Assembly: GCA_028534125.1 (NCBI GenBank)
Contig: CM052850.1
Span: 26,040,001-26,104,000, forward strand
DNA from: Lama glama
Taxonomy: Eukaryota
DNA length: 64,000 bases
Reading direction: 5' to 3'
The translations under genes and the position numbers were made by a program. Below are positions 1 through 64,000 of the stretch, piece after piece (position 1 is the stretch's first letter; every line of letters begins with the position of its first letter). The notes under the pieces are model-generated. The model saw nothing but the letters and a program-made list of their open reading frames with translations, did no database searches and was not told the DNA's origin.

Positions 1-914
1 TCTCCCTTCTCCCCCCGAGATGTAGATAACGCTTGCAGATAGCTGGCCGGGCCTCCGGCCAAGGTGCCCTCCTTAATCCCCAGAGAGACACCCATGGTGT
101 AGCGGGGTGCCCGAGCACTGCTGAGGAGAGCCTGCTCTGTCACCCTGGAAGCACCCCCGTGGCCTCCAGGGGCCTTGAGGCACCTTTGGGGTGGAGCGCT
201 CCTTGCGGAGGGCTGCCTCAGGCAGCCACCGGAGGGAAGTCTGAGGTCCCTGCCGACTTCTCAGAACTGCCCTCCTGTGGTCTCACAGGCTCACTGTTGG
301 ATGTGCCTCACAGGGCTGTGTCCAGGCCAGACCAGAGCAGGACCAGTGGAGGACATGGGGATCCCCCCCACAGCACGGCCCCAGGCACACCCTTCCCTGG
401 GGTGTCTCAGGTGCAGACGAGCAGGTGAGAGAACAAGACCCCGGGTGGGCCTGACCTGGGACTCTTGGAACAGCGCTTAGTGCCACGCCTTGCCAGTGGG
501 GCTCAGCTGTCCCGGGGCTCCGGCACCAGTTACCATGGCCCCCGTGTCAGGGTGTGGAGTGGTCGCCGAGGGAGGGTGAGCGTGGCTGGACAGCCTGACC
601 TGGGCATCCCCGTGGCTGTCCAAGGTCATGGACTTCTGGAAGCTCGGACCCAGTGCTGCAGCCCCCAGCATGTGGCCAGACTGGTGGCCAGTGTGTGCTT
701 GGTCGCTCCCAGAAGGGGGTTCATTACTGCTCACAGCTGCCTGGTCCCCTTGGGGGCCCGGTTGTTAGAGGCAACACTTGTTCTCAAACTGGGATTCAGT
801 GGGCACACCCTGTGCGATGTGGGGCCTCTGACACTGGCACTTCACCTGCAGCCGTGACGCACAGCAGAGTCCCAGACGCTGAGCTGCGGAAGGTGACCTG
901 GGGGCCGAGGAGGG

Positions 915-1006
915 ACACACTGTGTGTGCATGTGCGTCAGCGTGTGTGCAGGTCTGCACCCTGGTGTGGACACACACGTCTGTGTCCACACACGTCTGTG
1001 TGTGTG
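915..1006. repeat. Degenerate (TG)n/(CA)n microsatellite
   Basis: Interrupted tgtg and caca runs. Confidence 0.6.
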
Positions 1007-3704
1007 AGGTCACAGGAGCTATTCCTGAGTGACACAGAAGTGAGGCTTCAGCGGGTGAGCCCAGGGCCTGGAGGAGAGGATGTGCTCCGAACCCCGTGGC
1101 GCCCTCTCCAAGCCTCTTACCCGGCCTCACGTGGAGCCGGGCCCTCCCTCGTTCCCAGCAGGTGGCTGGAGAGACCGCAGGACCATGGCCGCAAGGCTGG
1201 CTGCCCTGTCACCGTGGGATACCTGACGGTCCCACGTCGCCGCCTGCCCTCCCTGGAGCTTGGGCTCCTCGGGGGGTCAGGTCCGTGCTTCTCCCTGCCG
1301 GCCAAGGCCCCCGAGGCTGCAGGGGCCGGGGCAGACCTTCAGAGTCGTCCTGGGTTGCGGTGAGGGTCCACGGCTTTCCTCCCTCGTGTCAGTTGTCGCT
1401 GGGTGCAGGATGCCCTGAGGAGAGGGTGTGATTTGGGGTGAGGCTGTCAGTTCAAGACTGACCACAGCCCTTTAAATCCACACACCAAACGTGCTAAGAG
1501 TTTCTAGCAAAACCCCGCGTGGGTGCTGATTGCTCTCCAGCCGCCTGCTCCTGTGCTCGCCCCCGCCCCAGTGCCTCTCGAGGTCCCAGGGGGCAGACGC
1601 CACCCGAGAGATGTGTGTCCACGTGGGTCTCCAGGCTCCTGCCTCCTCTGCCCTTCGCTCAGGAGAAGCCTAGCCTCAGCGCCCCGCTGCCCGCACCTTA
1701 GCCGTGAGGGCCTCCTTCCCACCCCAGTCGCTGGCCCTTTGCCTCACGCTTGGGGTGGGGGAGGCTGGACGCAGTCTTTCTTTTCACCCCGCGAAGCCCA
1801 TCCCGCCCTGCGGGCTTCCTCTTCTCCTTCGGGCTTGTCAGCTCCCGGTGCCTCGAGGTGAGTGAATGAAGGCTCCTTCCCCTGAGCGGGCAGGGCTGGG
1901 GGCACCCTGGTGTCTCATGGAAGGAGGTGCCAGGCCCGGTGTCTGCACAGTGGGAGGGGTGCCCAGGGCCCTGACCCCAGCTGTGTCAGCGAGTAGGAAG
2001 CGTGAGTGGGCCGTGGGCCACGTCAGCAGGCTTCAGAACCTCTTTCTTCACCTGTGAAACAGGAGCCGGGACTTCGGTCCACCCCCTCAGGGCGCGTGAG
2101 CCTGAAAGAGGGGCCCCAAGAGCTTGGGTCAGAGGCTCTGCAAGACCCAGATTGACAATTGTGGCCCATTCTCGGGAGTCCTGGGGCTAGTGGAGGGAGC
2201 TGGTCGGCCTCAGGGAGGCGCTCTTTGCTCCAGGCATCCTGCCTCCAGGAGAGCTGCTCACCTGTCCTCTTCCCAACGGTGAAGGTCACAGGTCCCCGGG
2301 GACGCAGAGGCGCCTTCTGGGCAGCACGCTGTGTGCGGACTCCCCCTGCTGCTGTGTGACTTGGGAGGAGAGGGCGTATGGCCCTCACTCAGGGCCGCCC
2401 AGGTGTCGGGGCCTGGGCCCTGTGGGTGTGAGGGCCTTCTGGCTTTGTGCTGCGAAGATGTGCTGTGGAGGATGGTCTGTCCTCGCACATGTCCGGTGAG
2501 AGGGAGACCTTGGCTCCAGGAACGCCAGCCTGGAGCTAGTGGCCCGTGACCTGGGCTGTGGAGTGGGGAACGCCGACCAGCAGTGGTCCCAGCCTCCCGT
2601 TCCCACTGGGACAGCCCCACCCACAGGGGTTCAACCTTGGGCTCCAGCTGCAGTTTCATCCAAACTGAAGGCAGCTTCCTGCTGGTTCAGCCAGAGGCAT
2701 CCCCACCTGACATGGTGGGGTCTGCCCAGACCCAGCTCCCTTGTGGACAACCCCTGCACCGGGTTCACTCTGATGGCCGCCAGCTGGGCCATCTGTCCTG
2801 GACCCCTGGACGCCGAGTGGCATGTGCCCGTGTGCCAGGGTGGAAGGGACGAGATGGAGAACATGCTTGGACGCTGCCTGTGGCTCTGGCCTCTGTGGCC
2901 ACACCGAGGGGCCTGGAGGGGCCGAGCTTGGCAGGCATCCTCGGGCAGAGGCAGGGACTTGCCACAGCCTGTTCCTGTGTCAGACAACTTAAAAGGTGCA
3001 CCTGGCTCCTCCTACTCCCTCCTGGGGCCCCGCTGTGGTGGTGTGATGGCTGCCAGGGCCCCACAGGGTGAGGACAGTCGCTGGAGCATCACCTCCCCGA
3101 GGGCACTGGCGAGGTCAGGACCTGCCCAGACAGCCCTGGAGCCTCCTCCAGGGCAGCAAGGGCCACGAGGGCGTGTGGCAACAGTGCTGTCCTTTCCCAA
3201 GGTGGTGGGCAGGCGGCAGGCGGCCCTCGGGGTGGACAGGCGTGGCTGGCAGCCCCGCTCTGAGGGCTCACGGCCCAGGTTGAACCCCTGCAGGTGGGGC
3301 TGTCCCAGTGGGAACGGGAGTGGGGGTGGGATGTGGCCTGAGTGACAGCCCAGAACCACAGCCACTGCGTGTCCCAGACCTACATGCTGCTGGCTCCAGG
3401 GGAAGGGACAGGTCCTGGACAACGGGCGGCATGGGAGGGTACCCTGCCTGCCGGCCTCAGGCGGACCCCGTCTCCAGACAAGGAAGGAGGTGAGAGCCGC
3501 TGTCCAGCAAACCGGGGCCTGAGCTTGTCACAGGGAGGGGCGGATGGGCGGGTGAGAGGGCCTGGGGGAGGCGGCTCAGCTCCTCCTGGGCAGGGGCGCC
3601 AGGGATGGATGCACACCCGTGGGCCTTGAGCAGGACGGTCCGGTGACCCGACTCCAGCCCTCTGCTCTGAATGCTGGCTGAAGAAACGCATGGGTCCAGG
3701 ACAC

Positions 3705-4554
3705 AAGAGATGCTTTGAAATGTTTTATTTAAATTTTTTTTAAAAGACAGAAATAACTTATGCCATGAACGAAACGGGAGCACTGACGAGCGTTTTCTGG
3801 CCCGACCCGCCGCTGCCCAGGCCGCTGCGCCCCGCCACCACGGAGGCGGGCCTGCCGAGGGAGGGGGACACATGGTCAGCTTTGGGACAGTGACAGCGGG
3901 GCCGAGGCCAGGAGCAGACCAGCTCCACCCCGAGTGGCTGGACACTGGGCTTTCTTCTGGTTGTTACCACAGGGAGATGTCGCAGTGACCGAGGCTCGTG
4001 GCCGCCTCGGCCCTGCACACAGCGAGACCCTGCTCATTCCTGCGATTGTTCACTTCTGATTGTTTTTTAAAAAATATAATTTTGTAAACGTCCCATAAAA
4101 ATACTATTGTTCCCAGTCAAACACGGAGATTGCAGCATGAAGAGTGACTGCTTTATCTTTGTTCTAAAAATGTGAGAAGGTCATCGCGCTGGATGATGTA
4201 GAAAAGTGCCAGGACCTCGAGGGACCGCAGAGGCCAGTACCGAGTGCGGGGGGCAGCGGGCCAGGGCTGGGCCGGGTGCCCCTCCGCGCGTCCCTGCTCG
4301 GCGGCAAGGCCCCAACAGTCCTCCCGGCAGCAGAGGACGGCATGGCTTTGAGACGCAGACAGCTGGCTGTGCTCAGTCCCGCGGCCGGTCCCGCGAGGCC
4401 ACCTGCTCAGCTCAAAGCACCGCAGAGCCAGCGACGCTTAGCAGAGCCCTGGCAGCCGGACGGCGGCCTCCCTTCCTGCCGCAGTGAGGCTCCACCGGCC
4501 CTCGAGGCTCCTTCCCTGTCCCTCCAGCAGGAGGGCTCGTCCAGGGCTGTGCCC
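3705..4554 (-). other. RNF166: RNF166 3' UTR (3' end approximate)
   Basis: Lies between the stop codon (4555-4557) and the AATAAA at 3724-3729. AU-rich blocks at ~3716-3770 and ~4040-4205. Confidence 0.7.
3724..3729 (-). terminator. RNF166 polyadenylation signal AATAAA
   Basis: TTTATT on the + strand in an AT-rich patch ~830 nt downstream of the stop codon. Confidence 0.75.
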
Positions 4555-7500
4555 TCAGTTCTCGGAGAGGGACAGGGCCAGGGCAGCCTGGAAGGCAGCT
4601 TCCTCATCGATGCTATAGTCCTGGAAGGCAAGGAGCCAGGCTGTGCTAGTGGCCTCTCAGGGCTTCCTCCCTGTCCCGTCACCTCCAACAGACCAACACT
4701 GCCACATACAGGTCCCCGGCCCCCCTCCAGCCCTGCATGGTCACGGGGTCCCGGCGCCACCAGGCAGCCTCTCTGTGGGGACGGTGTCTGGCTTCCGCCG
4801 AGGTCTGTGCAGTGAGCTGCCCACAGACACCATGCCCAGTGACTGAGGGCTGAGTGGACGGTGTAGGGTGGACACATGGAACGAGAGGCTCAGGAACAGG
4901 GTCTTGAGGCAAGTCGAGAAGCCAGAGCTCCCCATGGCCTCCAGTCATTAGGACCAGGCACAGATGGGGGGGTGCTGACCCTACGGGCCCGGAGGCTGGT
5001 TGGGGTGGGAGTCAGGCCAGGCCGTACAGCAGGGGCGGGTCTGTGGGCCAGAGGCCATGGGCACAGAGGAAGAGCCGAGGTCTTCGAGGCAACAGGAGTC
5101 TGGTGGAACCTTCTCTACCAGGCCCCAGAGGGAACGCATCCCCTCTAGAGGGGTGTCTGTCCTGAGGCCCCATGCACAGCTGGGGAGATGGGGCCCCTGT
5201 GGTGGTGCCTCTCCCAGAGAACGGCCCCAGGTGAGGTGAGCTCGCTGGCCTGGCGCTGAGGGACCGCAGGACAGAGGGGTCCCCTGTGGGCCTGCTGTGA
5301 ACAGACCCAGAGCCCCGGGGCCCCTAGTGGCCACATGGACCTGACTGCCGCCAGCACCCCCCCGCAGGCGGCTGCCACAGACGCTGCGGAGGGCGGGGGG
5401 GCACCCACCACGAAAGTGTCGTAGGAGAACTTGTGCCGGTGGAGCAGGTGCTGTAGGAAGTTGGCACTCTTGTAGCTGGGGTCGCCCCAGGGCATGGCCG
5501 AGCAGACGGGGCACACCTGCAATGCAGCGGGCAAGGGTGAGCCCCGAGGGCCTGCGGCGGGCATGACTCCCTGCACCCCAGCAGGGGTCGGGGTGGGGGC
5601 TCACCACGCGGCTGGGGTCGCTGCGGTGGTTGTCCACACAGTGCTTCACCAGCTCCTGCTGGTCTAGGTTGCGGGCGCCGCAGTACGGGCAGGCGAAGGT
5701 GGACCTGTTGGGCACGGCACTGGGGCGGGGCGGGGTCAGCGCAGTGCCCCCCCCCCAACAGCCCGGCCGGCCCGCCCTCCTCGGCGCGCCCCACTGCAGC
5801 CCCCACCTAGTCACCTCCTGGCCCCTCTCCTTCCCAGACGTGGCTGGGCCAGTGGCAGAGGCCGGCCCTCCTGCCTCCTGCCCTGAGAGGAAGTGTCTAT
5901 CCAGTCCTGGCCTGTCTGCGGACCACACTCCCCTGCTGGGAGGTGACCGTGGGCCTGGCCTGGGCCCTCCTGGGTCTCCTATGTGCAGGCGGTGATCCCC
6001 CCCACAGAGGGGACATGGCAGCCCTCCCATCTTCCCCTTGACGTTGGCCAGGAGCTGCCCCACAAAGGGTGGAGACTCTGGGCGCCAGGCGAGGCGGCCT
6101 ACCTGGGAATGGGCTGGGACGTGGGCACCACGGGGACGAACTTCGGACAGTTGGCCATCTGCTCCTGAACCTTCACGCAGGAGGAAATGTGCACCCTCAT
6201 CTTCGCCAGCGTCACCTAGGATGAGGATGCGGAGGAGAGAAGGGGTCAGGCAGTGGAGGACAAGAGCCGCTGGCAGCGAGCTAGGCTGGTCCAGCTCCTG
6301 ACACCTGAGCCAGCAGTGCTGCGTAAGTGGGTTCTGGAGGCTCCCTTGGGGGCCGAGCACCCCTGCTGGAGAAGACACACCAGGAGAAGGGGACTCCGGA
6401 TCCCAGACGCACCACTGAGCTGCACCAGAAGCTGGTGCTCACAGTTCTCAGCTGCAGCCATGCAGGGGGCAGTCGGCCACCAGCCACTAGATGGGAGCAG
6501 CCCTGCTGTGGTCCCTGGGGAGCTGCGGAAGGGAGGGGCAGCTCACGAGGGACCAGGGAGAGTGTTTATTTGGGAAAAAATACCCTAGTAACGGGAGCCA
6601 ACAGGCAAGGTCCTTGTAGACAGTCAAACTCCTTACCAAGAGGTAGAAAACCAAATAAAACAGGACCTTCTCGGCCGCCACTCTGGCTGAAGGTGGGACC
6701 ATCTCAGAGCAGCACAGGGAAGGGGCACTGGCTCCCGTGAGCAGACAGGGAGCCAGGAGGTAGGACAGGCCCGGTCAGCCCTCCCTGGGGAGTGGGCGCC
6801 ACTGATCCTGCCAGGTGAAGGTGCTGAGAGGCCGGGGGCAGACACCTCACTAGCAGGAAGCCGGTTCATAGAACCAAGGAAGCAGTGAGGGGCTGAGCCA
6901 GGCATCTGGGTTACAGGAGGAGGCCCTGCTGGCACAGGGCTGGGCACCAGGTGAGGCCTGCCCCTCGGCCTGCACACCTGGGCAGAACCACAGCACTGAG
7001 GCCGTGGGCAGGGCCCCCTCACACAGGAACCTGGTCTGTTCTCCCACCAGGAGGGGGCAGCACCGGAGCTCAAAGGAGGCCCAGGGCAGCCCCTGGACAA
7101 TCAGATCTTTGACCTTGAGGACTGAGCAACCAGGGGCTGCTTCCTATGTGGTAAGACGGTAGAACTCGTTAACCCGAGAGATGGTGAAATCTGAAAGCTA
7201 AGTTCAAACTCTGTTCCTGGGCTGGGTCCAGCGGGAGGCAGTGCATCCACCCGGAGGGAGCAGTGAGGTGGGGGGGCTCTGCTGCCGGAGGGAACAGCCT
7301 CCCAGTTCTGCCCGCGGCCCCACCTGCTGTCCCCACCGCCCTCCCCTCTGGCATCACCTGCAGGGGGCAGGTCACTTGGGTGTCCAGGGTGGGCTTCAGC
7401 TCAGCACCTAGGCTAGGCCCACCCAGTGTGGGGGAAGGCCCGCCAGAAGCCAGGGGAGTGGCCAGTTGCTCAACAGGAAGGGAGGCACGCACCTAGTTCC

Positions 7501-10500
7501 TCGTGCTGGTGAGCGGAACCCGGTCAGAGCGGCCCCATCCAGCCCTTCCCGCCAGGGGCCTGGGGCTGGGGGGTACCTTCTTATTGCAGCCCCGGCAGGG
7601 CGCCTTGCAGGATGAGAGCTGCTTCTCCACGTGGGTGGCCTTGTCCACCTTCTTGGGGTCGAAGGGCAGGCGGCAGAGCGGGCACAGGGGGGACGGCACC
7701 TGCAGGCAGGGCTGGAGGCACTCCCCGCAGAACCTGTAGGGGCGGGACATGGGCCTGAGGGCTGCGGCTCACTCTGGCAGCGGTCACTCTGCCTGAGTCC
7801 TGCTGGCTGGTCAGACGCCATCTGGCTAAAAGGTGACCCCAGGTCCCCACCGAGCTGTGGGCTTTGAGACCCCGGCTGGACCCTGCGATGCAGGCCGAGC
7901 TGTGGCTGTGGCTCCCCAGGTCCCGAGCTGGCCCCACAGCCCTGTGCCAGCAGCAGCTCTCGCTGCAGAAGGTGGCCCAGGGCTCAGCCTACCAGTCTCA
8001 CTGCCACGTGGTGATGACACCACCTCAGGGGGCTCCAGGACAGCATGGGGGACCCTGGAGACCCTCCACCTACTAAGCTCTGGCAAGTAAAATCACTAAC
8101 AGTGGCAAGAGAGGAAACCACAGGGCCCCAGGGCTGCGGACTCATTGGATGAGGCAGGGCCAAAGTTGGCCGGGTGAGTGCCACCAACCTGGGGACAGTG
8201 CCCTCGCCCCACTCAAGAAGGGCTCTGGCTTGGCCAGAGCAGAGGCATGGTGACAGAAGGGGTGGTGCCCGGGCCCCCCTGCCCCGGCTCCATTTGGCCC
8301 TGTCCCTGGAGATGTTGTGTCATGAGGGACGAGGGTAAATGAGGGAACAGGATCTCCCTAAAGCCGTTTGGTGAGGCCCAGGAGTGCACTTGGGACAAGC
8401 CATTGTGGGCCTCGGGTTGGGGCGCAGGGTGCCCCAGTGGGAGGAGACAGAAAAGCTTGATGTCTCGAGAAGCAACACAGCCCTGCCTGACCTAGCCTCC
8501 TGGCCCACCCGCAGGTCTCGTGTCCCTCCCTGAGTAGATGGAGGCGGGATCAGGTGTCCACGCAGCACCTGGCCTGCGGCCTAGTTTCCAGCACCACCTC
8601 GCTGGCCCCCAACGCCCGCCGGCCCCAGGGGCCGGCGCCAAGCAGCTTTTCAGCTGGAGGCCCACGGGCACCGCCAACACACCTCACTCTTGGCCCAGCC
8701 TCCTACATGCACAGCTGCACCAGTGACCTGGGAAAGCTGGCAGGCTGGGCGGTGCCTGGAGCCATCCTGAGCCTTTTCTGGGAGGGCTTCTAATCGCTCA
8801 TGTCCTGGCCCCCTGTCTCGGCTCACTCAGGCACAGACACAGGTGAGCCGCCCATGGGCCCAGGCCTCTCAGGAAGCAGAGTGCAGTGACAGAGGCCCGG
8901 GATCCTGAGCACAGAAGCCAGCTCACTGGCCTGACTGCAGCCCGGCAGGGGGCTGGAAACGCTCTGCTGCAGGAGCGTGGGGAGCTAAGGGGTGGGCACA
9001 GCTGCTGAAGGTGACGAGGGGAGACTGGCCAGGGCCTGGCAGCCTTGCCAGGAGGCGTGGGAATTCCACTCAGCCTCTCTGATCCCATTTTCCTTGTACA
9101 AAAAGAATCATGTAGCATCTGCCTCCCAGGACCTCTGAACAGGGAGGATTCAGAAAACGTCTGTTATCACTGTTCCCAACAGGTCCCCTTAAACATGAGC
9201 ATCTTAATGTTCTTCAACCTCTGTTCATTAACAGACAGCATGAGGGGACACTCAGGCGGGGAGACAGATGTGACACGCTGACCAGAGAGAATGACACAAG
9301 AGGTGCAGAAGCCGGAGGCAGCCAGGATAAAGCCGCAGCCAGGACAGAGCCCCACCCCAAACATACACTGGCCCTCGGGGGAGGCTTCCTCAGAGGGTTA
9401 AAAACAGCTGGGTAGCGTCTGGTTCTGGATGTGGCTCACTGCCCAGGGTGTCCCCTGACTGTGACAGTTAACTGGCTCCCTCTGGGGCCCTGGGGAGTTC
9501 CTGGGAGCGCTTTTACAATACCTACCAGCGGCCTCCTGCCAGAAAGCCCTCCCTACAACCTGGCCCCTCTGCCTGGTGCTGGAGCAGAAGTGCCGGTCCC
9601 GGACAGGGCTGCTCTCACCATCAGAAAACGTGTCTTGTGGAAAGAAACTGCTTCCAGTCAGAGAGCCATGGAGGGACAGAATCAGGCCACCAGCAAACCT
9701 TGTAAAAGGAGAGGCACAACCCTCGGAGTCTTTTTTTGTTCATCTGTGCACATGCCTTTGAAACACTGGACAAGAAACTTAGGGAAAGTGAAAGGCAGAG
9801 ACAGAGCAGCCAGGAGGTTTGTTTACGCCTGCAGGTAGAACCAGGGAGAAGGTCTTTTTAAGGGAGAAGCTGAAGAGGTTCCTCCAGAACTAACCTTAGA
9901 AACGGAAAGAGAGGTGTCAGATTCTGCCAAGAAAAGCATGGGGCGGGGGGTTTGTAGATCAAGCTTTCACAACAACTTCTGTAGTTCTGTAATGTGAAAA
10001 CCACCTTTTAAGAAAAGACTGATTTGGAAAAAAAGGGAGAGAAAACAGATTTGTGCTGACCAGGAGACCCGAAACACCACATTCCGGGGCTGGGGGAGTG
10101 TTGGTACCAACCCAAAGCCTCGGAAAGGCTTTCTAAAAGCAGGCCTGGGACATGCCCTACACGTCTCTCAATGATAGGCTGGAAGATGCTAAACATACCT
10201 TAAAACACCCACTTACAAGAGAGAAGTGTTGTTCAGAGGCCACCCCTGCCGAAAGGTCACGAACAGCACGAGAAAGCAGGCAAAGCACCCTTGAGGCAGT
10301 CTCCCGGTGTGGGCACGTGCCTGGGCTGCTTGTCGGCACGTGTGTGTATGTGTGCACGCGTGTGTGCGCTTCCCGGCTCCGGACACCATCCCTGCTGCCT
10401 CCCTGGGTGATGAGCGTTACACACACACCCAAGCAGTTCCAACTCCCTGCTCCCTCTTTGTATCAGGAACCTCGTAGGTCAGATACCTCTGTTTGCAAAA

Positions 10501-11458
10501 TGTTCCAGGGCCTCCTACCAGCCTGGGTGCACCTCGGCCCCACCTCCTCCGCAGCGCTGCTGGCATCCAAGCCCTCCTGCCCCCTCTCTCCACCCTGCTA
10601 ATTTCACTCAAGAGCTGTATTATTCAGCGCTAGGGAGAGTTGCAGAGCAGACACTCTGATCTCGGCCTCCTCCCAACCAGGCTGGCAGCTCCCAGACTTG
10701 AGTGAAGCTCTTGGCTAGGAGAAGAGCCACATCCTCATGAGTCTGTTCCTGAAACAACCCAGCCATGGCACAGATGGAAACCCTAGCAAGGTGTGTGGCT
10801 TCTGGTATCCCGAGGGCCAGCCTGCCTGCTTGCTCAGTGACCGATGTGATCCAAGTTCTCCATCAAAACAAAATAGCACCAGACTTCAAACAAGCCGATG
10901 CCTAAACTTTAGGGAACTTCTCTCCTCTGCAGTCAAGACAAGCAGACAGCGGATTCGAAAAAGAGTTGACAGCAAAAGTCACAAGTCATTTATTTACCTC
11001 TGCCCACTCAGTCTCCACGAAATCAGATCGAAGGCAACCGGCGCAGAGGTCGCGCCCGCTGCCCTCTGAGTCCCCAGGGAGGCCCGCCGAGGCCGTCAAC
11101 GGCCCCCGGGCACCGGAGACCGGGCAAGGCTGCAGATCGGCCCCATATGCCGACCTGGGGGTCGGATCGAATACCCGGGGCGGGCGGGCAGGAGGCTGGG
11201 CTGAGGCGGATGGATGCAGAAAAGGCGCTGCGTGGGGAGTCTGCAGAGCCCTTCCCCGCGGCGGCGCCCGACCCCGCGGCCTCCCGGAGGCCGGCGCACT
11301 CACGTGTGGCCGCAGCTGCCGATGGCCACCGGCCGGTGGTAGACCTCCAGGCAGATGGGGCAGCTGTACTGCGCCTCCAGGCCGCTGTCACCGCCCGCGG
11401 GCCCGCCAGGCGGCTGCCGCTGCTGAGCCGAGGCCACCAGGCTGCGGAACATCGCCAT
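4555..11458 (-). CDS. RNF166: E3 ubiquitin ligase RNF166 (RING-HC, C2HC, C2H2/Di19 zinc fingers, C-terminal UIM), 237 aa, spliced
   Basis: Coding exons (minus): 11304-11458, 7577-7733, 6103-6215, 5605-5719, 5409-5516, 4555-4620. All introns are GT-AG and phases are consistent; total 714 nt. Peptides: [150 protein letters not shown]-stop. Confidence 0.97.
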
Positions 11459-12700
11459 CCCGGGCCCGGTCCGCGCCGCCGCCCCTGTCCTGTCCTGGCC
11501 CGGCCCGGCCCGGCCCGGCCTGCGTGTAACGGCCGCGACGGCGCGGGGTTGACGTAACGAGCGCCCGCCCCCGGCCCGCGCGTCACGGCCGCGCCGGCTC
11601 CTCGGTGACGTAGTCAGGGAGCGCCGGCCGTCGGCTCGTGCGTCACGGCCAGGCCGGCGCCTCGGTGGCATAGTCAGGAAGCGCTGGTGTCTCTGTGACG
11701 TAGTCAGGAAGCTCCCGCCTCTGGCCCTTATGTCACTGAGTACCGGCGCATCTGTGACGTTGCCAGCGAGCGCTCGCCGGCGGCCCAAGCTTCACAGAAT
11801 TCCGAAGCCTCTGTGACGTAATCAGGTTCACCGGCGTCTCAGTGACGTAATCAGGGAGCAGCGGTACATCTGTGACGTAGCCAGGGGCGCCGGCGTCTTA
11901 GTGATGCAATCAGCGAGCACTCTCCCCCGTGCGTCACGGGTTGCCGGCGCCTCTGTGACGTATACACCGAGCGCCGGCGCGCCTTTGATGTATTCAGAGA
12001 GCCCGCCCCGCCCTTGTGTCATGGGATTCTGGCACTTTTGTGACGTATTCAGGGAGCGCCGGCGTCTCAGTGACGTAACAAAAGAGCGCCTGCCCCCTAG
12101 TCCCCGGCGCCGCTGTGACGTAATCAGGGAGCGCCCGCCCCGGCCCGTGCATGAGTCTCCGGCGCTTCGGTGATGTAATCAGGCAGCGCTGGTGTCCCTG
12201 TCAGGTAGCCTGGAAGCACCCGTCCCCCGGTCCGTGCGTCACGGCGTGCCGGCGCCTCTGTGACGCAATCAGGGAGCGCCAGTACCTCTGTGACGTAGTC
12301 AGCGGCCGTCCATCCCCGGCCGTGCGTCACGGGGCTCCGGCGATTCGGTGACGTAGTCAGGGAGCGCCCGCCCCTGGCCTGTGCCTCACGTGGCGCCGGC
12401 GCCTCAGTGACGCAGTCAGGGTGCGCTCCGCCGCCGCGTACAGAGTAAGCCGGCGCAACCATGTGCGAGGTGGGCGAGGACTACCGTGCGTCCGCGCCCG
12501 AGGAGCCGCCGCTGACACGACCCGGGTAAGAGCTGGGCGGCCGTTCCCGCCGGCGGCGAGCCCTGTCTCGAGGGTCCAGCCCGCGTTTTTCCGTCAGTCC
12601 CGGGGGCCGCGCTCCGGGAAGCCCGGGTAACCCCGAGGGCGGGGCCCAGGAGCCCTGGAGTCTCAAGGCGGGGGCTGGACCTCGCTCCGCAGCACCCAGG
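11020..12700. promoter_or_regulatory. CpG island / bidirectional promoter shared by RNF166 and CTU2
   Basis: Very CpG-dense. Contains RNF166 exon 1 (ATG 11458, minus) and CTU2 exon 1 (ATG 12461, plus), GC boxes and many TGACG sites. Confidence 0.9.
11545..12422. repeat. Degenerate minisatellite of ~30-bp and ~55-60-bp units, consensus ~GTGACGTA(A/G)TCAGGGAGCGCCGGCGCCTCT
   Basis: Cores start at 11550, 11606, 11666, 11696, 11755, 11814, 11843, 11873, 11902, 11956, 11986, 12041, 12071, 12116, 12171, 12201, 12261, 12291, 12349, 12408. Long units carry an inverted CGTCAC (11581, 11641, 11932, 12237, 12325). Confidence 0.9.
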
Positions 12701-15700
12701 GAGTGTCTGTCAAGCCAGCGGTGAAGCCCCAGGAAGGAGCTCCATCTGCGCGCTTGCACCTCCAATTCGTGTAGCCAGTGGGGCAGGTCCGCCGCTGACC
12801 AAGCTGTCTACTCTTACAGGAAAGTCGGCCTTTTTGTCGCTTCCACTCGCTGGCTCCATTCCTCTCCAGGATCGCACAGAGCAAGTTATCTCTTGTTGTC
12901 TCGGCCCTTGAGAAACTGAGTTGGTCTTTACGTGCCCACTGAGCCAACTTTAACAGGCTGTAGTCTTCCTAGGGCCTTGGTTTTTCCTCACAGTGGTAGT
13001 GTAGATAAGTTACAAGCCCTGGTTTGTGTGGTGCAGCCTGCCATATGATCTCTCTAGTACACCAGCGTGGGGTGGAAAACAGGCCACCGTGTGCCTGACG
13101 CCCCTGGGAGGGGGTGTAATCTGTGTTCTTGTTCTCTTCCCCTCATGTCTCCAAAGCCGTGAGCAGAAGTGTGTGAAGTGCAAGGAAGGCCCACCTGTGG
13201 TGGTGATTCGAGCAGGAGATGCCTTCTGCAGGTGAGGCCTGGCGTGAGGAGACCCAGCAAACGCAGCCTCATTCAGCAGCCACAACTGCCACGGTTTCTG
13301 TGGCTTTGTTTCTTGCCTTTGAAAGCATCTCGTCACCTTGCCCTTGCTTGTAACGTTCTGGTGCTGTGTGTGTGGAGGGGGATTGGTTTCCTGATCGGCT
13401 TTCTGAGTACCACTACATCGTCGAGCTGTGCCACAGGTGACAGGAAGACACTGATGAAGCTCATGGGGAGAGTTGGGAGTGAAAGTGGTCTGTGGTGCAG
13501 GCGAGGTGAGCTTTTCTGGGGCAGCTGGAACACATCAAGGGCAGATTAGAGCGTCCTGGCGTCTCTGGCAGGCGCTCCAGGTGATACCTGTTTTACTTGT
13601 GAGAGATGGTGGGGTGGAAGGAGGGCCCCAGCCTCCCCTCGCTCTGGGGGCCTCTGGACAGGAGCAGAGAGGCCTGTTCCCAGAGACGCCTGGGCGTGAG
13701 CGTGTTCCATTATATCTGAAGCGCTCTTGTGGCCCTGTGAGATGCCTTTGAATCCTAACTCGGCCAGTGTCTGAGCACGTTCACTGGCTCATAGCTCCCC
13801 GAGGGCAGGGCCCGTCTCCGGTTTTATCCCTGTTCCTGGTGGCACTGCAGGCTCTGTTACAGCATTGAGTACTTCGTGAGTGAGCAACTGGCTCACGTTT
13901 TAAATTGGTCTCCAAGAGTATTGGATTCTGTTTTGTGGATGTTTCCCGAAGAGAAACTGAAAGGACTGAATAAGTTGTCTTCCCAAAACGTTCTGGTCTC
14001 TGCCCACCTCTTAGGTGTCCAGTGAGCTTGGTGTGTGTCTCCAGGATACATTTTAAGCAAAAAAGCCACTGCTTTAACCACTTAAGAGCATCTAGAAATG
14101 TCGATCTTTGCAGTCTGTTTCCAGGTCCACAGCCCCCCTGCCCGTGCTTGCTTGGTCCAGAGAAAAAGTGGGAAACTGGTCTGGGCAGCAGGAATCTAGG
14201 TTTTGAGCAGGTTTTCTCAGTGAAGGTGAGGGTCCTGGTCTCGCCTGACTTGCGGGAGAGAGTGGTCTCAGGAGTCCGGCAGGGCAGGGAGGATGCCGAT
14301 GCAGCAGCCCCAGGGCCCCCGTGCATGCTGGGAGCACCTGTGTCTGCTGAAGGAGCCTACCCGGCCCTGACCTGGGAGTCACTCCTGTGGCTGGTCACCT
14401 GGGGCCCTGGCATTTTGCCGTTAGGCACTGAATTGAGTTACTGCACACAAAGGCCTGTTGGGTGTTTGGTGTTGGGGGACAGCATGTCTGGACAGGAAGC
14501 AGGAAGTAGACTTGGGGGTCCTGGGCAACGTTCTCCACCTTGGCTGCCTGCTGGGGTTGCTGGGAAACTTAAACCTGTGGGATCCTGGGCCTCACCTGAC
14601 ACACCCTGATGTTGCCGGACTGAGTAATTCTGATGTGGGGCCAAGGCCAACAGCCTCTGACCTAGTCAGCTAGAAGGTTTACCAAGAATGCAGAGTCCCA
14701 GGCCCTGCCCTGGAAGTTGTCATCCTCTGTGTTTGTGGGAGCCTCCCAGGCATTTCTGGTCCAGATGGTCTCACCACACGAGAGGCCAGTGTGAGGCTTT
14801 AGGACACTCGTCGCTTGACCCCACAGCCTGCTCAGTGCTTGCCCTGTACCCCCAAAGGTGGTGTGCTTCCCTCTGGGGCTCCGGGACGGGGTCACCTGCT
14901 CTGCTTAGGGAAGGGTCGGGGTGGCCTTGCCCTGTATGAGCCTGTGTCCATCCGCCCATCTCTCCCACTAGCTGGCCCTTCCCCAGGGCTGCAGTGCAAG
15001 TGGTGCCTGGGCCCCCGGCCCCTCAGGCAGTGGTTCACACTGGTTACAAGTGGGGGGGCGGGGACCTAAGCAGGCCTCCCCGTGTAGCATGGGGCTCCTT
15101 GTGGGGCAGCCACAGCTGGTGAGAACCCCTCAGCTTCAGATCTCCTCAGGGCTGAGACAGTGCTTTTTCTTGCTTACTCAGTGGAGGTATACTGGGGATT
15201 GAACCCAGAACCTCACGTGCGCTAGGTAGGCACTCTGCCGCTGAGCTGCACACTCCCTCCGAGACACTGCTTTTACAGCTGACTTTGCTGAAAGAAAACA
15301 TTGCTTGGCAGAGCCTCGGGCTGCAGCCCCACACGTGGGGCCCAGCGCTTCCCTGTCCTGGTGGCAGCTGGTGGTCGAGGCCCTGTTGCCACAGCTCCTG
15401 GTGGTCTGTATTACAGGGACTGTTTCAAGGTGTTTTACGTCCACAAGTTCAGGGCCATGCTTGGAAAGAACCGACTGATCTTTCCGGGAGAAAAGGTAGG
15501 GTATGGGGCACCTCTTCCTGCACGTGGCCTGTCCCAGCCACACCCCTCCAGCCCCTCCCCTGCGCACACCTGTGGGTTATGGGGACGGACTCATGTCTGG
15601 GAGGGATGTCCATGGGCAGCGTGGGCCTTCATGTTGTGGGTGCAGCGTCTCCAGCGATGTTCTGTCTCCCCCAGGTGCTCCTGGCATGGTCCGGGGGACC

Positions 15701-18700
15701 TTCGTCCAGCTCCATGGTCTGGCAGGTCCTGGAGGTGAGTCTCTACCTCTTCCTGCACCCAGGATGCCATCTGGCCAAGTTCCAGGGTCGGGGGCTGGCA
15801 CTGACAGCCCACTCCCCAGCTGGGAGCCCAAGGGTCATGCAGGAGGCGCACGACCTGGAAGCTGTGTCCCAGCTTGGCACCGTCCCTTTGCTTGACTATG
15901 ACTGGCTGGAAAATGGGTGTGGCACCTTGGCAGAGTGATGCTTGAGGTGTTTTGGGGGCGTCAAGGGGATGGGCCCTGGTGTGGGTCACGTGGCTTCCTT
16001 GAGAAGATACAGGGGAGGCCCGCATGCGCAGGGGTGCTACTGGGTGGGGTGCAGGTATGAGCCGGGAGCACAGCTCAGGTCTAGGCTGGTGGGGAGTGTG
16101 GGGCTGTGCCCAGTGCATCCCCAGGCCCAGCTCAGGGCATTGGAGGCAAGTGGGCTCCTGCTTACGGCAAGGGGACACCTTGGAGACCTTGCTCAGGGTG
16201 TGACACACAGACCCCTGCACTGACTCCCGGTGTGGGGCCACGGTGTGATCTGTACCAGGGGTTCCGGGCAGTGCAGTGCTTCTGTGGTTGGCTTTCTGCT
16301 CTCACCTCACCGTGCCCTGAGCCTGGGCTGGTGGTATGAGGCCGGCGCCCCTCCCCAGCTCCTCGCCGTGCCCTGAGCCTGGCCTGGTGGTGTGAGGTCG
16401 GCGTCCCTCTCCAGCTCCTTGCCGTGCCCTGTGCATTGCTCTCCCCTCAACCAGAGACACCTCGTTTCTGTTGTACTGTCTGTTTCTCTGAGCAGTCTGA
16501 GGGGCTCAGGCAGGGGCTTGGGGAGCATGTGGAACCCAGCTGCCTCTCTGGGGATGTTGCTGGGAGGCTGTCAAGGGCAGGGTTCACTTGTGGGGCTCCT
16601 GCGCTCCCGGCGGGGCTGCTCTGAAGCACGTCGTCCTGCTGTGCGCTCTCCACCACTCCCCCTGGCCTCCCTGGCACCCGGGCTGAGCGGCCTGACCAGC
16701 GCAGTCCAGGAGGGTACTCTTTCCAGACAGGGAGCAGACCATCAGCAGCGCCTTGTGGCTTCTGGCCGCAGAGCTGAAGTCCTGTCCTGTCCCCTCCAGG
16801 GCCTGAGTCGAGATTCTGCCAAGAGACTGCGTTTTGTGCCAGGAGTCATCTACGTCGACGGTACGTGTCTGTATCTGTCCCCAGGCCCTGGCGCTCGGGG
16901 CGGCCCCTCCAACTGCTGGCACTGGGCTTGTGCAGGGCCCTGGTGGGGGCGTTCCCCTGGACTTAGCGCCCGGATTCAGCAAAACGCCCTGCTTTTGTCT
17001 GAGGTCTCACCACGGGGCCAGGGGCACTTGGTGAGAACTCCGAATGCACAGCCAGAGGGGGCCTTCCCACCCCACTGTCAGAGAACCCACTACCCTGAAA
17101 ACGCCCCCAAGGAGACGGCTTGGCCCCCAGCGGCCTCGAGAGGACTTGCTGCCCACCCCTCCACGGGCACAGTGGTGGCGGCCCTGACCGCCCGCGTGCG
17201 CCTCTTCTGTAAAGTGGTTACTCTGCATTTTCCAGAGGGAGCAGCCTGTGGCCGGAGCCCCGAAGACAGAGCCAGAACTCTGGTGGAGGTAGAGCAAGTC
17301 CTGCAGAATGTCGGCTTCCCGAGCCATGTCATCGCCTTGGAAGAGGTGGGCGGCCCATCCCTGCTCAAGAGCCCTGGAGGTGCCTGTTCAGTGTCCACAG
17401 GGCCAAAGGCCTGCTTCCCCACGTGGAGGGCCGGGCCTCACGCTCTCCCCATCCACCCGCCAGGTGTTTGGCTTGCCGCCGTCTGTGCTACGCTGCTTTG
17501 CCCGGGAGCCAGAGTCGGTGGGGACCGAGGGTGCCTACAAGGCGGCCGTGGACAGTTTCCTCCAGCAACAGTGTGTGCTGGGGGCAGGGGGGGAGGAGCC
17601 CTGGAGCCAGCCCCGCCCCCAGGGCCCCCAGAGTCTGGCCGGGCCCCCCACAGCTGTGCAGACTGAGGCTCTGTCCAGACTGTTCGATTCAGTGAAGACG
17701 CTGACGGCCAAGGAGGAGCTTCTGCAGACACTGCGGTGAGCCCCCTCCACTGCCCCGGGGTCCCTTCCTGACCGCCCCCACCAAGTTCCTGAGACCTTCT
17801 CTTCCCTCCCCCCGGGGTCCTGGTCCTACCCACCCTGAGATTCCTGCCGTGCTCTGCAGGACCCACTTGATCCTGCACGTGGCCCGGACTCATGGCTACT
17901 CTAAGGTGATGGCGGGGGACAGCTGCACCCGCCTGGCCGTGAAGCTCATGACCAGCCTGGCACTTGGGAGAGGGGCCTTCCTCGCCTGGGACACGGTGTG
18001 CACACGGCTGCTCTGGCCCCACCCTCACCCTTCTGTCCCCTGTCACTTGATTCATGAAGTGGTCCTGGGGTCTCCCACGGGGTGGGGGTGGGGCCAAAGA
18101 CCCCCCGCCAGCTGGCAGGGAAAGAGAGGAGCTGTGAGCCAGTCAGCTGAGTGTCCTGAGGAACGCTGTTCCCCCAGGGCTTCTCGGACGAGCGGCATGG
18201 TGATGTGGTGGTGGTGCGGCCAATGCGTGAGCACACGCTGAAGGAGGTCGCCTTCTACAACCGCCTGTTTGCCGTCCCGTCTGTCTTTACACCGGCCGTC
18301 GACACCAAGGTGGGCTGGGGTCGGCGGGGTGGCCTCCACCTGGTGCCCCAGTGGAGCGCACACTAGGGGGACAGACTTGAGGAAGGGGGTGCCCGTTGGG
18401 CGTCACAGAGGTGGGCGAGGGGACAGTGGGACAGGATGACCTGTGTTGGGTGCTTTATTTAACAGCATCTGTGCTTGACAGTGAGGGCTCTCTAGAAGTG
18501 GTGGCCCCCTAGAAGTGGTGGCCCCTGAACAGGCCTGGGGGCTGCCCCTCTGACCGGGGCCCCCAACCCGTCTGCTCCAGGCCCCCGAGAAGGCCAGCAT
18601 CCACCGGCTGATGGAAGCCTTCCTGCTCAGGCTGCAGGCCCAGTTCCCCTCCACCGTCAGCACCGTGTACAGGTGTGTGTGTGTGGGTGTGTGGGCTCCA

Positions 18701-19641
18701 AGCCCTCCATCCCAGTACCTGGGACAGGAGCTGAGAGTGGAGGCCCCCAGCCAGCTGTGCCTCAGTGCCCTGCCCCCCGCCCCCCCCCAGGACAAGTGAG
18801 AAGCTGGTCAAGGCCCCCAGGGAAGGCTGTGCTGCCAGCCCCCCTGGCCCCCGCTGCCTGCTCTGCCTGTGCACCCTGGACGTCGACAGTGCTGGTCTGT
18901 CCTGGCCTCCGTGGGAGCTCGGGGGAGGGCCACGCACGGGTGGGTGTTAGGGTTCTGTAGCCCTCGGGGCCCCCTTAGCTTCTCTCTGCTTCCAGACAGT
19001 GCCACGGCTTTTGGGGCTCAGACCTCATCACATCTCTCCCAGATGCAGGCCCCCGGCCCACAAGCTGAGGCCGGGACGCCCACCACCCTCTGCTGTTGTC
19101 CGGGGCTGGGCGGTGCCCAAGGCTGCTGTGCGAGGTAAGTCCCTGCCTCGTCCTGTCCTCCTGTCCCCACTGTGGTCAGCACCTGGCAGCCGCACGGGGT
19201 GGGGGTGGCCCCCAGGATACTCACTGAGGGCGAGAGCAGGCACACAGGTCTAGCTCTGCCTGCAGGGAGGACCCCCGAGCCTGTGTGGTGGAGCAGCTGT
19301 GCTATGGCTGCCGTGTGAACGCGAGGGACCTGGTGAGTGGACGCCTTCCCAGCTCCTGGACCAGCCCCACCCTGCCCCACGCGGCCCTCACCCATCCCGG
19401 CTCTCTTACAGCCCTCCCTGGACTCCCTGCCGCCCTACATCCTGGCTGAGGCCCAGCTCCGCAGCCAGAGGTACTGTTCGCTCTGCTGGGGAGCCCGGGG
19501 CGGTGGGGGGAGGCTTCTGGGTGTGTGAACCTGTGGGACTGTTCCTCCCGTGTGGCTTCCCTCAGGGCTGGGGGCGAGCAGGAGATCCAAGCATATCTGC
19601 TGGGGGACCACGATGATGAGGTGCTGCCCGGTGGGAGCTGA
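12461..19641 (+). CDS. CTU2: Cytoplasmic tRNA 2-thiolation protein 2 (Ncs2 ortholog), 508 aa, spliced
   Basis: Coding exons: 12461-12525, 13157-13231, 15417-15495, 15675-15734, 16800-16860, 17236-17345, 17464-17735, 17860-17995, 18178-18309, 18581-18672, 18791-18894, 18996-19134, 19266-19332, 19412-19470, 19566-19641. All GT-AG, phases consistent; total 1527 nt. Peptides: MCEVGEDY, REQKCVKCKE..RAGDAFCRDCFKVFYVHKFRAMLGKNR, VLLAWSGGPSSSSM, GDSCTRLAVKLM, QFPSTVSTVYRTSEKL, EQLCYGCRVN. Confidence 0.96.
15161..15260 (-). mobile_element. tRNA-derived SINE (camelid Vic-1-like), CTU2 intron 2
   Basis: Minus strand reads GGAGGGAGTGTGCAGCTCAGCGGCAGAGTGCC..GAGGTTCTGGGTTCAATCCCCAGTATACCTCCA (Pol III A and B boxes), then a decayed A-rich tail. 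Confidence 0.8.
16310..16431. repeat. 56-bp tandem repeat, ~2.2 copies, CTU2 intron 4
   Basis: CCGTGCCCTG recurs at 16310, 16366 and 16422 with near-identical intervening sequence. Confidence 0.85.
18492..18525. repeat. Perfect 17-bp tandem duplication
   Basis: CTAGAAGTGGTGGCCCC twice in CTU2 intron 9. Confidence 0.85.
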
Positions 19642-19721
19642 GGTGAGAGCGCTTGGGCCTCACCCTGCACGGAACGGGCAGGCAAGGACAGGCAGGCTGC
19701 CTGTGATTGTCCACATGTATA

Positions 19722-19727
19722 AATAAA
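19722..19727 (+). terminator. CTU2 polyadenylation signal AATAAA
   Basis: AATAAA 80 nt after the CTU2 stop codon. Confidence 0.85.
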
Positions 19728-19732
19728 AACGT

Positions 19733-19738
19733 TTTAAT
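19733..19738 (-). terminator. PIEZO1 polyadenylation signal ATTAAA
   Basis: TTTAAT on the + strand ~205 nt downstream of the PIEZO1 stop, in the only AT-rich patch of the 3' region. Confidence 0.7.
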
Positions 19739-19944
19739 TAGAAAACTCTACAGTACGCCTGGGGCAGGGAGGGCCGGGCCTCTGGCCGTGTGTGGTGTTG
19801 GGCAGCGCCGGGCCCCACAGGGACGGCTGGCAGGGGCGGCAGTCCTGCGCCAGGCCGGGGGAGCTGCGGCTTCACTCCCGACAGCACAGTAGCAGCTCTC
19901 GTGGGCCGGGAGCAGGTCAGCTGGTGGCCTTGGCCGGAGTGGCC

Positions 19945-22900
19945 CTACTCCTTCTCACGGGTCCACTTGATCATGGTCTCGGGTGAGCGGTAAAGGAAGA
20001 TGAGCTTGGCGTACAGCTCCTCCTCCAGCTCCAGCTCCTGCGTCTCCCGCACCAGGAAGATGTCCTGGCAGAGCTTAAGGATGCGGTCCACGCACGGCAA
20101 CTCCTCGAACATGATGGAGTGCGAGATTTCGCTGAAGAAGCCACGCACAAACTTGCCGATGACCAGCACGATGGACACGTAGAGACCCATGATGCTGCGG
20201 GCGGGCGGGTGGGCAGTGAGAGTCCGGCCTCCTCCCTGGCCCCGCCCCGGCCTGGCCCGCTGCACGCCGCACTCACCCGTAGCCTGCCAGGAAGCCCAGG
20301 CTGGGTGGGCTGACCTTGTCACTGAAGATGACCATGGGCAGCAGGTTGCATTTGGCTCGGCAGTCTTGCAGCTCGATGACCCACCACTCGAGGAAGCCAG
20401 CTGCCCCCGAGCCCACACGCTCCCTGCGCAGCTGGACGCGCACACTGAGGTAGTCAGCCTCCTCCTCTGGGTGGGAACCAGGAGGTGTCACGGTCCCTAC
20501 CCGTCCCAGGCTGAGGCCAGCACCCCCACCCCCATGTCCCCACCTCACTCACTGGGCTGTAGCTGTTTCACGGGGTTGGCTTCAGGTCCGTTGGGGGCAC
20601 GGATGTACTTAGGGAAGAGGTGGGGGATGACCCTATAGGGAGGAGGCCAGAAGGTCAGGCCTGGCCCTGCCCCCCACCATGGCCCCCCCGCCCACCCCCT
20701 ACTCACACGGACTGGTCGGAGGTGCCCTCCAGCAGGCTGGCCAGCTGCCGCCGGGCGGTGCTGTTGGGGGTTAGGTCCAGAGTGTGCTTCTCATTGGTGT
20801 ACTCCACAGTGCCGCCCTTGGCCAGGTCCCTGGGGCAGGGGTGCTGTGTGACCCTCAGTGTAGCTGGGTGGCCCCTGATCCCCCCTCCCCTGGAGCCTGG
20901 ACGCACCTCTGGAAGTTCCAGGTGAGGCGCAGGGTGATGTCGGCGGTGCCATTGTGCAGCTCACGCTTCATCTGCGCCCGGCTCGGTGGGCTGATGCGCC
21001 ACAGCGCCCCGGAACTGCCCTCAATGTGCGCTGTGACGATGTCCTCGGGGCTGTACTGGCTGATGAACTGCATGGCCAGCTGGACGTGGGGGGCAGCCAC
21101 CTCAGCGGGGCAGCCCGGCCCCCCCAACCCCCACCCCTGGCAGCCGCATGTGGCGGGGGCACTCACTGGGTCGCGGTCAAACTGCCGGGACAGTTCCTCA
21201 TAGGCCTGGGCGGTGAAGGGCACGATGGATGGCTGCTGGGCGCTCATGGTGAACAGGGGCTGGTGGTGGGGACGCAGTGATGTGGCGCCGGGGCCTCTGG
21301 ACCCCAGGCCACCAGCGTCACACAGAGCCCCTCACGATCTCGAGGGGAGGGCACCTGAGGTGGGGGTGAGGCTGCTCACCTCGTAACCGCCCAGCTTGAG
21401 GGTGACAGTGACGTCGATGGGCTGGTTGACGACCCCGACCACAGAGCGCACCAGGGACATGAAGAGCAGCGGGAACCAGATGATGGCCACCAGGAACAGG
21501 ATGATCAGGCCACCCATGCCATACTTGACCACCTTCTTCTTCTTCTGCCCCTTGGGCTGTGGGTATCTCTGGGGGGCAGAGGGGGGATGCAGGTCACCCG
21601 CCAAGTGGGCCTCTGTCCTTACGTGGCCCTGCAGAGCCAGACCCACGTGGGGACCAGGTGCCCAGGCCACCCAGAGGGAAGGATGGCCGGACACCCACAC
21701 GCCGAAATGTGAAGTTGGGCCTTCAACCCTCGGCCAGAGTGAACTCAAACAGGAGACCAAAAAACGGTGAAACTCTTCAGGGCAAATCTGTCTGAAAGAA
21801 CCTAGTGTGCAAGCTCCAGAAAGAACTCTCACAACGGTGAGATACCACCCGGTGAAGACCTGGCGAAAACCTCAACAGACACTTCTCCAGACAAGCTACG
21901 CAAGCGGCCAAGCACAGGAAGGGGCCTGGCGCCAAGACTGGAGCCCCCACACGGCCCCACCCGTCCCTGGACGCCGAGCCCGGGGGTGGAGGGGCTGGCA
22001 CCACAGCCACTCTGAGCTGTGTACCCAGGAGCCATGGGGACCTATGGCCGCGGCTCTGGACGGAATGGCCACAGCAGCATCTCTCACAGCTGAGACTTGT
22101 CACAATGGAAAGCTACTCAGCTGTGAAGAGAATTCTGACACAACTGCAAGGTGGGTGCGCCTGGAGAGCGCCGTGCTGCGAGAGGGAAACAGTCACCAAA
22201 GGCCACGTGCCGTGTGCTGCCGTGCATGTGGGACACCGGGGATGGGCAAGTCCGCGTGGGGGGGGTGGCTGCCAGTGTGAGTGGGGCTGCTTCCTGTGCA
22301 GCGGGCGTGCAACCCTGGGTGCACTAGGAACCACCCAGCTGTGCACGGTACAGGGGCAGCTGCGTGAATTACAACAGTAGCTGCTAAGAAACACTTGGTT
22401 CATGTTTTACCGTGCACCCTGCTCCCCATGCCTGTGACTGGGGGCCCTCTCTGTGGGTGGCCGCCCTGACATGGCCGAGTCCACCGTCCCCTCGAGGAAG
22501 CCCCTTCTGGCCATCAGGAAGTTTCAGAGGCATGCACTGGACGCACGCTGGTGTGGGCAGCAGCCGGCCCTCACCTTCTCTGTCTCGCGGCTGCACTTGA
22601 TGATGAAGATATTGGCGTAAATGTCCTCCACGCACATCCAGCTGGACAGGGACAGCGTGGTGTCCGTCCACACCCAGTCCATCACAGCCCGCAGCTCCAC
22701 CAGGAAGGGCACCAGCCGGAACCTGCGCGAGGCCGGGGACCATCAGGAGGGCCCGAGGGAGGGCTGCCCTGCCCCCGGCGCCCGGGCCAGCCACGCTCAC
22801 CCCTGGAAGAGGAACAGGTTGAGGTGGTTGTACTTCTTGGTGAGGAAGTTGCCGAGGATGCGGGTGGGGTAGCCACAGCGGATCTGGTAGGCCGACAGGG

Positions 22901-25900
22901 CGAAGTAGATGCACTTGACGAAGTACCACAGCTGGGCCACGGCATTCTGGCTGAACATCCTGTACGGGTGGGGAGCCAGGTCAGGGCGCCCGCAGAGCCC
23001 TGAGCTCCGCACAGCACGCGCGTCCAGGCCACTCCCGAGCCCACACCCACCGCTCGGTGACGGCGGGCAGGACGAAGAACATCCAGACGTGGATGGCCAG
23101 GACCAGCACCACCTGGAAGGCCAGCTTGCCCAGCACGGTCTTGCGCAGGTACAGGGCACGGTCGATGACCATGGTGCTGAACTGGACCAGCAGCATGACG
23201 AGGAAGGCCTCAGGCACCTGGTCATCTGACAGGGAGGACGTGATGTCCGTGGCCGCTGAGTGCTTCTGTGGCCGGGAGAGCAGAGGTCAGGGGTGCTGGG
23301 TTGGGGTGGCCCCCAGGCCCCGCGCTCACCGGGGGCACTGAGACCCGGCTCACCCCAAAGGCCCAGAAGCCAAAGATGATGATGATGAAATCGACCACGT
23401 CGGCCAGGAACATGAGGGCGTAGACGTCGGTGGCCGCGCGGTACTTGGTGTGCAGGATGTCCTGGAAGAACCTCCGCAGGGGCCGGTAGACGCCCTGGGC
23501 TCTGGGCAGGTGGGCAGGCCTGGCTCAGTGCAGCCCTGCTGCCCCCCACCCCCCCGGCCCGGGCTCCCTGCGGGGTCACTCACAGGGACAGGCAGCAGCT
23601 CTGCAGCTGGGCCCCCGCTGCCCTCACTCTTTCCCGGGGGCAACTCCGCTGCTTCCTCCTCCTTGAGGCCACCGCCACTGCCTCTGCCTCGTCCTCCTCC
23701 TGGTCCTCAGCGTCTGTGGGGAGCAACTGCTGCTAACAGAGCCCGCGGGGTGGGGCCAGGCTCGGACTCCTGACCCTCCTGAGACCTCCCAAAGGGCTGC
23801 CACTGCCTCACTTTATAGACCAGCAGAGGGTCACCAGGTGTCCGGGGTTGGGGGGCAGCAGGGGGGCCCTCGTACCCACGGCTGCCTGTCCTCTGGGTTC
23901 TGTGCTCTCCCTCCTGCTCCTCCGGAAACGCAGGCTGATACGCCTCTTGTCTTGGGGCTCAGGGGGCCCGTCCCTTACTTCTAGCTGGATGTCGCCCTCA
24001 GTCCTGGCCACCCCTGGCTCCTCCTGGGGTCCTAGTGGGGCCAGCTCCTCCTCAGCCCCCTTCTTCCTACTGCCTCTGTCGTGCTCCTTGGAGAGCGGGT
24101 CGTCCTCGTGGTCCCAGAGGCCGTAGCACTGTGGAGGGACAGAGGGAGGGAGGTGGGTGAGGAGGCCCCATAGTGCCGCTGGGCTGAGCTCAGACCAAGA
24201 AGATGGCCAGGTGCATCCTGGGCTGTAAGATGTCCAACCTGCCTCCTGGTTCAAAACAACTGAGTGTGTTTTTGTGTGTGTATATGCATATGTTGTGTGT
24301 GAGTGTACTGTGCGTGTGTACGTGTGCATGCACGCGTGTGCAAGTGTGCTTGTGTGTTAACGTGCACGTGGCTGTGCGTGCATGTCCGTGCGTGTGAGTG
24401 CATGTGTGCCCGTGCGCGAGCACCCTGCCGGGCTCACCAGCAGCTGGGAGCGGTGGAAGAAGAGCGCCATGAGCTGCGCCAGATCCCCCCTGACGTAGCC
24501 GTCGCGCTTCTCCAGCCCCAGGATGCGCGGTGGGAAGTAGGGCTTGTTCTCGTGGCGCTGGAGCACCGCGTGGCTGTTCCAGGGGAAGAAGCCAAACTGG
24601 AACAGGTACTTGGTGACCACGGTGACCTGCAGGGGACAGCAGTCAGCAGGGCGCGGCCCCCGGCCCCACCCGGCCCCGCCTGGCTGACGCCCACCTCCGT
24701 GAAGACGATGGCCGTCATCCAGAAGCGCTTGCTGGGCCGCGGGATGGACAGCATGGCCCACAGGAAGACCAGCACGGGCAGCACGAGCGAGGCGGCCGAG
24801 GCCGTGACCATGTGGTTGAGGACAATGATGAAGTAGCAGAGTAACTCCGAGTGGGCGGCCAGGCACTGGTACCCAGCCCGCAGCAGGCGCAGCGCCCGGC
24901 CTTGCCCTGCCGCAAACTGCTCAGCCGCCTCCAGCTCCGGGACGTGCAGGCGCCTGTGGGGGCACAAGGCTCAGGCGCCGCCCACTGGGGGCGCCCTGAG
25001 GCCCGGGCCCTCCCGCCAACCCCGTTGCCGCCCACCTGGCCAGGAGCAGCTCGCTGGCCGTGCGTGTTTGGGCGCGGCCGCCGGTGGCAAGCTCCCGGGA
25101 GCTGAGTAGGGACGTCCCCGGCTCAGCAACCGTGTCCTCGCTGCCGCTACTGCGGGTGTGGTAGCCGGTGCTTTGGGGGCTGCTGGTGTCCTCAGTTGCA
25201 CTGCTCAGTGGCTCCTCGGCCCCCAGCCCGCTGTGGGAGGGGGCTGGTCACCAGGGGGCTCTGGGGCAGCAGGGTAGGACCTCGAGGTCCCTGGTGGACG
25301 AGGGGCTGGGTGGCTGGGCTGGACCTCACTTCGGGCCTGGAAATAGGCCGGGTGGGGTGGGGCTCGGGGGGTGCCTGAGCCCCCACCCTCACTTCTACCT
25401 TGACGCTGTGCTCAGGGCATCGCGGGCCTCCACTTCGCTGACGTACAGCTGGTCCAGCACATCCCGGCGCACCTCACCACCCTGCAGGGCACCGGGGGCT
25501 CAGGGCAGCGGAGGCGGGGCAGGCACAGGGGCGGGGTACAGGGGGGCATGGGGACAGCCCACTCACCCTCAGCAGCTCCTGCGTGAGCAGGTAGCGCTCG
25601 GCACGCAGCACGTCACTCATGGCGCTGTGGTGCCGTGTGAAGGTGAGCAGCCAGCGTGTCAGCCCGTCCACCAGCGCCTGCCCCAGCACCCACAGGAACT
25701 GCAGGGCGCTCAGCACCCGCTGTACCACATGCCTGCGGCCTACGAGGGCGGGAGGACGGCGCTGGAGGGCGGCCCGTGGGCACCCTGACCCCGGCCCCCG
25801 CCCCGGGGCCCACGCACCTGCCGTCTGGTCCTGCAGGCCCTCCGCTGGTGCCGCCTCTTGGCCTGGGCCGCCTCCTGGGCACAGGAATGCTGGTCAGCGC

Positions 25901-28900
25901 CTTGCACCCTGAGGGCCCCCATACCCCGTGCAGCCAGACTCACCCGTGGGCAGCTGCCTCGTCTGCTCCTGCCGCTGCTCCCTCAGCACCGTTTGGGCAC
26001 TGGTCACCCACGCCTGGTAGGCCATCTGCAGGGGATGCCGAGTGAGCACCAGGGCCCCGACTGTCCTGGGCGGTCACTCAGCCCCAGGCCCCACACTGAG
26101 AACCAAGGGCCCAGAGGCAGACAAGATGACAGGTGTCCAGCCACTGTGTGTCCTTCTCGGAGGCCAGGCCACCATAGGCCTGAGGGGCCAGGGTTGGGTC
26201 CCTGGGAGGCGCTGGGCAAAGGGCTCCCCGCCGCCTATGACTGCGCCCACCTGGCTTGAGGGTGCTGGGTGTGACTCCTCCTGCCGCCCTGCCCAGGCCC
26301 AGGCCTCTGCGGCAGGGGAGCAGGCACTCACCTGGAAGGCACTCTGTTCTGACGGCCTGGGGTCCTCGGGCTGGGCCTCCTCCTCCTCCTCGCTGTCGGA
26401 CTCGAACAGGAAGTAGTCCCCGGAGTGGATGACTGTGGGCATGGTGGGGTGAGAGCCGGCCCCCGACACGGATGGGGCTCTGTGTCCCCTCCTCCTCCCC
26501 CCAGACCCCTAGACCGTTTCCTCAGTTTGGGATGGGTCCAGGAACAGGCCTGGCTGTGCTGTCCATCCAGCTTGGATGCCCCCAGCAGCCCGTGGCCCCC
26601 GGGGCCAAGGCCCACATGCCACCCTCACCCGAGAGACAGCCACAGTGGTGGGCGGCAGAGAGTGGTGGGCAGGGGCGGTGGCACATGCACAGTACACAGG
26701 TAAGAGCTGGGACGAGACCAGACAGGACGAGGGGACGTGTAGGGTGGGGCCAGGAAAAGGGAGACACTGCCAATTAGCGACAAAAACTCCAACTTGAGTC
26801 AGAAAAGCACAGGAAGAAGAAAAGAGTCTGTGGTCGGGCCAGGCCCCTCACTACGTGAGGCTGAGAGCTCGCATGGAGGGCTCATAGAAGGTGCAGGGAG
26901 GGACAGCGTGCACTGGCCAGGTCAGCTCCCTCTGCCCAGGGGTAGCTGGCAGCCAAGAGGGGGCTGCCTGGCGCACAGTGGCTCTGAGAGGGTGGGCAGG
27001 GCAGGCCAGGTTGGGGCAGTACCTGTGGCGTGGTCCAGCCAGGGCCGCCACCACTGTCGCTGTGGCGGGGAGGCGCCCCCTGGACTGCCGGGCCCTGTGG
27101 GAGGGCAGGGGGGGAGCGTGAGCCAGCAGGGAGGGGCAGGGCCGGGGAGGCGGCCCCTCAGCAGAGAGAGACGCGGAGCCCATGAGGCGTCAAAGGGGCC
27201 ACATGTAGACCCTGGGGAGCAGAGGACAGCCCACAAGTGCGCACAGACACTGATGGCCAGAGCAACCACGCGGCACAGGGCGGACGGGCTGGAAGCCCCG
27301 TGGGACAGCTCACGGCACAGACGCGGGCGGGGACACACAGGGTGCGGGGCCCTCCGAGGCTCCATCCACGCTCACCTGGCTCCTGCCTGGGGCCTGGCGA
27401 GTCCTGTGGGCGGCTGCGGCCGGCCCGGCCCTGCCTGTGCTTCTCCTGCTTGGCCCGGATGCGCTCCATCCTGCGGGCGGGAGGCGGCTCAGTGCCGGGC
27501 TGCCCGGAGAGCCCGCGGGGCCCCGCCCGGACGGCACCTACTGTCTTTTCAGCTGGGCCAGGGACTTCTCCTCCGCCCTGCGGTGAAGCTCGATGGTCTT
27601 GAAGTTGGCAGCATTATAGAGGGCGAAACCCCTGTGAGGGGAGAGGACGGGGCACTCAGCACTGGCTGCTCGATCCCCGACCCTCCCCGCCCCACCAGCC
27701 ACGCTCAGCCCAGCTGCCCAGGCCTGCTGCTCACGCCACGGTGCCGGCCCCCACTCGACACCCCCTGCCACCAGGTGCAGCAGTCAGAGGGAGACCCTCC
27801 GGCAGCCCCCAGCCTCACGGGGTCGAAATCGGGGGATAGGAGGTTAGCTGGCTCCTTGGCCAAAGCGCAGTCAGGGAGGAGTGAACCCTTGGGCCCACGT
27901 GGCAGCCACATGGGGCCTAAATGTCAGCCAGTGGCAAAGCCGGGCTGACGCCACACACCACCACGCTCGTGACAAGGTCCTCAGGCCTCCCGTGGGTGGC
28001 GTGTCATGTTGCAGAGTGGTGACAAGGGGACACAAGGCAGGGGCCCACCTGGAGGCCTGCAGGGCAGTGGCCTGGAGCTCGGCCCTGACATGCAGGAAGT
28101 AGCGGCTGAGGAAGACGCGGCGCTGCAGCAGCAGGAACAGGAAGCAGATGCTGTCCCACAGGACGCCGGCCTCCTCCACGGGCAGCAGGCAGTCCTGGTC
28201 CCGGCCCAGCATCTCCTTGGCTGCAGACAGACAGTGGCCCAGGTCAGGCCTGGGAGCCGCTCGCCCCTGCACCCCTGGACACCCGCCCCGCCCACTCACG
28301 GTCGTGGTAGCCTTTGACAGTGCACACGAGGCTGAAGAGCTGGATGACCCAGCAGAAGCTGCTCTGCATCTGCTCCACGAAGACACAGGACAGGAGCTGG
28401 GGGTGGCAGGAGGGTCAGCCTGGGCGGCGAGGCAAGGGTGGGGAGGGGCGGGGCGGGGCTCACCGAGAGCATGTTCTTGGAGATGATGACGGTGACATTG
28501 TAGAGGATGAGGCAGTCCCACAGCACGAGGCGGGAGTGCGTGTCTTTCTGCAGCAAGCTGGTCCCAAACAGCAGCAGGTAGAAGCAGGCCAGCAAGTAGC
28601 CCAGCCCGAAGACGCTGATGCGCGTGGCGCCCGTGACGAACACCACCACCAGCACCAGCCAGAAGAGGTAGCGGAAGACGGCCACCTTCAGCATGTCGAG
28701 GTAGGACCTGTGGGCAGGGCGTCACTGCAGGGCCCGGGCACCACGGCCTCCCCTGCAGGCCTCCTCCTCTGCAGGGTCAGCGACCACCCCTCGTCCTGGC
28801 CACGGGGACGCCGCTGGCAGGGCCTGCCCTGGCTCAGTCCTGCTGGAGCCCAGGCACGTCCGTCAGCCCTGCCAACCCGCCACCTCTGCAGCCCCAGGGG

Positions 28901-31900
28901 CCCCGGTCCTGGCCACTGTGACACCCACCTGCAGTGGATGAAGTTGGGCACGGGGTTGGGCTCCCCCCGCAGCGGCTCCAGGTGGTCAGTGTTGATGCCA
29001 GCCATGTGCTGCCACTCCTCCGTGCGCTCAGCCAGGAACACCTGCCACTGCTGGGAGGCGCAGAGCAGCAGGAGGAAATCACCTGTGGGCACACGGGGGC
29101 ACTGCTGGGCTGCACCCTGGGGAGTGCCGGGCACGTCTGGCACTGCCCTCAGGCCCCTGGCTGGAGAGAGGTTGCAGTGTGGGGGGGGGAGTTGTGCAAG
29201 CATCCACCTGTGTGGACACCAGCACCTGCACACAGTGTGGACAGGCACACGGACGTCAGAGAACACGTCTGCTGTACACATTCTGCATGTGCACGTGTGG
29301 CTGCACACACTGCACGCGTGTCAGCAAACAAGGCCCACAGGAGCCTGACTGCATGCCTCACGGCTTCAGTCTGCACACCCGCGTCCACACCTGTGAGCAG
29401 GCACGTGTCTGTGTGCAGCGGTGCACGTGATGTGGGCCCCCCAGTCTCATGGGATCTGTCTGCAGGACTGGGCACACTCATGGAACAAAGACCCCTGCTA
29501 GGGAGCTACAGGGCTGGACCAGCCGGTGAGGCCTGGGCCTCGTCCCTCGTGGGCTGGAGAGGAGGGTCCCCGCTCGCACACTGCCCGTCCACAAGGGAAC
29601 CCAGCCCCCCGTGTGGCGGGGCTCCAGCAGCAGGTGCTCACTGATGAGGTTGGTGGAGTTGGGGGCTCTGAAGAAGTCGGGCAGGTACAGCCACTGGATG
29701 AGGGCGGAGTTCATGGGGACGGCCCGGCTCCAACGCCACGGGTAGTCTGCGGGGGGGGAGGGTGTGCGTCACCTGTGTGTCCAGGCCCGCCCCCACCCGT
29801 CCCCAGCACCCACGGGAGCCGCCCTCACACCACTGCCACCCGAGTCTCCAAGCATCCGGGCCCAGAGCCCGCTTCTCGTGGACGCGTGTCTCAGACACGA
29901 ACTGTGCCCCAGCCCTTGGGGGAGGAATCGAGGGTCGCCCGGGGAGGGTGATGGGCAGGTTGGCAGGGCAGGCCTCCCTGTGTGAGGGCCACGGTCGGCG
30001 TGGGCCAGAACAAGACTTCATCGCGCACCTGACAGAATGGCTAAAATAAAATGGTGTCGACGCAAAACGCTGGCACGGACAAGAGACGACACAGCCTCCC
30101 AGGGCACTCATCCCCGAGAGATGGAAGCCACGGCCACACAGACACCTGTGCAGTGGCAGACGACTAGTGTCCGCAACACCTGGTCCCCAGCGGCCAGATG
30201 TCGTCCACGGGTGAACGCGGGCAGCAGCCTGGAGCGCTTGGCTGTGGCTCGTGAGTGAGGGAAGCCAGACCCCAGGGCTGTGTGACCCTACTTAGGTGAC
30301 TCCTGGCAAAGGGAAACCACAGGGCGGGAGTCACGGGGCAGGGGGCAGAGAACTGAGGTGGACATGCCTCCATGCGCTGGTCGGCACCACAGAGAGAACG
30401 TTACTATATTAAAAATCGAAGCCATCCTGGACGCTGGGGGGCCCAGGGCGGAGCGCAGACTGACAAGCAATCGAACCAGACGGTGCATGTACGTCGCACC
30501 TTCCAGAGGTCTTGGGGAAGAGCAGAGCCACCCGAGTGACGCTGGAAACTGTTCTGATTGAAGAAAGACACTGTCCGCCGAGAGGTCAGAGAAGCAGCAT
30601 CTCCCCAGAGCGACACACACCGCGAGGGCTGGGGCTGGGCGTCTGAATTTCACCCGCCAGTGGAGGGAAGAAAGCAGGGTCCACCGGGCAGGGGCGGGGG
30701 GACTCCCAGGGCCAGCTGGGACGGTGCCAAGGACAGGACCCCAGGGACAGGACTGGAGCAGAGCCCCAGGCCTAAGTGCCCCGAGTCCATACAGGCAAAT
30801 GAAAACTGGACAGAGCAGGGCGGGCGACGGGGCAGCTCCTCGCTCATGGAAGACGCCAGTCAACGGCCGACGAAGAAATGCAGAGATAGGAAGTCCCCGT
30901 GAGAGCCCCGAGCGCCCCTGTGGGCGGGCCCGCTGCTAGTAGGCAGGAGTTCACACAGAAACAAGACCCCTGCCTGGTCTCCAGGCCTGTCCCCTAACAA
31001 GCCTGCACTAGTGACAAGCAGCAGACGGGTGTAACCGGGTGATGAAGGCGTGTCCCCTGGGGTGATACACTGGCCCCACGTGACACCATGCTCTTGCCAA
31101 AAGTGCGTAACTTGGTCTAAAGCAGCAGCACTGGACGATGCAGGGGGAGGAACGGCAGCCTGGTGCTCCCAGGAGTCCCAGAGTGATGAAGAGGCAGGCA
31201 GACAGAGGCACCGCCCCGGCCCAAGGCGAGTGGAGCGGCCTGAGGAACACAGCAGGGGTGTCGGGGGCCTGGGACCCCCAGCGGCAGGGGCGAGACTGGG
31301 GAGAGCCACGCGGCCCAGGGCTCCGGCCGTAGGTGGTGGCCTGGCACCCACTGTGGCTCCAAGTATGTCAGAGGCTGACACCGACCCTAGGAAACTGGGT
31401 GAAGAGTTTCGGAGCTCTGTTCTGCTTCTGTAACTATCTGTAAGTCTACGGAAAAGTTAGAGAATTAAACAAGACGAACATGGGACAGCACGGGGCGTCT
31501 CGAGCCTATTCTGCCGGAAGCAGCCTGGCTGAATCAGGCGACCCCGTGTGGGTCCGTCCCTAGGACACTTTGGGAAAGGTCAAGTCAGAGATCGCCAGGC
31601 GGGCAGCCAGGGAGGGGCTGCTGCAAAGGGGCAGGGACTTGGGCCACAGGGTCTGACCGCAGTGGTCACGCGCCCGTGCCTTCATCAAAACTCAGACTGT
31701 ACGCCCAAGAGGGCGTTTCCCTGGGCGACTGCAGCCTCTGTGAGCCTGACGTAGACAGTGGTGGAGGATGTCTGACGTGCCGTCTGGGAGGGCTCCAGGG
31801 GCCGCCTTGGCACGTCCAAGGGAGCCCCAGACAGGTCACAACGCACTCAGAAAGCACCGCTGGGGCTCGGGGAGGGGGCGGCGCCATGGCAGAGCGCGTG

Positions 31901-34900
31901 CTTAGCAGGCATGAGGTCCTGGGTTCATCCCCCAGCTCCTCCCCCGCTCCACTGACAGCAAGAAACAGGAAAGGGGGAGAAATCAAAAGCCAACTAACCG
32001 ACGAGCCAGCAGTGATGGCGAACGGGGAACGCCCCGTTCACGAAGGCCCACCGGCCACAGGGAGGGAGCAGGGCATGGACACCCAGCACAGCGGCAGCCC
32101 CGCGGCTGGGCCGTCGGGGGCCCTGGACGCCCCGCGGCCACCTGGCTCCCCAGTCGTGGGCCGTTTCTGCTGAAGGGTCCACTGACGTCTAAGTGTTGGG
32201 GCACAACCCGTGAATCCAGATTCAGAGCTTTCTGCAGACCCCCCGGCCTGACTGTGGGAAGGGCACAGATGGGCTGGGATGGACTCGACCAGAGGAGCTG
32301 CGAGAAGAGGTCGGCCGAGCCCTCCTGTCAGGTCCCGTCAAAGCAGACCATCACCAGGACACTGCCCTGAGGACGAGGCCGTGAGCACGGACGGTGTATC
32401 AGACCGGGGTACCATCCAGGAATGGATGGCCGTGTGGGGTCACTGTCCCGAGCACAGAGGGCACCGGCCCCCGGGGGAACTGGGCACGGACCCCGACGGA
32501 CTCGGTCCTGCCCCCTGCTCCAGACACCGCTTCCCCAACCTCCCATTGAGATTTTTCAACATAGTATGCTGGGCAGGAAGAAAGCAATGAACGCAGTGAC
32601 CATGGAGGGGGCAACTGCCGCCATGAGCGTCAGCACGGCCGCAGCCAGCAGATGGGGGAGGGGCCCCAGGGTAGGTGGCCCCCCCCCAGTGCTCGGCACA
32701 CCCCGGTGCCTGCTCACCGATGCACAGGGCAGGGGGCACGCCCAGGCACAGCAGGTACTGGTACAGCAGAAAGAGCGCCAGGAAGAGGCAGTAGTTGGGC
32801 CAGAGGCGGGCGATGGCCACACGGCGCCGGCGCGTGAGGATGGCCACCAGCCAGCAGCCGTGCAGGATGACCATGAAGTTCATGCGCTGCCCGATCACAG
32901 TCACAGCCATCAGGAAGCAGATCTGGGGGTGGCAGAGTCAGGCAGGAGCTGGGGGGGGTGGCCTAGAATGCCTCTGGCGGGTGTCGTGCATGGGATGGGG
33001 GCCTGCAGCCCAGGCCCCTCTCCTGGAGGGACGGAGAGGCTGGACTTGTCTCTACTGTAGGGGGGGACCATGGTGGTGGGGACCGTGGTGGGGGTTCCAT
33101 GGCAGAGTCAAGACCAACCCTGTCTCCGGCCTGAGCCCCAGCCCCCACCCCAGCCTCTGCAGGCCTCTCCAAGCATGGGCTGACACTCAGCCCAGGAGGA
33201 CCTGGCACCCTCGGTGGTCCCACCCCATCACCACACCCCAGCGGCCCCCTGGGCCTGCTCATCCCAGACGCTCAGCGAAGGCCCCTCGGGGCAGGAAGGA
33301 CCCCAGTGGCTGAGTCTTGTCCGGCGGGGGGGGGGGGTTGGGGGTGGGTAAGGGTCGATGCCCAGTCTCACCTCCAGCCCAAATTTATAGAAGAAGAAGT
33401 TGACGAAGTACTTGAGGCAGCTGGGCAGGTCCCGGTCCAGCTGCTGGCGGGTGCCGTCAGCGCAGACGGCCTGGGCGGGCAGTGGGCCCAGCTGGTGCCA
33501 GCGGCGGTGGTGCTCCTGGCGCCGATAGACCATGGCCTCGAACACCAGCAGCAGCAGGATCTGCAGGTGGTTCTGGGGAGCACGAGCAGTCAGGCCCTGC
33601 CCTGCCCCCTCGCCCCGTGCCCCAGGCACCCGACCACCTCGCCTGCCTGCCCCACGCTCACCTGGATGTAGCCCAGGTTTGGGAAGCCCTTCCGCACCCC
33701 AAACCAGTTGGCAGGGTCAATGGGGCCCCGGTACAGCAGAGAGTCATGGACCTCCGTCTTCTGCAGGTTCGTGCTGTTGGGGAAGGGCTGAGGGAGGGCT
33801 GGCGTCAGCACCTGTTCCCCGCCAGGAACTGGACTCTGCCTCGCTCCCTGTCCCCAGCCACAGCTCGAGGACTGGTCTGGGCCAGAGAATAGCTGTCCCC
33901 AGCCAGGGACGTGAGGTGCTGCCTCCAATCCACCTTAATGGGGAAGGGGACAGGGTATCTGGGGACAGGGAAGCCACCCGCAGGAGCTGGGGGTAGTGAA
34001 GACAAAGTGATGGGTGGGGCTTCCCTGGGCGACCCCCTCCTTCCCCAGGGCTTCCCCTTCTCTCCAGGAGACCTTGGGCCTCTGCGCCCCTCACGCCATG
34101 ACGCGCACGTCCATCAGGGAGCCAGCCAGGTCAGGACACTCCTCTGAACCCGGACGCCCCGGTATTGGGGGTGAGCCCCCGCAGACCAGGTGGAAGGTCA
34201 CCTCCTCCAGGAAGCCCCTGGCCCCAGGGACAGGCCCTCTGCACCTGTCCTCCGCCCTGGGCTGGAGCGGCGGCCCCCAGGGGCGCGGGAGACTCCGTGT
34301 GGCTCAGGCGCCACGAGGCAGCAGCCGTACCTCAGTGCAGTTGCTGGAGTACTCGTGCGGGTTGACGACCTTGAGCTGGTAGAGCATCTTGCACACGATG
34401 ATGACGCAGGTCCACACAGTGGACAGGCAGGAGGCCGTGGGCCGGAAGCGTGGGTAGGGCAGGGCGAAGGCCCAGAGCGCCACCAGCAGGAAGTTCATCA
34501 CTGACACCTGCCGGCAGGCGGGTGGATGGGCTGGGGGCGGGCAGAGTGGCACCCCACCCTCCCCGTGGTGCCTGTGACCTGCAGCCCAGGCTGCAGGGAG
34601 GCCAGCGAGGGTCCCTGAGTGACCCTGCTACAGACAAGGAAGTGCGTGTCCACACTCACCTCCTTCAGGGCCACCCAGACAGTGTACAGTGCGACCAGCT
34701 TTACGACGTGCAGCTCCAGCAGGCGCTGCGTGAACATCTGCACGCGGGCAAGGACGTCTGAGAAGCCGGCGGCCAGGTCCAGCAGCCTCTCTGCCACCAG
34801 GCCCCACTTGCTGGCTGGGGTGGGTTGGGGAGGACAGTGAGGAGGGGGACGGAGTCTCTCAGGGTTCACGGCGGGTGGGGGGGTGTCTGTGTCCCGTACT

Positions 34901-37900
34901 TACCCTCTGGGGCCTGCGAGGCCTGGGAGGGGCCTGCTGTGCCTAGCCCCTCGTCCCTGGGGGCCTCCTCTTCCTCCTGTTGCAGCAGTGGGGTCCCGCT
35001 CACCGCGTCCTGCCTAGGACAGGACCCCAAAGTGTCCTTCCCACCTGCACTTATGGGGTGGCCCCACAGGCCCCTCCCATTCCTGCCCCACCCCCATCTG
35101 TGGGACTCCTGCTGTAGGTGCTGCAGCTGCCCGTGAGCCTGTGGCCCCGTGACCCCTGCGGGTCAGAGAGGACATCCAGCGCCTGAGGCCCCTCATCTGA
35201 AGGCAGCAGCCCAGGCTGTCACCCTGTTCCACGTCCCCCATCCAAATCCCACCAGACAGGGTGTCCTCCGTGCTGGTTCAGGGGAGCGGGGGGGACACCC
35301 TGCAGACCCCCGGCCCCTCAGGAGCGGGGACTGCAGCACGCGCCTCTCCGAGGCGGCGGCGGGCGCACCTGCGGGCCCAGCGCGGGGCGCGGGCGCTGGG
35401 CGGGGGGCGGCGCTCCAGGTCGGTGAGGCGCATGAAGGGCCGGTGGAAGTAGTGCAGCTGCAGGATGCAGGCGAGCAGGAAGAAGCCGGGGATGAGGATG
35501 CTGGAGAAGAGCTCCGACACGCTGAACTGCTCCAGGCCCAGGTCCCCCAGCCTGGCGAGGCGAGGGGCAGCGTCAGCATGCGGGGAGCCCCGCCCCGCCG
35601 CCCCGCCCCGCCCCGCCCCGCCCCAGACTCACTGCTCGTCAGTGAGGCCGGTCAGGTTGCGCCAGTAGGCGGGGAAGTCCTGGAACTGGAAGGTGTAGAC
35701 GGCGACCAGCACCAGCATTGTGTAGGCCACCACCAGCCACCAGAAGAGCTGCAGCAGCTTCCGCCACAGGCTGTAGTAGACCTGCCAGACAGGGTGTGAT
35801 GAGGCCGGCCGGCGAGGCCCAGGCCGCCGCACACGGCCCGCACCGCCCGCGCACTGCCCGCGCACCACCCCGCGCCCGCGCACCTGGAAGAGGGTGAGGC
35901 AGAGCAGGAAGAGGAACATGTAGACGATCTTGTAGACGACCAGGCGCCCAGCGAAGCTGACCACGATGAACATGCCAGCGCACACGTAGATCCAGTACTT
36001 GGCGTAGACGCCCCTCACCAGCTCCCCCAGGCTCCGCAGCAGCGCCTGCGTCCGCGCGGGCTCTGCGGGCCAAGCCAGGGGCCGGGGGGTGTGGCTTTGG
36101 GGCCGGGGTGGGGCGCCCGCCCCCCGCCTGCCCCGCCCCCTCACCTGTGTCAGCCACGGTGACCTCCGTCAGCACAGCAGGGGCCCTGGCCCTCCGCAGC
36201 AGCTTCTCCTTCACGAAGCGGCGCAGCAGGAGCCAGAAGGTCAGGGTGCACAGCAGCTGGGGAAGGGGGGCAGTGTCACTGTTGGGCCAGCATCCCCAAC
36301 CCTGGGGGTGGGAAGACCACAGCAGAAGGTGGTCCCCGCCGGCCCCCAAGAGCCAGCCTCCCTGCAGGCAGGAACTCCCCGTCCGGTACACACACGCACA
36401 CAGGCTCACGTGCAAGCACACACGCTTGTCCGCATCAGCTCACGCACACACGGTCACGTCTGCACAGACCCACAGGTGAACGTGGGTTCACATCTGTGCA
36501 CACACAGGTTCACGCGTTTGCACCCGCATTTGCACATACGTGGCTCACACGCCTCTCAGTGAGATACAACCTACTGACCACCGACACGTGACCGGCACGG
36601 TCGTGGGCGTCCAGGGGCAACGACCTGTCTCACTTGGGGACGCAGCAGAGGCACAGGACTCACTGAGACTCGCAGGACGTCAGCGCGACAGGGGACAGCC
36701 CTCCCGACAACACGAGGTCGTCACTGACTCATCCAGCCAAACACTCTGAGTAACCACTCTGGGCTGGCCCCTGGGCACCCCGTGGTGACAGCCAGACATG
36801 GGCCCTGGCCTCTCAGGTGCCCACTCCACTGGGACCTGGACGGTGGACAGGAAGGCATTGTCCCAGGTCCCCAGGCAGGAGCCCAGGGCAGCATTAGCGC
36901 TGTCAGGGTTGGGGCGGACTCACCATGGCGCCGAGGTCCAGGCAGGGGTAGCGGGTGTGCTCCAGCCCCAGCTGGCGCAGGCTGACGGGGCCCAAGGTGG
37001 TGGGCAGCTCAGGCTGCAGGTCCATGGCCCACACGTAGCGCAGGCTGCAGAGCGCCAGCCCATAGAGCAGGATGAATGGGGAGCAGAGCATGGCCAGCTG
37101 GTGGCGGCTGCGCACAGTCCAGATGAGGCAGGCCCAGAGCAGCAGCACGAAGGTCAGCCAGCTGTGGTAGGTGATGCTCCACACCTGGATGGCAGGGTGG
37201 GGGCAGGGCTGCACAGGACATCTGGCCCGGCACCCAGACCCACTCCCACAGGCCAACTAGCTGGCAGGTCCTGGGGTGCGGGGTGCTCAGACGGGAAAGC
37301 AAACATACCCCGACCACCCAGGGGGGCATCGGCCCAGGACTCACTGACCACATGTGTGCACCCATGCACACACACAGCCAGGGGTGGTGCGTGGCCCAGC
37401 AGGTCACAGCCCCATCCGTTTTTGGTGACAAGGCACCAGGCCACCCCCCACCAGAAGGTGGTGAGAGCCCTGGGGGAGCCCCAGCCAGAGGGGCAGCCAC
37501 TCACCATCATGGCGATGAGGGCGCACACATAGCTCTGGTCCATGATGAGGTGGCCCAGGCCGTGCAGCGGAGATGGCTCTTTGGGCTCAGTTAGCCTAGG
37601 ACGCACTAAGAGGTGGGGGGCAGGGGTCACTAGAAAGGCGGGCCCCCCGCCGGGGAAGCTCCCACATCCATAGGCCCAAGCCCCTCACGCACACCCTAAA
37701 ACACAGACAGGACGCTGGAACCACAGCCCAGTGGGGAGGAGGGAGCCACGCTCAGCAGTTGGTTGGGCATGGGGGATGGCGGCTGGGCGCAGGTGGCGGA
37801 AAACACCAACAAAGGGCCCTGGCCAGTCCTCACCACTCTCCAGGACTTGGTTTCTAAGACTCTGAAGGGACAGGATGGACGAGATGGCCCAGCCCCCGTC

Positions 37901-40900
37901 CCACGTCTGGGGGCACATGCGTCCCCAGGTGCCAGGTCCTGAGGCCAGTGGCCTCACCCCTACTTCATAAGATAGAAACCAAGACAAAAGGAAAAAAAAA
38001 AAAAAAAGGCCCAACCGTGCCCTGGGGACACCGCCTACACAGCTCCCAGGGCCCGAAGCTGCCTGAGGCAGAGCAGTCAAGTCCTCTGGGGAGGGGGTGG
38101 AAGACCTGGAGCCCCCACAGGGTCCCGGGGGCGGTCAGCCACAAGGCTGCGCCGGGGCAGCCCCAGAAGGGCACAGCTGGAGAGGTGGCACTGTGAAACC
38201 ACCAGGGGGCAGCACTACGGCGTGCTCACCGGGGTGCTGCTGGACAGGGCTGTGGCCGGTGAGGTCGTGCACGATGCAGTTGTCCTCGGGGTCCAGCCTC
38301 GTGGGCGGGGGCGCTGTGAGCTGCAGGGGTGAGCCGAGCCCAGTGAGCCCAGCCTGCAGGCAGGTGGGCGCTGGCCCCCCCTCAGCCCGGACGCCTCACC
38401 TGGGTGCCCCCCTCCTCCTGGGCAGCTGCAGCCCTGGCCTGGCCCTGGGGCCACTGGTCCACCTCGGTCAGCTCCACCTCCCGCTCCTCATTGCGCCCGG
38501 CCGCCTCCTGCCTCTGCAGAGAACAGGGGGAAGCTCAGCCCCCAGCCCCGGTCTGAAGGGGGCGGGACAGCAGAGGGCACTGGCCCGGGTGCTGACCTGG
38601 CCTGGCGGCTGGCGTGCACGGAGCTTCAGGAGCGAGGTCACGGTGTAGTAGAGCAGCAGCAGGATGCCGGGGCTCACGTAGACGGGCCAGTCGTGGCTGG
38701 TGTTGAGGACCAGCACATGGGGGCTGGAGCAGTTGGTGGGGGCCACAAAGTCCTTGAGACCGAACACCCTGCCCAGAGAAGGCACGTAAGTGACCACATC
38801 TGAGGTCATGGGGGCCAGGCAGGCAGGCAGGACCAGGGAGACGGTGGCGGGGCCTGTGCAGGCGAGCCCTCACCTGGCCCAGATGCTGGCAGGCGGGAGC
38901 ACGGCCTGGACGAGGGGCGTCTGGTAACAGTAGAGGCAGAGGAGATGGCCGGCACCGAAGCAGCCCACCATGACGCAGAGTGCGCTGAAGCCCAGGGGGC
39001 TGATGGGGAAGTGGCAGGCCCACCAGGTGCAGAGGGCCAGGAAGACCAGGAAGTAGACACTGGAGAAGGCTGAGGGGTGGGCGATGCCTGCAGGGCCAGG
39101 CGGAGGTGCTCATCAGGGTCAGCCTGGCCAGGGCTGCCTGACCGCCGTCCCGCTGGTCAGTGGGGGGCTTGCAGGCTACGAAGACGCCTCCGGATGCAAC
39201 AGCAGTGATGGGGCCCCGGCCCCGCCCAGTGGTACCTGCTAACGCGAGCAGCACGATGGCCAGGGTCCGCCCAGCGGCCACCAGCAGCCAGTGGGCTGTG
39301 ATCCGGAACCGGGCAGCCAGCCAAGACCTCCGCTTGGAGGGCTGATCGGGGGCTTCCTGCAGCCCCCCCATGGAGCTGGTGTCCATGTCCCTGCTGTCAT
39401 CGTCCTGCTGAGGTCATGGGGAGGGCAGGGGTCAGGTACGTGGGGAGGGAGAAGGGCCACCTACCCCTCCACTACACCAGCTGCTGACCCTCTGAGGTCC
39501 TGGGGCCAATGGCCCGAGTGTGGACACCCTCACACAGGTTCGCAGCCCTGGAGGCCTGCCTGGAGGCAGCCCACCGTAATCACAAGACACGCTCCTGACA
39601 AGTCCTTGTGCTGAGATGACTGACCCATGCAGGCCAGCCACAGCCTCTTCCGGAGCCCCTCGAGGGCCTTTACCTCCCCACACGGACCTGGACCTGCGGG
39701 GACAGGGCAGGCCTCCTGCGTCGGTCCCCGGAGCCCCTGGCCTGGCATGGTTTGGTTCCTGAGGGCCCAGGTGGGGATTTTTAGAGAAAAGGAAAGCAGT
39801 GCACGCCCCTCTTTGCACTTGACTACAGTACAGAGCGCCTCTATACCCCTGCCCCTGGTCCCAAGGCACCATCCTCACAAGTACACGGTGGATGCCCCTT
39901 CCCCCCCTGCCTGCAGGGTGAGGGCGGGGACAGACATCCACCAGGGCCTGTTTCCCCGGCCTGACTCAACAGTTTTCCAGAACAAAGCTGTTTCCTGGAA
40001 TCAGGGAGAGCCAGGGCAAGGCACAAAATGGCACTGCATCAGATGCCTTAGGCCCCTATGTCCCATCTGTAAAGCGGGCACTAGGCTGGTGGGTGGCCGA
40101 GGTGGCCAAGGTGGCCCAAGGCATCCAGGCTGAGCGCAGGAGCTCAGGAGCCGGGCAACCTGGTCCCAGCCCACCTCCAAGTCTCCTGCTGTGCAAACTT
40201 AGCCAGCCACTTAACCTCTCTGTTTCCTGCCTGTCAAAAGCAGGCGGGGTGCTGGGAGGCCCCAGGGAGGCATAGAGCCATGCCTGGAAGGAGGGGAGGG
40301 GCAGGACTCCAGGACCCAGGATATCAGAGCAGGTGGTCCAGGCTCCTGGGGTCAGAGAGGTACCCAGGGATTCCCCACCGCATCCTGGAATGCAAGGGGT
40401 GGGGGGCCGGCTGCTGGAAGAGGCCGCAGCCAGGCCTGAGCTCACCCCCGCCCACAGCCTGGCCCCGGCCCTGGGAACGCTTCTGAGCAGCCTGTGGGAA
40501 GTGAGCGTCTCAGGGGAGAAGCAGGCAGCTGCTGGCTGGCAAGACAGGTGCTGGGGGCCGCCCGCCGCGCCCAGCCGGGCCAGGCCCGGCTCCAGCCACG
40601 ATGCAGCACAGCCCACAGGCCGCACCTCACACCCAGCCCAACCGACCTCTCACAGCGGGCACGGACGTGTGCGTCAGGGTCAGGGCGTGTGCGGGCCCCT
40701 GGGCCCCTGCAGCTGGATATATGTGTGGCCCCACCAGGCGCTGCCGTGTGCAGAGGGGCACTGCGGCGGCTCCTGGCTCTGGCCTGTAGCTGGGCACCTG
40801 TGAGGGGCCCTGCTGCCTTGCTCAGAAATCTGTCTGCAGTGGCCGCCCCTCAGCCAGAACCCAGCCCCCGGGAGCCACCAGGGCAGCCCTGTGCTTTAAG

Positions 40901-43900
40901 GGGCAGTAGGCAGTGAGGAGAAGGGGGCAGACCTCCTCCCACCCCACCCCCGGGTTTGGGGAACAAGTCAGGCCCTCCCCAGCAGAGCTGTTCTACTGGT
41001 GAGGAAACCAGAGGTAGCCCTGGCCCATGTGCCCACTGGTGCCCCCAAGCCGTGCAGATGGACGGGGGCTGGCTGAGTCGGGGGTCGCCTCCAGGGCAGG
41101 CAGCAGGGCGGAGCCAGCTACCGCACAACTTCCAGGCCCCTGTACCCCATTCAGAAACGGGGGTGCCAGCTTACCCTGCAGGACTAGGGGGACTGAGCCT
41201 CCCCCTGACCTCTCCAGGGATAGAGGCCCCCATTTCCATAAGCATCGACCGCTGGACAAAGGGACCCTGGGGCTGCAGGCGTGGGCCTGCAGATCCCAGG
41301 CCCCCCCCTCCCCCGCAGGGAGCTCTTGTGCCAGGACCTTGGCAGGTCACAGCTCCCACCCAGCCCTGGAGACAGGGTCCTACTGCACTGAGGCTGAAGC
41401 CAAATATGGGGGACCCAGATCAGGCTGGAAATCACAGCCCTCGTGCAGGGACAGGAGGGCACTGAGCCTTCAACCTCAGACGACAACAAGGGAAGACCCC
41501 AGGGTGGGACCCTCCGGGGACTCTGATTCAGGGCCCTGCTTTATGCCTCCGGGCCTGGACAGTCACAGCCTTGTCCACAAGCCCACAGGTGCCCATCCCC
41601 TGCTGTGGGCGTGGCTTCTCAAACACCTGTCTGTCCATTCATCTGTTTATCTGTCCCTAAGTGCTCTCTGACACAGGCCCAGACCGTCGACCAGCACCAC
41701 TGATTCCCTACTGTCCTGCGGCCCTGAAGAGTCTCCTCTGGGAACAGTCCCTAAGGCACAGACGTGGCCTGGGTCCCTGTGTGTGCGAGGGACATGCTAC
41801 ATTCCAGCACCCCTGCCCCTGCCCCTGCCCCGGGATGGGCTCTCCCCTCATGACGGGCACAGACTCTTGCAACTAAAACATCTGGATTTGTCAAGAAAAA
41901 GACCCTCACCAGCTCCAGGGCGTGCTGGCTCTGCCCGGCCGTCCGCGCGAGGCGCCTGCAGAGGCCGAGGCACAGCGAGGAGACCACCAGGATGCCCAGG
42001 TCGGGGGCCACCAGGCGGACGGCGTTGGGGATGTCCTTCAGGTCCAGCCTGGGAAGGGCAGGGAGAGCCCGTGGGTCAGCTCAGGCGGGTGGGCGCCGGT
42101 GGGGGGCCCCACTCGGGTCTGGGAAGCCTGAGGGAGTCTGGGGTCTCTTACCTCGTGACCCCAATGTGGCGGGAGATGTTGTCCCAGGTGCTGCCTGCAG
42201 AGAGGCCCAGGGGGGCTGGGTCAGGTGGGGGGGACTGAGAAACCGCCCCCCCTTGTCACCAGGAGGCCCTCGGGAGCCCCAAGACTTCGGGGATCCTCAA
42301 AATCACACCTATACTGGGAGGGAAACTGAGGCCCAGGCAGGGAAGGCCAGGTGGATCCAAGGCCCCTTAGTTCTGCCCAGCAGCACAGGTTTCACAGCCT
42401 AGCTGGGTGGCCATGATGGGGCCAGAAGCGGCCTGGGAGGCTCAGCCCAGCTCCCAGACCCATCGGTCAAGACCAGTTGCTTTTTGGGCCCAGGACCAGG
42501 GGGCCCTCGAGTCACCTGCAGGGAAAGCACCACCATCACAGAATCAAAACGGGAAGCTGGGCGGAGCACCCTGCCCACCACGAGCCAGGCAGGGCCTGGA
42601 GGTGGGAGGCCCCACGACGGGGTGGGGATGGGAGTCCAGGGTCCCCACACCTGAAGATCGGGGCGCTGGTGTCAGTGGGGGTGGGGGGGCTCGGTGCCAG
42701 CTGAAGTCTCCATCCATGGGGGAAAGGGTGTGAAGGGTGTCGGGTGCGCAGGGCACCGCGGGCTGCTGGTGCCACCCTGCCTAGAGGCTAAGGCCCAGCA
42801 GGCACAGGAGGAAGATGTGACAGAGCCATGGGAAGACCGGGGCTGCCCTGTGAACTGGCCTCTGGGCTCCGGGATTAGCTTTGTGCCGGTGCTCAGCCCA
42901 GGCCCACGGCCACCCATTGCTGGGCCACAGGCCACCTCAGTGGGACAGAAATCACAGTGGTTCACGCTGGGGAACCCCTGGGTGAGGCAGGGCAGCCCAT
43001 GAAGCTGAGGTGACCTCCCCCAGAGAACGGGAGAACCCCCTGCCCTGACCTCCATTTGCTCAGGAAGGCCACAGCTCTCCCCCAGGCCTGCTGCCCCCCA
43101 GCACCCCGACCCTGGCCCCTTGGTGACTCACAGCTAGGCCCCAGAAGCTGGTCCAGGCGTGGCACGGTGTGCAGGCATATCTGGAAGGTGAGGTGGGCTG
43201 CCAGGAAGAGGAGGCTGAAGCCCAGCAGGGCTTGGAGGAGGCGGCCGGTGTGACCTGCAGGCAGAGAAGGCAGGAGTGAGGCCGGCACGCAGCTGGACCT
43301 GAAGGCAGATGGGGAGGGGGCAGACCCGCCAACAGTCCTGGGCCAGGCTGTGTCCACCAGCCCAAGACACGCACCCAGCACAGCGCCAGGTCCTGGGGGG
43401 CTGTCAGCAGTGAGCTCATGCAGTGCACCCCCCGACACCATCCACTGACCATGCACAGCAGCCCCACGGGCTGGTGCTATCTCCACCACAATTCACAGAC
43501 TGGAAAATGTGCACAGAGAGGTAAAGTGACCTGACTACCGTCACACAGCAGAGAATCAGTGCTTGCCTGCACTGGGATCTTGCCCCTGCCTGGGGTGGAG
43601 GCTGGCAGCGGGGCAGAGCCAGCACAGGAAGGAAAGGGCTCCCCAGGCTAGGGGGCCACCTCCAGATCTGTTCATGTACCCAGCAAGCACATGCTGCTGC
43701 TCAGCCCTGGTAGAAGGCACTGCCTCACCCTCAGCGTGGGCTGGAACCACGCACCGCAATCAGTGGGTGTGTGGGGGTTCCTGACTCTTCAAGGGGTAAG
43801 CCTCCGTCTCCTGGTGGGGTATTGGGAGGCTAACGGCTTCCAACGCATCCATGGAATGAGTCCCTGCAGAAATGTCGGCCCAGCACCCTGTGCCAGGTGC

Positions 43901-46900
43901 ATCCAAGCACCTCACAGGCCACATTCCGTCCATCCTCAAGCCCCACCACCTGTCAGGCCCCCCTCGTGCAGGGAGAAGCTGTCTGGAGCCCAGGAGCGGC
44001 AGTACTGGCAGGGCAGCCCACACAAGCACCCTCTCTGCACCTCATGCCTGGAGGGACGTGGTGGCCGTAACTGGGCCTGGACCCTGCTCCCCAGGCTGCG
44101 GGACTCAGCCCATCGGGCAGGGGTGTGGGCTTCAGGGAAAGTGGGGCAACGGTGCCTGTGCTCAGAGAGGACCCAGGGACCCGGGTCACTGCTGCTCTGT
44201 GGGCAGGCGGCAGCTCACAGCCCGTACGTGGCTGGGACCAGAAACCTCCATTCACTGTCGGATTCCCACACACTGACTGAGCCCCAAATCCTGGGTCCAG
44301 GGTCTGGCTGCGGGCAGCTCCCTCCCACGGCTCCCTCCCACGTCCCCAGACCCGCTGCTGGATGATTTACTGCTGAGAACCTGCAGGCCAGCCCGGTCAG
44401 TCCCTCCCTTGATGTCCCGGAGCTCGGGGACAGATGGGGTCACCAACAAGCCAGCTCTCTTCCTCCCGCCCAGAGGCTGCAAACCAGGGCCTACGTCCGC
44501 TGCGCTCACCGTGTCTGAAGGCAGCCGGTATTTGCTGAATGAACAGACTCAGAAGTGGCCCACCCCTGGGGCTGGCCTGGCAGGTGACACTCCTGCCGTG
44601 ATGGGCGCCTCGTCCATGCGAGGACCCACAGGTCAGGAGAAGGACACCCTCACCTGGCTCCTGACTGACCGCCTCCCCGTCCAGCGCCTCGCGGACATCT
44701 GTCTGTCTGGCAGAGGTGTCAGATGTAACTCCTTTCCCACGGTTCCCCCTCCCCAGTCCACTTCTCAGAATGACCACAAGGGGGCCTGGACCACGAGCCA
44801 GCACAGAGCCAAAGGGACAGAGCCCTGGCCATGCAGCCGTGGCTCTGCCCATCTGGGGCTGAATCACCCAGAGCGGGGAGAGGCAGAGAGGGGTCCGAGA
44901 GGCACCAGAGACGAGACCCTGTGCCCGGGGCAAGGCCGCACTGACCAGAGGTGGGGTGAGGGACAAACGGAGGCTGAGGCTGGCGTCCTGACCTCACCCT
45001 CTTCTCCGGGGGTGGCCGTGGGACCCCATCTGCCCACCAGTGCCTCCAGTGTCCGTCTCTAATAGGTCCCCGAGCCTGAGCTCCCAGTGCCTCTTTAAGG
45101 GGTGCTGGCATCTGGACCTCACAGGTCAGTTTCCTGCCTCTCCTGCCAGGCTGACGCCCAGCAAGCGGGGCCTGGACTGACCCATCAAAGGCAAGCCTTG
45201 CCTGGCATGCAGTCACACCGCTAGGCAAGCCAGACACTCTCCTGCCTCACTGAGCTCAGCCTCAGACCCTGTGAGGCAGTCCTACCCTGTGAATTCACAC
45301 AGTGGATGGAGGGACAGATGGCTGGCTGCAGGGACGGGTGAGGCCAGAGGGCAGCTCTGACTTGAGAGAGGGGAGGGGGGTTCAGGCTGCCATGGGGCCC
45401 CTGAATTGTCTGGGAGGGATAAAGCGGGTGGCAAGTGACCACTAGAGCCCACCTCTGTGGGCGCCAAGGTTCGGCCCCAGTGGTGGAAGGAGTGGGTGTC
45501 ACTGGTGGTGGTGCAGGGCCTCTGCGGCGGGGGCGCTGGACCACCCACTGCAGCTGTGGGAAGGGGCTGCCTGCCTGTCCTTGGACCTGGTCCCTCACCA
45601 GGACAGGAGAAGCCCGCACGGCACGGGGCACACCGTGGAAGGACAAGGCCCCGCCCCCATGGGCAGGTGACCCCCACCATGTCCATGCTTGAGTCCCTAA
45701 GTTAATAAGGCCACCGGGAGAGGACTGAGGGTCTGCCTGCAGCTTCTGCTGTGCCGCTGCCCAGCCCTGCACAGGGCATGTGGCCCTGGCCCGCCGCCCC
45801 CTTGCCCGCTAAGCAATGGAGCAGGAGCTTTCCCGAGGACACGATGAGGTGGACACCTCTGGACCCCACTCCGCCTGCACAGGGAGCTGGGGTCAGGCGG
45901 AAGCCCATACGGGGACGGGGCCAGGAGTCAGTGCCCGGGGGCCCTGGGCAGCCTCAGACCTTCCACCAGGGGCCGGTGCCACGGCCCAGCTGCTGCGCAA
46001 GATAGATGGGCGGCCAAGTGCGCAGGGACCAGCAGGCAGGCCTCACATGTTCCTCTCTCCCACCCGGAAAAACCGGCAGCCTCCCAGTTCCTGAAGGGCC
46101 TCTGAGGCTGGACAGATGGACGATGGACGGGGGAGGTCAGGCCGGCAAGCCACTCCCGGCGCCACCTCCGCTGCTCCCTAACCCTGCCCCGCTCTGGACT
46201 CGGGCCCTGGCCAGGGGCCTGTCCTCCCGCTGCCAGTTAGAGGGAAGTGCCCCCGGTGCTGCAGAGCGTGAAATATCGACGGGACAAGCAGCTCTTGCCG
46301 AGGGCCTGGGAACCGGCTCCGAGGCCTGGGCGACAGGCTGTGCCCAGCAGCCACCCCCCGCTGGCCTGAGCTGGGCGTCAGGGGACAGCTGCGGCAGCTG
46401 GCTGGGGGGGTCTGGCCCGGGGCCCCGGTGGCTCCCAGCTCTGCGCCTGCGCTGCGGCCCCTCCCCTCCCTCTGCCCCCTGACCCCTACCTGCACTCCAA
46501 GGTCAGGGCCATGCACCAGGGCCCCTAGCGAGGAAGGGGCTGGTGGGGGTTACCGCCACATGTCACAGGCCAACCCTGTGGGAGGCAGAATGACACCCCC
46601 ACCCCCAGAGACGTCAACCCTGGGGCCTGGGGACATTTCCTCACACAGCAAAGGGGGCTCCAGGCCGCCAACCAGCTGACTTAGAACAGGGCGCGGAGCC
46701 TGGATCCCCAGGCAGGCCCAGTGTCACCCCAGGGTCCCAACAGTGGGGGGGGCCAGGAGGGCAGAGTCAGAGTGACGGGGTGACACCTGACTGGCCACAG
46801 CCGCCCTGGGCGATGGAGGAAGGGGCCACAAGCCCAGAAGCCGGAAAAGACGAGGAAACGACTCTCAACGACTCTCCCCTGGAGCCTCCAGGAGGGACCG

Positions 46901-48303
46901 GACTGTGACACCTGGGCTTCCGCCCGTGAGGCCCAGCTGGACTCCGACCTCCCGACTGAGAGGGTGAGGGTGTCATTGTGGCCACTCACTGTAGGGACTG
47001 TCCCGGCAGCGACAGGACACGCAGACACTCCCGAGGCCGCAGAGCAGCCAGTCTGCCGTGCCGGTACGTCCCAGGGGCAGCATGCGCGGGCCTTGGCCAA
47101 ACCCTCGGCCTGCTGGGCTGCTGTCCCACTGCCCCTGCTGGGCACGGGGGTCCTGCTGCCCATACCCTGCTTCCTGGGCGCCTCCCTTCAGCCTCCGCAA
47201 CCCGACAGCCTTCCCCCCGACCCATGGAGGCCAGAGCTGCCTTCAGGGACGAGTCCCCAGGTACCGGACCTCACTGAAAGCTGGGATAAAAACAGACACT
47301 GAGAAGGGGGAGGACAGAGCTCAGTGGTGGAATGCATGCGTGCTTAGGTAGCACGAGGTCCTGGGTTCAATCCCCAGGACCTCCTCTAGAAAAAGTTAAG
47401 TAAACTTAATTACCCCCCCCCAAGAAAATAGTAAAGTAACATAAAATAAAAAATAAAATAAAACAAGACACTGAAACACCCAAAGACCCCTGAGAGCGGC
47501 TGGCGGGAGCCCTGAGTGGAGGGCCCCTTCCACTGTGCCCCTGTGCCAGCTGCCTGCATCTCCCATCACAGGGACCTGCCTGCGCTCTGCAGGGGCCGCC
47601 TATGCGGGGACCCTGAGGACAGGCAAAGCCTCTCTGCTCCTGACTCCCCTCCAACGAGCCTGTGCTGGGCCCCCCCCCCCGTCCAGACCCCCTGGGGGCA
47701 CAGCCACCCTAATGGGGTTCCCACCCCGTCTGTCTGGTGGACACTGCCGTGGGCCCAGCTACCCAGATGGCTGGAGAGAAGGTGAGGCCCTGCAAAGCAC
47801 TGGGCGAACTCACATGGGACCTGAGCCCACGGCAGGGCAGGGCGGCCCACACGGTGGGGCACAGGGCTGGGGTTGGGGTGGGGGACGGGGAAGGGAGCCG
47901 GCAGGAAGACGGCCCAGCCCACAGCGCCGGGGCCTGAGCCTCCCCATGGGGACCCCAGGGACATCCTTCAGCATGGCCCCATGACATATGCTCAGAAAAG
48001 ATTCTGAAACCAGCCAAGGGTCCATCGCGGAAAATGGATCTCAGGACCACTCATCCTTCACCTGCGGCTCTTCAACCACAAAGAAAGCCCATCCCACCGA
48101 CGTGTCAGCCGGAGCACCCAACGCTCCCTCCCCTGGGAACCTGGACGAAGAGTACCCAGACCCCGAGTCCCCCGGCCCCGGGCCGGGGCCCTGTCCACCT
48201 TCCTTACCTCGGATGCTGTGTCGGGAGGGGCCCGGGAACCAGGGCAGCAGCAGCAGGACCAGCAGGTAGACCAGTGAGAGCACGTTGAAGCGGAACAGGC
48301 AGG
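19945..48303 (-). CDS. PIEZO1: Mechanosensitive cation channel PIEZO1, exons 2-51 (5'-partial; ~2500 aa if exon 1 contributes 64 nt as in human)
   Basis: Exons (minus): e2 48208-48303, e3 43132-43254, e4 42152-42194, e5 41910-42048, e6 39236-39404, e7 38874-39087, e8 38597-38768, e9 38400-38513, e10 38230-38320, e11 37505-37605, e12 36924-37184, e13 36145-36256, e14 35884-36062, e15 35633-35781, e16 35369-35551, e17 34904-35013, e18 34660-34814, e19 34331-34507, e20 33662-33787, e21 33372-33572, e22 32718-32922, e23 29642-29746, e24 28929-29082, e25 28464-28707, e26 28300-28396, e27 28049-28220, e28 27542-27631, e29 27376-27470, e30 27023-27094, e31 26332-26432, e32 25944-26025, e33 25818-25874, e34 25567-25739, e35 25399-25481, e36 25036-25230, e37 24695-24953, e38 24438-24626, e39 23876-24128, e40 23584-23713, e41 23354-23501, e42 23051-23265, e43 22801-22959, e44 22575-22722, e45 21380-21568, e46 21167-21259, e47 20907-21079, e48 20707-20829, e49 20553-20632, e50 20277-20466, e51 19945-20194. 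All GT-AG with consistent phase (7439 nt). Hallmarks: [17 protein letters not shown] (PFEW motif), [20 protein letters not shown], and C-terminus [15 protein letters not shown]-stop. Confidence 0.96.
21690..22385 (+). mobile_element. Old L1M (L1MB-like) 3' fragment, PIEZO1 intron 44
   Basis: Collinear degenerate matches to the recalled L1MB 3' consensus: AATGGAAAGCTACTCAGC.., CAAAGGCCACGTGCCGTGTG.., GTGGCTGCCAG.., GAACCACCCAGCTGTGCAC.., GTGAATTA. Confidence 0.6.
24262..24418. repeat. Degenerate (TG)n microsatellite, PIEZO1 intron 38
   Basis: ~155 nt of near-continuous purine-pyrimidine alternation. Confidence 0.8.
30030..30900 (+). mobile_element. Old L1M fragments, PIEZO1 intron 22
   Basis: GAATGGCTAAAATAAAA..CGCTGGCACGGA.. 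resembles the L1M ORF2-end/3'UTR consensus. Boundaries approximate. Confidence 0.45.
31869..31972 (+). mobile_element. tRNA-derived SINE, degenerate copy, PIEZO1 intron 22
   Basis: GGGGAGGGG..TGGCAGAGCGCGTGCTTAGCAGGCATGAGGTCCTGGGTTCATCCCCAG; same family as the 15.2 kb and 47.3 kb copies. Confidence 0.75.
35330..36150. promoter_or_regulatory. Intragenic CpG-rich island over PIEZO1 exons 13-16
   Basis: Introns 13-16 are themselves CpG-dense; (CCCCG)n GC-box run at ~35588-35624. Confidence 0.55.
36385..36552. repeat. Degenerate (CA)n microsatellite, PIEZO1 intron 12
   Basis: Repeated CACAC/CACGC/CACAGG units. Similar tracts at ~10313-10368 and ~29200-29430. Confidence 0.65.
43490..43550 (+). 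mobile_element. MIR fragment
   Basis: CACAGA..GAAA..GCACAGAGAGGTAAAGTGACCTG..GTCACACAGC core. Similar short relics near 2030, 9070, 42320, 50630, 54915 and 60170. Confidence 0.55.
47306..47465 (+). mobile_element. tRNA-derived SINE with A-rich tail and target-site duplication, PIEZO1 intron 2
   Basis: GGGGGAGGACAGAGCTCAGTGGTGG..GAGGTCCTGGGTTCAATCCCCAG followed by an AT-rich tail. TSD AGACACTGA at 47294-47302 and 47466-47474. Confidence 0.85.
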
Positions 48304-50054
48304 CTGCGGGGAGACGGGAGCCACAGTCAGCACAGCCACCACGGCCGCACGGCAGGGGCAGCCCACCCCCGGGCGCCCCCTGAATACCACCCCCCGAATA
48401 CCTCTGCCAGAGGTGCTGTGCTCATGACCCCCGCGAGGCTGCCCGCCGCCCTGCACGGGGGAGCGACCTCACTCAGCACGGGACGTGCCACCTGCCACTC
48501 GGGGCAGCCTCACTGTCACCCGCGTCTGACAAGTGGGCTCTAGTGTCTGCCCATGTCTGGGGACCCGCCCGCGGGGCTCACCCCTCTGGGGGCCGACCCC
48601 GAGAGTGGACTGTTCTGACTCGCTCTTTTCTCCTTCGTAAGACTTTACGTCTTCAGTCACCGCAGCACAGCTGACTTCGGGGCCCAGCTCTCCGAGCCTC
48701 CTCCCTCTTCTGCCTCCCGGACGCTCAGGTGCGCCCTTCCCAGCAGCCCCGCCCAGCACTGCACTCACTCGGGCCACAGCGGGGCCCCCAGAACGTCCCA
48801 TGGGGGACCGCGTGGCACGGAGACCTGGAGTCACGCCCATGCCTAGCTCCCACCTTCCCTCTTAAAGGCTCAACAACGTGTCCCCAAGTCTCACACTGCA
48901 GACACTATCCTGAGGAAGGGCAGAGGGGACGGGACCTCGCCCACCCCCCGGGAACTGAGGTGGTCAGGGGGTGCCGGGGCAAGTCTCATCACTGGGGAGC
49001 TGGACCACTCAGCCTCTCCTGGGGGCCTGAGGAGGGTGGCGGTGTGTGGGCCCTGCCCGCTCCGCTCCAGCAGAGGGCCCAGGGGACCGGGCCCTGCCTG
49101 CCCGGGCCAGGACAGAGCAGACGGCCGCAGGCGCTGGTGCGCACCACGGACCCAGCGCCTCCTGAACGGCCCACCTCCCAGCTGGATCGTCGTGACCGAG
49201 CAGAGGGGCGGCTATCCCACCTCCGCTCTGCCCCTCAGACCCCATCCGTGGACCATGAGCCCGGCAAGGGCCAGATCTCTGCTTAGCAGCCGTCTAGACG
49301 GCCAGGGCCACAGCAAGCTGCCCTGAACCCGGCCATGTCCTTGGTCATACAGACCACCCCTCCCCGGGCAGGTGGCAGGGCCTGTCCCATGCCCCCCACC
49401 AGCAACCCAGCAATGAGGGAACCACTGGCCGGCACTGGGGCCCCGAGACAGACTCGGAAGCACCCTGAGCTCTGGTCCGGCTGCCTGCCCTTCTGGACAT
49501 CGCCAGGCCTCCTGCTCCCTGAGCACCCCTAAAGCTAGGACGTACATTGACCATAGAGATCGGCTCAACTAGAAATCTAAAGCTTTCAGTAATTAAACAT
49601 TTCCACAGAAACAACAAAAAAGTCCATCTGATATGGCCCAAGAGGCAGCAGGGAAGTGCACTTACAGCAAAGGCTTCCGAAGTTGCCTTCTGCTACCCAG
49701 AGCTGCACCTCTCAGCCCACCGGGCCCTGCTTCCCTCCCCGCAGCGCCAGCCCCAGCCTCGTCCCCAGGGAGGGGGACCAGCCTGGTGAGAACTCCTCCA
49801 GCCAGGACACCCACCCAAGTAACTTTCTCCTGCACCGATCCTGCAGGACTCTGCCCCGTGGTACTCTTGTCCTGATCTGCCAGGGACACCAAACACTGAA
49901 CAATCAGACGTGCACCAGGGATGGTGTTCAGAAGGGGGGGGCCTCCCGGAGGCAGACGTGCAGCTTCAGAGGAGAAGGGACAGCCGAGGCCCCACCGTGT
50001 CTGCTGGCTCCCACCTGGCTCTGTAAGCAGACCCTGCCCCGGACAGGCACGCAG

Positions 50055-50218
50055 GGCCAGTGCTTAAGGGACGAGGGCTTCCGTTCAGGAGGAGTTCCAG
50101 ACGCACACGGAGGGGATGGCTGCACGATACTGAGGGTGTGCTTAATGCCACTGAACCGGACACTTAAACGTGGTTAAGACGGTGAATTTTCTTACATGAA
50201 TTTTACCAAAACAAAAAG
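50055..50218 (+). mobile_element. L1MB-like extreme 3' end with A tail
   Basis: GGGGATGGCTGCACGA..GTGCTTAATGCCACTGAAC..ACACTTAAA..TGGTTAAGACGGTGAATTTT..TGAATTTTACCAAAACAAAAA. Confidence 0.7.
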
Positions 50219-53200
50219 GCCAACAGCCCCTGAAATCAGCGAAGGGCCTCAGAAACCAGAACCAGAGGGGCAGGGCTGGCCCGAGCCTGGCCAGGGGAGC
50301 CAGGAGGTGTGGGGGGCTGGGCCAAGCAGGAGGGAAGGAATCTCGAGGCTCAGCTGCCAGAAGCAGGAAATCAGAGATGCACAGTCAGGGGCAGGGGCAG
50401 AGGGCGTGGGAGGCACTTTGGAATGGACTGCACGGCTCGCAGCCCCAGTGCCAGGCACTGCCCCCACTCTGGGAGGGTCGCCGGGCACCACAGGCCCACC
50501 CCCTCCCCCGTCATCTGTCCATCAGACACACAGCTGACAGCCCGGTGCGAGGCCCTAGCTCAGCTCCAGTGACACAGAAGAGAGTTAGAGAAAGTGTGGT
50601 CTGACCTGGGACACGAGCACCTCCGCCCACTTGGATGAGGAAACTGAGGCCACAGGGTGGCCGCCCGCCCACCGGAGCCAGGCTGTGAGAGGGTCTCCCT
50701 GACTCCACCCTGCAGGCAGTGCTGCCAGGAAGCTGGCAGTGGTCAGGCGGGCAGGGCCCGGACAGCAGCCCAGGGGATGTGAGCCTGAAAGCGGGGCCAC
50801 TGGCCTCTAGTCCCCGCAGGGCAGTCTTGGGGGTGGGGTGACAGAGCAACTGGGGTGCATCTCCAGCCTGCCCTGCCCATCCCCTGGCATTAGGGCCTGG
50901 GGATGGAGCAAGAGGCCAGCCAGCAGAGGAAGAGTTGCTGGGCCCACAGGGGCACCAGGAGCAGAGGCAGACTGGCCTTGATGGGGAGGCCGGGGTGACT
51001 TCTGGGATCCCCATTATTCAGGGGAGAAAACAAGTTTTCAAGGGGTTTCATGGTGGGACAGCCTGGACTTAGGTCCAGACTCCTGGCCCCACAGCAGGGC
51101 TTTTGGAACAGGCCTCGGGGCTGCTGGTCTCAGTGCCATGAATGTGGCCTGTGACTGCAAGCCAAGGAGGCCCAGGGTATCAGAGCAGGCTGCCTGGAGG
51201 CGGCATTGTTCTGGCCTTGAAGGCCGACTGAGACTCAGAGAAGGCCAGAGGAGGGTGGGTCAGCCCCAGGCTCCAGCACAGAAGGAAGAAACTCAGCTGG
51301 GCAGGAAGTGGGGACCAAAGAAGGGGGACAGGGCCTGCTCTGACAGGCACCCCCACCTCCCCCATCAGAGCTGCCGTGGCTGGTGACCTCATGGGGGAAA
51401 CATGCCTTTTCCTGAGCCAGAAACAATAGGATGGGGGTGAGGGCAGAGGGAAAGCTAGCGTGCTGCGCAGCAAAGGGCTCCTGCAGGCCTGGCTGGACGT
51501 CCCGCCCTGGCATGCGGGCAGGGCCTGCAGGGTTGGGGGTGTCAGACGCCCAAGACCATGGACAGGGGTGGACACTCCACAGCACGGCTGTTGCTACCCT
51601 GGGCACCTGCGATGCAGGGGTGCTGCTGTGGCCGCTACTCTGCAGGTGAGGCAGCCGAGTCCCAGAGACCGGGGCTGGTACCCCAGAAATGGTGTGGGTC
51701 TGGGCGGCCCAGGGGGCAGAAGGCGGGGTCAAGGGTGGGAGGGTGAGAGCCCAGAGCCCAGGGGCTGCTGTAGCTCCCACAGCCACTTCCTCCTCTCCCC
51801 TCTGTGCCCCTGCTCGGGTGAGTCCCGTGGGCCTGGCCGGCTGCTGGGTCACAGGGAGAAGGGGGAGAAGGGCCATGGGCTGAGCAGTCAGGAAGTGCTT
51901 CTGGGAGGGGGCGGTGCTGTGGCCTAGTCCGTGCCAGGGACCGGGGGCCAGGAAACTTGCCACAGCCTCAGTCTCGGGGAGATGGGGCCTCCCTGCGCCT
52001 CTGTTTCTCCCCCGAGGGAGCTGTTGCCGTGGAGACGGTGCCCAGTACCGCGAACCAACCTGCAGGACATGCAGCGCAGACGCCACCTGCCACGTGACAA
52101 TTCCTCTGGTACAAAACTCAAGCGAGAACAGACACAGTGCGTGTGGACGCTAAAAAGGCCCGACAGACGTACACCAAGCAGAGTCAGGGCAGGAGGGCCC
52201 CCGGCCACTGCTGTGAGGTCTCCTTTCTCACAAGGAGAAGGTTCTCACGCATCACAGGGCTGTTAACAAGTGAACCGACCGCGAGGTAAGCTGCGGGGTG
52301 CACAGACGGCGTCGGGTTGCCGGGCCCAGGCTTCCCCTTTACAGAAGGGCCGGAGGCTGGGAAGGATGTGAGTCATCTGGGTCCCCAGGACACATGGCAG
52401 CTCGGAACCAGACCCAGGGTCTCTGACCCGGCGGGCACCCCAGGCCTGCCCTACCACCAGCTGCGTGAAGCTCCTCTGGGCAGGCCAGGGGCAAGAGGCT
52501 CAGGGTCCCCAGGGGAAAGCTGCCAGGCCAGGGCGGCTGCCAGGGCAGGGGTCCCATCTGAGCTCTGACCGCCCGACCCCAGTGGCTGCATCTCCGGCCA
52601 GCTTGTTCGCTCTGCCTTATTTGGCTTGGAGGAGAAACCTATAAACACTTCCCTGTTTGCTGCTGCCAGCGCGCGGGTGGGGTGCGCAGAGGAGGAAGAG
52701 GCGAGACAGTCGTGGCAGCGGGGCAGCCCAGCGGCACTCACCGTCCCCCGCTGTCCATCCGTCCCAGGGGGCCACACCTGCCATGCCCCCCGAGGCAGGG
52801 TACAGAGACCGGACCCAGACCCAGAGGTGATCAGGGTTAGATGAGACACGCTTTCTGGAAGAGGAAGGCTGGGGAGGCCGGCCGAGGGCACAGGGGGAGC
52901 TGGTCCACCCTGCACGGCCCCCACCCTCTGGGGACAAGAGCTGCGGTTGGGGCCAGCAGGGCAGTGCGGCCTGGCACCCTGGGGCCCTGAGCCCGTAGAA
53001 GGTGGGCGGGAGCTGAGGGGCCGCAGCCCGCCCAGAACCCCCCACAGCCTCAGGCACCAGGCCCACCAGCCGGCCTCCGCTCGATCACTGCCACCTGCCC
53101 TCACCTGCGTGTGGCACATGCCCCAGACCTTGCCCCAGACCCTGTCCCAGCCGCAGCACCACTGCCCCAGGCACCCGCTCTGGGGAGGGGGTCCCCTCAC

Positions 53201-56200
53201 TGGACAGACACTGGACAGCCCGCAGGGGGTCGTGGTGGGCCTGCTCCTGCCCAGCACTAAGGGCAGAGGAGGGTGAGGGCGCAGGAAGGAACAGCTGGTC
53301 CCCGGCCCTCCTGGGCCAGCACAGACTACGTGGCATGGAGAGGGCACCGCAGTCCGAAAGCGCTCTAATCCTCAGCGACCTTCAAAGGCACCCCTTCCTT
53401 CTGCAGGAGAGAGACTGAGGTCGTGGGAGAACGGAGGCCAGAGACAAGGACGTAGGCTCCTGGGAGACACGGGATGGAGCGCGGAGCCCCACGGGTAGGA
53501 GGGGCCAAGGGACACCGTGTTACCTACTTGGACCCTGGCCAAGAAGCCCAGGGCACCACGGTGCTGGCAGAGAGCCTAATTAGCACGGTGTCCAGGTTTA
53601 ATCGGCATGGTGTCCAGGAAACCTGGCTTGACAACTCACCTGACCTACATAGGGCGGGGCCCCTCCCTGCAGTGCTAGCTCCGTGAGGCTACGGTGACTG
53701 CCCAGGGCCAAGGGGGCCTGGCGGCTGCCATGAACAGGACACCAGGAAAAGGGACTGAACCACAGCCCAGCATCTCCCAAGGTGCGCCAGCATTGCCCGG
53801 GAAAGTCCCACATGAGCCCAGGCTGGCACCCCTGGGCCCGTTTCAGATGGGGGAGACGGCTCCCCAAGGTGACCAGCAGATGAAGCACAGGGGGCTCGAA
53901 CACCTCAGCCCAAGCTCTCAACCAGCACTGCCCATGCGGGGGGAGCCCGGGCCGGGGGAGCCCAGACGAGGGGAGCCCCGGCCAGGGGTCCGGGGTCAGG
54001 GTGGGGATGCTCAGACAGCTGCTCCCAGGGGTCAGGCGCTGATCTCTTGGTCCCCCACTGCAGGCAGACAGAGGGGTGCCGGGGTGCTTCTGCACTTCTC
54101 CCCTCCAGGCTGCTCAGACCCCTCCCCCAGTGCACAGCCTTCACCGAAGACCCTCAGCGTTGCTGGAACCCCCTTCCCAGGCTGTCAGCCAGCCCCTCCC
54201 CCAGAGCCAGGCCTGGGGCTCCCCTAGAAAAGAGCACCTCTCCCCACCCCACAGCCCTTTGTTTGCAGCTGGACTGTTCGTTGTGGCCTCTGTCTCCCCA
54301 CCCCTCAAGGATCAGGGCTCCCGCCCCCACCACGCCCTCCTCAGTGGAGAGGGCTGGATTCCAGGCCAGGGGCAGGCCCACATTCCACAGGGAGGGACCT
54401 GCACAGAGACACCCCCACCCCCCAGCAGGAGGAGACCTCCCTCAAACCTGCAGGGTTGGTCCCGGCTGGCAGGTGAGGGGGCTGGCAGGTGAGGGGTAGT
54501 TACGGACACGCCCCCACCTACCCTGTCTGGGATGTGGTCTGACAAGGGGACCCCTCCGCAGGTCACCTAGAGCTCAGGGCCTGGCTGAGACACAGGCCAC
54601 AGCCAGGGTTGCTTGGAGGGCCAGGTGACAGCCTGTGTCCCCAAGGCCAGTGCCCAGCACAGGGAGCCCTCCTGCCACATGGACGCCTCTTCACAGAGGT
54701 CAGTCCTGTGCAGGCCCTCCTCCTGGATCCCTGCCACCAACACTGCCCAGGGACGGGCGGGACACCCTCCAGCCTCACGGAAAGGGGCTCCCAGCTGAGC
54801 GGCACCCCTAGACCACAAGGGGCAGGCCCCACTGTGCGTGACTGGCACCAGGACACACAGGGCCTCCCTGCACCCTGGTGGGCACTGCCACGGCCTGACC
54901 CCGGGCTCTGTGCCATTTTTCACATGGGGAACCTGAGGCACGGTGGGCCCAGCTGGGGTGCCCATGTGCATCTCAGGGCCTCCCAACAGCCTCACTGCCC
55001 CGTTGGAGACAGCCCTGACCAGTTCCTCCGCACACCAGCCCCACTCAGCTGGGTCCCACCTGCTCTTCCCTGGACCCTGCCCCCTAGCTCACCAACTCCA
55101 CCCCGAGGAGCACCTCACACCCAGGGGACAGACAGACAGCCCTCAACAACCAGAGTGTCCACAGATGGCCTGTCTGGGGATGTGGTGACAGGACAGTAGT
55201 GGGCGGGGGGGACGACAAGTTACCATTCCCACGTTCCCAGTGCAGCCGGGGAGCTGGCACCGACATCCTTGCTGGGGACACAGCCACTGCAGGCACAGCT
55301 GTCTCAGGCAGGAGGGGCCCTGCTGGCCATCCAAGTACAGGGGGTCCTCTGTGAAGGGGGCAGCGGGAGGCAGGGGAGGCCCGAGGCTGGCCAGAGTGGC
55401 CCTCTGTCTCTCATCCAGAAAGTGGACACCGCAGCTCCAGCCCTGTCCCCCCGGCCTGGGTTACCGTGAGGACCCATGTCAGACATGTGAGGGGCTTCTG
55501 CCCGTGGGGGTTCTCTCGAGCGTGAGGGGCAGGTGTGGCTCAGAAAGCAGAGGCCACTTAACCCTGAAGGGGCTGTGACACCCTGACCCCCGTCATGCGG
55601 AGCAGTGCAGGGAGCCTGACCCTGGGTGGACAGCGCACTCCAGAAGCCTCTTCCAGAGTGAATGGGGCTAAGCTCTGGGTAAACAAGGACGCTTGTGACC
55701 TGGGGCCACTCCCACTCCTGCCCCGAATTCCAGGCTCGTTGACCTGACTGGGCTCCAGAGGCGGCCCCCATCCCACAGTGTGGGGGTTCCGAGAAGTGAC
55801 CCATCCCTGCCCTGGGAATGATGGGGTGACGAGGCTGTGCTGCACAGGGACCCTTGTGAGCCAGGACACAGGCCTTGTCCCTACACTGCCCCCTGGCTCT
55901 CAGGCTGAGAGCCTCCCTCACTCAGAACCCCCCAGGCTGACCACCACACGAGGGCCTCCTCACCCTCAACACGGCCCCACCTGGAGCCACTCAGGCCCCG
56001 TGGCTCTACTGCAGAGGACACAGCGAGGGTCCACACCTGCCACAGGCCCCACATCACACACACAAGGGCCGGCCAGGTGCGTGTCAGGCGTGGTCATAAG
56101 CCCCGGATGCCAGGAGGAGCAGGGAGCCCGGTCTGCCCTCAGTCCCCACGGTCTGAGGATTATGTGGGAAGCACTAAAAGGATCACAGGGAGAGTCTGGA

Positions 56201-57601
56201 CACAAAACAGGAGGCGGGGGGCTGGCAGGGCGGGCGCCGCTCGCACGGTCCTGACCTGGCCGCCCCCTGAGGTCCCACAGGCAACATCCAGTGCAAAGGT
56301 CCTGCGGCGACAGCGGGCCGGGGCCGGGGTAAGACTCACTGTGACACAGGGCCCAGGCCCCCTGCACAGACTGGACCCTCCCAGAGCCCTCCGGCCGGCA
56401 GCCCACCTCCCCCTGAGAGTTCTTAATTGTGACAAGACACAGCTAACCCACCCTGCAGAGCCGTGGCCCTCCCAGTGGGGCTCCAGGCCAAGCCATCGGC
56501 ATCGCCTGCAGAAGCCAGGCTCCGCAGGCCTGCAGGGGCAGGCCCTGTGGGATGGCACACCCGGGCAGGCGTGACTGCAGACGGGCGGCTACCTGGGGGC
56601 CTGGAAGGAAACAGGTGTGTAGGTTTCCCAATCTATAAGCAGCAGCGAGATGACTGCTCGTGGGACCCCCTGCCACACCTGGCCTGAAGCATGGCATCCG
56701 GCCCAACAGCGTGACCCGGGGGCCCCCGGAAGGACAGTGACCTGCCTTCCCCACACCCTGTTTCTCCCCCAAGTGGAGGCAGCGTCCACTTCAAGGCAGG
56801 CCCAGAGCAGCCGGGTCCGAACAGCTCCTGGGCAGCTCGGTGCCTTCTGGGAGCCACCCCTTGGGCGACGGCCACCTCGTCAAATGCGGGCGTCTGCCCC
56901 GGCAGACCCGTGCCTGAGTCTGTGCCCCAGCTCTGGGCCCAGGACATGAGGTTGGGGTGCTGAGTCAGACCCCCTCCCAGTGACTCAGCCAGCCCACAGC
57001 ACCCCAAGTCCCTTGGCCTGTCTGGTCTGGCTTGTGCAATGGCCCAGAGCCTGGTCGCAGCCCGCCCCCTCTCCAGGGCCCTTCCTGGCACCTGGAGAGG
57101 AATGCCGCCTGGCCACCCTGGGCTGGCAGGCGGGGACGGGGTCACTGGCTGGAGGGAGGCAGCCTGCCCATGAGAGGGAGAGGCCATGAGCCCTTCAGGG
57201 CCCCGCCCCCGCCAGGGCTGCAGGAGCTGGGGGGGCAGGGCACCCCGCCCGGTGCTAGGGAGGCTGCCGCCACCTCTGCGTGGTGGCAGGAGACCGTGTC
57301 AGGTCCTGCTCAGCCTGCTCTGCGCCTCGGTTCCCCTTTGGAGAGAGGGGACATCCACAGGCCCTGGTCCCATGACACAGTACTGTTCCCAGACAGCGCC
57401 CCAAAAACATGCGACTGAGTGAGTGCCCGGCAGAGCTGGGGAGAGGACGGAACCTGGCAGGTATCTTCATTCTGGACGAGGGTGCAGAGGTGAGGGGACT
57501 GCCTGACAGTGTGGAGGTGTGACCGGAGACGTCACACCCAGCCTTGTTTTCTTCGAGTGGCAGGCGGGCTGGGCGCCTCTGTAACGGGCCTTCAGGCCGG
57601 G

Positions 57602-57987
57602 TGTGGCAGTTAATTCTGAGTCTCCAGCTGCTGTGAGGGTGAGGGCACCGAGACACAGATCGGCGCACTGGGGACAGCAGACACCCTCCCTAACGTGTGG
57701 CCAATCAGAGCAAAGCCTGGTGGCAGAGCCTCAGGCCCCTAAGGAGGAAGGAATTCTTCAGCGTCCTTTGGAATTTGGAGTCAGGGTTGCAACATCGCGT
57801 CTTGCCTGAATTTCCAGCCTGCCGGGCTCCCCGCAAACTTCAGACTTGACCCACAATTGTGTGAGCCAGCTCCTTCCTTCTCTCTCCTCCTCGTGTGTAC
57901 GTGTATCTGCATCTTACTTGAAACACCACACCTTCCCGTCTACGTGCAACTGGCTCTGCTTCTCTAGAGGACGCTGGCCACTGCACA
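57602..57987 (+). mobile_element. Solo LTR, MLT2 (ERVL) type
   Basis: Starts TGTGGCAGTTAATT; internal CCCTCCCTAA..CCAATCAG, GGAATTCT, TGCAACATC..TCCAGCCTGCC, CACAATTGTGTGAGCCA, TGGCTCTGCTTCTCTAGAG; ends ..CA. Confidence 0.7.
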
Positions 57988-60900
57988 GGCTTTCAAGTTA
58001 CCGCACTGAGAACAGCAGGCTGACCTGGCCGTCTCTGAGGTCCAGGGGACCACAGGGCTGGGATGGACAGGGTGTCGGGGGCCCCCCGTGGGCTTGGGAA
58101 GTTCAACCAGCTCACAGAGACCAAGGGAAAAATCAACACTGTCGGCTCCTAATGACCAGCCTGGGCGGGTAGCTCAGCCCCACCCCCAGGACACCAGCCC
58201 CTGGAACGGGATGCAGCCCACGGGGCTCTGAGCAGCCACCCCCGCGGGGAGGACGCCAGTGGTCTCCCCAGCCTTGAACCCTGGCTCCAAAGGGCGGGGA
58301 GCAGGCTGCAGTCTCCCCTCAGCAGGAAAGGCTCCTGACCGGCTGGTGGAACGTTCACTTTCTTTCCTCCCTTTTCAGGAGTTTTTCGGATGCTGAGAGA
58401 CTCAGAAATAGGAAACCAGCAGGTCTCACTCCTCCCGGGAACGGGGTCAGCTCCCACCCGGCTCTCGGGCAGCGCACGTCTCACCAGGTGGAGCGGCGCC
58501 CACCAGGCCCAGGGGGTCCTCCACTAGCCCCCCGCCCCCTCCCCTCCCCGGAAGGCAGCACGCGTGAACTGTGGAATATCCTTCCAGCAGAGAGCTACTC
58601 GTGTGCCCTGGAATTCCACGTGGGGTCACTTCCAGGGGGGCATCAGGGCCTGTGGCCGTGCTCTGTTGGGTCCGGAAATAACAAAAGTGGCCTTGACGGG
58701 CACTGGCCTTCCTGGGCCCGGCCCGTGCCTGCCAGCCAGGTGCCCCCGGCCTGGGCTCCCGGGGGCCCACCCCGGCCACACCCAACTCCAGGAGCCCAGA
58801 ACCCAGAGGCCCCCACGCCCCCGCCAGCTTGTCCAACACAGGCTTGAGCGGATCTGGGAGCTTGTTCCCCTTTTAAATCCACTTTGAAGCTTCCTGAGAC
58901 ACGAAGCCCCTGGAGGGAGTAACCGGCTTTGCTGGAACCTCCCAACTCACCCCACCAATGCAGCGCCGTCAGCTCTCAGCCACGGCACCGGCCCTGCGCT
59001 CGCAGGACAAGCCCACGGCGGGAGGAGGCCCCAGCACTGTCTGCTCCCAGAGCAGGGACAGTGCCCACGGAGGTCCCCGCAGGTCACAAGCCGAGGCCAC
59101 TCAGCCAGCTAGTGGCAGAGCCAGGCCTTTACCTGTGGGGCAGACCCCCCAGCCCCCGATCCCCGCAGGCAAGCAGCAGCAGCCTCAGGCCGGAGTCTCA
59201 GGAGCAGAGAGGGAGGGGAGCCAGGAGGCCCGGAGCTCAGCTCCACACTCCCTTCTCTGTGGCCCCATCACCCACGGGACAAACCCACACTCCCTAACAC
59301 CCCAACCCAGCCTTCCCGGATGTGCCCAGGGCTCCCCAAGACTAGCCCCGCAGCTCACACCCTCCTCCATTCAGCGGACCCTCCAGACCCAGGTTCAAAC
59401 CCCCAAGGTTCTGGGCCACCACGCGGGAGGGGCCGAGGCGCAGGCCATCACCAGGGTCAGTCCAGCACTGCAGTTGTCCAGAGCAGCCTGCGCAGTGTCC
59501 CCTCCTCCCACACCCGCCCGGCTCTCAGACCACCCGGCAGAAGTGTCCCCACTGGCTCGGGATGATGGAGTTAGCTCCCCAGACCAGAGGAGGAGCAGCC
59601 ACTTAAGAGCAGAGAGCACGGTCCCCGCACCCTGGGGAGGCGGCGGGCAGGGACAGGGCCGCCCTGGCTGAAGCCATACATTCAGTTCCTGGAAAAAGAA
59701 GAGTGACAAAAAAGATTGAGCGCTGCCTCTCACCCACCACATCCTGTTTTTATGGAAAACTAATCTAATTCCTAACAGCAAAGTAAGCAGCAGATAGCGG
59801 CGGGGGTCCCCAGGGACCACGAGAGACAGGCCCCCGCAAGGCAGGAGCCAGCTCCACCCCCAGGGCCATGCCTCCATCCTAGCAGCTCCCTCCTCCCCAG
59901 GGAGGCCAGGATCGATGGACCCTTCCTGGCAGCGAGGAGTGGGCCAGCTCGCATCCACCTCCCCCAGTCTCAGCCAGCCCTTCCTGCCCCCAGAGGCCTC
60001 GGCCCATCAGCATAGGGGCAGCTGTCACCTCCGGGCTGCCACCCGTGGTGGCAGGTCACCGAGCGCCAGAGACACCCCCAGCGGTGAGGATGTGCCCCTG
60101 GGCCTGGCGGCTCTTGTGCCAGAGCAGCCTTGGACGGAGGCCTGGCCCTACTTCTGTGGCCGTGTGAGCTACCTGAGCCTCAGTTCCCTCGCCTCGAGGT
60201 GGGGACGCCAACCCCAGCTGCCTCAGAGGCTGTGGTCGGGAGCTTGCTGACGGCCCCCAGAGGCCCGGCCTGGGCCCACCCGAGGCCGAAGGCTGCCCTG
60301 GGAGATGCCGGCCACCTGCCTCAAGCCGGGGGCCCCGGGACTTCCCATCACTGTGCCCTGACCACAGACACCCTTGCAGGCTCTCCTGCTTCTAAGAGTC
60401 AGGGCTGAGCCTCCAGGAACCTGCAGGCTTGGGTCAACCTGGGGGAAGAGGCCGAAAGCGGCACTGGGCCGGCCCCCGCCCTGTCCCTCTGGGTCCCCAC
60501 TACACGTGGACAGGCTGTGTGGTTCCCATGCCCCGTCCAGCTGCTGCAGTCGAGGGCAGGTGAGCCGGAGACGTGGGCCACTTGGTGCCCCAGGGTGTCC
60601 CTCCACCTCCAGGGTTCCTGAGGCCAGGGGTGCCCCCGCCCCTGTGCAGACATGTGCGCAGGCTGGGGTCCCTCCCACCTGCCCTGCAGGCCACACACAC
60701 AATCCCACCCTCACACCCTTGGGCTGGATGGACTTCTGCGGGAGCCTGAGCAGGACCCTCAGGCACAAGCAGCCCCAGGACAGCCCGTCCCCTGTGCCCC
60801 CACAGGTCACGCTGCCCGCGGACTCCAGTTCCTATCCTTCCCAGCTGTGGGCGTGGAACCTGTTTAATCTCCTGGGAGCTGAGACCCTGCGCCGCTGCCT

Positions 60901-63900
60901 CCGGAGCCTGGGGCGGGACTCGGGGCGGGGGAGCACCAGAGACGTGTCCTGCCTGCCACGCTGGGAGAGCCCGGAGGGGCGCCCGCCACCCAGGACAGGG
61001 CTCCACGCACACCTGCCCGGCCAGCCGCTTCCCGCCTGGGCTGGGGACCGCCCTCCCACCAGCGGCCCAGGGAGTTGGCCGCACGGTGCGTCTGCTGCTG
61101 GCCCACGGGGACACCAGCAGCCGTGACTCAGCCAGACCCAGCAGGTCCCACTGCGCCCGCCTGAGCAAGCCTGAAGCCCCGTGTCCTCACCCCGCCACCC
61201 CTGCCTCACGGCAGCCGTCACCAAGCTGCTGGGATTCCCCGCAAGTGAGGCCACCCCCATGCCCGGAGGCTCCAGCCAGGGGCTCCTGGATGAAAGCGCT
61301 GGGTGGCACCCGCGTCCTGACGATGTGCCCGGGGGCGTGGGCGAGGCGGCCCTGGCCCGCCTAGCACTCACAAGGTACTACCGCCCCCCTCACCTGGCAG
61401 GTCGCCCCAAGGGCCATGAGGTCAGGCAGGGCAGGCGCTAATCTTGCTCACTAGAGATGGAGTTACTGGGGCACAGAGAGGCCCCACGAAGGAAGGGCGA
61501 CGGCTGGGGCGGTGCAGGCTCCAGGCCCAGAGAGGCCGAGTCGCTCCCCGCAGGGCGCCCAGCAGCAGAGCCAGGCTTGGAGACTCGTCTGACAGGACAG
61601 GCTAGAGGCTGAAGCTCGGCCTGGGGCGCTTCCATCCCACCACTCTGTTCAAGGCCGCCTGCCGCTCCGGCCGAGGAGGGGGGCCCGCGTGGCCTCAAAG
61701 CGGCTGCCGGGCAAGCCGGAGCCTGAGTCCCAGCACAGCAGGGCCTCGGAGCCGCCCGCTGACAGTGTTCAGGACGGAGGTCCCAGAGCAACCCCAGCGG
61801 CCCTCACTGCCCACCCGGGCACAGGACAGGATCTGCAGGGGTGACACAGGGGTGACACTACCCAAACACCCGTCCACAACACCCCGACGTCCTGCGGCCA
61901 CCCTGGCAGAAGGCTGGACTCCAAGCAAAGCCACTGCACGACCACCCCGCCAGTGGTGACAGTCCCACTGCCTTGGGGTCCAGCCCCTCGTGTCTCCACG
62001 GGCTGAGGTCACACACTTGCGGTCAGAACTGGAAGGAGGGACAGGAATCCTGGACCCTCTGCACAGGGGCCAGTGAAGAAACTGTGATGGGCCCAGAGTC
62101 TAGGAAAGCCGCCAGCAAGAGCTACCACCAAGAACACAGTGCAGCGAGGAAGCCAGCCTCAAGTTACAAGTAACCAGCGGACAGGCGCTGGGAGCCGAGT
62201 CCGCTGGCAGCCATGCTCACACCACGAGGTCCCGCCCGCAGACGGCCAGGCTTGTGAGGAGAGAGCCTGAGTCTGGCTGGCAGAGAGGCACAAGACAAGC
62301 GGCCTCCTTCCCCTCTGAGGGGCCACCCCTGCAGCTCCCGTCCATGTCCGTGGGTCACCCCGCAGAGGCACACCTGTCCCCACCCTGCCCCTTGACAGCA
62401 CAGCCCTCCCCAGGGGCCACCTCATCCCACAGGTCCTCAGCATCCCGCTCCAGGCCGCCACCCCGAAGACACCAACTGGCTCCTGGAAGTGTGTCTCGGG
62501 TCTGGAACGTGATACAGCCTGTCCAGCCCCCAGACTTCCCGGAGCCTCCTCTGGAGACCCTAATCAGTCCTCCGACTGCCTCACACGCCCTCCGGCCCCT
62601 GAGGGTCAGCGGTCTCCTCCCAGCTGGGGCTCAATTCCGCGTGGGCCCCTGGCCCCTGCAAGTAACTCCTGGCTTCCAGCCCTTGGTCCCCCGCAGCCGC
62701 AAGGAGGAGGGGCAGACAGAGCAGGGCAGCAGGGCCCTCCCAGGGAACTGCGGGAGATGTGGTTTGCCCACCCGGTCCTGGGGGCCCGGGAGGTGATGGG
62801 GAGGGGCTGAGGAGGGGCTGCGGGGCCTCGCTCTAGGGAAAGCGGTGGACGTGTGGAGGGGCAGGCGGGAGGCGGGACACCCCACGGAGTGCAGACAGGC
62901 TCTCCCCGTGTGGCCTGGGACCTGCCCTTTCAGCACAGGCCTGGCCTTGCTCTGGGAGGGGAGGTCAGCGCCCCCCAGCTGGAGTGTCTCCACCTGCAAC
63001 CCCAGGGACAGGAGGCCACTTGGAGGCCCCCAGATTCGGAGGGCCAGAGTCTGGCTAGGCAGTGGTGGACGGCCCAACAGGGCAGGAAGAGGGAGGAAGA
63101 GGGCCCAGTGGTTCTGGGCCCGGCGTCCCCTGGCTTCCTCTGCAAGGGACACAGGGACGCAGGACCCAGAGCCCACCGCCTGCCCTGTGTCTAGGACCCT
63201 GCTGAGCCCTTTGCTCCTGTGCTAATCTCGTTCTCACGAGGTCACGTCATCTGCCCGTTTGCCAGGAAGAGGGAACAGAGGCTGGAGAGGTCCCTGCCGA
63301 GGTCACAGAGCGCACAAATTGCACAGCCCGCTCCGGAGCAAAGCTGCCCGCCAAGGGGCCCCTCAGGCACCATTCCTGGGCCCACATGGGGACTGAGGCC
63401 ACTGTCCCTGGGCCACGCACACCCCCTGCCCGTCCCTCCACCGCTCCTGACTTCTGGAGGTTAGGGCCCAGCGGGCCATCTCCCCCGGCTGGAGAGGTCT
63501 GCACCCCGGTAAGGTGTGGGATGCAGCCCAGCGGCAGGACAAGAGTGGTCAGCGGGCAGGGCTGAGAGCCGGTGGGGCCCCGAGCAGTCCCAGCCAGCTG
63601 GTTCCAGACTCTGCCTCTGTCCACTTCCCACCTGCAGCTCGCGGCGATGGCCAGCCCTGGCCCCGACGAGGCCACAACGACGCCGATGGGCAACAGCGCC
63701 GAGGGACAAAGAGGCGCCACTCCGACAGTGGGACAGTGCAGGGTGGAGCGCGCTCGCTCAGGACCGGGCGGGGGACAGGCTGGGAGCCTGGCTGCACAGG
63801 CCAGGGGAACAGGCTTGAGTCTGCCAAGCTGAGCCAGGTCCCGGAGGACAGAATAGGAAGGAGGCAATGCAGTGCTGACGTCCCGGAGGGGCAGGGCCCA

Positions 63901-64000
63901 AGGACCAGACGGCTCCTCTGTGGGAAGACCCCCAGCGGGGCACACAGGGCACCATGCCCGGGCCGGCGTGCACCTGACAGCCCGGACTGTGCTGTCCTCG

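Follow-up and report, generated by a model that had tools for sequence, protein, structure and literature searches.

A tandem array of GTGACGY cores between RNF166 and CTU2 in the llama, probably an old amplification in place of their bidirectional promoter

The promoter minisatellites closest to the case described here are the 30-bp VNTR upstream of MAOA and the INS VNTR, GC-rich head-to-tail promoter repeats that carry factor sites and are thought to scale output. Related systems are found in viruses, where HTLV-1 and BLV have 21-bp Tax-responsive repeats and the cytomegalovirus major immediate-early enhancer has 19-bp CRE repeats, both of them repeated CRE-type elements that act additively. 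The sequence TGACG is the CREB/ATF half-site, and binding of CREB is blocked by CpG methylation. Promoters that are inducible by cAMP through a CRE have a TATA box nearby, and a TATA-less context argues against strong cAMP inducibility. Here we analyze a 64,000-nt stretch of Lama glama DNA (the window, whose numbering is used for all positions), in which an array of TGACG-type sites lies between the divergent genes RNF166 and CTU2. A literature search found no paper on a repeat in the RNF166–CTU2 promoter.

The two genes stand head-to-head, with 1002 bp between the ATG of RNF166 (11458, minus strand) and that of CTU2 (12461, plus strand). Their identity, as originally proposed, is borne out by exon translations, protein matches, and tblastn. 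The coding part of RNF166 exon 1 (11304–11458, minus strand; Met1 at 11458, GTGAGT donor from 11303) yields a translation with a RING-finger Pfam match that agrees with cetacean, pig, and felid RNF166 at 100% identity, and the remaining RNF166 exons were located by tblastn. The coding part of CTU2 exon 1 (12461–12525, plus strand) begins MCEVGEDY and is followed by a GTAAGA donor; pieces of downstream CTU2 exons appear in the list of open reading frames (ORFs) at 13026–13235, 15301–15738, and 15285–15938. Exons of both genes were compared singly rather than as joined spliced protein models. Over several exons, Camelus ferus is the closest representative, from which the window differs at three residues, and an alternative Camelus exon matches the window intron at 9882–9998. 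Just upstream of the RNF166 ATG is a non-repeat GC-rich stretch (11459–11496), probably 5' UTR, whose translation in frame is common to entries P0017 and P0083 of other mammals. It is followed by a (GGCCC) microsatellite of 4.8 copies (11497–11520, Tandem Repeats Finder), and at the other end of the interval 24 bp of non-repeat sequence precede the CTU2 ATG (12437–12460). The divergent genes share a CpG island (GC 0.6–0.84, CpG observed/expected about 1), which is the arrangement of a bidirectional promoter.

Tandem Repeats Finder, core anchoring, and unit alignment delineate an imperfect tandem array of 20 units at 11549–12436 (plus strand). The program returns overlapping rows with periods of 30 and 59/60 bp and 70–83% matches, and with 20 head-to-tail units of these lengths the array is a minisatellite in the usual sense (many copies of a unit of ~10–100 bp). 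Cores were called by anchoring on the 14-mer GTGACGTAGTCAGG with at most five mismatches; they start at 11549, 11605, 11665, 11695, 11754, 11813, 11842, 11872, 11901, 11955, 11985, 12040, 12070, 12115, 12170, 12200, 12260, 12290, 12348, and 12407 (plus strand), which reproduces exactly the spacings of the original prediction (56, 60, 30, 59, 59, 29, 30, 29, 54, 30, 55, 30, 45, 55, 30, 60, 30, 58, and 59 bp). That prediction had divided its 20 cores into 15 TGACG and five inverted CGTCA. The motif counts stand, but the assignment does not: all 20 cores are forward, 15 with an exact TGACG and five degenerate (GTGGCATA, GTGATGCA, TTGATGTA, GTGATGTA, and GTCAGGTA), and the five CGTCA are additional sites within long units, all reading GCGTCACGG (GTGACGC on the minus strand; 11580–11588, with the 9-mer again at 11640, 11931, 12236, and 12324). 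Ten units are long (54–60 bp), nine are short (29–30 bp), and one is 45 bp. Both lengths had been recognized correctly, but their alternation is not strict, the order being L L S L L S S S L S L S M L S L S L L S.

A long unit consists of the core, then GAGCGCC, a GC box, the inverted GCGTCACGG, and CCGGCGCCTCT. By unit alignment, the short unit is a long unit minus an internal stretch of ~29 bp that has GCGCC at both edges, a change that resembles a deletion by microhomology. Similarity extends to whole blocks of short plus long units (11654–11717 and 12159–12222 are 81% alike; 11927–11997 and 12232–12302, 79%), and the array therefore appears to have grown partly by block duplication. A degenerate extra long unit is present at 11503–11562 (plus strand); it is 68% identical to the unit at 11559–11618 (repeat family D5), and its inverted core has decayed to GCGTGTAACGG. 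The array was said to fill most of the 1002 bp, and it does fill 89%, or 94% with the degenerate extra unit. Its 30-bp period was also equated with three helical turns, which is only approximately so, as 30 bp makes 2.86 turns; strict helical phasing is ruled out on this ground. A hairpin or cruciform is likewise ruled out, inverted repeats of at least 30 nt being absent. A search with a 21-mer unit consensus found no other copy of the unit in the 64-kb window. ORF callers are misled by the array and report spurious R/G/A-rich ORFs on both of its strands.

GC-rich tandem repeats are error-prone in assemblies, and such an array could in principle be a repeat that was collapsed or inflated. However, all 99 of the 31-mers sampled from 11459–12460 can be found in short-read assemblies that were made independently for single runs of several studies. 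The divergence of the units makes each sampled 31-mer unique, so that the whole path through the array is supported. Each of 14 DNA runs, under four organism labels, contains 95–100% of the sampled 31-mers; for the four runs outside the possible-source flag (four studies, three organism labels), the range is 95–96%. With at least 95% of 31-mers recovered in this way, we take the array to be real, and an assembly artefact, which had been named as one way in which the original prediction might fail, is scarcely credible.

The enrichment of the motif is large. Between 11545 and 12422, there are 15 TGACG and five CGTCA half-sites, with their central CpG, against 2.5 ± 1.5 expected and a maximum of 9 in 2000 dinucleotide-preserving shuffles. 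TGACGTA occurs 12 times in the array, where 0.06 are expected, and these are 12 of the 15 occurrences in the 64-kb window. The 5' G is kept in 18 of the 20 cores and all five inverted sites read GTGACGC; therefore, 19 of the 20 TGACG/CGTCA sites (14 forward and 5 reverse) are GTGACGY, versus 0.46 expected and 10 found in the remaining 63 kb of the window. The core takes the form TGACGTAA in five units and TGACGTAG or TGACGTAT in seven. Two further variants, TGATGCAAT (11902–11910, plus strand) and TGATGTAAT (at 12171), are C/EBP-ATF-like forms of the core that arose by CpG transition. The motif content of the interval is otherwise sparse, consisting of six GC boxes (CCGCCC on the plus strand, GGGCGG on the minus strand; 11565–11570, with others at 11479, 12003, 12008, 12135, and 12368) and one E-box, CACGTG (12387–12392), created by the form GCCTCACGTGG that the inverted core takes in the last long unit. 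ETS, NRF1, YY1, NFY, E2F, and TATA motifs are absent from 11459–12460, as is the palindromic CRE TGACGTCA, and TATAWA is not found between the start codons. If the interval is the promoter, the repeats are thus its substance. CpG observed/expected is 0.9–1.3 across the array, which is island level, and GC content dips to 0.59–0.63 in the middle. A CTCF-like reading of CAGGGAGCGCC was rejected, by eye, for its missing key positions.

For comparison with other mammals, we used entries of a protein collection that are ORFs called on genomic contigs and that read through the interval on the RNF166 strand; exon-1 word searches show that mammalian genomic ORFs of this locus are very scarce in it. 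A word search of the collection with an ORF confined to the array (12127–12462, minus strand) gave no match, which says little because array ORFs of the window itself are missing there too. Read-through ORFs are usable because the CATG palindrome at the CTU2 start (12460–12463 in the window) gives an ATG on both strands. Positions 12702 to 12313 of the window are matched by entry P0079 (241 aa; tblastn, E 1e-10), whose SSPTWHM sits on the window's SSPTSHM (12460–12480), the reverse complement of the CTU2 start. From there to RNF166 Met1, P0079 has 62 codons, which corresponds to a gap of 184 bp versus 1002 bp here. P0013, from the same 90% cluster, has 51 codons (151 bp), and P0017 has 40 codons, or ~118 bp if its first Met is the CATG of the CTU2 start. 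The exon 1 that P0079 and P0013 share has an identical counterpart in just one of 78 cluster representatives, Eptesicus fuscus (big brown bat), and it differs from the human-labelled entries P0021, P0026, and P0039; both sequences are probably from bats, as judged by exon-1 identity alone. P0017, whose exon 1 resembles the rodent type, is probably from a rodent. The peptide TS[AP]R[RS]RRGRDA[RL]AG, which is one long unit in translation (core, GC-rich spacer, inverted core), is present once in P0079, once in P0013, and once in the titi-monkey isoform P0020.

The ancestral-type interval in other mammals thus measures ~118–184 bp and contains one long unit, or two to three sites in all. Because other mammals have one long unit, the array appears to be a segment of the ancestral promoter amplified in place, and because the short state is seen both in a laurasiatherian (bat) and in euarchontoglires, the expansion would postdate the split from bats. 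Measured against the three read-through ORFs, the original proposal of a lineage-specific expansion holds up, and on this comparison the array is, relative to the species compared, a lineage-specific in situ amplification of the RNF166–CTU2 promoter module. Insertion of a foreign repeat or transposon is ruled out by the homology of the unit to the promoter that other mammals have in single copy. A metagenome scan with RNF166 exon 1 recovered only a teleost locus (L001) that has no CRE cluster and a spurious GC-rich match (L002).

The expansion does not appear to be recent. The units are on average 75% alike and at most 91%, with divergences of 9–35%; the closest pairs are 90–91% alike. With such divergence, the array must be old, and recent duplication is not visible. 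At neutral mammalian rates, the last duplications would be tens of millions of years old. At the same rates, the mean unit divergence of 25% would predate the bat split, which suggests either that the ancestral sub-units had already diverged or that the local mutation rate was raised.

The units have not diverged evenly along their length. In ungapped unit positions, the eight-position core GTGACGTA shows 13 mismatches to consensus in 160 (8%), compared with 103 in 420 (25%) elsewhere (odds ratio 0.27, Fisher p 4e-6); anchoring on the core inflates its conservation somewhat, and every 30- or 59-bp slot is accounted for. Further conservation is seen in a CAG three bases past the core. The CpG of the core is kept in 15 of 20 units, as against 13–16 of 20 for the other CpGs of the unit, that is, no better, and the signal of constraint therefore comes from non-CpG positions. 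Selective conservation of the core among units, as these alignments indicate it, fits continued factor binding and, together with the island-level CpG content, suggests that the sites are still used. As to where transcription begins, RNA libraries from three studies contain up to 0.31–0.35 of the words of the interval, a share to which contaminating DNA may contribute and which fits 5' UTRs extending into the outer units. An in-frame upstream ATG of RNF166 lies at 11671 on the minus strand, and ATGs of upstream ORFs lie at 12151 and 12173 on the plus strand. These upstream ATGs suggest that transcription starts no more than ~210 nt from the RNF166 start codon and ~290 nt from that of CTU2.

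There are several candidates for the factor that would bind these cores. GTGACGY is conserved mammalian promoter motif #20 of Xie et al. and carries the annotation E4F1 (PMC1702496), and the GTGACGY E4F1 set of MSigDB is named in PMC2887512. E4F1 directly controls Elp3, a member of the U34 tRNA modification pathway to which CTU1/2 also belong (PMC11696611). For the C/EBP-ATF4 alternative, a published table gives TGACGTAATC a score of 0.91 against the JASPAR ATF4 matrix (PMC8532826). The array has the E4F1-type GTGACGY core, but its conserved 3' extension is nTCAG rather than AAC, and this extension was matched to no factor. The extended E4F1 decamer of the adenovirus E4 literature, here taken to be GTGACGTAAC and not found in the text of the literature searched, occurs exactly once (12070) and once as TTGACGTAAC (11549); position 10 is T in 14 of 20 units. 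CTU2 and RNF166 are not named in the main text of the E4F1 papers searched. Candidate C/EBP-ATF composite elements (CARE) are confined to a minority of units and comprise two TGATGNAAT (11902 and 12171, both CpG-decay variants) and four TGACGYAAT.

These observations bear on several accounts of what the array does. The original prediction took it to be a polymorphic, multimerised CREB/ATF element, with copy number and methylation setting the output of both genes. The half-sites on which that account was built are there, all twenty of them with a central CpG whose methylation would block CREB, but the sole assignment to CREB/ATF is not upheld: in the absence of the full CRE and of a TATA box, and with GTGACGY at 19 of 20 sites, CREB/ATF is one candidate. 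Tuning by copy number lacks support, given that the closest units are already 9–10% apart and that at least 95% of the words recur in each of the 14 runs, under four organism labels; the array looks stable across runs, unlike a young hypervariable VNTR. The k-mer shares are nonetheless compatible with single-unit gains, some runs with only 95–97% of words leave room for small differences, and two related sequences, probably both from bats, differ by a 27-nt block that contains a core. Tuning by methylation is not supported either, because CpG observed/expected stays near 1 throughout the array, which speaks for long-term hypomethylation in the germline and not for methylation switching. On these grounds, the tunable element seems quite improbable. 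It is somewhat easier to imagine, though still doubtful, that the sites serve a factor other than CREB/ATF, either the zinc-finger factor E4F1 on sites of the GTGACGY or GTGACGTAAC type or C/EBP-ATF4 dimers on TGACGTAAT and TGATGCAAT variants. The 5' G of 18 cores, the GTGACGC of the inverted sites, the link of E4F1 to the CTU1/2 pathway through Elp3, the ATF4 matrix score, and the four TGACGYAAT and two TGATGNAAT all lean this way; the rarity of the decamer, the nTCAG in place of AAC, and the silence of the main text of the E4F1 papers on both genes lean the other. If ATF4 does act here, CTU2, a tRNA wobble-thiolation gene, would be tied to E4F1-Elongator or amino-acid-response programmes.

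The reading that we favor, with a probability of about 0.6, is that the array is an old tandem amplification, in situ, of the core of the ancestral RNF166–CTU2 bidirectional CpG-island promoter, and that its cores are still bound and constitutively activate both genes. The ancestral module would have been ~59 bp long, comprising a GC box together with one GTGACGTA-type site in forward and one GTGACGC site in inverted orientation. In the present lineage, this module would have been multiplied by unequal exchange or replication slippage, a 29-bp internal deletion between GCGCC microhomologies would have created the short unit of 30 bp, and mixed blocks of both unit types would then have been duplicated again until there were 20 units and the start codons had been pushed 1 kb apart. 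The GTGACGY cores would be bound by a bZIP protein of the CRE/ATF family or by an E4F1-like factor and, with the Sp1-type GC boxes, may activate both genes constitutively from redundant proximal sites; transcription would probably start in the outer units on each side. The same expansion by slippage or unequal exchange could also have been neutral, the outermost one or two units being the promoter and the internal ones a tolerated spacer that splits one bidirectional promoter into two. That two to three sites suffice in the ancestral state is in line with this possibility, as are the strong divergence of the units, the decay of five cores (four of them by CpG transitions), the mid-array dip in GC content, and the RNA word share of only about one-third of the interval. 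But the core is three times better conserved than its flanks over all 20 units, the central ones included, the array has CpG island character throughout, and the decayed cores are scattered rather than confined to the center. We therefore regard neutrality as possible but on the whole unlikely. At the other extreme, each long unit, with two opposed GTGACGY sites around a GC box, might be a complete core bidirectional promoter, and ~ten such mini-promoters, firing both ways from dispersed starts, might owe their persistence over tens of millions of years to selection for a higher or better buffered output of RNF166 and CTU2 in this lineage. This seems improbable, but if true it would mean that regulation can evolve by multiplying a whole promoter and not by adding enhancers.

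For the favored reading of an amplified, still active promoter core, the consequences depend on the extra units. Should they be active, the locus would be a natural experiment in which the same two housekeeping genes are driven from two or three sites or from ~25, and it would reveal the effect of site number and of promoter length on a bidirectional CpG-island promoter. Should they be inert, the array would be an old, tolerated promoter minisatellite and no more. The array illustrates, in addition, how a promoter may grow by copying itself in place and, if polymorphic, would make a useful length marker.

The array can be compared with several known systems. Among mammalian bidirectional CpG-island promoters, it is ordinary in its head-to-head genes, shared island, GC boxes, and CRE-type sites, and atypical in lacking ETS, NRF1, YY1, and NFY motifs and in having ATGs 1002 bp apart where ~120–190 bp is seen elsewhere. 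A GTGACGY motif normally occurs once or twice per promoter; here 19 sites fit it, as putative E4F1 sites, most of them without the longer decamer. Synthetic multimerised CRE reporters (4–6 × CRE with a minimal promoter) likewise iterate one site at short, regular spacing, but they combine a palindromic CRE with a TATA box and respond to cAMP, whereas the array is TATA-less and built of half-site or variant cores such as TGACGTAA and TGACGTAG. With the repeats of HTLV-1, BLV, and cytomegalovirus, it has in common imperfect TGACG-type cores, GC-rich flanks, and a spacing of tens of bp. The viral repeats, however, are interspersed with other repeats, number 3–5 copies, and belong to a TATA promoter; the array numbers 20 copies in tandem, sits in a cellular CpG island devoid of a TATA box, and contains no complete TGACGTCA. 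Like the MAOA and INS VNTRs, finally, it consists of GC-rich head-to-tail repeats of tens of bp that carry factor sites and lie next to a gene. Those VNTRs are young, polymorphic in copy number, and associated with one gene each, in contrast to this array, which is diverged, apparently stable, derived from a core promoter, and placed between two divergent genes. In kind, the array is thus one more promoter minisatellite composed of factor sites, and it is unusual in being old, in deriving from a core promoter, and in lying between divergent genes.

The start codon of CTU2 lies within a CATG palindrome (window 12460–12463), so that an ATG is also present on the opposite strand. From this second ATG, therefore, gene callers produce spurious ORFs rich in R, G, and A that run from the CTU2 start toward RNF166, as in the window itself (12124–12462, minus strand) and, in other mammals, in P0013, P0017, and P0079. 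These read-through ORFs served as a stand-in for orthologous promoter DNA. P0079 and P0013, whose source is probably bats and which fall in one 90% cluster, are distinguished by a nine-residue (27-nt) block, SDDVTESRP, and the DNA encoding this block contains a GTGACGT core. In the short ancestral-type promoter, too, one short unit is gained or lost.

In the llama, the stretch from the RNF166 ATG to the array includes a (GGCCC) microsatellite of 4.8 copies (window 11497–11520), which overlaps the degenerate first unit in its decayed GC-box part. Farther upstream, at 11671 on the minus strand, 213 nt 5′ of RNF166 Met1, is another ATG in the same frame, with no intervening stop codon. If the RNF166 transcript began upstream of this position, array units would be translated as well, extending the protein by 71 residues at its N terminus.

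Within RNF166 intron 1, a stretch at window 9882–9998 (minus strand) matches, with 82% identity at the protein level, residues 51–89 of P0015 (Camelus ferus RNF166 isoform X1), which constitute an annotated alternative exon; the match gives a clue to the lineage from which the window comes. Past CTU2, the next gene is PIEZO1, arranged tail-to-tail, and an ORF at 19945–20445 (minus strand) carries its conserved C-terminal part. A teleost-like RNF166 exon 1 was found among metagenome records, on a 2.2-kb contig (L001, MDSQ01098478.1, 684–869); the sequence upstream of this exon on the contig is AT-rich and contains no CRE cluster.

Finally, two of the array cores are variants, TGATGCAAT at window 11902–11910 and TGATGTAAT at 12171–12179, both of which originated by CpG-to-TpG change. 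By sequence, both read as elements of the C/EBP-ATF (amino-acid response) type.
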